The position numbers were made by a program, and so were the translations under genes. Shown one piece after another: positions 1 to 64,000 of a DNA stretch of 64,000 nucleotides; within the stretch, counting starts at the first letter, position 1, and every line of letters begins with the position of its first letter. The notes under the pieces are model-generated. The model was given only the letters and a program-made list of their open reading frames with translations, was not told the origin of the DNA and ran no database searches. Source of the stretch: Chrysemys picta bellii. Its lineage: Eukaryota. The stretch covers positions 88,784,001 to 88,848,000 of the forward strand of contig NC_088791.1 in the NCBI RefSeq assembly GCF_011386835.1, in the 5' to 3' direction.

Positions 1-412
1 CAGAGCATAAACATCCTTTTATAAGTATTTTAAAAGCCCTGCATGATTTTGTATGTGGCACTATTTCAGGAGAATTAAATGATTTTAGGAGGTAAAAGAC
101 ATTGTTAAGGGAGCCAATTCTTATTCTTGTTTTCAAAACTCAGGGACAAGTTTGTGTTATTTCCTTCTCTTCAAAATTAATTTACACTGAGGAAATCCAT
201 TCATATAACTAGTTTTATACTCTGACTTGGAGAAAACGCCCTAAAGAGTAATATTTCATGGTGAATGTAATTCTATTGACAACTGTACCATTTTCATTTG
301 TAAGTTTAAACAAGTTACCCAGTCCGGAGCTGTCTAGCGCTTCAGGATCCAAAGTTTATGGGCTCTTCTTTAACTCATCTTTATATTCTACAACTGAAAA
401 CTCTGTAGGCTG

Positions 413-580
413 AAAATACCTTGTTTCCCCTTTACCCAGCTAAGAAACTGAGCGATTTGGTAGCAGATATTACGAAAAAAAATTAACTTTTTGATTACAA
501 AGAAACACATGCGAGGCCTTTTGCAATGAAATTGGGCGGGATCTTTACCTCACCAATCAGACCTCAGTTCGTCTCTAAAA
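413..580 (+). promoter_or_regulatory. H1 promoter (distal element, H1 box, GC box, CCAAT, degenerate TATA)
   Basis: AAACACA at 503-509, GGGCGGG at 534-540, CCAAT near 552; TCTAAAAATA where the intact H1 at 19761 has TATATAAATA. Confidence 0.8.
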
Positions 581-645
581 ATACCAGGCATCTGATCTGC
601 TGCAGTTGTTTCTTTCTGTCCCAGGCCGTCAGATACTCAGCCAGT

Positions 646-1256
646 ATGTTGGAAACGGCACCTATTGCCTTTCCCCCGTCACTGCTCCTGGGGAGAAATC
701 CCTCGCCAAAAAACCGAAGAAGGCAGAAGGAGGCTCCAAAGCTCACAAACCCTCGGGTCCCAGCGTGACCGAGCTGATCACCAAGGCTGTGTCCGCTTCC
801 AAGGAGCGCAAAGGGCTCTCCTTGGCCGCTCTTAAGAAGGCTCTGGCCGCCGGCTGTATGTACGATGTAGAGAAAAGCAACAACCGCATCAAGCTGGGGC
901 TCAAGAGCCTGGTGAGCAAGGGCACCTTGGTGCAGACTAAAGGCACCGGCGCATCGGGCTCCTTCAAAGTCAGCAAAAAGCCTGATGTGACCAAGGAGAA
1001 GGCGCCGAAGAAAAAGCCTAAGAAACCTGCCAGCGCCGCCAAGAAACCCAAAAAGGCTGCGGCCGTGAAAAAGAGCCCGAAAAAAGCCAAGAAAGCAGCA
1101 GCTGCCACAGCCAAGAAAGCGGCCAAGAGCCCCCAAAAGCTTACAGCCGCTAAGCCCACGAAAGTACCTAAGAGCCCGGGTAAAGCCAAAGCGGTGAAGG
1201 CCAAGTCTGTGAAGCCAACTAAACTTAAAGCAGCAAAGGCGGCGCCCAAGAAGTGA
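646..1256 (+). pseudogene. H1: Histone H1, frameshifted (probable pseudogene)
   Basis: ATG at 646 reads MLETAPIA (cf. MSETAPVA). A 1-bp loss in the C-run near 673-677 shifts it out of the frame encoding the globular domain and Lys-rich tail (ORF 606..1256, TTG start). Extra codon in GCMYDVEK. Confidence 0.8.
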
Positions 1257-1302
1257 AACTGATTAAAGAGGAAAGGACTCTTCTCAGCCGAACAAACCCA
1301 AT

Positions 1303-1318
1303 GGCTCTTTTAAGAGGC
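1303..1318 (+). terminator. Histone 3' stem-loop, mutated
   Basis: GGCTCTTTTAAGAGGC: second base pair is G-G instead of G-C; HDE-like AAAGGAGCTG follows. Confidence 0.85.
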
Positions 1319-2001
1319 ACACATCCCTTCCCCAAAGGAGCTGAAACATCGGGATCACTTACTTAATAACCTAACCGTGTCTCCCTTGAAGGGCAGAAAC
1401 TCCCTTCTCACTTGGTAACAGAAGAGGACAGATACACGGCTCTGGGAAAGGGTATTTCTTAGTACGTTTCTTATCCTACCTCCTTCATATCAGCTTTAGT
1501 CCCGCGCTCTCGGAGAAAAATGCTAAAATGTTAGTGATCTATAGACAAAGGTCCCTTTTCTGACCTGGAAGGAGCGGGAATAGGGATCAGAGCCGCACTT
1601 TGCCGGGATTGGCCAGTGAGAACGCACACTGCCCCCCCCTCCCCATTTATAAACGAGATTAAGCGTCTCGTACAGGCGTCTTTATCTATTTTGGCAAGAA
1701 CATTTGAGAAGATCAGTGGCTACAAATTATTCCCCCCAGGAAATGTATTTGTTTTCCAATCAGATTTGTGGGCTATTTGGAACTCTACGCTCTTTTCAAT
1801 CGGTATCGAAGCAGTGGAGAGAGGAACGCTGGTCATTGTTATTACACTTTGGCTATAATATATTTTTCATATAGATTCTAATCCATTCCCCACTTTTATG
1901 ATACTTCTAAATTACTGTTTCCAAAGATGAATCGGGAATAAATAAAAATTCTGTTGTAGTTGTTTCACTCGTCTCAAAAAGTCAGATAATTTCAGCTCTT
2001 G

Positions 2002-2274
2002 CTTGTTAAACCCCTCGTCATTACGGTATGGCAAGCTACAAAGGGCGAGGAATGAGTCTGGCTTTCTTGTCTCGAGCAGCATTCCCAGCCAACTGGAGAA
2101 TCTCAGCGGTCAGATACTCCAGCACCGCAGCCATATAGACCCGGACTCCGGCATCTACTCGCTCAGCGTAATAACATTTCCGAAGCAGACAGTATGCACA
2201 GCCAACTGGAAACTGCAGCTAAGAGCCAGACTTTTAGCCCGCCCTTTACCTGACTACTTTCCTCGGCCCGACAT
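2002..2274 (-). pseudogene. H2A: Histone H2A pseudogene, 3'-truncated
   Basis: Reverse strand reads ATG TCG GGC CGA GGA AAG TAG (stop at codon 7), then indels; the [14 protein letters not shown] segment is recognisable; similarity ends near codon 95. Confidence 0.9.
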
Positions 2275-2307
2275 TATGACGCAAAAACTATTAAATGCGC
2301 CTCACTC

Positions 2308-2308
<1 letters not shown>

Positions 2309-2339
<31 letters not shown>
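2309..2339 (+). repeat. Poly(A) run
   Basis: About 31 consecutive A. Confidence 0.95.
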
Positions 2340-2342
<3 letters not shown>

Positions 2343-2387
2343 AGGGAGGGGGGCGGGAGGAATGACACTTTCACACATTCCTTTTAT

Positions 2388-2604
2388 CAGGGGGTAGCCG
2401 TGTTAGTCTGTATCTACAAAAACAACAAGGAGTCTGGTGGCACCTTAAAGACTAACAGATTTATTTGGGCATAAGCTTTCGTGAGTAAAAACCTCACTAG
2501 TTGGCTTGTTGCATCCGAAGAAGTGAGGTTTTTACTCACGAAAGCTTATGCCCAAATAAATCTGTTAGTCTTTAAGGTGCCACCAGACTCCTTGTTGTTT
2601 TTTT
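2388..2604. mobile_element. Penelope-like element terminal fragment arranged as a palindrome
   Basis: 81-bp perfect inverted arms (2418-2498 / 2522-2602); 15-bp target duplication ACACATTCCTTTTAT (2373-2387 / 2605-2619); same terminus as the GIY-YIG-bearing element at 12461-13822. Confidence 0.8.
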
Positions 2605-2744
2605 ACACATTCCTTTTATATCTCTTCTCTTTTTACAATAAAACGGTTTATGATAGGCTAAAAAGGTCACAGATCTGTCAACATCCCGTGGGGATGAGGA
2701 TCTAACTTCACCAATGATGAGGTAGGATGTGAAAGTTTATACGT

Positions 2745-2800
2745 CTAACAGCCAATAGTTAACCAAGAAAAGCAGTCCGCTAATTTGCATTACTAGTGGG
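2745..2800 (+). promoter_or_regulatory. Orphan H2B-type promoter remnant
   Basis: CCAATAGT followed by octamer ATTTGCAT (2783-2790), resembling the H2B promoter at 51420-51460; no TATA or H2B CDS follows. Confidence 0.65.
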
Positions 2801-3330
2801 GCGGGCGCCAGTATTCTCTTGTTTTTGCGGTTCAGCTAGAAAGAGAGGGTACTTTTAGGACACTCCGTCTCTAACGCAGGAACATAACTCATTTTAAACG
2901 TTCCATTTAAAGTGCAAGACACTCGAAATTTCAAAGCACCCTGCCTAAAAGATATTTTTATATGAATAATTACCTTATATAAAATATCGAAACTATGTTG
3001 ATTGCGTGCTTAACCACCGGTATTTAACGTTTGCCTCAGAAAGTTTCTCACGGGATCATTGATTAAAGGTGTTCTTCCTCCTTTATGTGGTTTATAAACT
3101 ATGCTTATAAACAAAAGCGCGCACACCCAAATGGATGGCGAATCTGTTTGTAAATCAAACAGGAAATCCTAGGGAATAGTTTGGTACCGAATGCGTATTC
3201 AAAACCACTCCCCGCGACAGACTGCAGGGGCGTTTAGATAGCTCCTTTAACTGGTAAAATAGGACAGGTTGGGATTGGGCAATTTTTGCACAGCGAGACG
3301 TTTTCAAACGTACAAAAGGATTTATCACCG

Positions 3331-3420
3331 CCCAATCCTTGCAGAGCGCGGGCTTTTCAAATTTACGAAAGGGTTTAATCACCTCCCAGCTGCAAAAGGA
3401 GATATTGCTTATAACTCACC
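3331..3420 (+). promoter_or_regulatory. Orphan promoter-like module, copy
   Basis: CCAATCCTT..GCGGGCTTTTCAAA (3348-3361)..CTTATAACTCACC with no histone CDS downstream. Confidence 0.5.
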
Positions 3421-3844
3421 AACAATTTTGCTTCTCTGACTGTCCTGGCTTTTGTCACTTGGAGACTGAAGCCGATGTGCCACAGCCACAGACATCTTCC
3501 ATCCATTACACTACCAAATTGTGCCTTTTCCCGCGCACTCCCCTAAACGTGGATTATATAAAGAGACTATGCTTGGCTCCCGCACTAATCCCAGTTACCT
3601 AATTTGGAAAATGCAACTTCCAAATTGATTTCTGTAATTCAGTCTCAAAAGAATATTAGCCACTGTTATGAGGATTAAAGGTACCTCGACAATACGAATT
3701 TGTAGCTAGAGCAGCAAAGCCCTCAGTTACGATTATCTTTTTTTGGGGAGTGGATGACTGGTGCTGGGGTCAGGGAAACTGGCTAAAGAGACTGTGTCTG
3801 ATGCGCCCAGTCTGCCTCCAACTAAATGCTTTCTTACTCCAGAA

Positions 3845-4036
3845 CTCACCTCAACTGCTAGCAGAGCACCTCACCCTCCCTGATTGAACTAACCTCGTTA
3901 TCTCCATACTGATTTATACCTGCCTCTGGAGATTTCCATTACTTGCATCTGAAGAAGTGAGGTTCTTACCCACGAAAGCTTATGCTCCCAATACTTCTGT
4001 TAGTCTCAAAGGTGCCACAGGACCCTCTGTTGCTTT
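3845..4036 (+). mobile_element. 5'-truncated Penelope-like element 3' end
   Basis: Terminus GTTAGTCTCAAAGGTGCCACAGG..; 11-bp target duplication TTACTCCAGAA (3834-3844 / 4037-4047); hammerhead motif inside. Confidence 0.75.
3945..3985 (+). ncRNA. Minimal type I hammerhead ribozyme motif
   Basis: GCAT-CTGAAGA-A-GTGAG..CCCAC-GAAA-GCTT-ATGC: intact CUGANGA/GAAA core, stem I GCAU/AUGC, palindromic stem III AGCU. Confidence 0.7.
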
Positions 4037-4544
4037 TTACTCCAGAAAGTGTTTTGAGTCGCCCATCTCAGTAACAAAGACGTAATCCATTAAAATTTAT
4101 CTAAACACGTTTCAAATTAAGAATTAAATATCATAACAAACAACCCAAATTAGGTTTTTGTGTATTTTAAGTTTCAGCATTTCAGGTTTTCCCACGTGTG
4201 TAAAGAGAGCTGGTGAACACAACCACAGCTGCTTTTAGGTATATTTTAGTAGGCAGATTAATAGGAGCGTTTTGCTTCAAATATAGACTACAGCACCAGC
4301 AAACAAATGTAGTTTTCTTTTGAGAATGTAAAATAATTTAGGGTCTGGAGTAAAGGGTTTTTCCTTATGTTTAAGGAATTTTTAGAGCAACTCAATTTAT
4401 ACCGAAAGCCTAATTGAGGGATACTGGCTCCTACCATGAGAATGCCGAAAGGAAGTGGGTGGCAGCCATTAACGCAGTTATGAGCTGAAACGTCAGGGCT
4501 GCATTCTTCACAGTTTTGAAGGCCAAACATGATGAAAGATATTG

Positions 4545-4700
4545 TATTGTGACTTTCAAATCTATAAAAGACATAGTAGCTTGCGTTCTCAGTCACTAAC
4601 GGAACAGGACAATGGAAATGACCAATGCTCGGTGATTTAATGTAACAGCTTGCCTCTGCTCATGCCAGGTACCTGTTTTAGATCAAGCTGAAGATAAGTC
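4545..4700 (-). pseudogene. Possible very degenerate H4 remnant
   Basis: Reverse strand gives IFSLI*, AVT and FYRFES, loosely like ISGLIY, AVT, LYGFGG; position matches the H4 pseudogene at 25194 in the duplicated block. Confidence 0.3.
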
Positions 4701-5761
4701 TAAAGGGTTTGATGAAGACTATATATAGTTTCAGGCTAAGTGGACAGAGCATTTTGATATGAAGGACAGACTGGTTTTGAGCCAGTGAAATGGCTTGATG
4801 TAAGAAATACTTTTATCCAACTGAACTCACCGACATAGATTCAGAAGTCAGTAATACAGACAGGGGAAAGGGGAGACATTAGGAGCACCAGGACTACGAT
4901 TTTTTTAAATTAAACTGAAAAAAGAGTGAAGATTTTTCAATAGACTGATTTTTTGACGTTTTCATCATTTGACCAGATCCTTGCTACTTTGAAATGTTTA
5001 TTTCTCAGATTGTATTTTGGAGTATCCTGAAAGGGCATTAGAGAAAGACCACCCTCTCCCTTCCAGATTTTGTTGTCTCGTTAGTCTAGGAAAAAAGGAG
5101 GGAGAGGAAATTTCTAATATACACGAGTAAATATCACTCAGAGTCATCGGCAAGGACATATTCTACACTTCTAAATGCCTTCATCCCTCAGCCCCGATAG
5201 GAAAAGGAATTTTATTTTGTCTTTAAATCGCCTACAATTTCTACGAGTCCCTCCCTGTGTTCTCCCTTTGTCTCCTTGGACATGAAGCCACATCAGGGGG
5301 GAAAAATGAACCAAAACATCCCGTTTACACGTTATGGCTATTCTCACTTGGTTATGCCCCGAACGGGAGAATTCATAATGCTTACCTCCTACAATAACTT
5401 ATATCTTAAAATATTAGCCGCTGTTTTGAGTTTTAAGAATCTAAATAATACAGATTTCTAGACAGGTTAGAAGAGGGCTCAGCTATCCTCTACCGAGAAA
5501 CCCAGGATGTTCTGCTTGTTAGTCAGAAAGCTGGCTATCAGACTTGTGCTTAAGGAAACAAAGGTTGTCTAGCTAAATAACCTCTTAATACAAGTGCTTA
5601 GTCACCAACGCGTCAGTGAAATTATTCACATGATCTTCTATTTCATTTCCAATACATGCTTTAGCAAACAAGAACACTAAGACATGTAGTGTACATATCC
5701 TAAATATTACAAGCTAAATAAAGTAAAAAAGTAATACAACTCTTATTATGAAAATATGGGT

Positions 5762-5777
5762 GGCTCTTAAAAGAGCC
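5762..5777 (-). terminator. Histone 3' stem-loop (H4)
   Basis: Perfect GGCTCTTTTAAGAGCC followed by ACCCA and HDE-like AAGAGTTGT. Confidence 0.95.
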
Positions 5778-5816
5778 TTTGTTTGTTTGCTTTTAAAGGT
5801 AAATCAGAATGAAACC

Positions 5817-6239
<423 letters not shown>

Positions 6240-7310
6240 TTATTGTCCTTTTCCCTTCCTTCCTCCACTCGCCGCTCTCTTGATGTTGTTCGATTGAGAG
6301 GCAGGTTATTGACTCTCTTTTCTTTCTTTTTCGTCTTTCCCCGCACTCACCATTTTCTGTATACTGCTCCGTTTAGACTCCACAAATTTTCGATTTATAT
6401 TTCAATTATATTTTATACCGAGACACCTTATCTATTCCTACCTCTATTAATTCCTCTCTCTACTGAATCCCACATTTGTGGCAATGTCGGTCGCTCTCTG
6501 AATTGCTTGAAAGAAGAGTCTATTTCAAACTGCACTTTTCTTTTATCTTCTGTTATTGTCGGGTTTTTTTTTCTATCTGGAGGGTATTCAGATAACAGTG
6601 CTTCATATTTGTGGCTATTTTCTTTAGAAAATACTCCTCTGATTTTGAGTGATTTGAAATCTGCGGCAAAATCTGACCAATCAGGATTTCTGACAAATCA
6701 TCTTTCGCGGCCATTTTCCAAAGAGTACACTGGATTAATATGCTAAGTAGAGCCAGGCCCTCATACGCTATATCCGTATTTCTGTTTTTTGGTTTGTTTG
6801 TTTGTTTTGTTTAATTTCATTTGGAGGTATTTTTATTGTTGCTATTCTTTTTGCAGTACATGCAAAAGGATGTCTTCATTTGAATGACTGCAGAAATAAT
6901 CACTCAGAAAACCAGACTCCTTTCCCGTTCCAGAGAAAGGACTCACTCCTCTTCTTCATAGGCATAAATAATTGTTTTATGCTGGGAAGAGTTGAGTTTC
7001 TGAATTGCAAATCTAAAAACTGAGAAAAATACTTTGAAATTGCTATTGTCTATACACATGACAACACACATTGAATAAAATACAATTTAGCTATGAGTCT
7101 GCAGCTCTTCAGAAAGCATGGAAATGATCAGAAGGGGTTCTCAAAAACAGAATTATGCCACCTTTCCCCCTTTCTTATCCTCTATTGCCCTCTGATGGAA
7201 ATTCTTTTTCAATCTGCACAAGTTGCAAAAGATGTATAAAAATGGGTTTGTTGTTCAGTGCTTACTAATAATAAACAAACATCTATCATACAAGAAAATA
7301 ATGGTAATAA

Positions 7311-7499
7311 TTAATAATAATAAATACCAGAGAGACAAGCTGGATGATGTAATCTATTTTCTTTGACCAGCTTCTGTTGGTGAAAGAGACAAGCTTTCTC
7401 TGTGTAAGCTTGAAAGTTTGGCTCTTTCACCAATATAAGCTGGTACAATAAAAGACATTAAATCACCCACCTTGGCTCTCTAGTATTTATTATTATTAA
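7311..7499. mobile_element. Diverged palindromic repeat, probably Penelope-derived
   Basis: Imperfect inverted arms TTAATAATAATAAATACCAGAGAGACAAG.. / ..CTTGGCTCTCTAGTATTTATTATTATTAA with central GAAAG/AAGCTT hammerhead-like remnants. Confidence 0.55.
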
Positions 7500-8140
7500 G
7501 TGAAGAGGCAAGGGAGGAATAATAGAATGCAAAGAGCCTCTGGCATGGAGGAGAGATATGCTATGAGAGAATGTCAAGGGGGAAATGGGGCACACAGAAC
7601 CCCTGGTGATAGAGGAGATTGGGGATCCTGGTAGGGGATAGGGGCAAAGGGGAACACATAGAGCCCCTAGCATGAGGGAATGGTGGGGAAAAGTAAATGG
7701 GAAGGAGGTAATAATTGTTCACTTCATGCCCCCTCCCATGTGTGGAAAATGGGGGAGGGGAAATAGGCACAGAAAACTCTTTCAATGGAGTGGAAGGGAC
7801 TGGGAGATCTTGGTATGAATGGAGTGGGAAACGGGGAAATAAGGACACACACAGGGTGGGGATGGGAGACCCTGGAATGGGGTGGAAATGGGGTTGAGAG
7901 AAGGGGCACACAGAATCCGTGGCAGGAGGGAGATTGGGGAAACCTGTTATGAGGAAAGGAGAGTGTGTGTGGGGGGGAGAAAATGGGGGTGCACACAGAG
8001 TACCTTCCATTGTGGGGAAGAAATGGAAAATCCTGGAGTGGAGGGAGGAGGAAATGGAGGGAGGACACACGGAACCCCTGGTTACGGAGAGATTGTGGGA
8101 ACCCGTAGTTGCAGGGCTCCCTTAAAAAGAGGGGGATAGG
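7500..8140 (+). repeat. Purine/G-rich diverged tandem repeat
   Basis: Repeated variants of GGGGAAATGGGGCACACAGAACCC. Confidence 0.65.
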
Positions 8141-8959
8141 AGGAAAGTGATGAAATATGTGACCCTCTAGTTCACTTCTGTCAGTCTCATTGTAGGATTA
8201 CCTGTATTTGGAATATTAGTTTATTTCTACCACCACCAGATAGAAAGGAATATATATTGCCAGTAGAATCTCAGTTACACAAGATATGTTTGCTATATAT
8301 GAGGTCCAACTATTGGGAAATCTTTTTATTATCCATCATTTTGTTAGTTATTATCATCTCCCCCCCCCCTTCCCCTCAATATATTGAGGTAACATGTAGG
8401 GACCTTAATGAAATAAAGGCCTCATAATGCTAGGCACCATTAAAACAGATGGCAAGTGACAGACTAGGTTGTAAACATGTCTAAAATATAACCTGATACA
8501 ACTTGGAGACTGAACAAGGAAAAAACAAAACAAAAGGAACTAAAACAGTTTTATTTTATTTTTAATAAATACAGTGCAACCATTCAGTGTAATTAAACTT
8601 AATGTTTCCACTCAGGAAGTTACAAGTGTGAAACATGAGATAAATGTTTATACTGTATGAGCAGGGTGAAACCTTGTCATGGGTTCAATTAAGATCCCAT
8701 TGAGATTGGTAGATGTGAACTCATCCTTCAATTAACATAATTGTAAACATAAAATAGCAAATGAACAAAGAGAGGAAGACCTGTGGTGTGTCTGTATGTG
8801 GCTCATCCACATACAGGATGAGAACCTACTTCTACTGTTTCTCATTACTCAGCTCAGAGGTTTGTACTGTAGATCTAAAGTTCCCAACCCAGCTAATGAC
8901 CCACACAGTGGTCATAGTTCCACATGATGAATTTCTGTCTGCCTTTTTAAAACCATACG

Positions 8960-8990
<31 letters not shown>
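8960..8990 (+). repeat. (GATA)n microsatellite
   Basis: About 7.5 GATA units. Confidence 0.95.
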
Positions 8991-9518
8991 CAGATTAAAA
9001 TTAAAAGAGTGTTAAGGCTGCATTTTAGTTAGGTTTTTAACCCTGGTGTGATAATATATCTGTTTCTGTCTGTAGCTAGAGCGGATAGATTGCTAATACT
9101 AATTAAGTATCAAAACAGGAATGCCATCTCCAAAGCCAGCTATATTTGCATGGTTACATTCAACTCCGATACTGCCTCTACTAGATTATATCCTTAAGGA
9201 AACATAGGTCTCCATGAAGGCCTTGGATCCCAGTCATTAAAATAACAGAATGTATCTGATCATTACTTTGGAAGAATGTATAATACCATCTGGAGGAATA
9301 CATGCACATATATATCTGTATATATTTATTATATAGCTATATTATATACAATGGCATGCATATATACATCATATATTAATTGCACATTACACAGGAGGGA
9401 AACATTTATGTTAAAGGAAGTTAAGGTTACAAAGTCAAGCACTCAAAATTAGTAAATGACAGTACTGTTTGCCCATGAAACCCTAATTTGTTCCTTTTGT
9501 GTGCATTATTTATGATAC

Positions 9519-10568
9519 TGTGATGCTCTAGGATTGAAATATGACCATGTATATCATTGTTGCTACCAGTTAGACAATTGCAACAAAACTTGCATAAAGT
9601 ATATCATGTAAGGTGTCAATGGAAAGTTATGCTTAGCTAAATAAGATTATCATGTTTAAATCCATGTATCATCACTGCATCTGAAGTTATGAATATTGAC
9701 TATGTATCTATATCTTAAATGTGTTGTTCCTGGGGTAACACCCACAAGATAGTTTACATCCAGCCTAACCAGCACACTGTGAATGGACTATTCACGTTTA
9801 CATCCAGCTCCAGCCAGAATATGGGTAATTGCTGCCCTGTGAGTCAGCAAGCCATGTAAAGGCATGTTACTTGTTTATGTGACCCTGGACTCCATCTTGT
9901 GCCTATATCTTCCCACAAACTGAGACTGTGAGCTCTTTTTGAAAGAAAAAATCTCCAGGTGCATGGCAAAGGATATAAAAGACCCTGGAAACATCTCCAT
10001 CTTGCCTCTTTCCTGCTCTGGTTCTCTGGACTATGGATTTACAACTAAAAGAGACATTCTAATCTATGGAAGTTCTTTTGTAGTTACCAGAGTATGTAAC
10101 ATCACTGCTACAAACTTAATATAAGAATATTGAAATTATTGTATGTATATTATCTATTAACCATTTAAAGTCTCTTCTTCTTTTCTTTATAAATAAACCT
10201 TTATATTTTAATTACTAAAGGATTGGCAACAATGTGATTATTGGGTAAGATCTGAGTTATATGCTGACCTGATTATGTGTCTGATCTCTTGAGATCAGAA
10301 GAACCCTTTGTTTGATGAAGTTGTTTTTTAACAACCACTCATCATAAAGTCTAGTGTCTTGTTAGTGAAATAAAGTCTGGAATGCCTAAGGAGACTGCAT
10401 TTTTGACTTCTTGGTACCCAATGTGGAGAGACAGAAGATTTCTTTTGTTACTGGCTTGGTAAATCTAATGATAGAATAAGTACAAATTTGGGGTGAATCT
10501 GCCCTATTTCTCAGAAGTTTGTCCTGAAACTAGTACTCTCAGCTGTGACCCATTGAGGCACAGTGACA
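9519..10568 (+). mobile_element. Solo LTR
   Basis: TG..CA ends, 5-bp target duplication GATAC (9514-9518 / 10569-10573), TATA GATATAAAA near 9972, AATAAA near 10192. Confidence 0.75.
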
Positions 10569-11390
10569 GATACAGTATTCAATTCCTATCCACCTCCCCA
10601 CTCCCCCACTACATACAGGACCCCTACATCTTTCAGTGCACTTATGGTTGGTGTTCATGAATTAGAAGCTATTTCCCCCCTTCTTATTGTTAATTGTACG
10701 GCCTTAGCCCTTATATACTACACCTTATTCAAGACTTGTTCTGAATAGAAAATTATTAATTTCCTCATAGGCTTTTCTATGGAGGTCATCAGTATATTAT
10801 TTGATTGCTTCACCAAAAAATAATGAATTTATTTTAACAACACCCCTCTAACATGAGGAATGGTATCATACATATTTAATAGATGCGGCAAAAGTCACAA
10901 AGAAATTAAGATCAAATGTGTCCGCTAATTTTGGGTACACAATTTGAGACTCCTGATTTTTCAGATTGTTTAGCATTCTATATCACTTTATCTGTTCAAA
11001 GCACAGCTCTCAGGGACTTCAGTTGAAGCTGTGAGCTCTGCACTTCTGCAAATCACAACCCTGGTGTGACAAGTTGGACAATTAGAATATAAGGAGCATA
11101 TAATAAATGTGGGGAGAAAAAAACAAAAATTCTTTAAGTGATGTGCTAAGCATCCCATAGAAACTCTGTGGCAGAGTCAGGCATATAAGCTAGTTCTTCA
11201 GGTCAGCCTTCAACTGCATTATGGGCCTGCAGGAAGTCAGTGAAGCCTATCTGATGGTACTCTTTGAAGTCACCAGATTCTGTGCTATTAGCGCCAAGAG
11301 TGTTACCATATTCACAAGGACAGCCAATTAACCTGACTCCATCACCATATTCTGGTAACTAGAAAACTACTCCAAATGACACAATGGCTC

Positions 11391-12203
11391 ATAGATTCAT
11401 AGATTCATAGATTATAGGACTGGAAGGGACCTCGAGAGGTCATCGAGTCCAGTCCCCTGCCCGCATGGCAGGACCAAATACTGTCTAGACCATCCCTGAT
11501 AGACATTTATCTAACCTACTCTTAAATATCTCCAGAGACGGAGATTCCACAACCTCCCTAGGCAATTTGTTCCAGTGTTTAACCACCCTGACAGTTAGGA
11601 ACTTTTTCCTAATGTCCAACCTAGACCTCCCTTGCTGCAGTTTAAACCCATTGTTTCTGGTTCTATCCTTAGAGGCTAAGGTGAACAAGTTCTCTCCCTC
11701 CTCCTTATGACACCCTTTTAGATACCTGAAAACTGCTATCATGTCCCCTCTCAGTCTTCTCTTTTCCAAACTAAACAAACCCAATTCTTTCAGCCTTCCT
11801 TCATAGGTCATGTTCTCAAGACCTTTAATCATTTTTGTTGCTCTTCTTTGGACCCTTTCCAATTTCTCCACATCTTTTTTAAAATGCGGCGCCCAGAACT
11901 GGACACAATACTCCAGCTGAGGCCTAACCAGAGCAGAGTAGAGCGGAAGAATGACTTCTCGTGTCTTGCTCACAACACACCTGTTAATACATCCCAGAAT
12001 CATGTTTGCTTTTTTTGCAACAGCATCACACTGTTGACTCATATTTAGCTTGTGGTCCACTATAACCCCTAGATCCCTTTCTGCCGTACTCCTTCCTAGA
12101 CAGTCTTTTCCCATTCTGTATGTGTGAAATTGATTTTTCCTTCCTAAGTGGAGCACTTTGCATTTGTCTTTGTTAATGTCTTTGTTAATGTCTTTGTTGC
12201 ATT
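11391..12203 (-). mobile_element. CR1 LINE, 5'-truncated, young
   Basis: 3' tail of 8-bp (ATAGATTC)n repeats; uninterrupted ORF2 C-terminus; apparent TGGCTC duplication (11385-11390 / 12204-12209). Confidence 0.92.
11485..12170 (-). CDS. CR1 ORF2 (reverse transcriptase) C-terminal fragment
   Basis: [37 protein letters not shown] and [13 protein letters not shown] motifs typical of CR1 ORF2; no start (truncated). Confidence 0.85.
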
Positions 12204-12792
12204 TGGCTCGTTTAAAAGCCAGTGCATTCACATTGAAAGGAGCTGTAGGAAGACCATAACTTGTGCTCCTCTAATCACAAGATTTGTGTATGAGGTTTAT
12301 TTAACATTTAAAATTCTTTTGACGAAACAATAGCATCTAGAAAGTATTGTTTCTGAAAGCAGAGTGATGAGTAGGCACATATTTTTGTGATCTCATCTAA
12401 TATTCACCATTTCTTGTCTTATGATGGATGAAGCAATCTGAATACTCCTTACTTGTGGTGAAAACAACGCCAATGAGTCCTTGTGGCACCTTAGAGACTA
12501 ACAAATGTATTTGGTCTTAAGCTTTTGTGGTCTAGAACCCACTTTATCAGATGCATGAAGTGAAAAATACAGGAGCAAGTATAAATACATGAAAGGATGG
12601 GGGTTGCTTTGCCAAGTGTGAGGTCAGTCTAATGAGATTAAATCAATAAACAGCAGGATACCAAGGGAGGAAAAAACAACTTTTTAAGTGGTAAGAGAGT
12701 GGCCCATTACAGACAGTTGACAAGAAGGTGTGAGTAACAGTAGGGAGAAATTAGTATTGGGGAAATTAAGTTTAGGTTTTGTAATGACCCAA

Positions 12793-13068
12793 TCACTCCC
12801 AGTCTTTATTCAGGCCTAGTCTGATTGTATCCAGTTTGCAAATTAATTCCAGTTCTTCAGCTTCACGTTGGAGTCTGTTTTTGAAGTTTTTTTGTTGAAG
12901 AATTGCCACTTTGAGGTCTGTTATTGAGTGACCAGAGAGATTGAAGTGTTCTCCTACTGGTTTTTGAATGTTATGATTCCTGATGTCAGATTTGTGTCCA
13001 TTTGTGTAGAGACTGTCCTGTTTGGCCAATGTACATGGCAGAGGGGCTTTGCTGGCACAGGATGGCAT
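12793..13068 (-). pseudogene. Penelope GIY-YIG endonuclease fragment
   Basis: GHKSDIRN..KPVGEHFNLSGHS..LKVAILQQKNFKNRLQREAEELELICKLDTIRLGLNKD. Confidence 0.75.
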
Positions 13069-13697
13069 ATATCACATTGGTAGGTGAACAAGCCCCAGAT
13101 GGTGTGGCTGATGTGGTAAGGTCCTATGATGGTGTCCCTTGAATAGATATGTGGACAGAGTTGTTACCAGGGTTTGTAGCAGGCTTTGGTTCCTGGGTTG
13201 GTGTTTTTGTTGTATGGTGTGGTGTTGCTGGGGAGTATTTGTTTCAGGTTGAGGGGCTGTCTGTAGGCGAGGACTGACCTATCTCGCAAGGTCTGTGAGA
13301 GTGAGGGATCGTCCCTCAGGAGAGGTTTTAGTTGGGGGCTGTAGGTGACTGCTAGTGGCGTTCTGTTACTTTCTTTGTTGGGCCTGTCTTATAGTAGCTG
13401 ACTTCTCGGTACCCTTCTGGCTCTGTCAATCTGTTTCTTCACTTCACAGGTGGGTATTGCAGTTTTAAGAACACTTGATAGGGATTTTGTAAGTATTTAT
13501 CTCTGTCTGAGGGATTGGAGCAAATGCGGTTGTATGTTAGAGCTTGGCTGTAGACAATGGATCATGTGATGTGGTCTGGATGAAAGCTGAAGGCAAGTAG
13601 GTTACCTGAAGCAAATAACAGACCTAAAAGTGGCACTTGGTAAAGCAACCCCCATCCTTTCATGTATTTATATCTGCTCCTGTATTTTTCACTTCAT

Positions 13698-13737
13698 GCA
13701 TCTGATGAAGTGTGTTCTAGCCCACGAAAGCTTAAGC
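13698..13737 (+). ncRNA. Minimal hammerhead ribozyme motif in the inverted pseudo-LTR
   Basis: GCAT-CTGATGA-A-GTG..CAC-GAAA-GCTT-AAGC; core intact, one stem I mismatch. Confidence 0.6.
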
Positions 13738-14732
13738 CCAAATAAATTTGTTAGTCTCTAAGATGCCACAAGGACTCCTCGTTGTTTTGCTGATACAGAC
13801 TAACGTGGCTACCACTCTGAAACCTTACTTGTGGTGCTGTATCTGAGGAGCACCCTGTGCAAAACTCTCTAAAATTTCACTACAAAGTCTACCTCATGCA
13901 TTTTACAATTCATTACTTTTAAAAGCATTTTTGTATGCACATGCATTTCAGAATACTTTGAAAATAATAATCAGCTTATTTTGGGGGAAGAAGTATTTTA
14001 AGAACCCCTTGAACAAATATCCCTGAATTTGTATCACAAATACTACATAAATCTCTGTTTTACATCTGGGCACATCTCTTCATTACTCAGCTACCTGGTC
14101 CCACCTTATCTTAGTTCATCCAAGCCCATGGTAAGCTTGGAGGTACCACAAGAAGAAGGGAAGGCAGTGGGTCTGTGAAGAGACTATGAGACAATTGGAG
14201 GCAGGAGAGTAGATATGCAGAGTCCCTTCATCTCTAACTAACATTATTACACTGGTAAAAGTTTCTAGTGTAGACCTGGCCAGTGTTTAGAAACATCTCT
14301 CTTCTTCTGTGTTCTAGAGTCTATTGGATTTTGCTTTCTCTTTGATTGGTCCTTACATTGTACTCTCTCTCTCTGTGTCTTTTTCCCCCTTACCTTGTTC
14401 TGAAGGCCAGTACTATAGCTCATCTAATATATTTATATTTTTTCAGCTTGTGATTTCTATCCATAGAGATTCATCTATATAGTCTTCTCCACTCAGAAAA
14501 TTAATCTTGATGAATTCTTTGGTATGCTTTACTGAGCTTCTCCACAACCTCTTTGGCCTAATCTCTTTCTTCTATAGTTTTTAACTAGTAATTATAGTAA
14601 TTTTTAGTCGTTCCACCCAGTTTATGTAATGCATATTTTATCAAGGTCCTTGAACTTTTCAAGGCGTGATAGTTCACATTTTTATTTGTAAACTTCTAGC
14701 ATTAGGATATATAAATGTACAATTTTAATGGT

Positions 14733-15604
14733 TGTAACGTTGTGCAGTCTATATGGTTTTATAAAAACATGATAATAGGTGAATATAATGTAACTGGGAT
14801 AGTTTTAGAAAAAATATGGTAATAAGTGAATATAACGTAATTGGGATATGCTTCATGCAAAAGGTCTCTTGTAAGGTATCATTACAAAACTCATAATCTA
14901 CTGAGTGTGATCATCCTATTTGTAGAAATGTACCACCCACAAGAGAGGAGCCATCATGAAGAATCCCGTAGCTATCACCTGAGCTGCAACAAGAGCTGTA
15001 CCAGGGGAAAGAATTGTGCCCAGGCTTGGAAGGTGTCCAGTCTGAGAAAAAACGTACCGAAGCATCTCTGAGGGTGAGATTATCTGTATTCAGTTTGATT
15101 AGGCATAGATTTGTGCATTTTATTTTATTTTGCTTGGTGACTTACTTTGTTCTGTTACTACTTGGAACCACTTAAATCCTACTGTCTGTATTTAATAAAA
15201 TCACTTTTTATTTAGTAATTTACTCAGAGTATGTATTAATACCTGGGGGAGCAAACAACTGTGCATATTTCTCTATCAGTGTTATAGAGGGCGAAGAATT
15301 TATGAGTTTGCCCTGCATAAGCTTTATGCAGGGTAAAACGGATTTATCTGGGTTTAGGCCCCATTGGGAGTTGGGCATCTGAGTGCTAGAGACAAACACA
15401 CTTCTGTGAGCTGTTTTCAGGTAAACTTGCAGCTTTGGGGCAAGTGATTCAGACCCTGGTTCTGTGTTGAAGCCAGATGGGAGTGTCTGGCTCAGCAAGA
15501 CAGGGTGCTGGAGTCCTAAGCTGGCAGGGAAAACAGGAGCAGGGGTAGTCTTGGCACATCAGGTGGCAGCTCCCAAGGGGGTTTCTGTGATCCAACCCGT
15601 CACA
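14733..15604 (+). mobile_element. Solo LTR, internally deleted copy of the 59856-61043 family
   Basis: TG..CA ends, 5-bp target duplication ATGGT; lacks about 316 bp including the TATA present in the other copy. Confidence 0.85.
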
Positions 15605-16448
15605 ATGGTTAATTATGAATTATTTATTATTATTTATTATTGGCCAGGAGCCTATTTTTAACCCCTCCATTAGACAGTCTGAAAATTTTACCTCTGGGTT
15701 TTATCCTAGACTTCTTCACAGTTCATCTGTAATTTGCATTAGAAATTGTATTGGATACAAAGACACTGTTGTATTACTAGTGTCTTTAAACAGATGCCTG
15801 TCTAATTTGTATGTTCCTCAGCTTCCCAGATAAGTGTGCTCCTCCCAGGCCATCCTTACCATTTTTACCCCCACATGCCCTTTCCTGTATAATATTCTGA
15901 TTTCAGGAGGAACACCCCTAGATAATCCACTAAGTGAAATACACACTTAAATTTGAGCTCTGAATACCATCCTTCTTTATTTGCTTATTTACAATTTATG
16001 AGTATTATCTACAAGACATACCAGTGATTTTACTTTATTGATTAAACCAATCTTTAAAGCTAAATGCTGAATAGGGAATGGGGCAATATTTATTTGGCTA
16101 TATAAAATACACTTTTACATGAAATACAAATTTCTGCAAATGGGAAATGTATTACATCTTAAAAGGGGACATTAATAAACACAGAAAGATAAAAGACAAA
16201 AGCACTGCCTTTATCATCACACAAAAGTACCCATTAATTTGGCTAGGAAAAAAAAATAAGAATTTAATGAAGGCAGCCTAATTGGAAGTTGTGTGCTACC
16301 TCAAGCACATACTTTGAAAATCTAGAGTCATCCTAGATGGTTTCTTACTGTCAGAATTTTTAATTTAGGTAAGCAGCAACAGTGACGTCTTGTGATTAAA
16401 GGATACACGTTATGGGCGTGTTACAGCTCTTTTCAATGCTGATGTAGT

Positions 16449-16464
16449 GGCTCTTAAAAGAGCC
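16449..16464 (-). terminator. Histone 3' stem-loop (H3)
   Basis: GGCTCTTTTAAGAGCC then HDE-like AAAAGAGCTGT. Confidence 0.95.
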
Positions 16465-16513
16465 TTGGAGTATTTTGGAGTATTCAAGTAGTCAGAATGC
16501 AGCGGTACAGCCT

Positions 16514-16945
<432 letters not shown>

Positions 16946-18854
16946 CTACTTCAAATAAAAGAGTGTAGTGCTCTAGAGGTATTTATAGAAAAATATCCTC
17001 TCTCTGATTGGCTTATGAGAAGAAGCCAAGCTCCATTGGCTAATTTGAACATTTGTAAATCCCGCGCTTCGCTATGCAAAGAAATGCGACACTGCTAGTC
17101 TACTCTTACTGTTTCCCGGATCTATTCTCGCCACCACTATCCCATTCCCTGAAATTTATGATTCTTGGACCACACCAGCGTCCCGTTTTCCTGAGGTTTC
17201 CTTTCTTGCTGAAACCCCTTCGCCATACAGAATCCTTCCCTTCCCTGCCTCCCACGTTTATCTCTTTTTTATTTATATATTTTATTTTTAAATTGAACAA
17301 TTTGTTAATCTGTATACCATTCCCTCGTCCTCCTCTTAACGTTGAACAATCGTCACCAGCACCAATCTCAGGAGACAGGGGAGTTAAACCACATGGGCAG
17401 CAAATCTCTCTGTGCCTGTTCTAGTTAGTGTTTTAATTAGCAGGCTTTCAGAAGATGAAAGCGCTACCTCACACTTCTTCCCTCTCATACTGAAGGGCAC
17501 CCCCTTTTTTATGAAGAATCTCTTTACTGTCCTTCCACACTGCCTTAAGCCTCAAACAGATTACAGACCAGGGGCAGCCTTAAATTGTAATCCCTTGCAA
17601 TATTTAAGTAGTAAAAGGATAACTTTTCTTTATCTGCATTTTCATCCTGACCTATCTTGTTTTACAAGAAACCACCTGGTTTAGCAGATGGCCTTCAGGA
17701 GCAGAAAAATAATGCACAGCTCGATAGACATAAATCTCTTTCCTTCTCTCCCCTTTCTTCGCTCCTAAAACAAACAAAAAATCAGACCTTTGCTCACTTT
17801 TCAATTAGATCAGACATCATTACATAAAAACTGTTCAAGCCACCTGCTTATCTTTTACATACCTCACCCCAAACTACACACAATAATTGCTCTCTTTTAA
17901 ATGTTATTTTTCTTCAGATTCATGGGAATAAAGGTCTTTAAAAGACTGCAGAAGGTTTTCTTTTGTTTTGGAAAGTAGAGAGAACATTCTGAATGAGTAC
18001 TTAATGCATCCTCCAACTGCTATACATTATTTCTGCCTAAAAGAGAAAATTAGAATGATATAAACACAGAGGATTTTCACTGGCTAATCACTGTAGAAGA
18101 ATTTTCAAATTCACCCATGGGTTTCATCCCATTCCCAGTAGCCAGATAGAAATCACAAAGAATCTGAACCCTTTCCCTCACTCAGTTCAAAGAATGGCCC
18201 AAAACTTCCAACCCCATTATACAATTACAGTGTGGCTATTTTCCTATAGGGCAGAGTTTGCAGAAATAGAATGGTTGGCTCCCACACTCAGACTCTCAAC
18301 TTGTTGGAAGCTGTATCTTCCAAACCTATTTCTTAAAAAAATATTACAACTGAAAATTCTTTTTAATATTTCAATAATGCTGCTTTCTAGCTGGAGCGGG
18401 AATCTAGTTGATGAGTGTCTGCTGTCACTCAGCTTGCCAAAGAATGTTTTGGAAGGCCCTACAAAGCCATCCCCAGTCATAGGATCATTTACTGCAGAAA
18501 GTATTTAGAACAATCTTCTTCTCAATAAAAGCTTTAATATTTTAAATCCACCACATGAATGTATTTTATGAGTTTCACCTCTTCAAGGATCCACCCTTTT
18601 TCCGCATATGTGATATAGAGCTGGAGAAAAAAAATACAACTTCTATGAAACCACCTATTTTTATTAGGCCCACGAAGGATAATTTCTTGCTTAGAATACA
18701 TGTAGGAATATTAAATGTAGTTTTACTGAAAGTTATGTATTTAGTAGTTTAGCATTTCCCCCCCCCTGGAGTTAAAGAAGAAGCTACTAAAATATCAGTT
18801 CTTATTGTGAAAGCTTGAAAGATCTGATTTGTTTTTAATGGGGTGGAGGGATGG

Positions 18855-19030
18855 ACAGCCACCAATTCTGTAGAGAGCATGGCCCTGGCCTTTCTCAGCA
18901 TAGACCACATACCTAATGACCATCTTTCTGTCTAGCATGTTCATCAGATGATAGTATTGTGGACTATAATCCCCAAGAAAACTTTCAACACACTCCAAGT
19001 CTATTTGTAAATCAGCTCCCAATGATAAGC
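18855..19030 (-). pseudogene. H4: Degenerate histone H4 pseudogene
   Basis: VLKVFLG and RKMVIRYVVYAEKGQGHALYRIGG align with VLKVFLE and [25 protein letters not shown]; stops and indels; weaker similarity may reach about 19160. Confidence 0.75.
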
Positions 19031-19497
19031 TAAGAATGATAATTTATCTTATATGGGAACACTTAGAAAGATGCAACTTAAAACTATTCCCATAAAGATT
19101 TCCAGTGCATAAACATATCTCCATAAGCCTCTAATTAGTTATTGGTGTTGTGGAAATAGGAAATATTTAAAAAGATTTAATGGAAGTGAAAGATTTAGTT
19201 CAGGGAGCTAGATCTCAATCTATGTTCAAAGCCTGAAAGAAGTTTGCCTTACTTTCTTCACTTTAAAATCATTTTACAGAGGAAATTGATTCAAATCAAG
19301 GGTTTTCTACCCTGATATATAGAAAACGCCTTAAAGAATAATATTTAATTGTAATTGTGGTTTTATGAACAACTATTACCTTTTATTTCACAAGGAAAAA
19401 CTAGTTTCCCTGTCCCTAAATCTCTACAATTCCAAGATTTAATGTTTATTGACTCTTCTTTAAACCCACCTTTATTCAACTTGAAATTCTGCTGAAC

Positions 19498-19690
19498 AAA
19501 AATACCCAGTTTCCTCTTCACTCAGGTAAGAAATTGGGTTATTGTGAGGCAGATATTGGACAAAAAAATACACTTTTTTTAAAAAATGTGAAAAAAACAC
19601 AAATCGAGCGGGAAGACGTCTCCGATCTGCCTTGCTGGGCGGGTTTCTTAACGCACCAATCACAGGGCTGCTCCTGTATATAAATACCAG
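19498..19690 (+). promoter_or_regulatory. H1 promoter
   Basis: Distal AAATACCCAGTTTCC element, H1 box AAACACA (19595-19601), GGGCGGG, CCAAT, TATATAAATA. Confidence 0.9.
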
Positions 19691-19760
19691 GCAACTGAAC
19701 TAATCCACCCCAAGTGGTTTGGTTTGGTTTTGCTAGTGTGTAAGAGAAATAATAGTCACT

Positions 19761-20414
19761 ATGTCCGAAACGGCGCCTGTTGCAGCTCCTGCTGTCTCTG
19801 CTCCTGAGGCAAAAGCCGCCGCTAAGAAACCGAAGAAGACGACAGGCGGCTCTAAAGCCCGCAAGCCTCCAGGTCCCAGCGTGACCGAGCTGATCACCAA
19901 GGCGGTGTCCGCTTCCAAGGAGCGCAAAGGGGTCTCGCTGGCAGCTGTTAAGAAGGCTCTGGCCGCCGGAGGGTACGATGTAGAGAAAAGCAACAGCCGC
20001 ATCAAAGTAGGACTCAAAAGTCTGGTGAGCAAAGGTACGTTGGTGCAGACCAAAGGCACCGGCGCATCGGGCTCTTTTAAACTCAACAAGAAACCGGCTG
20101 AGACCAAGGAGAAGGCGCCGAAGAAAAAGCCAGCGGCAAAGCCTAAGAAACCAGCTGCCAAGAAACCCGCCAGCGCCGCCAAGAAACCCAAAAAGGCTGC
20201 GGCCGTGAAAAAGAGCCCGAAAAAAGTCAAGAAACCAGCAGCTGCCGCGCCCAAGAAAGCGGCCAAGAGCCCGAAAAAGGTTAAAGCGGCTAAGCCCAAG
20301 AAGGCAGCTAAGAGCCCGGCTAAGGCCAAAGCGGTGAAACCCAAGGTAGCCAAGCCTAAGCCAACCAAACCTAAAGTAGCAAAGGCTAAGAAGGCAGCGC
20401 CCAAGAAGAAGTAA
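19761..20414 (+). CDS. H1: Histone H1, intact
   Basis: 217 aa; MSETAPVA N-terminus, globular domain ([20 protein letters not shown]), Lys-rich tail with SPKK motifs. Confidence 0.97.
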
Positions 20415-20444
20415 AGAGTCACTTTCCTTTTAGATGAACCCAAC

Positions 20445-20460
20445 GGCTCTTTTAAGAGCC
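20445..20460 (+). terminator. Histone 3' stem-loop (H1)
   Basis: GGCTCTTTTAAGAGCC-ACCCA. Confidence 0.95.
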
Positions 20461-20710
20461 ACCCATCCCTTTCAAAAACAGAGCTGATTCACTTACTGTA
20501 ACGTCAGGCTGCTTTCTAGGATCAGTTCCCTTCCTCCCTTACCATTATACAAACTGAGGGGTAAAGGAGAAGCGACTCCGGTCAAAGATATGCACAGTGT
20601 ATGCAATTTACTGTAGTAGCTCATTCTCCCTAACCCCGAGTAAAGAGACTATAGTAATTCCGGCTTTTAATTTCCTCCCTTCGCCCCCCGCATTCATGGT
20701 TATTTTTTCT

Positions 20711-20746
20711 AGTCTCTAAGGTGCCACAAGCACTCCTGTTCTTTTT
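20711..20746 (+). mobile_element. Very short Penelope-like 3' terminus
   Basis: AGTCTCTAAGGTGCCACAAGCACTCCTGTTCTTTTT matches the element termini at 2570-2602 and 13755-13790. Confidence 0.6.
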
Positions 20747-20859
20747 ACCTAGAGCGTGCAGCTTTCAAGCAGTTGGAGGAAACAGGCCTCACCATACATT
20801 CTCAAAGGGATGAGTCAGAATATATGTGCCCTGTCCTTTGTTCACAGGGTGAGTTACAG

Positions 20860-20962
20860 GGCTCGATGATTGTATATGGACAAAATCCTTTTCTGGTTTG
20901 CTGGTGGGAGGGAATGAAGCAGTTGGTAAATTTGAAAAGCCCGCTCTATGCAAGGATTGGCC
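20860..20962 (-). promoter_or_regulatory. Orphan promoter-like module, copy
   Basis: Reverse strand CCAATCCTTGCATAGAGCGGGCTTTTCAAATTTACCAA, between convergent H1 and H2A 3' ends. Confidence 0.5.
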
Positions 20963-21522
20963 AGACAACCCGGAACGTTATTCCCGTTCAGAGGAAATCC
21001 GTCTACTTTCATTAACTCTCTAACTGTTGAAGAAGAGAGTCTTGATAAATGTTTTAGTTCAAGTTTATTCCCCGGCCTTCCCGCCAAAGTCAATTCATAG
21101 GCCTTTTGGAAAACTTTCAAATCTAGAACAAATAACCGATAAAGGGTACCGTATTTCCCATTTTATTTTATTGCATTGTCTCTGGAAACCACATCTAGCA
21201 ACAGGTTACTGTCATATTAGGAATTCCCGCCTTTTCACACTGGCCAAACAATTACACGAAAAGGAAATGGTGCCAATTTAATCCGGCTTTCAACAGTGAA
21301 CTCACTGTCCGGGAGGTTTCTGTCTTCTACAAACCTTACGAACACGTATTTCAAATTAGGAGAGACTCAGTGTCTTGTTTGTAGGAAAACAGACTTCTGC
21401 CGAATTGTTAAATTTTCGTTCAGATACCTATATTCCAGCTATTGTAACTCCAATTCAATCATTTATTCCCAGAAAGGAAAAAATGGTTACAGATAATTAA
21501 GCCCTTTTTTGATTTTGTGGGT

Positions 21523-21538
21523 GGCTCTGAAAAGAGCC
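21523..21538 (-). terminator. Histone 3' stem-loop (H2A)
   Basis: GGCTCTTTTCAGAGCC-ACCCA. Confidence 0.95.
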
Positions 21539-21585
21539 TTTGGGTTGGTTTTGAACTGAAGATTTTTGCTGCTTTCTGATCAGCT

Positions 21586-22695
<1,110 letters not shown>

Positions 22696-22733
22696 ATAGT
22701 TTGCTGTGAGACTACGAACACCTATAACCCAAA

Positions 22734-22749
22734 GGCTCTTTTAAGAGCC
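22734..22749 (+). terminator. Histone 3' stem-loop (H2B)
   Basis: GGCTCTTTTAAGAGCC then HDE-like CAAAGAGCT. Confidence 0.95.
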
Positions 22750-23490
22750 ATCCACTTTCTCACCCAAAGAGCTTTGATATCACTAACTGCTGCTGCTTGT
22801 GTTCTTCAAACTACAACAAAGTGTATTTTTAAAACACTGTATTTGTGCTTTAGTTTCAGGCGACTTGTTAAAGCATTTTTTAAAATTGCATATGCCCCCT
22901 ATATCGAGGGGGGACTGATTTCGTTTTAGTAAATAGCATTGTCAATTTAAACTATATCGGGGTTTCAAATTTTAAGGAAAAATGTAGGTGTCCCTCGTCC
23001 TTCTCGTTTCTCCCCCTCCCAACCAATATTTCGGTGATGTGTCCCGCCCCCATCCCCCAAGAAATATAAAATATGGCTAAACGGTTTGTCCAGTAAATAA
23101 AGTATTTGAAATTTTACCAGATGACACGGTTCAGTACTCTATTTTACTGAAGAATAATCCCAGAGGTTCGCCTAAAAAGTTTTGGCTCCATGAATATCCT
23201 TATCTGCTTATTCGAAATGTATAAATCCTATCTGCCTGAAGGATAGTTGGTTTGCCTCATTGTTTCTATCATTCTTTAAATTCCTGTAGCTAAAACTCAA
23301 ATGCTTCCCCCCCCCCTCTAGTTTATCTGAATAATCTTGCTATTTGGGACTATTAGTATAAGAATATAAACATTAACAAATGTTACAAGTTATGGGGGTG
23401 TTACAGCTCCTTTCAGCGTGAAGGTAGTGGGTTTTAAAAGAGCCTTTTGGTCGTTTGGAAGTTGCAGAAGAGAGCTGAGCTGAGCAGCCT

Positions 23491-23665
23491 GTAAACCCTT
23501 TCACCACTGTTACGCCGGGGTAACTGGATGACCTTGGGCAGGAGGTCACTCTCTTTGGCGTGAATAGCACACAGGTTAAATTTAATATCCTCAAAGAGCC
23601 CCGCCAAGTAGGGTTCGCTGGCTTCCTATCAGGCCATAACGGCCGAGCTCTGGAAGCACAGATAG
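23491..23665 (-). pseudogene. H3: Histone H3 pseudogene, C-terminal 40% only
   Basis: [20 protein letters not shown] recognisable with indels; stop lost; stem-loop decayed to GGCTCTTTTAAAACCC (23429-23444). Confidence 0.9.
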
Positions 23666-24387
23666 AAAGCGGTCGCCACAAGCTGGCTGGTTCCCTGAAA
23701 TTCAGGATCCTAGAACCAGCCCAGTACCGCGTTCTTTTGCTGCCCCTTCTCTCCTCCCCCGACACTCGGTCTACAAAACCGCCTTCCCTTTTCTGCCACC
23801 TCGGTGCATATTTTATTTCTTCCATTATATCAGAGGCTCCATGTCTCCCTATTTTTCCTTCAAAACGACCAGTCCATTAATCAATATCATCCCTGCTTTC
23901 TGTCTTTTACCGCTGAACAATCATCATGCACACAAATCCCCGGAGACAAGGAAGGGGTGGGGATAATAGAAATAGTTAACCCACAGAATGGGCTGAAACC
24001 TCTCTCGATCCTCGTTGTAGTTTGTGTTTTAATCTGTGGTGTGGTTATTTAGAGCGTGGCACAACTACCCTTCAATAATTATCAAGGTTCCTTCTTATCA
24101 TTCGTATACCCCACCTCAAACTAGCCCATTGGAGACTTGTTTACAGGTTACTTCTAGCGAGATTGAGAATAAAGGTTTCCACGTGATCAATCTGTTTAAA
24201 AGCAAAATAGAAAATACTTTGACTACCCCCACCCCTAGCCCTTTGTTACACGATGGTGTTTCAAAATCCGATAGAAAACCCCGCAGAAGATAATTTTATA
24301 CTCAGTGAATATTCCAAACGCCACATACAGAAGTCTATGTAGTTCTAAGTATTTTCAAAGAGGAAATACAGCGGAAGGTTAGCATTA

Positions 24388-24490
24388 ACCAATCCTTTAG
24401 CAGCGCGGGCTTTTCAAACTAACCAATGGGTAAATCTCGCTTTCAATAGCCAAACAGAAAAGATATTTTGGTCCCTAAATCACCCTGTTG
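24388..24490 (+). promoter_or_regulatory. Orphan promoter-like module, copy
   Basis: CCAATCCTTTAGCAGCGCGGGCTTTTCAAACTAACCAAT. Confidence 0.5.
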
Positions 24491-25193
24491 CTCCCTTCCC
24501 TGTTCCCTCATTTTCTATCCTCATCTTCACCCCTTGGAGACCAAAGCTGATGTGCGACTCCAGGAACAGCCCGCCCCCTCCCCCCCCCCCAAAAAAAAGC
24601 TTTCTAGCAGGGATTGGAAAGAGCTCTTCTGTCCTTCCTCGGGAGATTCCACCCCCTGTAAGACTGCTGCCGGAGGAAACGGCTAAACAGACTGCTCCAA
24701 AGGCCACTTCCAATTAACGGGTGTCTTAAGAAGAGTTTTTAGAACCACCCAATCTTCGTTAAAGGGTTTTAATACTTTTCTTTAAATATATTACTTGAAT
24801 ATGTAGCAAATGAAATAAAGTACATAACTAAACAGTAATCAAGCCTGTGCTTTCCTGAGCCCTCTTACAATTAATGACTTGTTCTCCAAGTATCCCCACC
24901 CCAATATGTGCCATGGAGCTAGAGAACATAAACACAGCTGTTTTCATACAATGTTTCTTACTCGTCAACATACTAATTTACTGCCTACTAAAATAACATG
25001 ATTAAATAGTATAGTAAGTGTAGTTTTCTTTGGTAGGACAATATGTATTTACAATTTAGCATGTAGAATAAAAGCCTAGAACAGTTCTTATCGTGAAAGC
25101 ATAGATGGCTCTGAGAAGACCTTTTGATTTAAATTTTTGGTCATTCCTGGGGGAAAGAAAAGAACCTATATTTGCTGAATCAGTAGAATGCAG

Positions 25194-25298
25194 CTTAGAG
25201 TATAGACCACATCCATGGCAGTCACAGTCTTCCACTTGGCACGTTCAGTGTAAGTAACAGCATCATGCATCACATTCTCCAAGAAAACCTTTAGTACC
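25194..25298 (-). pseudogene. H4: Histone H4 pseudogene fragment
   Basis: [34 protein letters not shown]; decayed stem-loop near 25107-25121. Confidence 0.9.
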
Positions 25299-28200
25299 TG
25301 TAAAGATATTTCAGGATCACCAACCAGGCCCACAGGTTACCTTATGAACCTAGGTAATCAGACTGCTTCCTGTAGCTGATGACCACAGCTAATTCCAAAT
25401 TCAGAACCAAGGAACAGGTTTATTTCAGCAGATGTACAGAATGCCACACCCCAGTGATCAGTTGGGGGTGAGTAGCCAATGCATTTGCTACATCTACACA
25501 TGTACAAAATGCTGTATAGAAACAAAGGCAAAGACTTAAGTCGCAGCACACTTTTTTTTATACCCCAAATGATACGTTTTTATCAATTCCTCCCCCTAAT
25601 TTGTTGTATTATAATAATTAATATTTATGACCATCTACAAAATTCCACAGTACAGAATAGAGTATATATCATGTTTATCTACTTACCAGCAACAATAAAG
25701 CTATTAATCTCATTTAAGACATGAACTTACTTTTTTTTTTCCTGGTCATGTTTGGGAGGTGTCTTCTTTGTCCTGTACCCAAGTTAGAGACATTCAGGAA
25801 CATTCAAAAAACTGAGTAACAGGATATTTAGTAAGCCAAGAAGGCTTTGCTTGTGCTCCTTTCCAAAAGGTTTATCCAAAGGTTTTATTAACCAAACTAA
25901 ACTAGGCCAACATTTATATGATATATGCATCTGCTTATATATTAGCCAAGATATGATTCATTAAATATACTTAGGCCCTTACCATCTTATATAAGGTAGT
26001 TCCCCTTCCCTTCCTTACAGTACCCAAAAGTCTTCTCATAGATCAGTCCTGAAATATGCTTCATGCCCCAGGGCATGCCAGGCAATGAATAGCCAGTTTC
26101 ATAATATCCTAGAAGTTACTGCAACACTCCTACTGTTCCAGTGGCATTTAGTACCACCTTCCTCAAGTCCCTTACCATCTTTGCCATGAAAACATCTTCA
26201 AATTACTTACTAGCTCCATAGTACAATGTGTACAAAGAGATGACAATGTGAGTGGAGGAAGTCTGTGTGTAATCCCTGGGAGATGGCCTGAATGGAGACT
26301 GGAAAACGGCAAGGTAGTCATTTTCATCCTCCTTTTGCCTCCACTACTTGTTGCTGTCTGTATAATGCTGCTGCTTGGTTTAAAGGAAAAGAAGTGGGAT
26401 ACTGGATCTTCTCATTTTGCCCACTCTCCCATCCGCTCTATTTAGAGTCCCCAAGACTTGATTTTTAAAAATAATTTTCTATAATTCCTCATTTTTTTTT
26501 ATACTGAGTCATGTTATTAAGTCCTGCCTAACTATAAAGACAATGAAATTCTACATTTTTGGACAATACCAGTTGCTTCTGTGAGTAGCTGAAAATAAGA
26601 GCCCCTTTCTAAGTGAATTTTATTGTATTTTCTATATTCCGTTGTGGTATTTTCATTTCTGGAGCGTCTTCCGATAAAAATGATTTCCATCTGTTGCTTT
26701 TTGTTTGTTTCTTTGTTTCAAAATGTTCATCTCATTTTATAGGATTTGCAGGATGCAGCAAAATCTGACCAATCAGATTTCCTGATCTATCATCTTTTTC
26801 CTGCCTTGTCCCTAACTTTGCTGTCATTTTTCCAAGTGGACACATGAAGGACACATTTATTTCATTCAAAGATAGAACCGGGGTCATCTTAGAGTGCTGG
26901 TCACTACCTATCTTATCTATATTTGTTTAATAAAGTATTAAATTTATTTATTTGGTGATATAAAGTAATATTCCTTGTGCAGTACATGCAATACTGTGAG
27001 TGTTGATTTGAATGAGTGCAGAAATTATCACTCAGAAAACTAGACTCCTTACCTATTCCAAAATAAGGAACTCATTCCTCTAACTGATAGCCAGAAATAA
27101 CTGTTCTATGTTAAGAAATGGTGAACTTCTGAATTGTTTATATAAACATTGGGAACAATACTTAGAAATTGATGCTATATACACTCACATCACACACAAA
27201 ATCAATACAATGCAATTTTACTTTAAGTTTGCAGATCTTTAGAAATTATGGGTAAAAATGATCAGAAGGAGTTTTGAGAAATTGTGAAGAAATCCACCAC
27301 CCTTTCCCATTTCTTATCCTCTTCTGCCTTTTGATGAATATTATTTTTCAAGATGAAGAATTTTTAAATGATATAACATTTCAATATTTATTACTAATGA
27401 CACACAAACAACATAACAAATTAAAAATATTATAACTGTTGATCATTGTTGTCAGTTTTACTTCAGGATTACTTATAGCTTGAAGAGCAAATTATTTTTT
27501 CCAGCACAGGGAAAGCTGTAGAACTTGCCAGTAGACACTCAGCTTTCTCCATTCAGTACTGAACAAAGAGATATCAAGTAACAAGCCCACCTGTAAACAT
27601 GTCTAAAATATTACCTCTGTATTAACACAATAAATGGGAACTGAATGTTAAACATTGTCAAAGTTCAGTCAGATACCCCTGGTGTATTAATATAGCTGTT
27701 TCTGTCTGTAGCTAGAGCAGACACCATGCTAGTACTAATTACCAACCAAAGCAGGATAATCCATCCATTGGTGCAGCCTCAGCTTCTCAACCTCCTCCTG
27801 CAACCTCTTGAAATTCAGTTTTGTGTGCTCGACCTATCACATTTTACCAATATCAACGGGATCTCTGACAGCATCTCCAGTTTCCACTGCAAATTTAAGA
27901 TCACCTCCTTTAATAGCATTTGCAACTTCTTCATGTTCATGGTTTTTTTTTTTTCTGCTTCTCTACTTTTCCATTCTGATATGTTTCTGTAGGCAGTTAT
28001 TTTGGCTGGGCCTTATTGAGGCATGTGCTAGCTGATCATATTTAGCTTGGCCTGAAGGACTTTTTTATTTCCTTATTTTTATGTCTTCAGGAAGAGATAA
28101 GAATGTGTTATAAAAAGTAATGGTATGATTTATAAAGTGTGGAATAATAATGATACTATTACTATATTAGCATGAATAGTACTACACAGAGTTCATTCCC

Positions 28201-28689
28201 AGTGTTGTGACTGGATAATTGAATTTAAAATTCAAGTAGTATTTGGCCAAGTTTGTGAGGACTTACATTCAGCTCAATTTCCTTTCACTATTTTTTTTCC
28301 CCATCTGTCATGGGACCTTTCCCATGATAACCTCAGAATGTCATCATATCCAATTAATTCCAGAATTTCAGGGAATGTTGAAGTCACCAATGGATGGAAT
28401 CCAATTAACTTTGGGAGAGAATGAAATACTGAAAGAGGGGAAATGGGGGACACATATAGATGCTGTCATCTATTAATGGCACTTATTAACACCTTGCAGA
28501 ATAACAATATTCCTGCACATCCTTCCAATACATTTTAACATATTGATATCCTGAATAACAGAAGAGAAATAATTGTTCACCTTACTAGGAGCTGTGGGGC
28601 AGATACTCAGCCAGAGGGAGAGAGGAGGCTTCATTCTTTCCCTCCTCCTTAAAGACTGTTCCAAGTAGGAAATAGAGAGTATTAGGGGT

Positions 28690-29560
28690 TAGGATCCACA
28701 AAAGGATCTAGCTATTGCAAGGCTGAGTGTCACATCACCTGACTTTTAGGAACCTAGACAATCACAGGAACGCCACTATGATCCAGAAAGACAAGTAAGG
28801 TTCCTAGGCACCCTATAAACTGAATGGGGAGAGAGAGGCCCCTAAAATAAAATGCATAAAAGCCAGCACACTTGATGGTAAACCACCTAAGATACCAAAG
28901 AAAACTGCCAGCAAGATGGAGGAGTTAAGCCCCTCCCATCTCTTAAAGTTAGGCATCTAGGTCCAGGCTGCAAGAATGTACCTAGCTCTGCTAGTGATCC
29001 ACAAAGGGGAACCAGCATCTTAGAGTTAGGTGGCTTAGGCACCTAATGTGTTTCTTGAGGCCATGAGTTAGATGCCAGCCTTGCTCCATGAGAAATGGCC
29101 AGAGGATGAGACACTGCCCAGGCTATAGATGTTATCCCAGTAGTTAGCACCCTCACCCAGGATATGGGAGACCTAGACTCAATTTCCCCTCTCTGTCAGA
29201 AAGGATTTGAAGAAGGGTCTCCCAACTCTCAAGAGGGTTCATTAACCACTTAGCTATAGGATACACTAATATGGAACTCCTTCAGTCTCTCCTATGGAAG
29301 TTGCTCCCCTGTGGATAAACAAAAGAGAGATTAGAGCTGGGGGACTAGACCCAGACTTTCCGTCTTTTAGGGGGGTGCCCTAACTACTGGAGTACAGAGT
29401 CATTCAGTCTGTTGCTCTCTGTCTTGCTTACCCAGAGACTATTTAAGTATTTCTCCATAGTGCATGGTCATTGGGCCAGGGAGAGCGAGAGCATGACTTG
29501 TAGTCCAGTGGTTAGGGCACCCTCCTTAGAGGTAGAAACCCTAGGTCTAGTCCCCTACCT
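28690..29560. repeat. Composite interspersed repeat with three tRNA-like (SINE-head) cassettes
   Basis: A-box-like CCAGTRGTTAG plus B-box-like segments at about 29120-29190 (+), 29340-29400 (-) and 29495-29560 (+); repeated TAGGCACCTA motifs. Confidence 0.45.
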
Positions 29561-29938
29561 TAATCACTTTTTCATTATTTATGCACACTAGAACACCTTC
29601 CACAGGAGAGACTGAGGGAGCCCCAGTTCAGAATGGGTTATTTTGTAGTTTTTTTTTCTTTATTATATAAACCACAATATGTGGCCAGGAGAATGAGGTG
29701 ATAAATTAATGAGCCATGTGATAACTTAATTTACTCTGGTCCTTTGTCTCACCAGCTGTCCACAAACAGCCGATTCTCAACCACTTCACCTACTCTGTGC
29801 AAACCAGAGCTGCAAGATGTTACCATCTCTTGACCCTTGTCCTAAGGACTCCCTTTAAAACATCACCTACACTTAACCCCAACCTAAAGTGCAGTCACAT
29901 ATCCTATCAGAGTGCTGCAAATCCTCATGGAGAGAATC

Positions 29939-30890
29939 GGGCCTTGTCTACACTGGCAAGTTTCTGCTCAGTAAAGCAGCTTTCTGCATTGTAACTCCCG
30001 AGGTGTACACACTGCCAAGCCAATTAGTGCGCAGAAACTGCGCAGTTGCAGCGCTGGGAAAAAAAACACCCCAACGAGAGGTGTACAGCTTTCTGAGCCA
30101 GGGCTACAGCGTCGCGGTGCCAGTGTAGACACCCTGGTAGTTTACAGTGCTGTGATTGACCTCTGGGAGGTGTCCCACAATACCTGTTCTCACCTCTCTG
30201 GTTATTGGTTTGAACTCTACTGCCCTGCCCTCAGGTGACCAACCGTGAGTCCCACCCCTTAAATTCCTTGGGGAATTTTGAAAGTCCCCTTCCTGTTTGC
30301 TCAGTGACACATGCAGTGGTCTCAGCGCATCTTTCCAGGTGACCATGCCTGCTAAACACACCAGGCTATCCCCTCCTTGGAGCAATGCCAAACTACTGGA
30401 CCTCATCAGCATTTGGGGAAAGGAGGATGTCCAGGCCCAGCTCCGCTCCATCTGTAGGAATTATGATATCTACAGACAGATTTCACAATGCATAACAGAA
30501 AGGGGACATGACCAGGACACACTGCAGTGCAGGCACAAAGTGAAGGAGCTGTGGAATGCCTACCACAAGGCGCTGGAGGCAAACCGCCGCTCTGGTGCTG
30601 CACCCACGAGCTGCCAGTTCTACAAAGAGCTGGACACGACACTCAGTGGCTACCCCACCTCCCCTGCAAAGGCAACTGTGGATACTTTGGTGGCTCACGT
30701 GCCAGTCAAGAATGGACCAAGTCAGAAGGAAGATATCTTGGACGAGGATGTGGAGGGGGACCCAGAGGCAGAGGACAACTTGGAGGTCAGAGATTCATGC
30801 AGCCAGGAGCTCTTCTGTACTCCGAAGAAGGCTAGCCAGTCACAGCTGTCGGATCTTGGTGAAGCGCAAACAGGAGAAGAGGACCCTGGC
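29939..30890 (+). mobile_element. PIF/Harbinger left-end fragment with Myb/SANT-like exon
   Basis: TIR GGGCCTTGTCTACACT; acceptor TTTCCAG|GTGACCATG at 30345; WS..KLLDLISIWG..GHDQDTLQCRHKVKELWNAY..CQFYKELD trihelix motif. Confidence 0.85.
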
Positions 30891-31079
30891 AAAATTCACA
30901 CCCCTAAGCGATGCAGTTAAACTGACCTAACCCCTGGTGTAGCCCAACAACCTATGGAGAGGCGGAGTACCTATGCCGATGGGAGTAGACCCTCCCTCTC
31001 ATCAGCAAAAGTAGCTTCTTGACTGAAGTGTTACAGTGGCACAACTGCACCAATGCAGCTGTGCTGCTGTAGTGTGTAA

Positions 31080-32385
31080 TAAGAATAGGCAAGCCCACAG
31101 AGAATGCAGCTGTTACTTGTACCTGCTTACTGCAGTGGTGCCAGCCAAAGTCATTGCAGAGTGGCATGGGACAATGTCCTACTGCAGAGGAAGAAATAGA
31201 AGGCAGCCATCCCTAAAAACCTTCAGGAGAGGGTTGCAGAGTATCTCCATGAAAGTTTCATTGAGATCTCTCAGATAGATAAAGAGACATCCCTGTGTGC
31301 ACAGGCAAAGTGTGCCACATACCCACCCACCTCCTGCCTACTCAGTAAGGGGAATGAAAAGCAGACGCCAACTCTACTTTTATTTCTTATCCTGCTACCT
31401 CTTCTCATACAAGCAAAACAATGAAAAATTTGTATGTTTATCTTATTAACTTGGGAATGGGCCAGTTGCCATCTTTTAAATTAAGCATAGTAAGGAAAAA
31501 TGCACAGGCACACTTACCTGAGGTCTCTTCCCCTTCATCAGGTTCATCTGTGCCAGACTGTTGGTTCTGGGTAGATTATGGTATAGTTGTGAACAGGTCC
31601 TGGGTCATGGCATGGCTGGAGCCCCCTGCCATGTCTCTCCCCTCCTCCTTGCTGTTCACATTATGACATACAGCTCATTGTAAAAGCAGCAGGTCAACGG
31701 CTCAACACCAGATCAGTTGTGCTCCCTGGCCTTGTGGTATACATGGCAGAATTCCTTTGCTTTCATGCAGCACTGCTGCTGAACCTTGTCATGTCCCTTA
31801 GCCTGCATCCTCATGTTCAGAGATATCCATGTTTCTAGGGCTGACCCATAGCTGTGCTTACATAGCCTCTTCTCCCCACAGGCATAGAAAATCCAATACT
31901 TCTTGTCTATACCAGGCAGAAGCACATCTAGTAAGTGGAGCAGGCATCTTTGGTTGGGCAGTTGCACTCAGCAAATTAGAGCTGTTAGGTTCGTGGTCAA
32001 GGTGTGCAATCAGGAAAAGGCATTTCAAAAATACATGGCAGGTGGGTTTATGTGGTTGGGGATGGGGATTTCCCATTTCTGACCCCTGGGCAGTGGAGTT
32101 AAAAATAGTGACCAGAGAGCCATCACTGTCTCAGGGAATTGGGCATTGTGGGACAGCTGCTGGAGGATTGTTAGGGTCAACACACATCATGCAGTGTCTA
32201 CACTTGGGAACTGGTCAACTTCAATAGGTCAACCAGGATTCATGCTGTTAAGGGGAATTGGTTGACTGTGTTGCCATAGCACAGTGTTTATGTTGCCCAG
32301 AGACAAATTTGAGTGTAGACACATGCACAAATAGGTTGACTCAAGGTGATTTATGGTGAGCTAAATTTGTAGAGTAGATCAGGCC
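31080..32385 (-). mobile_element. Second, divergent PIF/Harbinger left-end fragment, decayed
   Basis: Diverged TIR at 32385, decayed Myb-like exon at about 31520-31970 (GHDKVQQQCCMKAKEFCHVYHKAREHN), donor CAG|GTAAGT near 31518. Confidence 0.75.
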
Positions 32386-33047
32386 TGTATTGCAAGCATA
32401 AGATTAAAATTCTGCTTTCCCTTAAATGCTTTTATTTTTTTGTCTGTCTTTTTGATTTGCATCTTGAAATAAAGGGATCTGAAAAGCTAGAAAACATATT
32501 TCCACGAACCATCACCACTGGACCACCCCTCCCAAAAATGTATGAAATAAAGTGATTTAATAAAAAAAAAGTCCTATGTTTAATTGAAAACTCTTCCTCC
32601 CTTGTCCAATAGAAGAGGGTATTCGAGATGAGTGCATGCAGGTTGATTGCTTTGTGTAAGTGGTAGGAGGAGACCTGGAAAACTTGAAGGTGAGTGACCT
32701 AATGGGTCCAAATTGAAGTATCTGTCTATGATAAAGATGGGGACACAGTTTCTGCACCAAGCAGTCAATATTTGAAGGGATTCCCCAACCCTGGTGCCTT
32801 GGCTCACAGGGATACTTACGCAGCAATATCATGGGAAGCCTCAGAAAAAACATACTCTAATGCAAAGGAATTCTTCATTTCTCATCATTGCTCCAGCCCT
32901 AATCCTCCAAAAAGTTTTTTTTGTATGTTGATAACTATTTTTTCTGTCCTATCTTTTTAGAGTATAGTTTCTGGGGCAGAGATAATCTCCTATTCTATGT
33001 TGGTACAGTACCTAGAACAATGAGGGTCTAATGCTGGTTGGGGCCGT

Positions 33048-33128
33048 CTACACCTTCAGCGTTTTAGCGGAGGCTTTTGCTCCAGGAGCAGAGACAGCAG
33101 AAGCAACAACAGGTGCAGTTTCCGACAT
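33048..33128 (-). pseudogene. H1: Histone H1 5' fragment
   Basis: MSETAPVVASAVSAPGAKASAKTLKV*; its 5' flank resembles that of the H1 pseudogene at 53650. Confidence 0.8.
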
Positions 33129-33622
33129 ATTAGCAGAAGTTTTCTATAATTAATTCTTCTCCCATATTCAAGCTGAGGAACAGGGCTTGTGTTGTTGCTT
33201 CTTTTGTACATCAATTTGCACCGTACAGATTAATTCGAATCCCTGCCTTGCTACACAGATCTGGAAAAAGCTCTTTAAAGGAAAAGATTCCATTGTAGTT
33301 GTAATTTTATTTCTAACGGTTCAGGTTTCATTTCCACAGAAAAAAAAAAACACAAGTTTCTTCTGTCTCTGGTCCATCTTTAAGTGTCTCCAACGAGAAG
33401 CTGCACTGAATAAAAATACCCTGTTTCCCCTTCACTCGGCTGTGTGATGAGATGATTCTGTGGCAGATATTGTACAAAAGTACACGTTTTTTAACTACAA
33501 AAAAGAAACTGAGCTAGGAGAAAAGTTCTTTCTAGTTCGCAGCGAACCAATCTCAGAGCAGCTCTATCTGGATAACAAACAGGTACCAGCTGTACTTCCC
33601 CTCCATTCTTCTCGCTATTAGT

Positions 33623-34108
33623 ATGTAGGAAACTGCGCTAAAAAGCCGAAAAAAAGCAACAGGAGGCAGCGAACCCCGGAAGTTCTCGCACCGAGCTCGT
33701 CACCAAAGCAATGGCTCTTCAAAAGGCTCAGGCAGCTGGAGGGTACGATGTGGTGAAAAGCAACAACCGCCTCAAGCTGAAACTCAATAGCCTGGTGACC
33801 CAGGGCATCTTGGTCCAGATCAAAGGCTCTTGTGCCTCTGGCTCCTTTAAACTCAACAAGACGACGAGGGAAACCAAAGAAAAAGCGCCGAAGAAAAAGC
33901 CAGTGGCAAAGCCTTAGAAACCAATTGCCAAGAAGCTGTAGCCCTGGAGCGGGAAGAGGGACACAGGAACTGCAGCTGTCAAGATAGCAGCCAGGAGCCC
34001 CCTCCAAAAAGCCGCCAAGCTCAACGAGGCAGCTACGAGCCCGACTGCCGAGTCTACGCCAAGGAAACCTAAAGCAGGAAAGCTAAGGCGGCGGCACCCA
34101 AGCAGTGA
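33623..34108 (+). pseudogene. H1: Histone H1 pseudogene
   Basis: ATG TAG GAA ACT (stop at codon 2), deletions, [23 protein letters not shown]; stem-loop decayed to GACTATTTTAAGAGCC (34148-34163). Confidence 0.92.
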
Positions 34109-34439
34109 AATTCCTGAGAAGGCTCTTCTCAAGCAAATAAACCCAACGACTATTTTAAGAGCCACCCATCCGACCGTTCCCAAAAGGAGCTGAAATACCA
34201 GGTTAATCTAACAATGTCCTGATGCTTTCCATAAAACAAAAAAAATTCCTTCTTTACTTAATGTGGGGGAGAAATAATAAAATACTTATTTACGTGTACC
34301 ACTCTGAATGAATGAATGTGAACCGCTCTAGGAAAGTGTTTTGTTCCTTTCTTACCATAATTGTTCAGTCTATGCTAGAAATCTGTATTATGAAAACTTT
34401 TTAACGTGCCAACAAGCTGAAACAGACTAGTCTTGGAGT

Positions 34440-34503
34440 CCAATGTCCCCTGTATGGCGTTGTGCTCTCAATTTGAAAAACCCGCCTTGTGAAAGGATTG
34501 GCT
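34440..34503 (-). promoter_or_regulatory. Orphan promoter-like module, partial copy
   Basis: Reverse strand CCAATCCTTTCACAAGGCGGGTTTTTCAAA between convergent H1 pseudogene and H2A. Confidence 0.45.
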
Positions 34504-34726
34504 AATGACAACTACCACTTGCAATTCCCTTAAAGAGACAATTAGACACTCCCTTTACCATTTTCGTTATTAGTTTAATTCAGCTCCGTTAATATCCTAA
34601 TCCACGCCCCATGTTACAAGTATTAATTATTTCAAAAAGAACATAAAGACTTACTTTATGTTACCGGTTCTTTCCTAGATCGAGAGAAAGCGAAAGATAA
34701 CAGAGCCCTTTTTTGATTTTGTGGGT

Positions 34727-34742
34727 GGCTCTGAAAAGAGCC
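34727..34742 (-). terminator. Histone 3' stem-loop (H2A)
   Basis: GGCTCTTTTCAGAGCC-ACCCA. Confidence 0.95.
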
Positions 34743-34789
34743 GTTGCAATGGTTTTTGGAGTAATATTTTCCGTTTCTTCTTGGTCGTT

Positions 34790-35191
<402 letters not shown>

Positions 35192-35570
35192 CTAGAAATC
35201 AACTACAGTAATATACTTTCTCCAGAAAAAAATATATAACACGATTTAATTCCCAGCCCGCCCTTATATCCTTTCTGTTTTCAGAGCTAAACGCTTTGTG
35301 ATAGGCTGAAAGGAAGCTATTGTTTGAATAGCCAATAGTGATGCGAATCTAATTCTGACCAATGATAAGGTTCCATTTGACATTAATGAAGGATCATGTG
35401 TCTCATATGCAATTTGAAATTAGGAAAGAGAATAGTCATTTCCACAAGATGTTTATAAACAGGCACCCTCCGGAGTTTGTATGCATGTTTTTGAGCTGAC
35501 TGGAGACAGAAACGTACACACAAAAAGGTAGAAGGCATTGAGAAGTAAAAATAAACTAAGTGCTATCAAC

Positions 35571-36021
35571 ATGCCTAAGCCATCGAAATCTGCTCCTGCT
35601 CCTAAGAAAAGTTGTAAAAAAGCTTACCAGACCCACTAAATCGACCTTCTAAAAATGTTAATGTATTACTGACAGGTGAAACCTTAAATTAGAGTGAATA
35701 AATGAAGACTCGACACACCAGTTCTGAAAGGTTGCCGACCCCTGACTTAGAAGAAGGGCGATAAGTGGGAAAAGACGAGGAGAGAAAGTTCCTCCGTTTA
35801 CCTGTATAAAGTATTCAAGCAGGTTCACCCACACACCAGCATCTCCTCCAATGCTATGGGTATAATGAACTCTTTTGTAAATGACATCTTTGAGCCTATC
35901 GCTGGAGAAGCGTTTCGTCTGGCACATTACAACAAGCGCTCAACCATCACTTCCAGGGAGATCCAGACCGCTGTAAGAGTCTGTTGCTGTGAGGCGAGCT
36001 GGCCAAACATACTGTTTCTGA
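35571..36021 (+). pseudogene. H2B: Histone H2B pseudogene disrupted by two insertions
   Basis: [13 protein letters not shown], then insert 35632-35744, then ..[25 protein letters not shown]..; frameshift; 3' end replaced by a MITE; octamer lost. Confidence 0.93.
35632..35744 (+). mobile_element. hAT-type DNA transposon end fragment
   Basis: Ends in AGGTTGCCGACCCCTG (reverse complement CAGGGGTCGGCAACCT, Charlie-like TIR); interrupts the H2B N-tail. Confidence 0.6.
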
Positions 36022-36756
36022 GGGTATACTTGCCTCCACTTACCGGGGGATCAATGCATGGAGATCCATCCACCGCAAGTCGATTTAGCGGGTCTAGTGA
36101 AATCAACAGCAGATCACTCTCCAGTCAACCCCTGTACTCTAACCCCCCCAACGTCCCCCCCACCGCCCCTCAAAAGGGTAAGGTAAGTCGACGGGAGAGT
36201 TACCCCGCGGTAACTGGACCAAAGGTATATCGACTCCAGATACGTTATTCACGTACCTCGAGTTGCGTAGCATAAGCATAAGGTAAGTTAACAGGAGAGT
36301 TTCTCCCGTCGACCCAGCGGGGTGTAGACACCGCATGGCTACATCTACAGTACAGGGGGGAGTCGATTTAAGATACGCAAATTCAGCTACGTGAATAGCG
36401 TAGCTGAATTTGACGTATCGCAGCCGACTTACCCCGCTGTGAGGACGGTGGCAAAATCGACCTCTGCGGCTTCCTGTCGACGGCGCTTACTCCCACCTCC
36501 GCTGGTGGAGTAAGAGCGTCGATTCGGGGATCGATTGTCGCGTCCCGACGGGACGCGATAAATCGATCCCCGAGAGGTCGATTTCTACCCGCCGATTCAG
36601 GCGGGTAGTGTAGACCTAGCCTCATTGAGGTGAAGTACTGGAGTTGACACTAGAGCGATCGGTGGTTGATTTGTCTCGTCTATACTAAACACAATAAATC
36701 AACCCCTGCTGGATCAATCGCTGCCCATCGATCTGGCCGATTGTGTAGACAAGCCC
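36022..36756. mobile_element. Harbinger-derived MITE complex (outer element)
   Basis: Right end GTGTAGACAAGCCC followed by TAA; diverged left end; internal inverted arms. Confidence 0.7.
36337..36621. mobile_element. Young CpG-rich Harbinger MITE nested in the outer element
   Basis: TIR GGCTACATCTACAGT / AGTGTAGACCTAGCC; internal hairpins such as CAAATTCAGCTACG..CGTAGCTGAATTTG. Confidence 0.75.
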
Positions 36757-38016
36757 TAAGAGCCATCCACCTTCTCATTCATCGAGCAGAACATCACTTA
36801 CTACTATCGACTGTGTTTTTCAAACTGCATCTAGTGGCTTGCAAGTAAATAATTCATTATCATAATTAATAATACACAGTGAGGAAGCTTTACAAAACTC
36901 TAGTCTCAGGCAAGTTGTCTGTAAATTTCTTTATTCCCACACCATATCTAGAGAGAGAGAAAGCCTGATTTCTCTTTGCTACCAGTAAATAAGCACTTGA
37001 AGTGTCATAATATTCTAGAAGATATAGGTTTCTTATCTATTGTATAAAATGGTTAATATCCCCACACTGCTGTAATGAAGGTATGATTAAACTGGTATTC
37101 ACCTAACATTAATTCAACATATCAGAATCACGCTTATAGAAAGCAAATTTAAACTGTTGCAATCTCACTGGGTTTACTAACTAAAAATCTTAGATACTAT
37201 AACCCAAATCTCTTGTTTCTCCCCATCCTCCCTCTGTCCCTGAAGAGAGTCCTTAGAGAGTGCAGCTGCATAAAATCAACTCATTTCTTACATCAAGTAA
37301 TTTCCCTATTTTCTTCTGTATTTTCAAAGCAGTTTTTTTTCACTTAGCCATAAACTTATTTAATTTCTGAACATGTTTGTGAAATTGGGGGCGGGGGGAG
37401 GTATCTGTTCTGAGGAACTTTCAATAAGGTGGAATTTAAAACAAAATATGCACAGGAACCAGGATTAAATCTGATTACGGAATCACATTGACACAATTAT
37501 TCTTTCTATTAGTTTATAGTATGAAACCCTTTAAATTACTAAATCTCCAGGATGCTAACCTATTTATCTGCCATGTGCAGAGAAGTTTTGTTACCTTTAA
37601 GTATCTATGGCCTTGGCTACACTTGTGAGTTGCAGCGCTGTAAAGCCACCCCCAGCGCTGTAACTCACTCCCCGTCCACACTGGCAAGGCATTTGCAGTG
37701 CTGTATCTCCTTGGTTGCAGCGCTGCATGTACTCCACCTCTCCGAGAGGAATAGCGAGTGCAGCGCTGCCGCTGCAGCGCTGCGGCGCCAGTGTGGCCAC
37801 CCAATGCGCTGTGAATGGCCTTCAGAATTATTCGGCAGTATCCCACAATGCCTATTCTAGCCACTCTGGTCATCAGTTTAAACTCTACTGCCCTGGCCTC
37901 AGGTAACCAACCATGTGACCGACCCTTTACATTCCCCAGGAATTTTAAAAATCCCCTTCCTGTTTGCTCAGCCCAGCGCGGCGTGGAGTGCTATCAGCGA
38001 ATCTTTCCAGGTGACC

Positions 38017-39787
38017 ATGCCTCCACGCGCCAAGCAAGCCCCAGCATGGAGCAATGGCAAGTTGCTGGACCACATCAGTGTTTGGGGGGAGGAAGCTGTC
38101 CAGTCCCAGCTACGCTCCAGCCGTAGGAATTCCGATACCTTCAGGAAGGTATCAAAGGACATGATGGAAAGGGGCCATGACCGGGACACCCTGCAGTGCA
38201 GGATTAAAGTCAAGGAGCTGCGGAGTGTCTACCGCAAAGCCCGCGACGCAAACGGCCGCTCGGGTGCTCCCCCCGCGACGTGCAGATTCTACAAGGAGCT
38301 GGATGCGATACTTGGGGTTAACCCCACCTCCACTCTGAGCACCACCATGGACACTTCAGAGCCGGTGGGGGGAGGGGGGAGGAAGAGGAGGAGGCGAAGG
38401 AGGAGGATGAAAACGGGAGTGATGGTGGTGGGCCAGATGGAGACACCCTGGAATCCCTGGAGCCATGCAGCCAGGAGCTCTTCTCGAGCCAGGAGGATGG
38501 TAGCCAGTCACAGTGGTTGGTACTTGGTGGAGGACAAACAGAAGAGCAGGTTCCCGGTAAGCGGGTTTTTTTTTTCGGGAAGGAATTTTTTTGGTGCGGG
38601 CTCTTTGGGAGAGGAGGGTTAGGCATGCATGCCTAGATGCGGAATAGTGCGTTGATGTGGTTTATCACATCGTGGTAATCGGCCTCGGTAATCCCCTCAA
38701 ATGTCTCATCCAGAACGTGTGCAATGCGCTTGCGCAGGTTTATAGGGAGAGCCACCGTGGTCCTTGTCCCAGCCAGGCTAACGTGTCCACAACACTGTGC
38801 CGCGAGGGGTGGGGGGACCATTGCTGCACACAGGCAAGCTGCATATGGGCCAGGGCAGAAGCCGCATTGCAGTAGAAGACCCTCCCTTGCTTCCCAGGTC
38901 ACCCTCAGCAGTGAGATATCGTCCAGGACGAACTCCTGTGGAAAATGTTGGGACAGTGTTCAGTGTAGGTGCCCCTTGAAGCTGTTGGCTCTCCCCAAGG
39001 CACAGAAACGCAGAGGACAGTGCAGCCCTGAAACAATCAGTCCCCATTACTCACCATTTTGAGGCTCCCGTGGGATATGTGTGCTCTGTTTTGGACGGGA
39101 AAATTATGCTATTGTGTAGACCCTGTGTGTTTTATACTCCTTAAGTGCGGGGGGAATCATTACTCTGTCTGGTATAAACAATGCTGCCTCTGTTAAATGT
39201 TGCATTTTGCCTATACAGCTGCATCAAACTTGAGACCTCAGCCATCCCTCTTATCACCTGCTCAGAGACTGCAAAGACTCAGGAAGAGACCGCAAAAAAG
39301 CAAAGAAGACATGCTCCAAGAAGTGATGCGGCAATCTATTAAAGAGAATGAGAAAGCACAGAACTGGAGGGAGATAGAAAGCAGGATCCACCAGGAAAAC
39401 GCAGCGCACTGGTGGCAAAGCACTGTGCACCGGCAGCAAAGCACTGATAGGCTCATCAGTATCCTGGAGCGCCAAGCAGATACTATCCAGGAGGTGGTAG
39501 CCATGCAGAAAGAGGAGCAGTACCGAAAACGCAAACGCCACCCACCACTACAGCCCTTGTCCCAAAACTCTGTCCGTTGTGCCCCACTGTCACCTCCAAC
39601 CCACTTTCCCCAACTTACGTGTTCTTCACGCCACCCGCTGCCTCCAACACCAGTATCTTCACCACCCAACCCTGAAGACCACGACCCTTACCCTCTGCAC
39701 TCAACCCCCATCACCATGCAGTATAGCTGCCCTGAAGTGCAGCACTCACTGCACAGCACACCAGACAGGACATACACGAATCTGTGA
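38017..39787 (+). CDS. Harbinger Myb/SANT-like DNA-binding protein, spliced, one frameshift
   Basis: Exon 38017-38556, phase-1 GT-AG intron 38557-39218, exon 39219-39787; one base missing in the G-run near 38365-38380; restoring it gives 369 aa. Confidence 0.8.
38633..39057 (-). CDS. Putative third Harbinger gene (101 aa), antisense, nested in the Myb intron
   Basis: AAAATG|GTGAGT donor (ATG 39057-39055), 119-nt intron, TTTTCCACAG|GAG acceptor at 38936/38935, open to TAG at 38633; homologous frame at 31132-31280. Confidence 0.6.
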
Positions 39788-40014
39788 TTGCACTGTTCCC
39801 CACTCCACCCCCTTGTTTCTTTTCAATAAATATATTTTTTTTTATCAATAAATGGATTATTCGGCTTTGAAAACATTCTTTATTATTGCATAAAGTAAAA
39901 GACTCCTTAGCCCAGGAAATAAACAGGCACCGCAAGTCTGCTTGTCTGCTAAGCAGACACTGATTCCTAAAGATTGGAACTACTGCACTTCACTCCCGTG
40001 CAGGGCACCAGATA

Positions 40015-41267
40015 TCACTGCTGGTTTTCAGCCTCAAATTGCTCCCCAAAGGCATCCCTAATCCTTGCAGCCCCACACTGGTCCCCTGTAATAGCCCTGC
40101 TCTCTGGCTGTGCAAATTCAGCCTCCAGGTGTTCAACCTCGGAGGTCCATGCCTGAGTGAAGCTTTCACCCCTCCCTTCACAAATATTATTGAGGGCACA
40201 GCACGCGGATATAACCGCGGGGATGCTGCTTTCGGCCAAGTCCAGCTTCCCATACAGAGATCGCCAGCGGGCCTTTAAACGGCCAAAGGCACACTCCACA
40301 GTCATTCGGCACCGGCTCAGCCTGTAGTTGAACCGTTCCTTGCTGCTATCAAGGCTCCCTGTGTAGGGTTTCATGAGCCACGGCATTAATGGGTAAGCGG
40401 GATCTCCAAGGATCACAATGGGCATTTCAACTTCCCCTACCGTGATCTTCCTCTCTGGGAAAAAAGTCCCGGCCTGCATCTTCCTGAACAGCCAAGTGTT
40501 CCGAAAGATGCGTGCGTCATGCACCTTTCCGGGCCAGCCTGTGTTAATGTCAATGAAACACCCACGGTGATCCTCAAGTGCCTGGAGAACCATAGAGAAA
40601 TACCCCTTCCGATTAACGTACTCGGATCCTAGGTGGGGTGGTGCCAATATAGGAATGTGCGTCCCATCTATTGCCCCTCCACAGTAGGGAACCCCATTTT
40701 TGCAAAGCCATCCACTATGTCCTGCACGTTACCCAGAGTCACGGTTCTTCTGAGTAGGATGCGATTAATGGCCTTGCAAACTTCCATCAACACGATTCCA
40801 ACGGTTGACTTTCCCACTCCAAACTGGTTTGCGACCGACCGGTAGCTGTCTGGAGTTGCCAGCTTCCATACTGCAATAGCCACCCGCTTCTCCACTGGCA
40901 GGGCAGCTCTCAATCTCGTGTCCTTGCGCCGCAGGGTGGGGGCAAGCTCCTCACACAGTCCCATGAAAGTGGCTTTTCTCGTCCGAAAGTTCTGCAACCA
41001 CTGCTCGTCATCCCAGACTTCCATGACGATGTGATCCCACCACTCAGAGCTTGTTTCCCGAACCCAAAAGCGGCGTTCCACGGTGCTGAGCATGTCCGTG
41101 AATTCCACAAGCAATTTCGTGTCATATGCGTTACGTGTCTTGATAGCATCATCGGAATCCTCACCCTCACTAACACTGTCACTTTGGATCTTAAGGAATA
41201 GTTCGATAGCCAAACATGAAGTGCTGGCGAGACTCATCAGCATACGCCTCAGCAGTTCGGACTCCAT
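40015..41267 (-). CDS. Harbinger (HARBI1-like) DDE transposase, one frameshift
   Basis: NFR..F..LCEEL, VEKRVAIAVWKLAT, GFP/AIDGTH, GKVHDAR, LGDPAY and VECAFGRLKARW motifs; 1-bp deletion near 40685; restored length 417 aa. Confidence 0.9.
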
Positions 41268-41898
41268 TTCCCGTAGACAGATTTCGCTGCACAGAAACCG
41301 TTGAAAGATGGCGCCAAAGGTGGATGGAAACAAAGGGATTTCTAAGATGCGAAGCGATGCATCACGGGGCATTGGAACAGGACCCAGAATCCCCCGCACC
41401 CACGCCCCCTTCCCACAACCCATGGCGCCAGAATGGGAAAAGGTGCTCTGTGAGATAGCTGCCCATAATGCACCGCTCCCAATAGCGCTGAAATTGCCGC
41501 AAATGTGGCCACAATAGTGTGCTGGGCAGCTGTCAGTGTGGACAGACTGCAGCGCTCTCCCTACTCAGCTGCACGAAGTCAGGTTTAACTCACAGCGCTG
41601 TACATCTGCAAGTGTAGCCAAGGCCTCAGATTTTAGAATTTAAGGATGGAGGGAAAGAGAGTACTGTAAACAGATCTTCCAGGAGCTGTGTGTGCCACTC
41701 AGTCCAAGGGGAAGAACTGTAGGATATAACTATCTTAAAATATGCAAATTAAAACAAAATTAAATGAGAAGGGATTTTTCTATGCATTCAAATCCTGTAC
41801 TTGATTACCCTCCCATTCGCCAGGAATTGGGGTTCATTATTAGGATGACCAGATACTCAACTATGAAAAAAAGCGAAAGTGTGGAGGGGAGGGGAGGG

Positions 41899-41960
41899 AA
41901 GGTAACAGGTGCCCAAAAACGGGACCGTCCCTTTAAAAAACAGGACATCTGGTCACCCTA
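41899..41960. mobile_element. Short hAT MITE remnant
   Basis: Ends ..GGACATCTGGTCACCCTA like the element at 47431-47553. Confidence 0.5.
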
Positions 41961-42260
41961 TTCATGATGATTGCTAGTACCAAAGAAGAGGAAGCTGAAT
42001 AACGTTCATGTTCACAGATTTGGTCAGTTTGAAAGTCATAATTAAATCCCTGACCACCTATATGTATAACAGAAGAAACGAAAAAGAAATACAGGAGAGT
42101 GCATGCTGTAGAGTGAAAGTGCTTGTTTAAAAAAAAAAAAAAAAAACAGAGAGGAAACAATAGAATGGGGCCACTCAGGGAAGCGCAAGATTCATGTATT
42201 AGGCCCATGAGGTTACTGTGAGGAATCAATGAGGGAGGGATGTATTTCTCTAAGCACAGA

Positions 42261-42419
42261 GCGGGCTTTTCAATTTTTCAAGTTGTCCAATGACATTTGC
42301 TTCCTTCCGTGTAACCGGCGTATCCGAGGTGAGAGGGCTGAGAACATTCCAACCGTCTTCTGGGCAATTTGAAAAACAAAGAAACTCTATAAAACTACCC
42401 CAAGGCTCTTCCAAAAGCT
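42261..42419 (+). pseudogene. H3: Histone H3 remnant: promoter joined to the last 8 codons
   Basis: GCGGGCTTTTTCAA..CCAATGACA, then CGGCGTATCCGAGGTGAGAGGGCT (RRIRGERA, 42316-42339), decayed stem-loop 42404-42419. Confidence 0.8.
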
Positions 42420-43033
42420 GCTACACTTCCACCAAGAGGAGCTTTTATGCTTTTATAGCTTGAACACAAGACTTTTTGCAGGATGCGAACTTACTTGCTG
42501 TGAAATATTTCTTATAAAGCTTTAAACTTAACTTCATTTTGAACTTCCACAAATGTGCCCATTTGGAGCAATGCATTATTTCCTTAAAAAAAATACAATA
42601 AACATGATGTTTTATCAGGGGCACTTAGCAGCACGAAGCAGTGCTGATCATCTTCAGTTTATAATAAGCACTGCTTTGGGGCATTCACTTAACCTTGTTA
42701 ATTTTTATCTAGAGACTTGTAAATTTACATTAGAATGGGATTATGCAATATTTTTAAATGAACAAAACAATAAGTAGAAGGCGCTATCTTAAATAGCAAA
42801 TTTCTTTTGTTTAGGCGCGTTATGGTAATGAATTTAAATTTAACATTAAATCACAAAAGGTGGAGATAGCTGGAGAATGGAACGTTACAGGATTAGTAAA
42901 CTACCTCCTGCTTTTAATATAATCTGTATATGTATCCGCAATTTTCACTTGAAATAAAGCTCTAAAACAAGTTTCGTACTTAGAAAAAGGGACGCTAGGA
43001 ACAGGTTACAGCTCCTTTCAGTGTGCGTGTAGT

Positions 43034-43049
43034 GGCTCTTAAAAGAGCC
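43034..43049 (-). terminator. Histone 3' stem-loop (H3)
   Basis: GGCTCTTTTAAGAGCC. Confidence 0.95.
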
Positions 43050-43093
43050 TTTGGGTCATTTGGAGTAGTTTTTGTTACTAGAAGCTGCAGCCT

Positions 43094-43579
<486 letters not shown>

Positions 43580-44260
43580 TCAGGCGGTATTTATAACTAA
43601 ACTCTCTTCTCTGATTGGCCGTTTCGAAGAAGCCAAATGTCATTGGACAATGTGAAAATTTGAAAAGCCCGCCCAGTTCATCATGATTTCCCCTTCACAA
43701 TGATCAGTGGCCAGTTTCCTATCGCGCCATCACACATCTGCTACCGCCTATTTTTTTCGGGGGGGGGTGTGGCTCGGGGTTCCGACTATATCATTTTCAA
43801 AGTGATCGAATCTGTATCCCTGAACTTTATTACTACTTCCTTCTTCCATCTAAGAAAGCTTAGCACGAGCAGCACTCCCGGAGACAGGGGAGAACATTTA
43901 AATCACATGATTCCTCGAACGCGTAAAAAATATCTTTGTTCTGATTCTCTTTTATGTTTTAATTTGCTGCTTTTTAAAGCGATACAAATGCCTTATATTT
44001 TTCTTCCTTTCAGACAGAGGGCCACCAGCACCGTATAAAGGATCTGTTTACTCTGCTTATGTCCTCCTTTATAATCTCAAGTGTGATTGTGAAAGAGAGG
44101 AGTTTTATACTAATGAGGCGCAATATTTACAGAGTAAAATAAAGTTATTGTTTAGTTTTCTAATGATAAAATAACTTGTCTCCAAAGAAGGCTGTGTATG
44201 TTCAATATCTGGCTTTAAGAAGTAGGAGTATCATTTCATCCGTTCAAAAATCTCAACTCA

Positions 44261-44280
44261 GTTTTCAATCAGGTCGGATA
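44261..44280 (+). promoter_or_regulatory. H4 site II-like element
   Basis: GTTTTCAATCAGGTCGGATA upstream of the H4 pseudogene. Confidence 0.75.
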
Positions 44281-44348
44281 AATCATAGACGCGCTATGCA
44301 AGTCAGCAGCCCACAGTCATTTTATTATTACTGAAGATGTCTAATAAA

Positions 44349-44613
44349 ATGTTTGAACGTGGTGAAGGAGAAAATGATCATAGTAAAAGTGGGTTTAAGC
44401 ATCACAGAAAATGCCTCGAAATAATATTCATGTATTACCGATTTTCTGTCACCGCGTTTGCTGTAGTGGTGAAATGTATCTCTGGCCTCATCTACGGGTG
44501 ATCCTCGATGATGCTATTTATGCTGAGACCAGGAAAAGAAAGACCTTGATAGCCACGAGAATGGGTTATGTCCTGAAATATCGAGCCCAACTCTTTATAA
44601 GTTTGGAGGTTAA
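44349..44613 (+). pseudogene. H4: Degenerate histone H4 pseudogene
   Basis: MFERGEGENDHSKSGFKHHRK, KCISGLIY, RKRKTLIAT and LYKFGG* align with H4; several indels. Confidence 0.85.
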
Positions 44614-45567
44614 AGCTCATCCAGGGTATAGAAAGGGCCACCCCCAACTCCTGCCAATTAACTGAAACTTCATTTACGTCTTTAGTTTGTACTGTCGCTT
44701 TTTCAAGCCTACAAAACGTCTTAGCTTCTCAGCCATGAAAGTAAAAAGGCAATGGAACTGACCCTTTTAGAGAATATACCATAACCAAACTTTTTGTGCC
44801 CCTGCCAGCTAAATAGGTGAGAATGGATCATAGTGAAATCCTAGAGGATTACTACCTAAGGGTTCTATAGTATAAAGTAATAGAATAATAACTGTGTTGC
44901 TATAACTGTAATCAGATCTGATCCTGGTTCCTATGTGTGTTTTGTTTAAAATTCCATTTCAACAAACTTCTTCAGAATGGCTAACCTATCTGTAATCCCA
45001 TAAATCTATACAGTGGCCAAATGAAAGTTTATGGCTAAATAGGGAAAAGGTGCTTCGAAAATAAAAGGAAAACTGTTTTTTAATGTCTTGATGTAAGAAA
45101 TTGACAACTAAAAAGTTTTCAGGCATGGGGAGATGGTAGGGAGGAATGAGATATTAGGGAACAATGACAAAAATGATTAGTTTGAAAACCAACAGATCCC
45201 AGAAAATTATGTATAAAATCAGTTTTTAAACCTAATGTGTTGCTAAGATGTTGCCTGGATACCACTTAATCATTATGCTACTTCAGTAACGGGTGGCTTT
45301 GATCACTTTTAGAGAAGTGATAAGAATCTTTTCACCTAGACTGTAGCAAATACAAGTGCTTGTTTATTATAATTAGTAAAGAGAATCCAGGCCCCTTTTC
45401 TGCACAAATTTTGGGAAGAAAAACTGCTAACAAGTTACTTGGAAATAGTTTCGTAAGACTTAATGCCTGCCTGATTTATTACCCCTTCACAAACGACTTG
45501 ATGCAGTTTGAAAAATACAAAATGATACTTGTTAGTGATCCTATGCTCTTTGAATGAAAATATGATT

Positions 45568-45583
45568 GGCTCTTAAAAGAGCC
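45568..45583 (-). terminator. Histone 3' stem-loop (H2B)
   Basis: GGCTCTTTTAAGAGCC. Confidence 0.95.
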
Positions 45584-45613
45584 TTTGGATTACAGATTTA
45601 GTTAGCCAGATAT

Positions 45614-46039
<426 letters not shown>

Positions 46040-46344
46040 TTAGACACTCTTAGAAAAATCAATACGGGTGAAACTCGCTGCTGCCCCTCCTTTATATAAC
46101 CTCATGCAAATAAAGAACCTCTCTTTCCTCGTTTCCTATTGGACGTGACAAGTCACCCGTCACATCTTGTCTCTCTATTGATCAGAGTTAGATCCGCATT
46201 ATCATTGGCTGATCAGACAATCACATCTTTTTAGCCTATCGAAAATCATTTAACTCTCCTAAGGTTGATAGTATGGGAGGGAGACGAGAGCGTTGCATTT
46301 TTTTGTACTTTTCCTTCTCTAGATAGTTGTTAGTGCGACGTACA

Positions 46345-46380
46345 CTACGGGGCCGGGAAAAGCAGGGAAATAACGTAGTT
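46345..46380 (+). pseudogene. H2A N-terminal remnant at the expected partner position
   Basis: GGC CGG GAA AAG CAG GGA AAT AAC GTA (GREKQGNNV, cf. GRGKQGGKV); rest absent. Confidence 0.55.
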
Positions 46381-46817
46381 TAAGTTTTCCTTTTGCTGAG
46401 ATTTTCTGAGTCTAGTAAAAAAAAATCTTAATGTAAAGTAACATTCCCTACTTTTAAAACATCTAGCAGTACCATTGGGATAGGGGTGCATTAGAACATT
46501 AACAAGTAATGAATTCAATTAACAAGTGTACTAAAGCAACAATACGATAAATTATCCTCTCTTCTCCCATCTCCTTCCTTTCCAGGTCATTTTTGCTCAG
46601 ATTTTAAATATTATTCCTAATGGCCGACGAATCTGACTGGAAACAAACAAAAATCAGGTAGTTTCTGTTTAGCATAGCAACAATTTTCTCAATATCACCC
46701 CTCCCCCTAACACACTACTCTCTCTCTCTCTCACTCTCTCTCTCTTGAATGGAGAAAGAAAAGTCTTTGTAATGTTGAATCTATTTTAAGGAGAGAAGCT
46801 GTGTGTTTTGTCGCTGT

Positions 46818-46910
46818 CCAATCCTGGCAGGCTTTTCAAACTAACTAATGGATTTAATCCCACTTCCACCAAAGGGTCAGAAATGGGACTTTTTTCTACA
46901 GATCACCAAT
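46818..46910 (+). promoter_or_regulatory. Orphan promoter-like module, copy
   Basis: CCAATCCTGGCAGGCTTTTCAAACTAACTAATGGATTTAATCC. Confidence 0.45.
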
Positions 46911-47430
46911 AGTTTCCCCTTGCACACTGTACTCTCAGCCTCTCTCCTTTGCACAATATCTGGAACTGAATTACCTCATTTTGCAGCTATTGGAAAATAG
47001 CTCCCTTGGAGAGACAAATGGTGGGTTAAAGCTTCCTTCTACTGTTTGCTTTACATTGCAGTATGAATTATAGGTACTCACAGCTTTATCTTATAGATCT
47101 ATCTAAAATATTTTCAGCTATATATAGAAATGTATGGGAAAGGGAACAAGGATTGAGAATAAGGGCTTCACAATGCATCATCAATGTAAAGGTGAACTTG
47201 GGAAAGGCCCAGAAGAATGTAGCTTTAGGGGATTGACTGTAAAACTGAATCAGAGCAGGTGAGAAGTGATGCATGTGTGCAGGATAGAAATGGCAAGGAA
47301 GGGGTGTGTTGAAGTTAAATGTGTTAATCTGTAATAAAGAATATAAAAATATAATCTATGTACATTGGCAGATTATTTATGCTCAGATTTAAGGGAGTAA
47401 TGGTCTTCTGTATCTTGAGTTACGTTTGTG

Positions 47431-47553
47431 TAGGGTGACCAGATGTCCCGATTTTATAGGGACAGTCCCAATTTTGGGGTCTTTTTCTTATATAGGCTCC
47501 TATTACCCTCCACTCCCATCCCAATTTTTCACACTTGCTGTCTGGTCACCCTA
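47431..47553. mobile_element. hAT MITE (123 bp)
   Basis: TIR TAGGGTGACCAGA; 8-bp flanks CGTTTGTG / CGTTTGTC. Confidence 0.85.
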
Positions 47554-48646
47554 CGTTTGTCTGAAATGAAATGAAGAAACCTGTAACCATTACTACTCTG
47601 AACCCTGGTCAGTGGAGTTCAAAATTGTGCTGAGAGCAATCCCTGTCCTGGCAGAGGCATAGTGGGACTGTAGCTGGGGAAATGTTTTGTACTGGCACAG
47701 GTAATGCAGTAACTACATTGACTTTTTGCTGACAGAAATATTTCAAAAGAGGACTTATCTCCCTTTGGGGAGTTGGGTTTGTTTTAGTGACAGAAGGTCT
47801 GGGTTTCACTGGCAGAAATGAAATTTGCATGTGGAGGTTTGCTAAACTGGGGTGATAAATGACAACTTTCACAAGATAGATGAGCCTTCCTGTAATACAA
47901 GCTTCTGTGTCATTGCTCACACCCCAGAAAGCAAAGGGTGGAAAATACTGTCTGGATAGTGGGGTATGGGTTCTCCTAATAGGGGACTTGATTGGGAAAT
48001 TTGTAAGGGTGCTCCTTAAAGGGATGGGGTGATGTGTGAGGAGGAAGGAAGGATGGCACTGAATATTGCAAGTTACCTAGAAAATACAGTTTTTCAGACT
48101 CCTTTAATTCTTTCTTTCAACAACTTAGTTACAAAATAACATGCTGCCACCTTTCAACCATTTCGGACAGTTTTAAGAGGTCACCAATCAGAGGATTTAG
48201 TACAATTAAGGGTGGAACTAAATGAAAGCACTGTATAAGGTGGGAAACTGAGGCATGATTCCACCTAATTTAGGCTTATTCCATGAGCACAGTCCATTGT
48301 GGGACTGAAAGAGGCAGTTTTTCTGTTTAAAAAAATAGTATGTGATTATTACATGAAAAGCCACAGATTTTGTAGGTTCATACGGTTGACTACCCTTAAG
48401 CCTGCTGTTGTATATTAGTCTTTCCCTGCATTGTGTTAATATGGCTCTAATCTTTTTTTACAGGTGAAGGAATGTAAGAACTAGTTATAAATTGTGTGGA
48501 ACAGGCAAAATTACTGACAATACTTTTTAATGATTTGCAAGTGTGATGCTCAACTTTGAGCAGAAAATGGAGTCTGTTGTCTGTAGAAGGCCTGAAACAT
48601 TTATTGTGGGAGAGGAAGAGGGAGAAAGGGAGACTGATATCTTTTG

Positions 48647-48690
48647 TTAGTCGCTAAGGTGCCACAAGTACTCCTGTTCTTTTTTTTAAT
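48647..48690 (+). mobile_element. 44-bp Penelope-like terminal insertion
   Basis: TTAGTCGCTAAGGTGCCACAAG.. flanked by 10-bp duplication ATATCTTTTG (48637-48646 / 48691-48700). Confidence 0.7.
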
Positions 48691-49388
48691 ATATCTTTTG
48701 GTTTGTATCCCATTTGTCTGCTGCTTCGGACCTCATATTAAGCCAGGTTGATTCTTGTGAGCAAAGATATATCAGGATGAAAATGTAGACAGAAAAACTA
48801 GTGCCTTTTACAACTTAAGTATTGCAAGGGATTACCATTTCAGAATGTATTGGTTTGATTAAGGTTTAAGGCGGGACAGAAGGAGAGTAAAGCAGTCCTT
48901 CATGGAGGCAGAGTGCCCCTAAGTCTGAGAGGGGGGAAAATTGAAGGATATTTGTGCTGCCACCTAAATAGCCACAAATTAAAACAATATCCAAGAGATT
49001 TTCAATCTATTGGACAAATTATATACTAATAATGCCCAACGAAAGAAAAGGACACTTATTACTTAATCTTAATATTCTTTTTAAAGTAATAAGTTAATAT
49101 CCATTGATTTATAAGAAACATAGGAAAATCTGTGTTCTATAGTTCCTTCATTACATGTCAGGAAAAAAAAAACAATCACAGTCAGGTTGAAACAATGAAA
49201 ATGCTAATGATAAATGTAAGGGTTCAGGAGAACACACAAAAGCCTAATTTGGCTCCAATTATGTTACTTCATATAGAACTTGCAATATACGCAAATAAAC
49301 GATTTAAAGTCCAGTATTACAGCTCTTTTACTGCAAGGTGGGTAGTTCGGAACACTTTCTGCAGGAGAAATTCTCCAGGTGGAGAAAG

Positions 49389-49480
49389 TTTGGTGTCCTT
49401 GATCACAGTCTGTCTAGCTAGTTCCCTCGGCAGCAGCAGACGTCTTGCAAGCTGGAAATTTTGCAAGCCTAATAGTGAGA
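49389..49480 (-). pseudogene. Histone H2B C-terminal remnant
   Basis: FQLARRLLLPRELARQTVIKDTK vs [23 protein letters not shown]; ACCCACC and HDE-like AAAAGAGCTGT downstream (about 49316-49345). Confidence 0.65.
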
Positions 49481-49827
49481 CATGGAGCCTCCGTTTTTTT
49501 TTTTAAGTGCATGGAAATAAGGAATGGCTTTGTAAAGTGATATTTCAGAGAGAGAAAATATTTAAAAAACACCTATGCTGGTGTAGTCCAAGAATCGTGA
49601 ATTTCACAGAACATGTCCGTCCTCCCGCCCCCGGAAGCCGTTTTCCAAAACAAAACAAAAAACAGTAAGTGCTAGGATGGTGGCGAGGCGGGAAATGTCT
49701 CATTTGTCTATTAAAAAGCGGGGTTTTCAAATTTTCAAAATATCCAATGACATATGAATCCTTCCGATCAGCCAATCAGAAAGGAGAGTTTGCCTATAAA
49801 TACCTCCAGTGATAAAGCAGTTACTAG

Positions 49828-50280
<453 letters not shown>

Positions 50281-50327
50281 AGGCTGCCCTTCAACTTCTA
50301 GTAACAACCTACTCCAAACGACCCAAA

Positions 50328-50343
50328 GGCTCTTTTAAGAGCC
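50328..50343 (+). terminator. Histone 3' stem-loop (H3)
   Basis: GGCTCTTTTAAGAGCC. Confidence 0.95.
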
Positions 50344-50878
50344 ACTACATGCACACTGAAAGGAGCTGTAACAATCCTATAATTTATTCCCTCTATTTGT
50401 TTTGCGTTTAATTGAAGATGACTACATGAGCATTTAGAACTTGGTTTGGGTAAGTCATTTGGTTGAAACGAGCTTCACTTCAACTAACGGGGTGATTAGT
50501 GTTCTCTAAGTGTATTGAATAATTGTGTCCTGTTGTGACTAAGGCGGGCTTTAAAATATAGTCAATAATTTGGATGTTCCCTTTTAAATAGCATCAGCGT
50601 TCAGCTGTAGAATCTTAAAAGCTGCTAGCCAAAAATCGTTCTCCTGCAGGAAGCCAGACCTGGACAGAATGAACCTTTGGTATAGTCCTATATGTAAAAA
50701 GCATTTTTATAGGGGTCGAATAGGAACTGTGGTTTAAAAATACTTGTCACATATATAGTGAAAACAATTCCTATTTCTTCCAACATATTAAGCCTCTTGT
50801 TTTTAAAATACTCAATGTAGTTTGGGGAACACATAATGCTGTTAATGATAATAGAGCTCTTTCATTGAAAAGATGGAG

Positions 50879-50894
50879 GGCTCTTAAAAGAGCC
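50879..50894 (-). terminator. Histone 3' stem-loop (H2B)
   Basis: GGCTCTTTTAAGAGCC. Confidence 0.95.
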
Positions 50895-50931
50895 TTTGGG
50901 TTATAGATTAAGTGGTCAATTAGTAAACCAT

Positions 50932-52076
<1,145 letters not shown>

Positions 52077-52117
52077 AACCCGAACAAGAATCTTTACTAA
52101 AAAAACAACAACCCAAA

Positions 52118-52133
52118 GGCTCTTTTCAGAGCC
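52118..52133 (+). terminator. Histone 3' stem-loop (H2A)
   Basis: GGCTCTTTTCAGAGCC-ACCCA. Confidence 0.95.
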
Positions 52134-52481
52134 ACCCACAAAATCAAAAAAAGCTGTGTTATCGCTGACTTTCTTAGCAGTAAAGGATGTTAGTAGAAAA
52201 CAGCCATGTTGTATCTGTTTTGAAATATTAACCAGCAGCACTAAGGTTTGGTTGTGGGTTAGAAAATAAATATGAAAAATGGGGCATGCCATACCTTTCT
52301 TTATAGGTCATTTGTACTTGGGGGGCAGGGAGTGTTTCTAATCTGAGTGGAAACCAACTAAAATATCCTGAGAGGGAGGTATCTGGTGTTTAAATTATTT
52401 CCTCGCCTGGATAGCAAAGCAGCGTTTATACAATGTTGTCTTTTTCCCCTTAAAAGATCGAGCTGTGCGGATTGCTAAGGA

Positions 52482-52570
52482 TCAATTCCTTGCACAGCGG
52501 AGCAGGCTTTCCAAATTTAACCCTGCTCCCGCCCGTAGACTAGAAAAGGGACTCTTGTCTATAGATGATC
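52482..52570 (+). promoter_or_regulatory. Orphan promoter-like module, diverged copy
   Basis: CAATTCCTTGCACAGCGGAGCAGGCTTTCCAAATTTAACC..GTCTATAGA between convergent H2A and H1 pseudogene. Confidence 0.4.
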
Positions 52571-53060
52571 ACTACATTTCTCCTTACCCCCACCTGGTGG
52601 CCGAAGCTATATTCTCTCGGGCGCACACAACTTCTCTCCCTCACACAAGAAGCGTGGAGTTACAGTAACTCACTCCCCTAACGCTCGACTCTAACACTAG
52701 TATTGAATCTTCTAAGTAATTTTCTTAGTACATCGAATCCTCTACCCGAAGAAAATGAAAGCTACAAGTGATCTGTAAAGGTGTTCCCATTCGTTTGCTT
52801 TCTAGCAAGGGCGTCCGGTCTGTGGCGCGAATGACCCAAATAAACCCCATTTCCCCGGGGCTGCTTCATGTTCACTCCCAACGAGCCCACAAAAGTATGT
52901 TTTATTGGGCCCTTTCCTGTGATTTTAAGGGGCAAGATTGAAAAGGGAATTTCTCCCTTCCATGAAAAGCACCGTGAGGTTGTTAATAAACGAACCTTGT
53001 CAGCTATTTTGGGGAAGGAGTGGATGGCTTTGGGTTTCTTTGAATGACAAGAATCTTCAT

Positions 53061-53650
53061 TAATTTAACTTTTTCCTGGGCGCCGCCTTCTTTGCCTTCA
53101 TCTTTCCTTAGCTTCGGATTGGCAGCCTTGGGCTTCAACGCTTTGACTTCTTAGCCTGGGTAGTTTTAGCCCTTTCCGGGCTCTTGGCTGCTTTCTTGGT
53201 TTTTTTTTTTTCCCCGAGCTCCTTTTCGCGATCTCAGCCTTATGGGGCTGCTTCACAGTTGGTTTCGTAGGCTCTGCCTTTGTTGTTTGTTTCGGGGTTG
53301 GGGTTTTTTGTGCCTGTGCCCGCCCCCCCCGCGCGTCTTTTCCTAGGTCTCTGTCGACTTCCTGCTGATTTTGAAGAAATGGGAGGCCCGGGTGCTTTGG
53401 TCTGAACCAAGATGCCCTCGCTCACCAGACTTTTGATGAGACTATTGCTTTTCCCCACATCGTACCCTCCGGCAGGCCACCTAAGAGCGGTCAAAGAGAG
53501 CCCTTTGCGCTTAGAAGCAGACATTGATCAGCTGGGACCCGAGGACTTGCAGGTTTTGGAGCCTCCTGCCGCCGCCTTCAGCTTTTCAGCGGAGGCTTTA
53601 GCTCAAAGATAAGAAACAGCCGGAGCAGCAATAAGCGCTGTTTCCGACAT
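53061..53650 (-). pseudogene. H1: Histone H1 pseudogene
   Basis: [38 protein letters not shown], several frameshifts and deletions; stem-loop deleted at 53028/53029. Confidence 0.92.
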
Positions 53651-56359
53651 ACTGTACTAGCAGAATTTTTCTATAACTCATTGGGGGGGGGGGGGAGTGG
53701 GGGGGAAGCTGGCGCCTGTTGTTCATACACCAGAGGTATTCTGTGATTGGTGCATTAAGGAGCCCGCTCGGGAAGGACTTTTCTGCCCGCGCAGGGTTTT
53801 GGGGTGTTTTTTTCAGAGTTAAAAAAAGTTTTGTTTTTCACAATAATTGCCACCGAATCATTTGATTTTACAACTGGGTGAAGGGGAAGCAGGGTATTTT
53901 TATTCAGTAGGGCTTCCCATTGGATAAACCAATAATGAGTTAAAGAAGAACCAATAAATTAAGACTGTACCCTTGGAAATAAAATTACAACTACAAGGGG
54001 ATCTTCGTCTTTAAAGGGCTACCTCCAAATCAGGGTAGAAAGCCAGTGATTTCAATCTTTTTTTTTTTTCCCCGGTTCAAATTGATTTTGGAGAAGGGAC
54101 CGACCTTCTGTTACTTCCTCTGAATTTTGAATACGAGAGAAGAATTGGTTCCCATAACCAAGTATTTTACCTCCTAAACACAGTAAATGTATACATGTAA
54201 TTGTCATAGTGTACCTTTCTAGATATTCCAATACAACATACAAAGTTATTTTTAAGTTTTAAAGACATTTTATTGTTTGAATTAATTACATTCCTATATA
54301 ATTTCTGTTTATTAAATGCAAAAAAACAAAGTAGTTGCTAGAGTAATATTTTGATTGTATTTTCAAAAGCAAGAAAGACTGGGGTTTTTTACACCATTAT
54401 TTCTGATGACATTTTGCTAGTCAGAAATTGTTGCTGTAAAAACATGAAGTTATATAGAGGACATTAATTAAAGATCAAAATGCTTTCAATCCATTATTTC
54501 TTTTTCCACTTACATTTAATAGTATGCAAAAGTGCTTTTAGTAAACTGGACAATTAATGTTAGCTCTATGAATTACTCATATTTGTATTGCATTGTGAAC
54601 TGCATGAAAATTTTATACCTACTGGTCGTTTTGTTTTGATTTGATTTCTTTGTTTGTTTTTTAGCACTAATAGAACATGATTCAGTGTTTTGGGTTTTTT
54701 TTTGAAAAGGTAATGAGAGCCTTACCTCAGTTCAAAAATGAACTCATAAGCTCTAGTTATAACTAATTAATTACAAGTTCACAAAAAGTTCTGAATTATA
54801 CATCTGAATTATCCATAACAATAAAAGTGAATAAACTGTATATTCTCTTTCCATTCCATAACAGTAGCTAGAGATTGCTCATGATAATTTTGGCTGTAAC
54901 CTGGTGAAAACTAAGGCACAATCAGGTCCTAAACAACAGGGAAGAAGCCAATTTGCTATTGAAGATGATAAACCATGATAAATAAAATTAAGGCACATCA
55001 TAGCAATAAGTAATAACAGTAATAAGAAAATGTTACTTACCAGAATCAACACTGGTTATTTAAGAAATATAATGGTTGTTTTTGCTTTGTTTTTCTCCTG
55101 TACGCTATGTTGTGGACAGGCCCTCATGTAGTTATTAGAAACAATAGTCGATGTAGCCTAATGAATCCCCAAGATAAAATGAGAGAAGACATTTAGCACT
55201 TTTAGTATAACCCTTTAAAGGACTTCTTTGTCACTTAAAAAAACCCCAAATGTATGAGACATGATAAATTTGTGATGGTTACTACAAAGCATACTCAGAT
55301 GAAATGCAAACAATACATGAAAGCTATTAAGATAAGCAATCTCCTCCTTGTCTGCTGTTTAGATTCATCTCAATTTGTGTTTTTTGTGTTTTTTTTGTTT
55401 TTTTTTTTTTTTTAAAGGAGGGAACAGGGTTGGGAGAGAGAGGGGATGAGAAAAAACAGCTCCATGTTTCATCCTTAACATAAAAGTCAACCTGAGAAAG
55501 GCCCATAGGAATATGATTTTAGAGAATTGTCAGTAAAACTGAAGCACAGGAGGTAAGATATGGATGCATTGTTTGCTAGTGGCATGGTATTGCCAGTCTG
55601 GTTCACTTAGTTTCCCCTTAAAGAGAAAATTATGCTAAGCATCACCCCGAAAATGAGGATGTTTTAAAAATACTTTGAATTGTCTGTGAGCATCTGTCCT
55701 CTTTGGGTATAAGTAGTTCATCTTCCCCAAATTACAAAATAATTTCATTACAAAATGAAAATATGCATTTTAATTTGTTAATGATTTTATCTGATTCCAA
55801 AACTGTGCTTACGAGGGTTCATTAGTCAATCTTTGCTTCATTCAATACTTGTGCATTTCATTTTGCTTCATGATAGGTGTACATACAGTCACTCTTCCCT
55901 CCACCCACATGCCCATTTATCCATTCATAAACACCCCACATGGAACAATCCTGCACTTGGGGAAACACCTGTGTTCACCAGACTCCTACACAAGCCACTC
56001 CCCCATATTTCAATTAAACTCACTCCCCTGAACTCTATCCAGATGTAGTCCCTGCACAGTGTCACATCCCTTTGCTCAAATCCAGACACTCCCATGCTCA
56101 CAATTTTTTCTCTCCACCGTTTGCACACTGTCACCATTTACCATGTACCCTCTGCTAGATTCCAACTTTCTAGAATGAGGGGTATGGAGGTAGCAGAACT
56201 GTTTTTCTTCTCTGCTGCACTTTTTCCAACCTGGCCCTTCCCAGCTGAAGCCCTACTTCTTCCCTAATAACCATATGTTGTTGTTATTTTTAATCCAGTA
56301 GGGCCTAAAGTGCCCAACCAGTGCCACAGTCCTATTGCTCTAGGCATTGTACCAACTAA

Positions 56360-57830
56360 GGCCTTGTCTACACTACAAAGTTTTGCCAACGCAAGTTATG
56401 CCAACATACAGCCACCACTGTAATTAAACGGCAGTTGCATGTCCACACTATGCTCCTTGTGTCAGTGGAGCGCATACACAATAGCAGCTCTTGCATTGAG
56501 ACAGAGCAGTGCACTGTGGATAGCTTTGGGAAGTGTTTGCAATGCCTCATGGGGGGAGGTACAGTGTCATATGATGAAAGTTTCTAAATCCCATCATTCC
56601 ATGGGCATTGTACTAGATTGCCAACTGCTTTTCAACTGCTTTGGTAACCTGCAACCCAGCCATCTCTGTCACAAAGCATGGATCCTGCACTGCTCTTCAG
56701 TATTGTGTTGTGCATTATGACTACAAGGCTATAAGAGGAGCCCAATGGGAAGCTATTCAGCTGGGGATGCCTTGAAGGAGCATGATAACACTGAGCCACA
56801 ATAATGTGTGTTGCTATAATGTGCTGAGCCTGGCATTGTTTGTCTGCACCGTGCTATGAACCTTATAATGATTGCTGTGTGTGCCTGAAAAGTAACACAT
56901 TTTAAATCATTTTTTTAAAGTAGCACTTGGTAATATGACCAAACTGACATTGCTGAACACTAACACAAGAAGCCCACAGTGTGTTGGGGGAGTGTGTGAG
57001 AGATTCTGTGGGGGGAAGGAGAGAGTAAGTGAGAGAGAGACAGAGTATTTGTTGGGGAAGTGTGTGTGTGTGGGCAAGCTATCTCTTTAACAGGCAGCAG
57101 CCGGAAGTAAACAATCCTGAGGAAGAAGCTGGTGCACAGACAGCTGGTGCCCCCCTGTCCCTCTATCCCAGCTCAGCGGAGACCAGTACACCAGCGGGAA
57201 CACCCCAACATCAGCCCCCAACTCAATCCCTGGCTCTGCACAGCACAGCACAAGTCTCTTCCTTTCCCTCCTCACAGCAGCAGCCCCCCTCGCCTGCCTG
57301 CCACTGTGGTCCTAGTGCTGGAGAGAGCAGGATTCCGCATTAATGTTTTGATTCCGTGATTCCCTCCGAGTTCTCCCACAGCCTCCTCTCCTCACAGACC
57401 AAGGAGACCCACCCGCTCTCTGTAGTCCAGGCAGAAGTGCATTTGCTGCCACCGAGCCGGCATGCTCAGTTGGGAAGTAGCTATGCAAGTTCTCCATGCT
57501 GAGCAGTTTCAAAACTTTCTGAGGCTTTGAAAGGACAGGGGTGCATGCCAGTGTAGCTGGATGCAGGGCAGTGGAGTTCAAAACAGTTGAGCTGAGCGGT
57601 CACGGTGGGCATTGTGGGATACCTCCCAGAGGCCAGTTACAGTGACACTGACACTTTGTCGATCTAACTTTGCTGCATAAAGCTCTACACGTCTTGTCAA
57701 GGTGGTTTTATTTTGTCAGCGAAGCAGGAAAGTTTTGTCGGAAGGAGGAGTGTTGTAGTGTGTACACCTCCACTGTTTTGTTGAAAAAAGCTGTCTTTTG
57801 TCAACCAAACTGCGTATTATAGACAAGTCC
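56360..57830. mobile_element. Internally deleted non-autonomous Harbinger
   Basis: TAA then TIR GGCCTTGTCTACACT; diverged right TIR; decayed transposase 5' region near 56680-56900; left-end-type subterminal sequence at 57450-57830. Confidence 0.7.
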
Positions 57831-58687
57831 ATGGCATAGAATAAGAAATGTTCCCTCCCCTGCAGCCTACACTCTAAAAAGTCAGGGCAGAAAAACAGTT
57901 ACAGAGAAATAACAAATACGCTGTTTAGAGGATTACAGCAGGAGAACTGATAAAAAATAAGAATGCCTTTGCACCAAGGTATCAATGCTCTGACTCCCCA
58001 TACTACTACTGCCAAAAGCGCCCCAGTGGGCCACGGCACTAGGTCTGGGGAATCCCTTCAAATATTGACCATTTGATGCGGAGGCTCTGGCATCACTTTT
58101 ATCTTGGACACATCCTTGTGGGGCACCTCTAAATGCTCAGGGAAACCCTAAAGTCATTTACCCTCATGCCATCTCTTCTCCACACACAAGAATAGCTCAT
58201 CAACCTGCATATATCCATTTCCACTAACCCCTTGTCTGCAAGGCAAGAGGTGTGGGGTGGGGACGGTTGGTTGGTTTTGTTTGTTTATGTTTTGTCACTT
58301 TTAATTGATACTTTAAAAATTAAGGGGTTTTACACCACTTTATTAAGGCTTTTTAATGTTGTGTTTTGGGGGCAGGGGAAGGGAGAGAGCATGACATGCT
58401 CTCAGTTTTTTAGATATCTTAATTTCAAGATTCACATATGCAAAAACACAGAGGTATCAGAAATTAGGAAAAAAAGAAGCTTCTGTCCCTTATGCTTGCA
58501 GTTTAGTTTCTGGAAGGCCACAGACACATCACACAATCTTACTGGACACTCCCAAAAAAGACAAACATTCACTGGAATTCAGCTGCTAAGGCATCATTGC
58601 AGTTTACCATTCATGTTACAATAACTTGCCACATGGTTATTCACTGTCCCAAATCTTTGTTAATACAGCGTTCAGAGTGACCAACAG

Positions 58688-58910
58688 CAGGGCCGGCTCC
58701 AGGCACCAGCTTACTAAGTAGGGTGCTTGGGGCGGCCACTTCGGAGAGGGGCGGCACGTCCAGCTGTTCGGCGGCAATTCGGCGGACGGTCCCTCACTCC
58801 TGCTCGGAGCGAAGGGCCTCCCGCCGAAGTGCTGCCGCAGATCACGATTGCGGCTTTTTTGTTTGTTTGTTTGGCTGCTTGGGGCGGCCAAAACCCTGGA
58901 GCCGGCCCTG
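58688..58910. mobile_element. hAT MITE (223 bp)
   Basis: Perfect 16-bp TIR CAGGGCCGGCTCCAGG; 8-bp flanks ACCAACAG / ACCGACAG; CpG-rich. Confidence 0.9.
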
Positions 58911-59855
58911 ACCGACAGTGCCTCATGCCTTTACAGAACACTAACGCCACTAAGCTCCAAGGCTCTGAAAACCAGGACATACCGAATTATGGTGCACAAT
59001 TAACTACCCCCTTGGAGTTGTCAGTAGCCACTGAGGATATATTGTAAGTATGTTTCAGTGAGAGCTACCCTATATTAAGTGGACATGAGGAATGTCTTGC
59101 AAATTAAATAGCAAAAAAAGTTAGTTAACACAGAGTTAAGGTTGCCCAGTCTCCAGGCAGGAGCCATTCACCAGTGTGGTGACCTCCCCTGTGGCTGGGG
59201 CCTTGTTCTCCAACTCCTCGCAGTCCTTACTGGGGTCTCTGCTCTGCACCTCCAGTACCACTGCCTTCCTTAAACCTTGTGCCAGCAGGAATCAGGTGTC
59301 ACTGGCCCTGTGTCTATGCAGGGACGCTTCTGCATCTCCGCTACCATGGGCCTGCTCCCTCACTCACCAGCCAGACATGTGAGAGTCATCTTTGAGCAGG
59401 TACTCTTCAGCAGCACCCCACAGCTGGTGACTCAACATTTTCCTTGCAGTTCTGGCCAGGGGTCTCTGTTCTGCAGGGCCAGGACCAAAGCCTCCCCCAA
59501 CCCTTGCACCCTAGGGTCTTGGGCCCCTCAGATGTGCAGGAAACTCTCTGCAGACCTGCTATCGGTGCTGTCCTAACTCTACCCCAACCCTACTGCCCAC
59601 TTCATTTCCAACAACAGTAGAAATAAAAATCAATACAAACAAAAGCATCTTAAAAATCAAAATTGACATTAATCATTACAATTAGAAAAAAATAAAGATG
59701 GAATTCTGACAGCAGAGCTGTCCATCTGCTATAATGTGCAATTTTATGTGGTATGTTGTGTCCCACAGAATTGTATTCCTTCATTCATCACCATGCACCC
59801 CAACTGCACTTCATTGTGTTGACTAGTGGAAGGATTACTTTCAGCAGGTCACCAT

Positions 59856-61043
59856 TGTGACGTTGTGCAGTCTATATGGTTTTATAAAAACATGATAATA
59901 AGTGACTATAATGTAACTGGGATAGTTTTAGAAAAATATGGTAATAAGTGAATATAACGTAACTGGGATATGCTTCATGCAAAAGGTCTCTTGTAAGGTA
60001 TCATTACAAAGTTATAATCTACTGAGTATGATCATCTGATTTGTATAAATGCACCACTCTTGTATCTAAAACTAGAAATATAAAATGTAACTCTGAGGGC
60101 CTATTGTAATTATGTAAAGTGTGGGCCATTAATGATGGTTTGGAATCTTGATGACTCCCATTGTCTGCAGATGGCTGTTTACCTGTGAGTCTTCCTGTAT
60201 ATGTGTGTGCTGGCAAGTGAGTAATGAAGTCTTGCAGTGACATGTGATCATGTCACCTGAACTGGAATCCATCTTTAACCTCGTGCTTTTCCAGTGAGGG
60301 GGGTTGGAAACCCAGAGGGACAAAGAGTTCCCGCCTTATGCAAAAGACATATAAAGGGGTGGAAGAGAACAAAGGAGGGAGAGGAGCCATCATGAAGAAT
60401 CCCCTAGCCATCACCTGAGCTGCAACAAGAGCTGTACCAGGGGAAAGAATTGTGCCCAGGCCTGGAAGGTGTCCAGTCTGAGAAAAAACTTACTGAAGCA
60501 TCTCTGAGGGTGAGATTATCTGTATTCAGTTTGATTAGGCATAGATTTGCGCATTTTATTTTATTTTACTTGGTGACTTACTTTGTTCTGTCTGTTACTA
60601 CTTGGAACCACTTAAATCCTATTTTCTGTATTTAATAAAATCACTTTTTATTTAGTAATTTACTCAGAGTATGTATTAATACCTGAGGGAGCAAACAACT
60701 GTGCATATCTCTCTATCAGTGTTATAGAGGGCGAACAATTTATGAGTTTACTCTGTATAAGCTTTATACAGGGTAAAACGGATTTATTTGTGTTTAGACC
60801 CCATTGGGAGTTGGGCATCTGAGTGCTAAAGACAAGCACACTTCTGTGAGCTGTTTTCAGGTAAACCTGCAGCTCTGGGACAAGTGATTCAGACCCTGGG
60901 TCTGTGTTGGAGTGGACTGGAGTGTTTGGCTCAGCAAGATAGGGTGCTGGAGTCCTGAGCTGACAGGGAAAACAGGAGCAGGGGTAGTCTTAGCACATCA
61001 GGTGGCAGCTCCCAAGGGGGTTTCTGTGATCCAACCTGTCACA
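59856..61043 (+). mobile_element. Solo LTR (1188 bp)
   Basis: TG..CA ends, 5-bp target duplication ACCAT, TATA CATATAAA near 60348, AATAAA near 60634; closely similar to 14733-15604. Confidence 0.88.
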
Positions 61044-63308
61044 ACCATGACTCACACTGTGATAAGAAGGAGAAGTGAATTTACACCCAAAGGCACAACA
61101 AACCTCTTATTTCTTATTGATGTGAATGACAATGGTCTATTCTTGCCAGGGGGATTTGTAACACTCTTGTAAAATATATGACACTGTACTACACGGTGGA
61201 GGTAAGTGCCATTAATGTTACAAAGGGAGTCCTTCCTATTCTCTTGTATGCTATATAGGTTCTTATACTGTCCTCATCACCCTAGTATCAGAATGCCTTC
61301 CAGTGTAACATTAAGTGACTAAACATCAGTCACACGTTTGTTCTCTCCTCCTCTCCTCCAGAAAGAGAAGCACATACGGTGGCATGCCATGTTTTTGTTG
61401 TTATATGTATAAATAAGTTTTAACAGCACACTGAAAAAGCACAGGATGTTGGTGGATTGAGCCTTTGGTTGAGAAAAGACAAGATGGTGTTATCTACAAT
61501 CATTTGGACTGCAGTATGTGTACAATGTGACTGATCTCAGTGGGGACTGCTGTACACAGCACAATATATTTGAGCATAAGGAAGGGTTCTTTCGCCATCA
61601 ATGGGTTGGTGACTGTGAATTTTTACAGGCCCTGAACAAGCAAGAAGAAAGTACACCTCTGTTTTGAATGAGAATGCTGCAGACTAAGGCTGGGCCTAGC
61701 AGAGCAAGAGCAGTAAAGGATGCCTTGTGTCCCCTCATCTTAGATTTGAGGGAGAAATTAATTAATGAGAGCACTGCATTAGTGCACCATATCAATTTAT
61801 TTACAGCTAGTCAAATAATCAGTTGCATGTATTATTAACCAGAGAATTAATTAAAATCCTGATTTTTAAGTTGCTGTTACTCCGTAATATTTTTATACTA
61901 CACAAACACCAAAGGATTGTAGTACACAAAATATTTATTGCAGGTTTCTAACACAGGCAGCCCAACTATCACAAACTAACAGGCATTTGCAAAAGCACTC
62001 AACCCTAAAACAGCCCAAACTAGAAAAAGTAAAGTATGCACAAACAGGAAACATCGAAGCTCCATGTCAAGTGTAAATCATCAGTGTACCTGCTCTCCTC
62101 CTCCTGTGTAGACAGAGTATGGAGTATATTGGGTATTGCTGACCATGTGCACTTTCATGCATGGACCGAGGCACTGAGTGGCTGAGCCCTCAACCCAAAT
62201 TGTACAGTGGCCGAAGAACATAGTAATGTGGTCTGCATGCAATCGGAGCTGGTGGGACATCAAAGTGGGGTTTTGCGTTACCCTCTTACCAGCTGGTTTA
62301 ATGCTGAGAAGATGTCTTCCTGGTCACTATTCTCAAACAGAACATGTTCTATTGGACCTGGAGAGTTGCTGGTACTGGAAACAAAGTTAAAACATGACGG
62401 CTGAATGTTTAGTCAGCCAATACCAATTGGTAGGTGATTTCTGATCTAGAAGGAAGGAATAGATAGAAAACAAGAGAAGATAGCCCAGTGGGAACAGTGG
62501 CAAGGCAAAGAAGGGTTAGCAGCACTTGAATGTCACAAGGCTATGTTCACAGGACAGGGTGGTCGTGTTATCAGCTGACAGGGCTTTAACCTATATATCC
62601 ATTGGTGCCACTTATTTGAGGTACTAGAACCAAAACACACAAGTGTGGCATTTTGTATTTGTGTGTGTAACGGGGATTAGTTAACAGGAATAACTGAGCT
62701 ATAATGTGAGTTAACTTGGCAGTGAAGAAAATCCCCAACATTTAACCATTTTGTCTACTCCAGACAAAATATCATATATTTGCCATATGATTACACCTAA
62801 TTATCCTGCTAAGGATTTCTTTGGGGCCATTATCTTTGGTTAGACCTGCCTGAGCATTGTGCACGGTGAAGTGTGTCACCAGACTGGTGGAACTGCTCCG
62901 AGCAATAGTGCAGCAGAAAGGACAACGAGGGTGCATGACCCTATGTGAATGCCAGTGCAGATGTGGGGTTTTGATGGTAGCTGGCAATATACAAGTATTA
63001 GGACTGGTCTATATGTAAAAGTTTAGCCAGAATAGCTATATCACACCTATAACCTACAACTATGTGCGCAAAAGCCCTACGTGTAGAGGCAGTCATTCAG
63101 GAAAACATAAGATACACTGGCAAAAGAATTAGCAGATGTAAAGACTAACCTACAATAGCAAGTTTAAGGGTAGTCAGACTTATGGACCCACAATATCTGA
63201 GGCTTTTAATGTAATGATCACATACTAGTTTCTGCACAGAACAGGTGCCTCATTCAGCTCCAGGATGGATGGTGGTTCATGGAATAAATCCGTGGTGAAG
63301 GAGTCTGT

Positions 63309-63883
63309 TGTCATAGAACCTCTTCATCATTTCTTGAAGAAGTTGAAAGATTGCCAAGGCCCCCTGGGTCTCACTGAACACTGACAAATGCATAGCTGGA
63401 CACCAAGCTGGCTCACCTGTGTTAGTATAGTTAAATAGGTGTTAGATTTATAGAGGTGTGTTTAGTATTTGGACTTTATGAAATGCTTGTAAGTTGCTGC
63501 ATTCTTTAATCTCACTTATAATATCTTTATCCTATGCTATAAGATAATATTTAAGTGTTTGCTTTGTAACTATAAAAGTGTCTGCTCTAAAACTATAAAC
63601 TGGCACACTCAGGATGGAAGCATTACCAGGTGTGAAGTACAAGTTCTTTGGGACTGGGAGTAACCTGAATATTGTGGTGATTTTTGGTGTAAGACACCAT
63701 CTAACACAAAGGCAGGCTTGCTTTCGGAGGCTTGCTATAGTGCTTTAGGAGTTCACACTGGTTACTTAGTTGGTGAAATGTAATTATAGAATGTACAACT
63801 AGTTTGTGGTTCTTGCCTTTTTCCTTGACAGTGTGCCCTGAGGTTGGCACTCATGCTTCTGAGCTACTCTAGGCAGCTTAACA
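63309..63883 (+). mobile_element. Probable old solo LTR
   Basis: TG..CA ends; 3' portion resembles the end of the LTR at 9519-10568; target duplication imperfect. Confidence 0.45.
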
Positions 63884-64000
63884 GTGTATACTATCTGAAG
63901 TACTGGTACAGGCGAATCTAGACCAGCCCATAATTAAAGTGCCTGCCCCTCAGCTAAGGGGCCAAGGGGAACCACTAAGCCCAGGCTGCAATTGATTATG

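What the first reader, a model, noticed from the sequence alone, without database searches (positions are those of the whole stretch)
38633..39085. Candidate third gene of a vertebrate Harbinger transposon: spliced, antisense, nested in the Myb-gene intron
Seen: inside the 662-bp Myb intron, the minus strand has AAAATG|GTGAGT (ATG at 39057), a 119-nt GT-AG intron ending TTTTCCACAG, and a 303-nt phase-0 exon open to TAG at 38633. Splicing creates a strong Kozak context (aaaATGg) and a 101-aa protein: MEFVLDDISLLRVTWEAREGLLLQCGFCPGPYAACLCAAMVPPPLAAQCCGHVSLAGTRTTVALPINLRKRIAHVLDETFEGITEADYHDVINHINALFRI. A further acceptor (..AAAACAG| at 39086) would make the ATG exon 31 nt. Established: the usual PIF/Harbinger model has two genes, a DDE transposase and a Myb/SANT-like protein. 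Inference: this is a third functional product, possibly spliced from the transposase leader as a regulator or anti-silencing factor. I do not recognise the domain and cannot confirm it is undescribed.
Basis: partly seen in the sequence, partly recalled or inferred. Interest (0 to 1): 0.82.

Follow-up and report, generated by a model that had tools for sequence, protein, structure and literature searches.

The report
BEN-domain third gene in Harbinger transposon
The reading frame is real and conserved: turtle Harbinger transposons carry an extra exon for a small BEN-type DNA-binding domain, antisense inside the intron of their Myb gene, though the copy in this window is decayed.

Summary
The open frame alone means nothing, because 47% of shuffled introns contain an equally long one. 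Comparison with other copies makes the case. Homologous exons lie at the same place and on the same strand, downstream of the transposase and antisense in the Myb intron, in at least four diverged turtle Harbinger lineages. Two of those elements have their own TIRs. Between lineages, nucleotide similarity is gone, yet the proteins align without gaps at 41-53% identity. pN/pS is 0.44-0.67 with every confidence interval below 1, and no other frame scores comparably. A 97-sequence alignment gives a confident AlphaFold model (pLDDT 88) whose top structural matches are all BEN domains. What is unresolved is the 5' end. The ATG|GTGAGT mini-exon is conserved only within this family, the extra acceptor at 39086 is not conserved, and RefSeq models elsewhere join the transposase N-terminus to the exon. 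The window copy is dead: transposase and Myb are frameshifted, and a near-invariant Trp of the BEN domain is lost. I found no prior description.

The parts
37609..37625 (+). Left terminal inverted repeat of the Harbinger element (GGCCTTGGCTACACTTG)
   Evidence: It is perfectly complementary over 17 nt to 41609-41625. It is homologous to the GGGCATGGCTACAC termini of six other copies, which are flanked by TAA or TTA.
38017..38556 (+). Myb/SANT-like gene, exon 1; frameshifted in this copy near 38365-38385
   Evidence: Pfam Myb_DNA-bind_4, E=7.6e-16. The Myb domain is in frame 0, while the acidic tail ...SQELFSS...EEQVPG is in frame 2, which is the frame that fits the phase-1 splice to exon 2.
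38557..39218 (+). Myb-gene intron (662 nt), which hosts the candidate on the opposite strand
   Evidence: Donor CCCG|GTAAGC and acceptor TATACAG|CT. The same arrangement is seen in L007 and L010.
39055..39057 (-). Putative start codon in the context caaaATGg, followed directly by the donor GTGAGT (39054-39049)
   Evidence: ATGGTGAGT is intact in the window, L001, L002 and L003; L007 reads ATGGTAAAT; it is lost in L004 and L005. It is not conserved in the other families.
38936..39054 (-). Putative 119-nt GT-AG intron of the candidate
   Evidence: It is 131 nt long in the other family-1 copies and 87-90% identical to the window, the same level as the exon.
38633..38935 (-). BEN-like domain exon: 100 codons plus TAG, preceded by the conserved acceptor TTTTCCACAG|G
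   Evidence: Homologues were found in turtles and in 131 proteins of an exhaustive profile search. The cross-family alignment is gapless with pN/pS below 1. AlphaFold gives pLDDT 88, and the top Foldseek hits are all BEN domains. This copy has Cys where the family has a near-invariant Trp (residue 48) and Ile in place of Arg in the ALPRNL motif.
38566..38575 (-). Degenerate poly(A)-signal position about 58-69 nt after the stop; an A-run here, AATAAA in the other copies
   Evidence: The six other family-1 copies read AAAATAAAAG at this position, and family 2 has ATTAAA at a similar distance.
39219..39787 (+). Myb-like gene, exon 2 (coiled-coil-like C-terminal part), followed by AATAAA at 39825-39830 and 39847-39852
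   Evidence: ORF and translation. tblastn matches it in all other copies.
40015..41267 (-). DDE transposase gene; start ATG at 41267-41265; broken by a 1-nt deletion between 40686 and 40685; AATAAA signal at 39884-39879
   Evidence: Pfam DDE_Tnp_4, E=1.9e-29. The deletion is seen against five other copies.
41609..41625 (-). Right terminal inverted repeat
31027..31421 (+). Second, frameshifted BEN-exon remnant belonging to another decayed Harbinger copy in the window
   Evidence: An HMM built from alignment A3 hits two adjacent frames (E=3.9e-6 and 1.8e-4, profile positions 27-58 and 57-84). An antisense Myb exon-1 remnant lies just downstream at 31659-32031, which is the same synteny.

Best explanation
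A lineage of turtle PIF/Harbinger transposons carries a third coding unit besides the DDE transposase and the Myb/SANT-like protein. It is a terminal exon of about 100 codons on the transposase strand. The exon sits downstream of the transposase gene, antisense inside the Myb gene's intron, and encodes a single BEN-fold domain. It has its own conserved 3' splice site, stop codon and poly(A) signal. In another family, annotated models instead splice the 5' part of the transposase ORF onto the same acceptor. Shown here: the position, the conservation, the purifying selection and the fold. Inferred: the product binds DNA sequence-specifically, as solved BEN domains do, and acts for the element, for example by binding sub-terminal or promoter sequences to regulate transcription or transposition, or by counteracting silencing. 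The window copy is a dead relic: transposase and Myb are both frameshifted and the BEN domain has lost a near-invariant Trp.
For: Eight turtle proteins are 68-91% identical to the candidate. Six further family-1 copies, fetched as DNA, have the exon at the same place.

Other lineages carry a homologous ORF between the transposase and the antisense Myb exon 1. These are L007 18805-19143, L010 12276-12572, L008, the decayed L007 63570-63860, and the window's own 31027-31421. L007 and L010 have their own 29-nt TIRs about 4.2-4.3 kb apart.

Between families, blastn finds only a 25-nt match. tblastx gives 81.7 bits (E=3e-20) in the candidate frame, against 45 bits for the next-best frame, which is its antisense shadow. 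The alignments are gapless over 97-99 codons at 41-53% identity. pS is 0.57-0.82, near saturation, and pN is 0.28-0.45. All cross-family bootstrap intervals of pN/pS lie below 1.

The acceptor (pyrimidine tract plus CAG|G), the stop position and an AATAAA/ATTAAA signal recur across families.

The profile search gave 131 hits. Pfam BEN is the only recurring family, at sub-threshold level in 11 of 97 members. The AlphaFold model has pLDDT 88 and pTM 0.79. The top 17 PDB hits are all BEN domains (BEND3, BANP, BEND6, NACC1), with TM up to 0.69. The top viral hits are poxvirus and bracovirus BEN proteins, with TM up to 0.74. The turtle sequences form one clade in a tree of the domain.
Against: I had no transcript data; expression and splicing rest on other groups' gene models, whose RNA support I could not inspect.

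The start codon is not conserved between families. In L007 family 2 the ATG is in frame without an intron; it is ACG in L010; in family 3 it is 26 nt upstream and out of frame. No conserved promoter was found, and the TATAAAA upstream in the window is absent from the other copies.

Within family 1 the exon is no better conserved than its own intron (85-90% against 87-90%). The transposase control also looks neutral there, so that comparison cannot show selection. Three of the seven family-1 copies have frameshifts.

Pfam BEN is never reached at its curated threshold, and the Foldseek E-values are weak (at best 0.03-0.08).

A gecko host gene has the same domain as its last exon with the same boundary, so the exon may be a captured host exon.
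Confidence: 0.6

Rival explanations
1. The exon is not a separate gene but an alternative 3' terminal exon of the transposase gene. The primary transcript reads through the transposase poly(A) site, and a donor in the 5' part of the transposase ORF is spliced to the CAG|G acceptor. This gives a short protein made of the transposase N-terminus plus BEN, a regulatory isoform by analogy with TnpA/TnpD of En/Spm.
For: RefSeq isoforms of Malaclemys LOC128825970 read ...FWARETSTDWWDRIVLQ|VSTNDITLL..., which is the transposase N-terminus joined in phase 0 to the exon. Both family-2 copies have CAG|GTGTGG at that point. The universally conserved feature is the acceptor, not a start codon. The exon is on the same strand as the transposase and downstream of it.
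Against: At that point family 1 (including the window) has only the weak CAA/GAA|GTCTGG, and family 3 has no GT. A conserved AATAAA ends the transposase unit about 130 nt after its stop, roughly 820 nt before the candidate's ATG. Family 1 keeps ATG|GTGAGT next to the exon. The models are predictions whose support I could not check.
Confidence: 0.3
2. The exon is a captured last exon of a host gene (transduplication) that merely rides along and does nothing for the element. Its splice acceptor and poly(A) signal are leftovers that now trap host transcripts.
For: In a gecko the domain is the last exon of a three-exon host gene, with no transposase or Myb within 8 kb, and the exon starts at the same place and phase. 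Frog ('protein Pat-like') and fish proteins carry the domain at their C-terminus. Many turtle gene models fuse unrelated host genes (TEDC1, PFKFB, a kinase, a glycine transporter) to this exon.
Against: A passenger without function should decay. Instead the frame, stop and acceptor persist in Harbinger lineages whose transposases are only about 60% identical and whose synonymous sites are saturated, with pN/pS below 1. The turtle element-borne sequences form one clade. Capture and later function for the element are compatible, so this rival concerns only the lack of function.
Confidence: 0.07
3. It is a chance ORF in GC-rich intron sequence with chance splice-like motifs, or the antisense shadow of coding sequence on the plus strand.
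For: Open frames of this length are common: 47% of shuffled introns have one. All six frames of the region are fairly open. Within family 1, several other frames also give pN/pS of 0.6-0.8.
Against: The cross-family tblastx score is far higher in this frame than in any other. The profile search gave 131 homologues. The predicted fold is confident and matches BEN domains. In the window, the plus-strand frames across the exon carry stops.
Confidence: 0.03

Closest known systems
Canonical two-gene PIF/Harbinger elements (DDE_Tnp_4 transposase plus Myb/SANT-like protein), e.g. as surveyed in PMC4482050 and PMC9179366
   Same: The transposase and Myb-like genes, short TIRs beginning GG, an element length of about 4 kb and convergent gene arrangement all match. 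Other copies are flanked by TAA or TTA.
   Different: Here a third conserved coding exon, BEN-like, lies antisense within the Myb intron. The surveys I read describe two ORFs and mention neither BEN nor a third ORF. Paper searches for 'BEN domain' with 'Harbinger' or with 'transposon' found nothing relevant.
BEN domain DNA-binding factors (BEND3, BANP, BEND6, NACC1; 'BEN-solo' proteins such as Drosophila Insensitive and Elba, from my own knowledge)
   Same: The predicted fold superposes on solved BEN domains at TM 0.53-0.69 over about 90-100 columns, and these are the exclusive top hits. A sequence of the pattern ...G.RGK.ALP.NL...I...IN..L resembles the BEN C-terminal half, and 11 of 97 relatives have sub-threshold Pfam BEN hits.
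   Different: The sequence similarity is below Pfam's threshold, and the window protein itself has no Pfam hit. The predicted product is little more than the domain, about 100 residues, and it is encoded by a transposon. DNA binding is untested.
BEN domains of poxviruses and polydnaviruses (Molluscum contagiosum virus MC036R, squirrelpox BEN protein, bracovirus BEN proteins)
   Same: These are the best matches in the viral structure library (TM 0.67-0.74, probability 0.99-1.0). It is another case of a BEN domain carried by a mobile or parasitic genome.
   Different: Those are large, often multi-BEN proteins of DNA viruses. There is no evidence of direct relatedness beyond the fold.
En/Spm (CACTA) TnpA/TnpD and P-element repressor isoforms: several products from one transposon transcript by alternative splicing (from my own knowledge)
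   Same: If the RefSeq models that join the transposase N-terminus to BEN are real, the element makes a DNA-binding accessory product by skipping the catalytic exon sequence.
   Different: This is a different superfamily, a different domain and an unproven transcript structure. In this window's family a self-contained ATG mini-exon is the simpler reading.
Transduplication, i.e. host exon capture by DNA transposons (Pack-MULEs, some PIF/Harbinger and CACTA elements; from my own knowledge)
   Same: The unit looks like a last exon (acceptor, coding sequence, stop, poly(A) signal), and host genes in a gecko share its boundary.
   Different: Captured fragments are usually family-specific and decay. 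This one is kept under constraint across diverged families.

Membership tests
PIF/Harbinger DNA transposon | DDE transposase of the DDE_Tnp_4 / PIF type | tested here: met
   Pfam PF13359, E=1.9e-29, on window 40018-40647 (minus strand). This copy is frameshifted by a 1-nt deletion.
PIF/Harbinger DNA transposon | Second gene encoding a Myb/SANT-like DNA-binding protein | tested here: met
   Pfam PF13837, E=7.6e-16, on exon 1. The gene has two exons with a phase-1 intron and is frameshifted in this copy.
PIF/Harbinger DNA transposon | Terminal inverted repeats | tested here: met
   A perfect 17-nt TIR at 37609-37625 and 41609-41625, with 0.14 matches expected by chance.
PIF/Harbinger DNA transposon | 3-bp TWA target-site duplication | tested here: inconclusive
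   The window flanks are TAT and TCA, which are not a duplication as they stand. Other copies of the family are flanked by TAA or TTA on the side visible in the alignment.
BEN domain (Pfam PF10523) | Sequence match to the family model at its curated threshold | tested here: not met
   No Pfam hit for the window protein or its close relatives. In 11 of 97 family members there are sub-threshold BEN hits, best E=0.0016, and one full-length relative scores E=4.7e-4, 20.8 bits against a cut-off of 23.2.
BEN domain (Pfam PF10523) | BEN fold: a helical bundle that superposes on solved BEN domains | tested here: met
   The model has pLDDT 88 and pTM 0.79, with five helices and a short hairpin. The top 17 PDB hits are all BEN domains, TM up to 0.69/0.63 and probability up to 1.0. 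The top viral hits are also BEN proteins. The Foldseek E-values themselves are weak (0.03-0.08 or worse).
BEN domain (Pfam PF10523) | Sequence-specific DNA binding | not testable with these tools
   This needs EMSA, SELEX or a similar assay with the purified domain.
Functional protein-coding gene of the element | ORF kept at the same place in diverged element lineages, with fewer non-synonymous than synonymous changes | tested here: met
   gapless alignments at 41-53% identity, cross-family pN/pS 0.44-0.67, and all bootstrap intervals below 1.
Functional protein-coding gene of the element | Conserved start codon and promoter | tested here: inconclusive
   ATG|GTGAGT is kept within family 1 only. 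The other families differ. No conserved TATA box was found.
Functional protein-coding gene of the element | Transcription and use of the splice sites | not testable with these tools
   The only evidence is third-party gene models that use the acceptor: RefSeq XP_053865786.1 and XP_053864860.1, among others. No read data were available.
Transduplicated host exon | Same exon, with the same boundary, in a host gene outside any element | tested here: met
   In gecko locus L011 the domain is the last exon of a three-exon gene, and no transposase or Myb was found within 8 kb. The acceptor is at the homologous position in L009. The direction of transfer was not determined.

The most novel reading that the evidence does not exclude
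The Harbinger-borne BEN exon is a portable 'acceptor, DNA-binding domain, stop, poly(A)' cassette. Besides serving the transposon, it is repeatedly spliced onto host genes wherever the element lands in an intron. The lineage-specific BEN-like host genes of squamates, frogs ('Pat-like') and fish would then descend from such events, making Harbinger elements a source of new BEN-type transcription factors in vertebrates.
Probability: 0.2. Interest if true: 0.85.

Novelty: new variant of a known kind. Interest (0 to 1): 0.68.

Why it matters
PIF/Harbinger elements are textbook two-gene transposons, and their domesticated descendants (HARBI1/NAIF1, the MSANTD genes, plant HDP1/HDP2) are interpreted in that framework. 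A third, selectively maintained gene for a BEN-type DNA-binding domain would add a new player to Harbinger biology, whether in regulation, end recognition or anti-silencing. Its position, antisense within another gene's intron, would also be an unusual case of gene nesting in a 4-kb DNA transposon. It would link the poorly understood vertebrate expansions of BEN-like domains to mobile elements. Its ready-made terminal-exon structure also explains a class of chimeric gene models in turtle annotations, which is of practical use for genome annotation.

Tried and rejected
1. ORF length as evidence was rejected, because shuffled introns reach 100 codons 47% of the time.
2. Ka/Ks and codon-position counts within family 1 are uninformative. 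The transposase control shows no third-position excess and pN/pS of 0.6-0.7, i.e. mostly neutral decay of dead copies. The candidate frame has the lowest ratio (0.54), but two other frames are close.
3. The leader splice of P0003 was rejected as a general model. Its GT donor exists only in L001, and a CpG-decay pattern in the other copies indicates an ancestral GCG or TCG there.
4. The upstream acceptor at 39086 is not conserved.
5. Direct Pfam, PDB-sequence and profile-against-PDB searches gave no significant hit; the weak TFIIA-gamma matches are taken as spurious.
6. The 'M' that directly abuts the domain in the Logan proteins P0021, P0023 and P0029 is at least partly an artefact of a bacterial-type gene caller: in the two contigs I read, the called start is GTG (P0021) or TTG (P0029), not an ATG.
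7. Look-ups of the Xenopus and zebrafish genes for their exon structure failed, as they were not on record.
8. The second Harbinger copy at 29940-30920 is truncated after Myb exon 1, so it cannot be used to test for the exon.
9. Literature searches for a third ORF or a BEN domain in Harbinger found nothing relevant. Repbase and Dfam annotations could not be consulted.
Full report
**1. The locus**

The window is a histone-gene cluster. It carries a 4.0-kb PIF/Harbinger element at 37609-41625, bounded by a perfect 17-nt terminal inverted repeat.

The plus strand carries a Myb/SANT-like gene (Pfam Myb_DNA-bind_4, E=7.6e-16). Its exon 1 is 38017-38556, its intron is 38557-39218 (662 nt), and its exon 2 is 39219-39787. 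The minus strand carries a DDE_Tnp_4 transposase at 41267-40015 (E=1.9e-29). The two genes converge, and each has an AATAAA signal in the short spacer between them.

This copy is dead. The transposase has a 1-nt deletion just before the GAIDGTH motif. Myb exon 1 changes frame in its acidic region.

**2. The observation**

There is an ATG at 39057-39055 followed directly by GTGAGT. A 119-nt intron ends in TTTTCCACAG. A 100-codon exon then runs to TAG at 38633.

On its own this is weak evidence. Of 1000 dinucleotide-preserving shuffles of the 662-nt intron, 47% contain a stop-free run of at least 100 codons. The protein has no Pfam hit.

**3. Other copies of the same family**

A word-indexed protein search found eight predicted turtle proteins (Chelonia, Lepidochelys, Pangshura) that are 68-91% identical. 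I fetched their loci. Each contains a full element about 80% identical to the window's, with the exon at the same place.

In the alignment the acceptor TTTTCC(A/G)CAG|GAG is present in all seven copies. The donor ATG|GTGAGT is intact in four copies and is GTAAAT in a fifth. Three copies carry frameshifts in the exon. These loci were found through the ORF itself, so its intactness there is biased.

Within this family the exon (85-90% identity to the window) is no better conserved than its own intron (87-90%) or the transposase (84-88%). The transposase shows no codon-position periodicity. The copies are therefore mostly neutral relics, and Ka/Ks within the family says little. The candidate frame gives 0.54, the transposase 0.61-0.69, and the other frames 0.61-1.24.

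Neither is the donor used by the Chelonia model that joins the transposase leader to the exon. An AATAAA about 55-60 nt after the stop is present in the six other copies; in the window it has degenerated to an A-run.

**4. Other families: the decisive evidence**

The 94-kb Pangshura locus happens to contain two more, diverged Harbinger copies. A tblastn search with the candidate hit both of them.

In the first (L007 17766-21968, with its own 29-nt TIRs), a 112-codon ORF at 19143-18805 lies between the transposase (60% amino-acid identity to the window's) and the antisense Myb exon 1 (49% identity). It sits inside the Myb intron and on the transposase strand. It aligns to the window protein without a gap over 97 codons at 41% identity and stops two codons earlier.

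At the nucleotide level blastn finds only a 25-nt match. tblastx gives 81.7 bits (E=3e-20) in the candidate frame, against 45 bits for the best other frame, which is its antisense shadow.

The same unit is present in four more places:
- a Malaclemys element of that second family (L010, TIRs at 9263 and 13594);
- a third family, seen in Logan contig L008, with the antisense Myb donor at its end;
- a decayed copy at L007 63570-63860;
- the window itself, as a frameshifted remnant at 31027-31421 next to an antisense Myb exon-1 remnant at 31659-32031.

Across families pS is 0.57-0.82, near saturation, while pN is 0.28-0.45. pN/pS is 0.44-0.67, and every bootstrap 95% interval lies below 1. Within family 2 the ratio is 0.37 (interval 0.19-0.78). 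This is the signature of a protein-coding exon kept by selection while the element lineages diverged.

**5. What it encodes**

An exhaustive profile search of 1.84 billion representatives returned 131 proteins with E below 1e-3. Many are turtle gene models in which unrelated host genes (TEDC1, PFKFB, a protein kinase, a glycine transporter) end in this exon. Others come from a gecko, frogs ('protein Pat-like' of Xenopus, and Discoglossus) and fish (Danio LOC541387, Misgurnus, Acipenser).

Scanning 97 domain segments against Pfam gave one recurring family, BEN (PF10523). It appeared in 11 members, always below threshold.

With that alignment AlphaFold2 gave a confident model of the window protein: mean pLDDT 88, pTM 0.79, five helices and a short hairpin. 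Foldseek against the PDB returned solved BEN domains as all of the top 17 hits (BEND3 BEN4 and BEN3, BANP, BEND6, NACC1), with TM up to 0.69. Against viral models, the top hits were poxvirus and bracovirus BEN proteins, with TM up to 0.74.

I therefore call it a divergent BEN-fold domain. Membership by sequence threshold is not met; membership by fold is.

The window copy has Cys at the position of a Trp that is kept in at least 90% of the family, and Ile in place of Arg in the ALPRNL motif. This fits the decay of this particular copy.

**6. How it is expressed (unresolved)**

The invariant features are the acceptor, the stop and the poly(A) signal. In other words, the unit looks like a terminal exon.

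In one family-2 copy an ATG 15 codons upstream is in frame without any intron, but in the other copy it is ACG. In family 3 the ATG is 26 nt upstream and out of frame.

RefSeq models in Malaclemys use the acceptor with two different upstream exons. One uses an exon outside the element (LOC128826488). The other uses the first ~135 residues of the modelled transposase reading frame, ending ...WWDRIVLQ (LOC128825970, two isoforms). That donor, CAG|GTGTGG, exists in family 2, is weak in family 1 (CAA or GAA|GTCTGG) and is absent in family 3.

So there are two readings: a self-contained nested gene, or an alternatively spliced product of the transposase transcript. Neither can be settled without RNA data.

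**7. Origin**

In a gecko the domain is the last exon of an ordinary three-exon gene, with no Harbinger genes within 8 kb. That exon begins at the homologous position and phase. In a tree of the domain, all turtle sequences, whether element-borne or chimeric, form one clade next to the squamate sequences and apart from the fish and frog groups.

Either a Harbinger ancestor captured a host terminal exon, or host genes acquired it from elements. I could not decide the direction, because the look-ups for the frog and fish genes failed.

**8. Known or new**

The Harbinger surveys I could read describe two ORFs and mention neither BEN nor a third ORF. Full-text searches combining 'BEN domain' with Harbinger or transposon terms found nothing relevant. 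Repbase and Dfam entries for turtle Harbingers could not be consulted, so an existing note there cannot be excluded.

**9. Verdict**

The domain is identified as BEN-like, its 5' structure remains open, and the window copy is a relic.

My confidence by claim:
- about 0.9 that the exon is a selectively maintained coding part of these elements;
- about 0.85 that it has a BEN fold;
- about 0.4 that the exact ATG mini-exon model is the main transcript form in this family;
- about 0.4 for a DNA-binding regulatory role serving the element.

Noticed in passing
window 29940-30920: A second Harbinger-related copy lies in the same orientation, about 71% identical in DNA to the focal element over the TIR and Myb exon 1 (58% in protein). 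It appears truncated after exon 1.
   Followed up: partly
window 31027-32031: A third decayed Harbinger fragment lies in the opposite orientation. It has a frameshifted BEN-exon remnant (31027-31421, plus strand) followed by an antisense Myb exon-1 remnant (31659-32031). It abuts the copy at 29940-30920, so one element may have inserted into or beside the other.
   Followed up: partly
window 34790-35188, 35700-35980, 43094-43546 and the repeats listed: The window is a tandemly and invertedly repeated histone cluster (H2A, H3 and other units, 77-92% identical between repeats). The H2B-like stretch at about 35.7-35.98 kb has an upstream in-frame stop and diverges after ...REIQTAVR, so it looks like a pseudogene next to the Harbinger insertion.
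   Followed up: no
window 37606-37608 and 41626-41628: The 3-bp flanks of the focal element are TAT and TCA, not an identical TWA duplication. Other copies of the family show TAA or TTA. The likely cause is mutation of an old insertion, but this was not resolved.
   Followed up: partly
window 56360-56376 and 57564-57622: There is a TIR-like match (3 mismatches) and a 59-nt, 76% match to the element's Myb 5' region on the opposite strand. These are possibly a MITE or another fragment of the same superfamily.
   Followed up: no
proteins P0017, P0018, P0027, P0028, P0015 (turtle gene models): Annotated proteins of unrelated host genes (a kinase, TEDC1, a glycine transporter, PFKFB, a small GTPase-like protein) end in the BEN exon right at its acceptor. 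These are either real terminal-exon trapping by intronic Harbinger copies or systematic annotation artefacts.
   Followed up: partly
P0073 / P0140 (Xenopus laevis 'protein Pat-like'), P0045 / P0137 (Danio rerio LOC541387): Frog and fish proteins of about 440 residues carry the same BEN-like domain at their extreme C-terminus and have no Pfam annotation. The frog name points to the germ-plasm protein Pat, a possible germline link that I did not examine.
   Followed up: no
L007 about 85150-86040 and L002/L003 upstream of the candidate ATG: The Pangshura family-1 copy has an insertion of about 900 nt in the transposase leader. L002 and L003 each have a local duplication of about 60-190 nt of the region just upstream of the ATG mini-exon; in L003 the duplicated block includes a second ATG|GTGAGT.
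   Followed up: no
L010 7960-8081: The first exon of the RefSeq model LOC128826488 lies outside the element. It sits in sequence that begins GTCTAGACGCGATAAATTGATCC, which resembles the family-2 TIR region (GTCTACAC...AATCCGAAT). It is possibly a related MITE supplying a promoter or exon.
   Followed up: no
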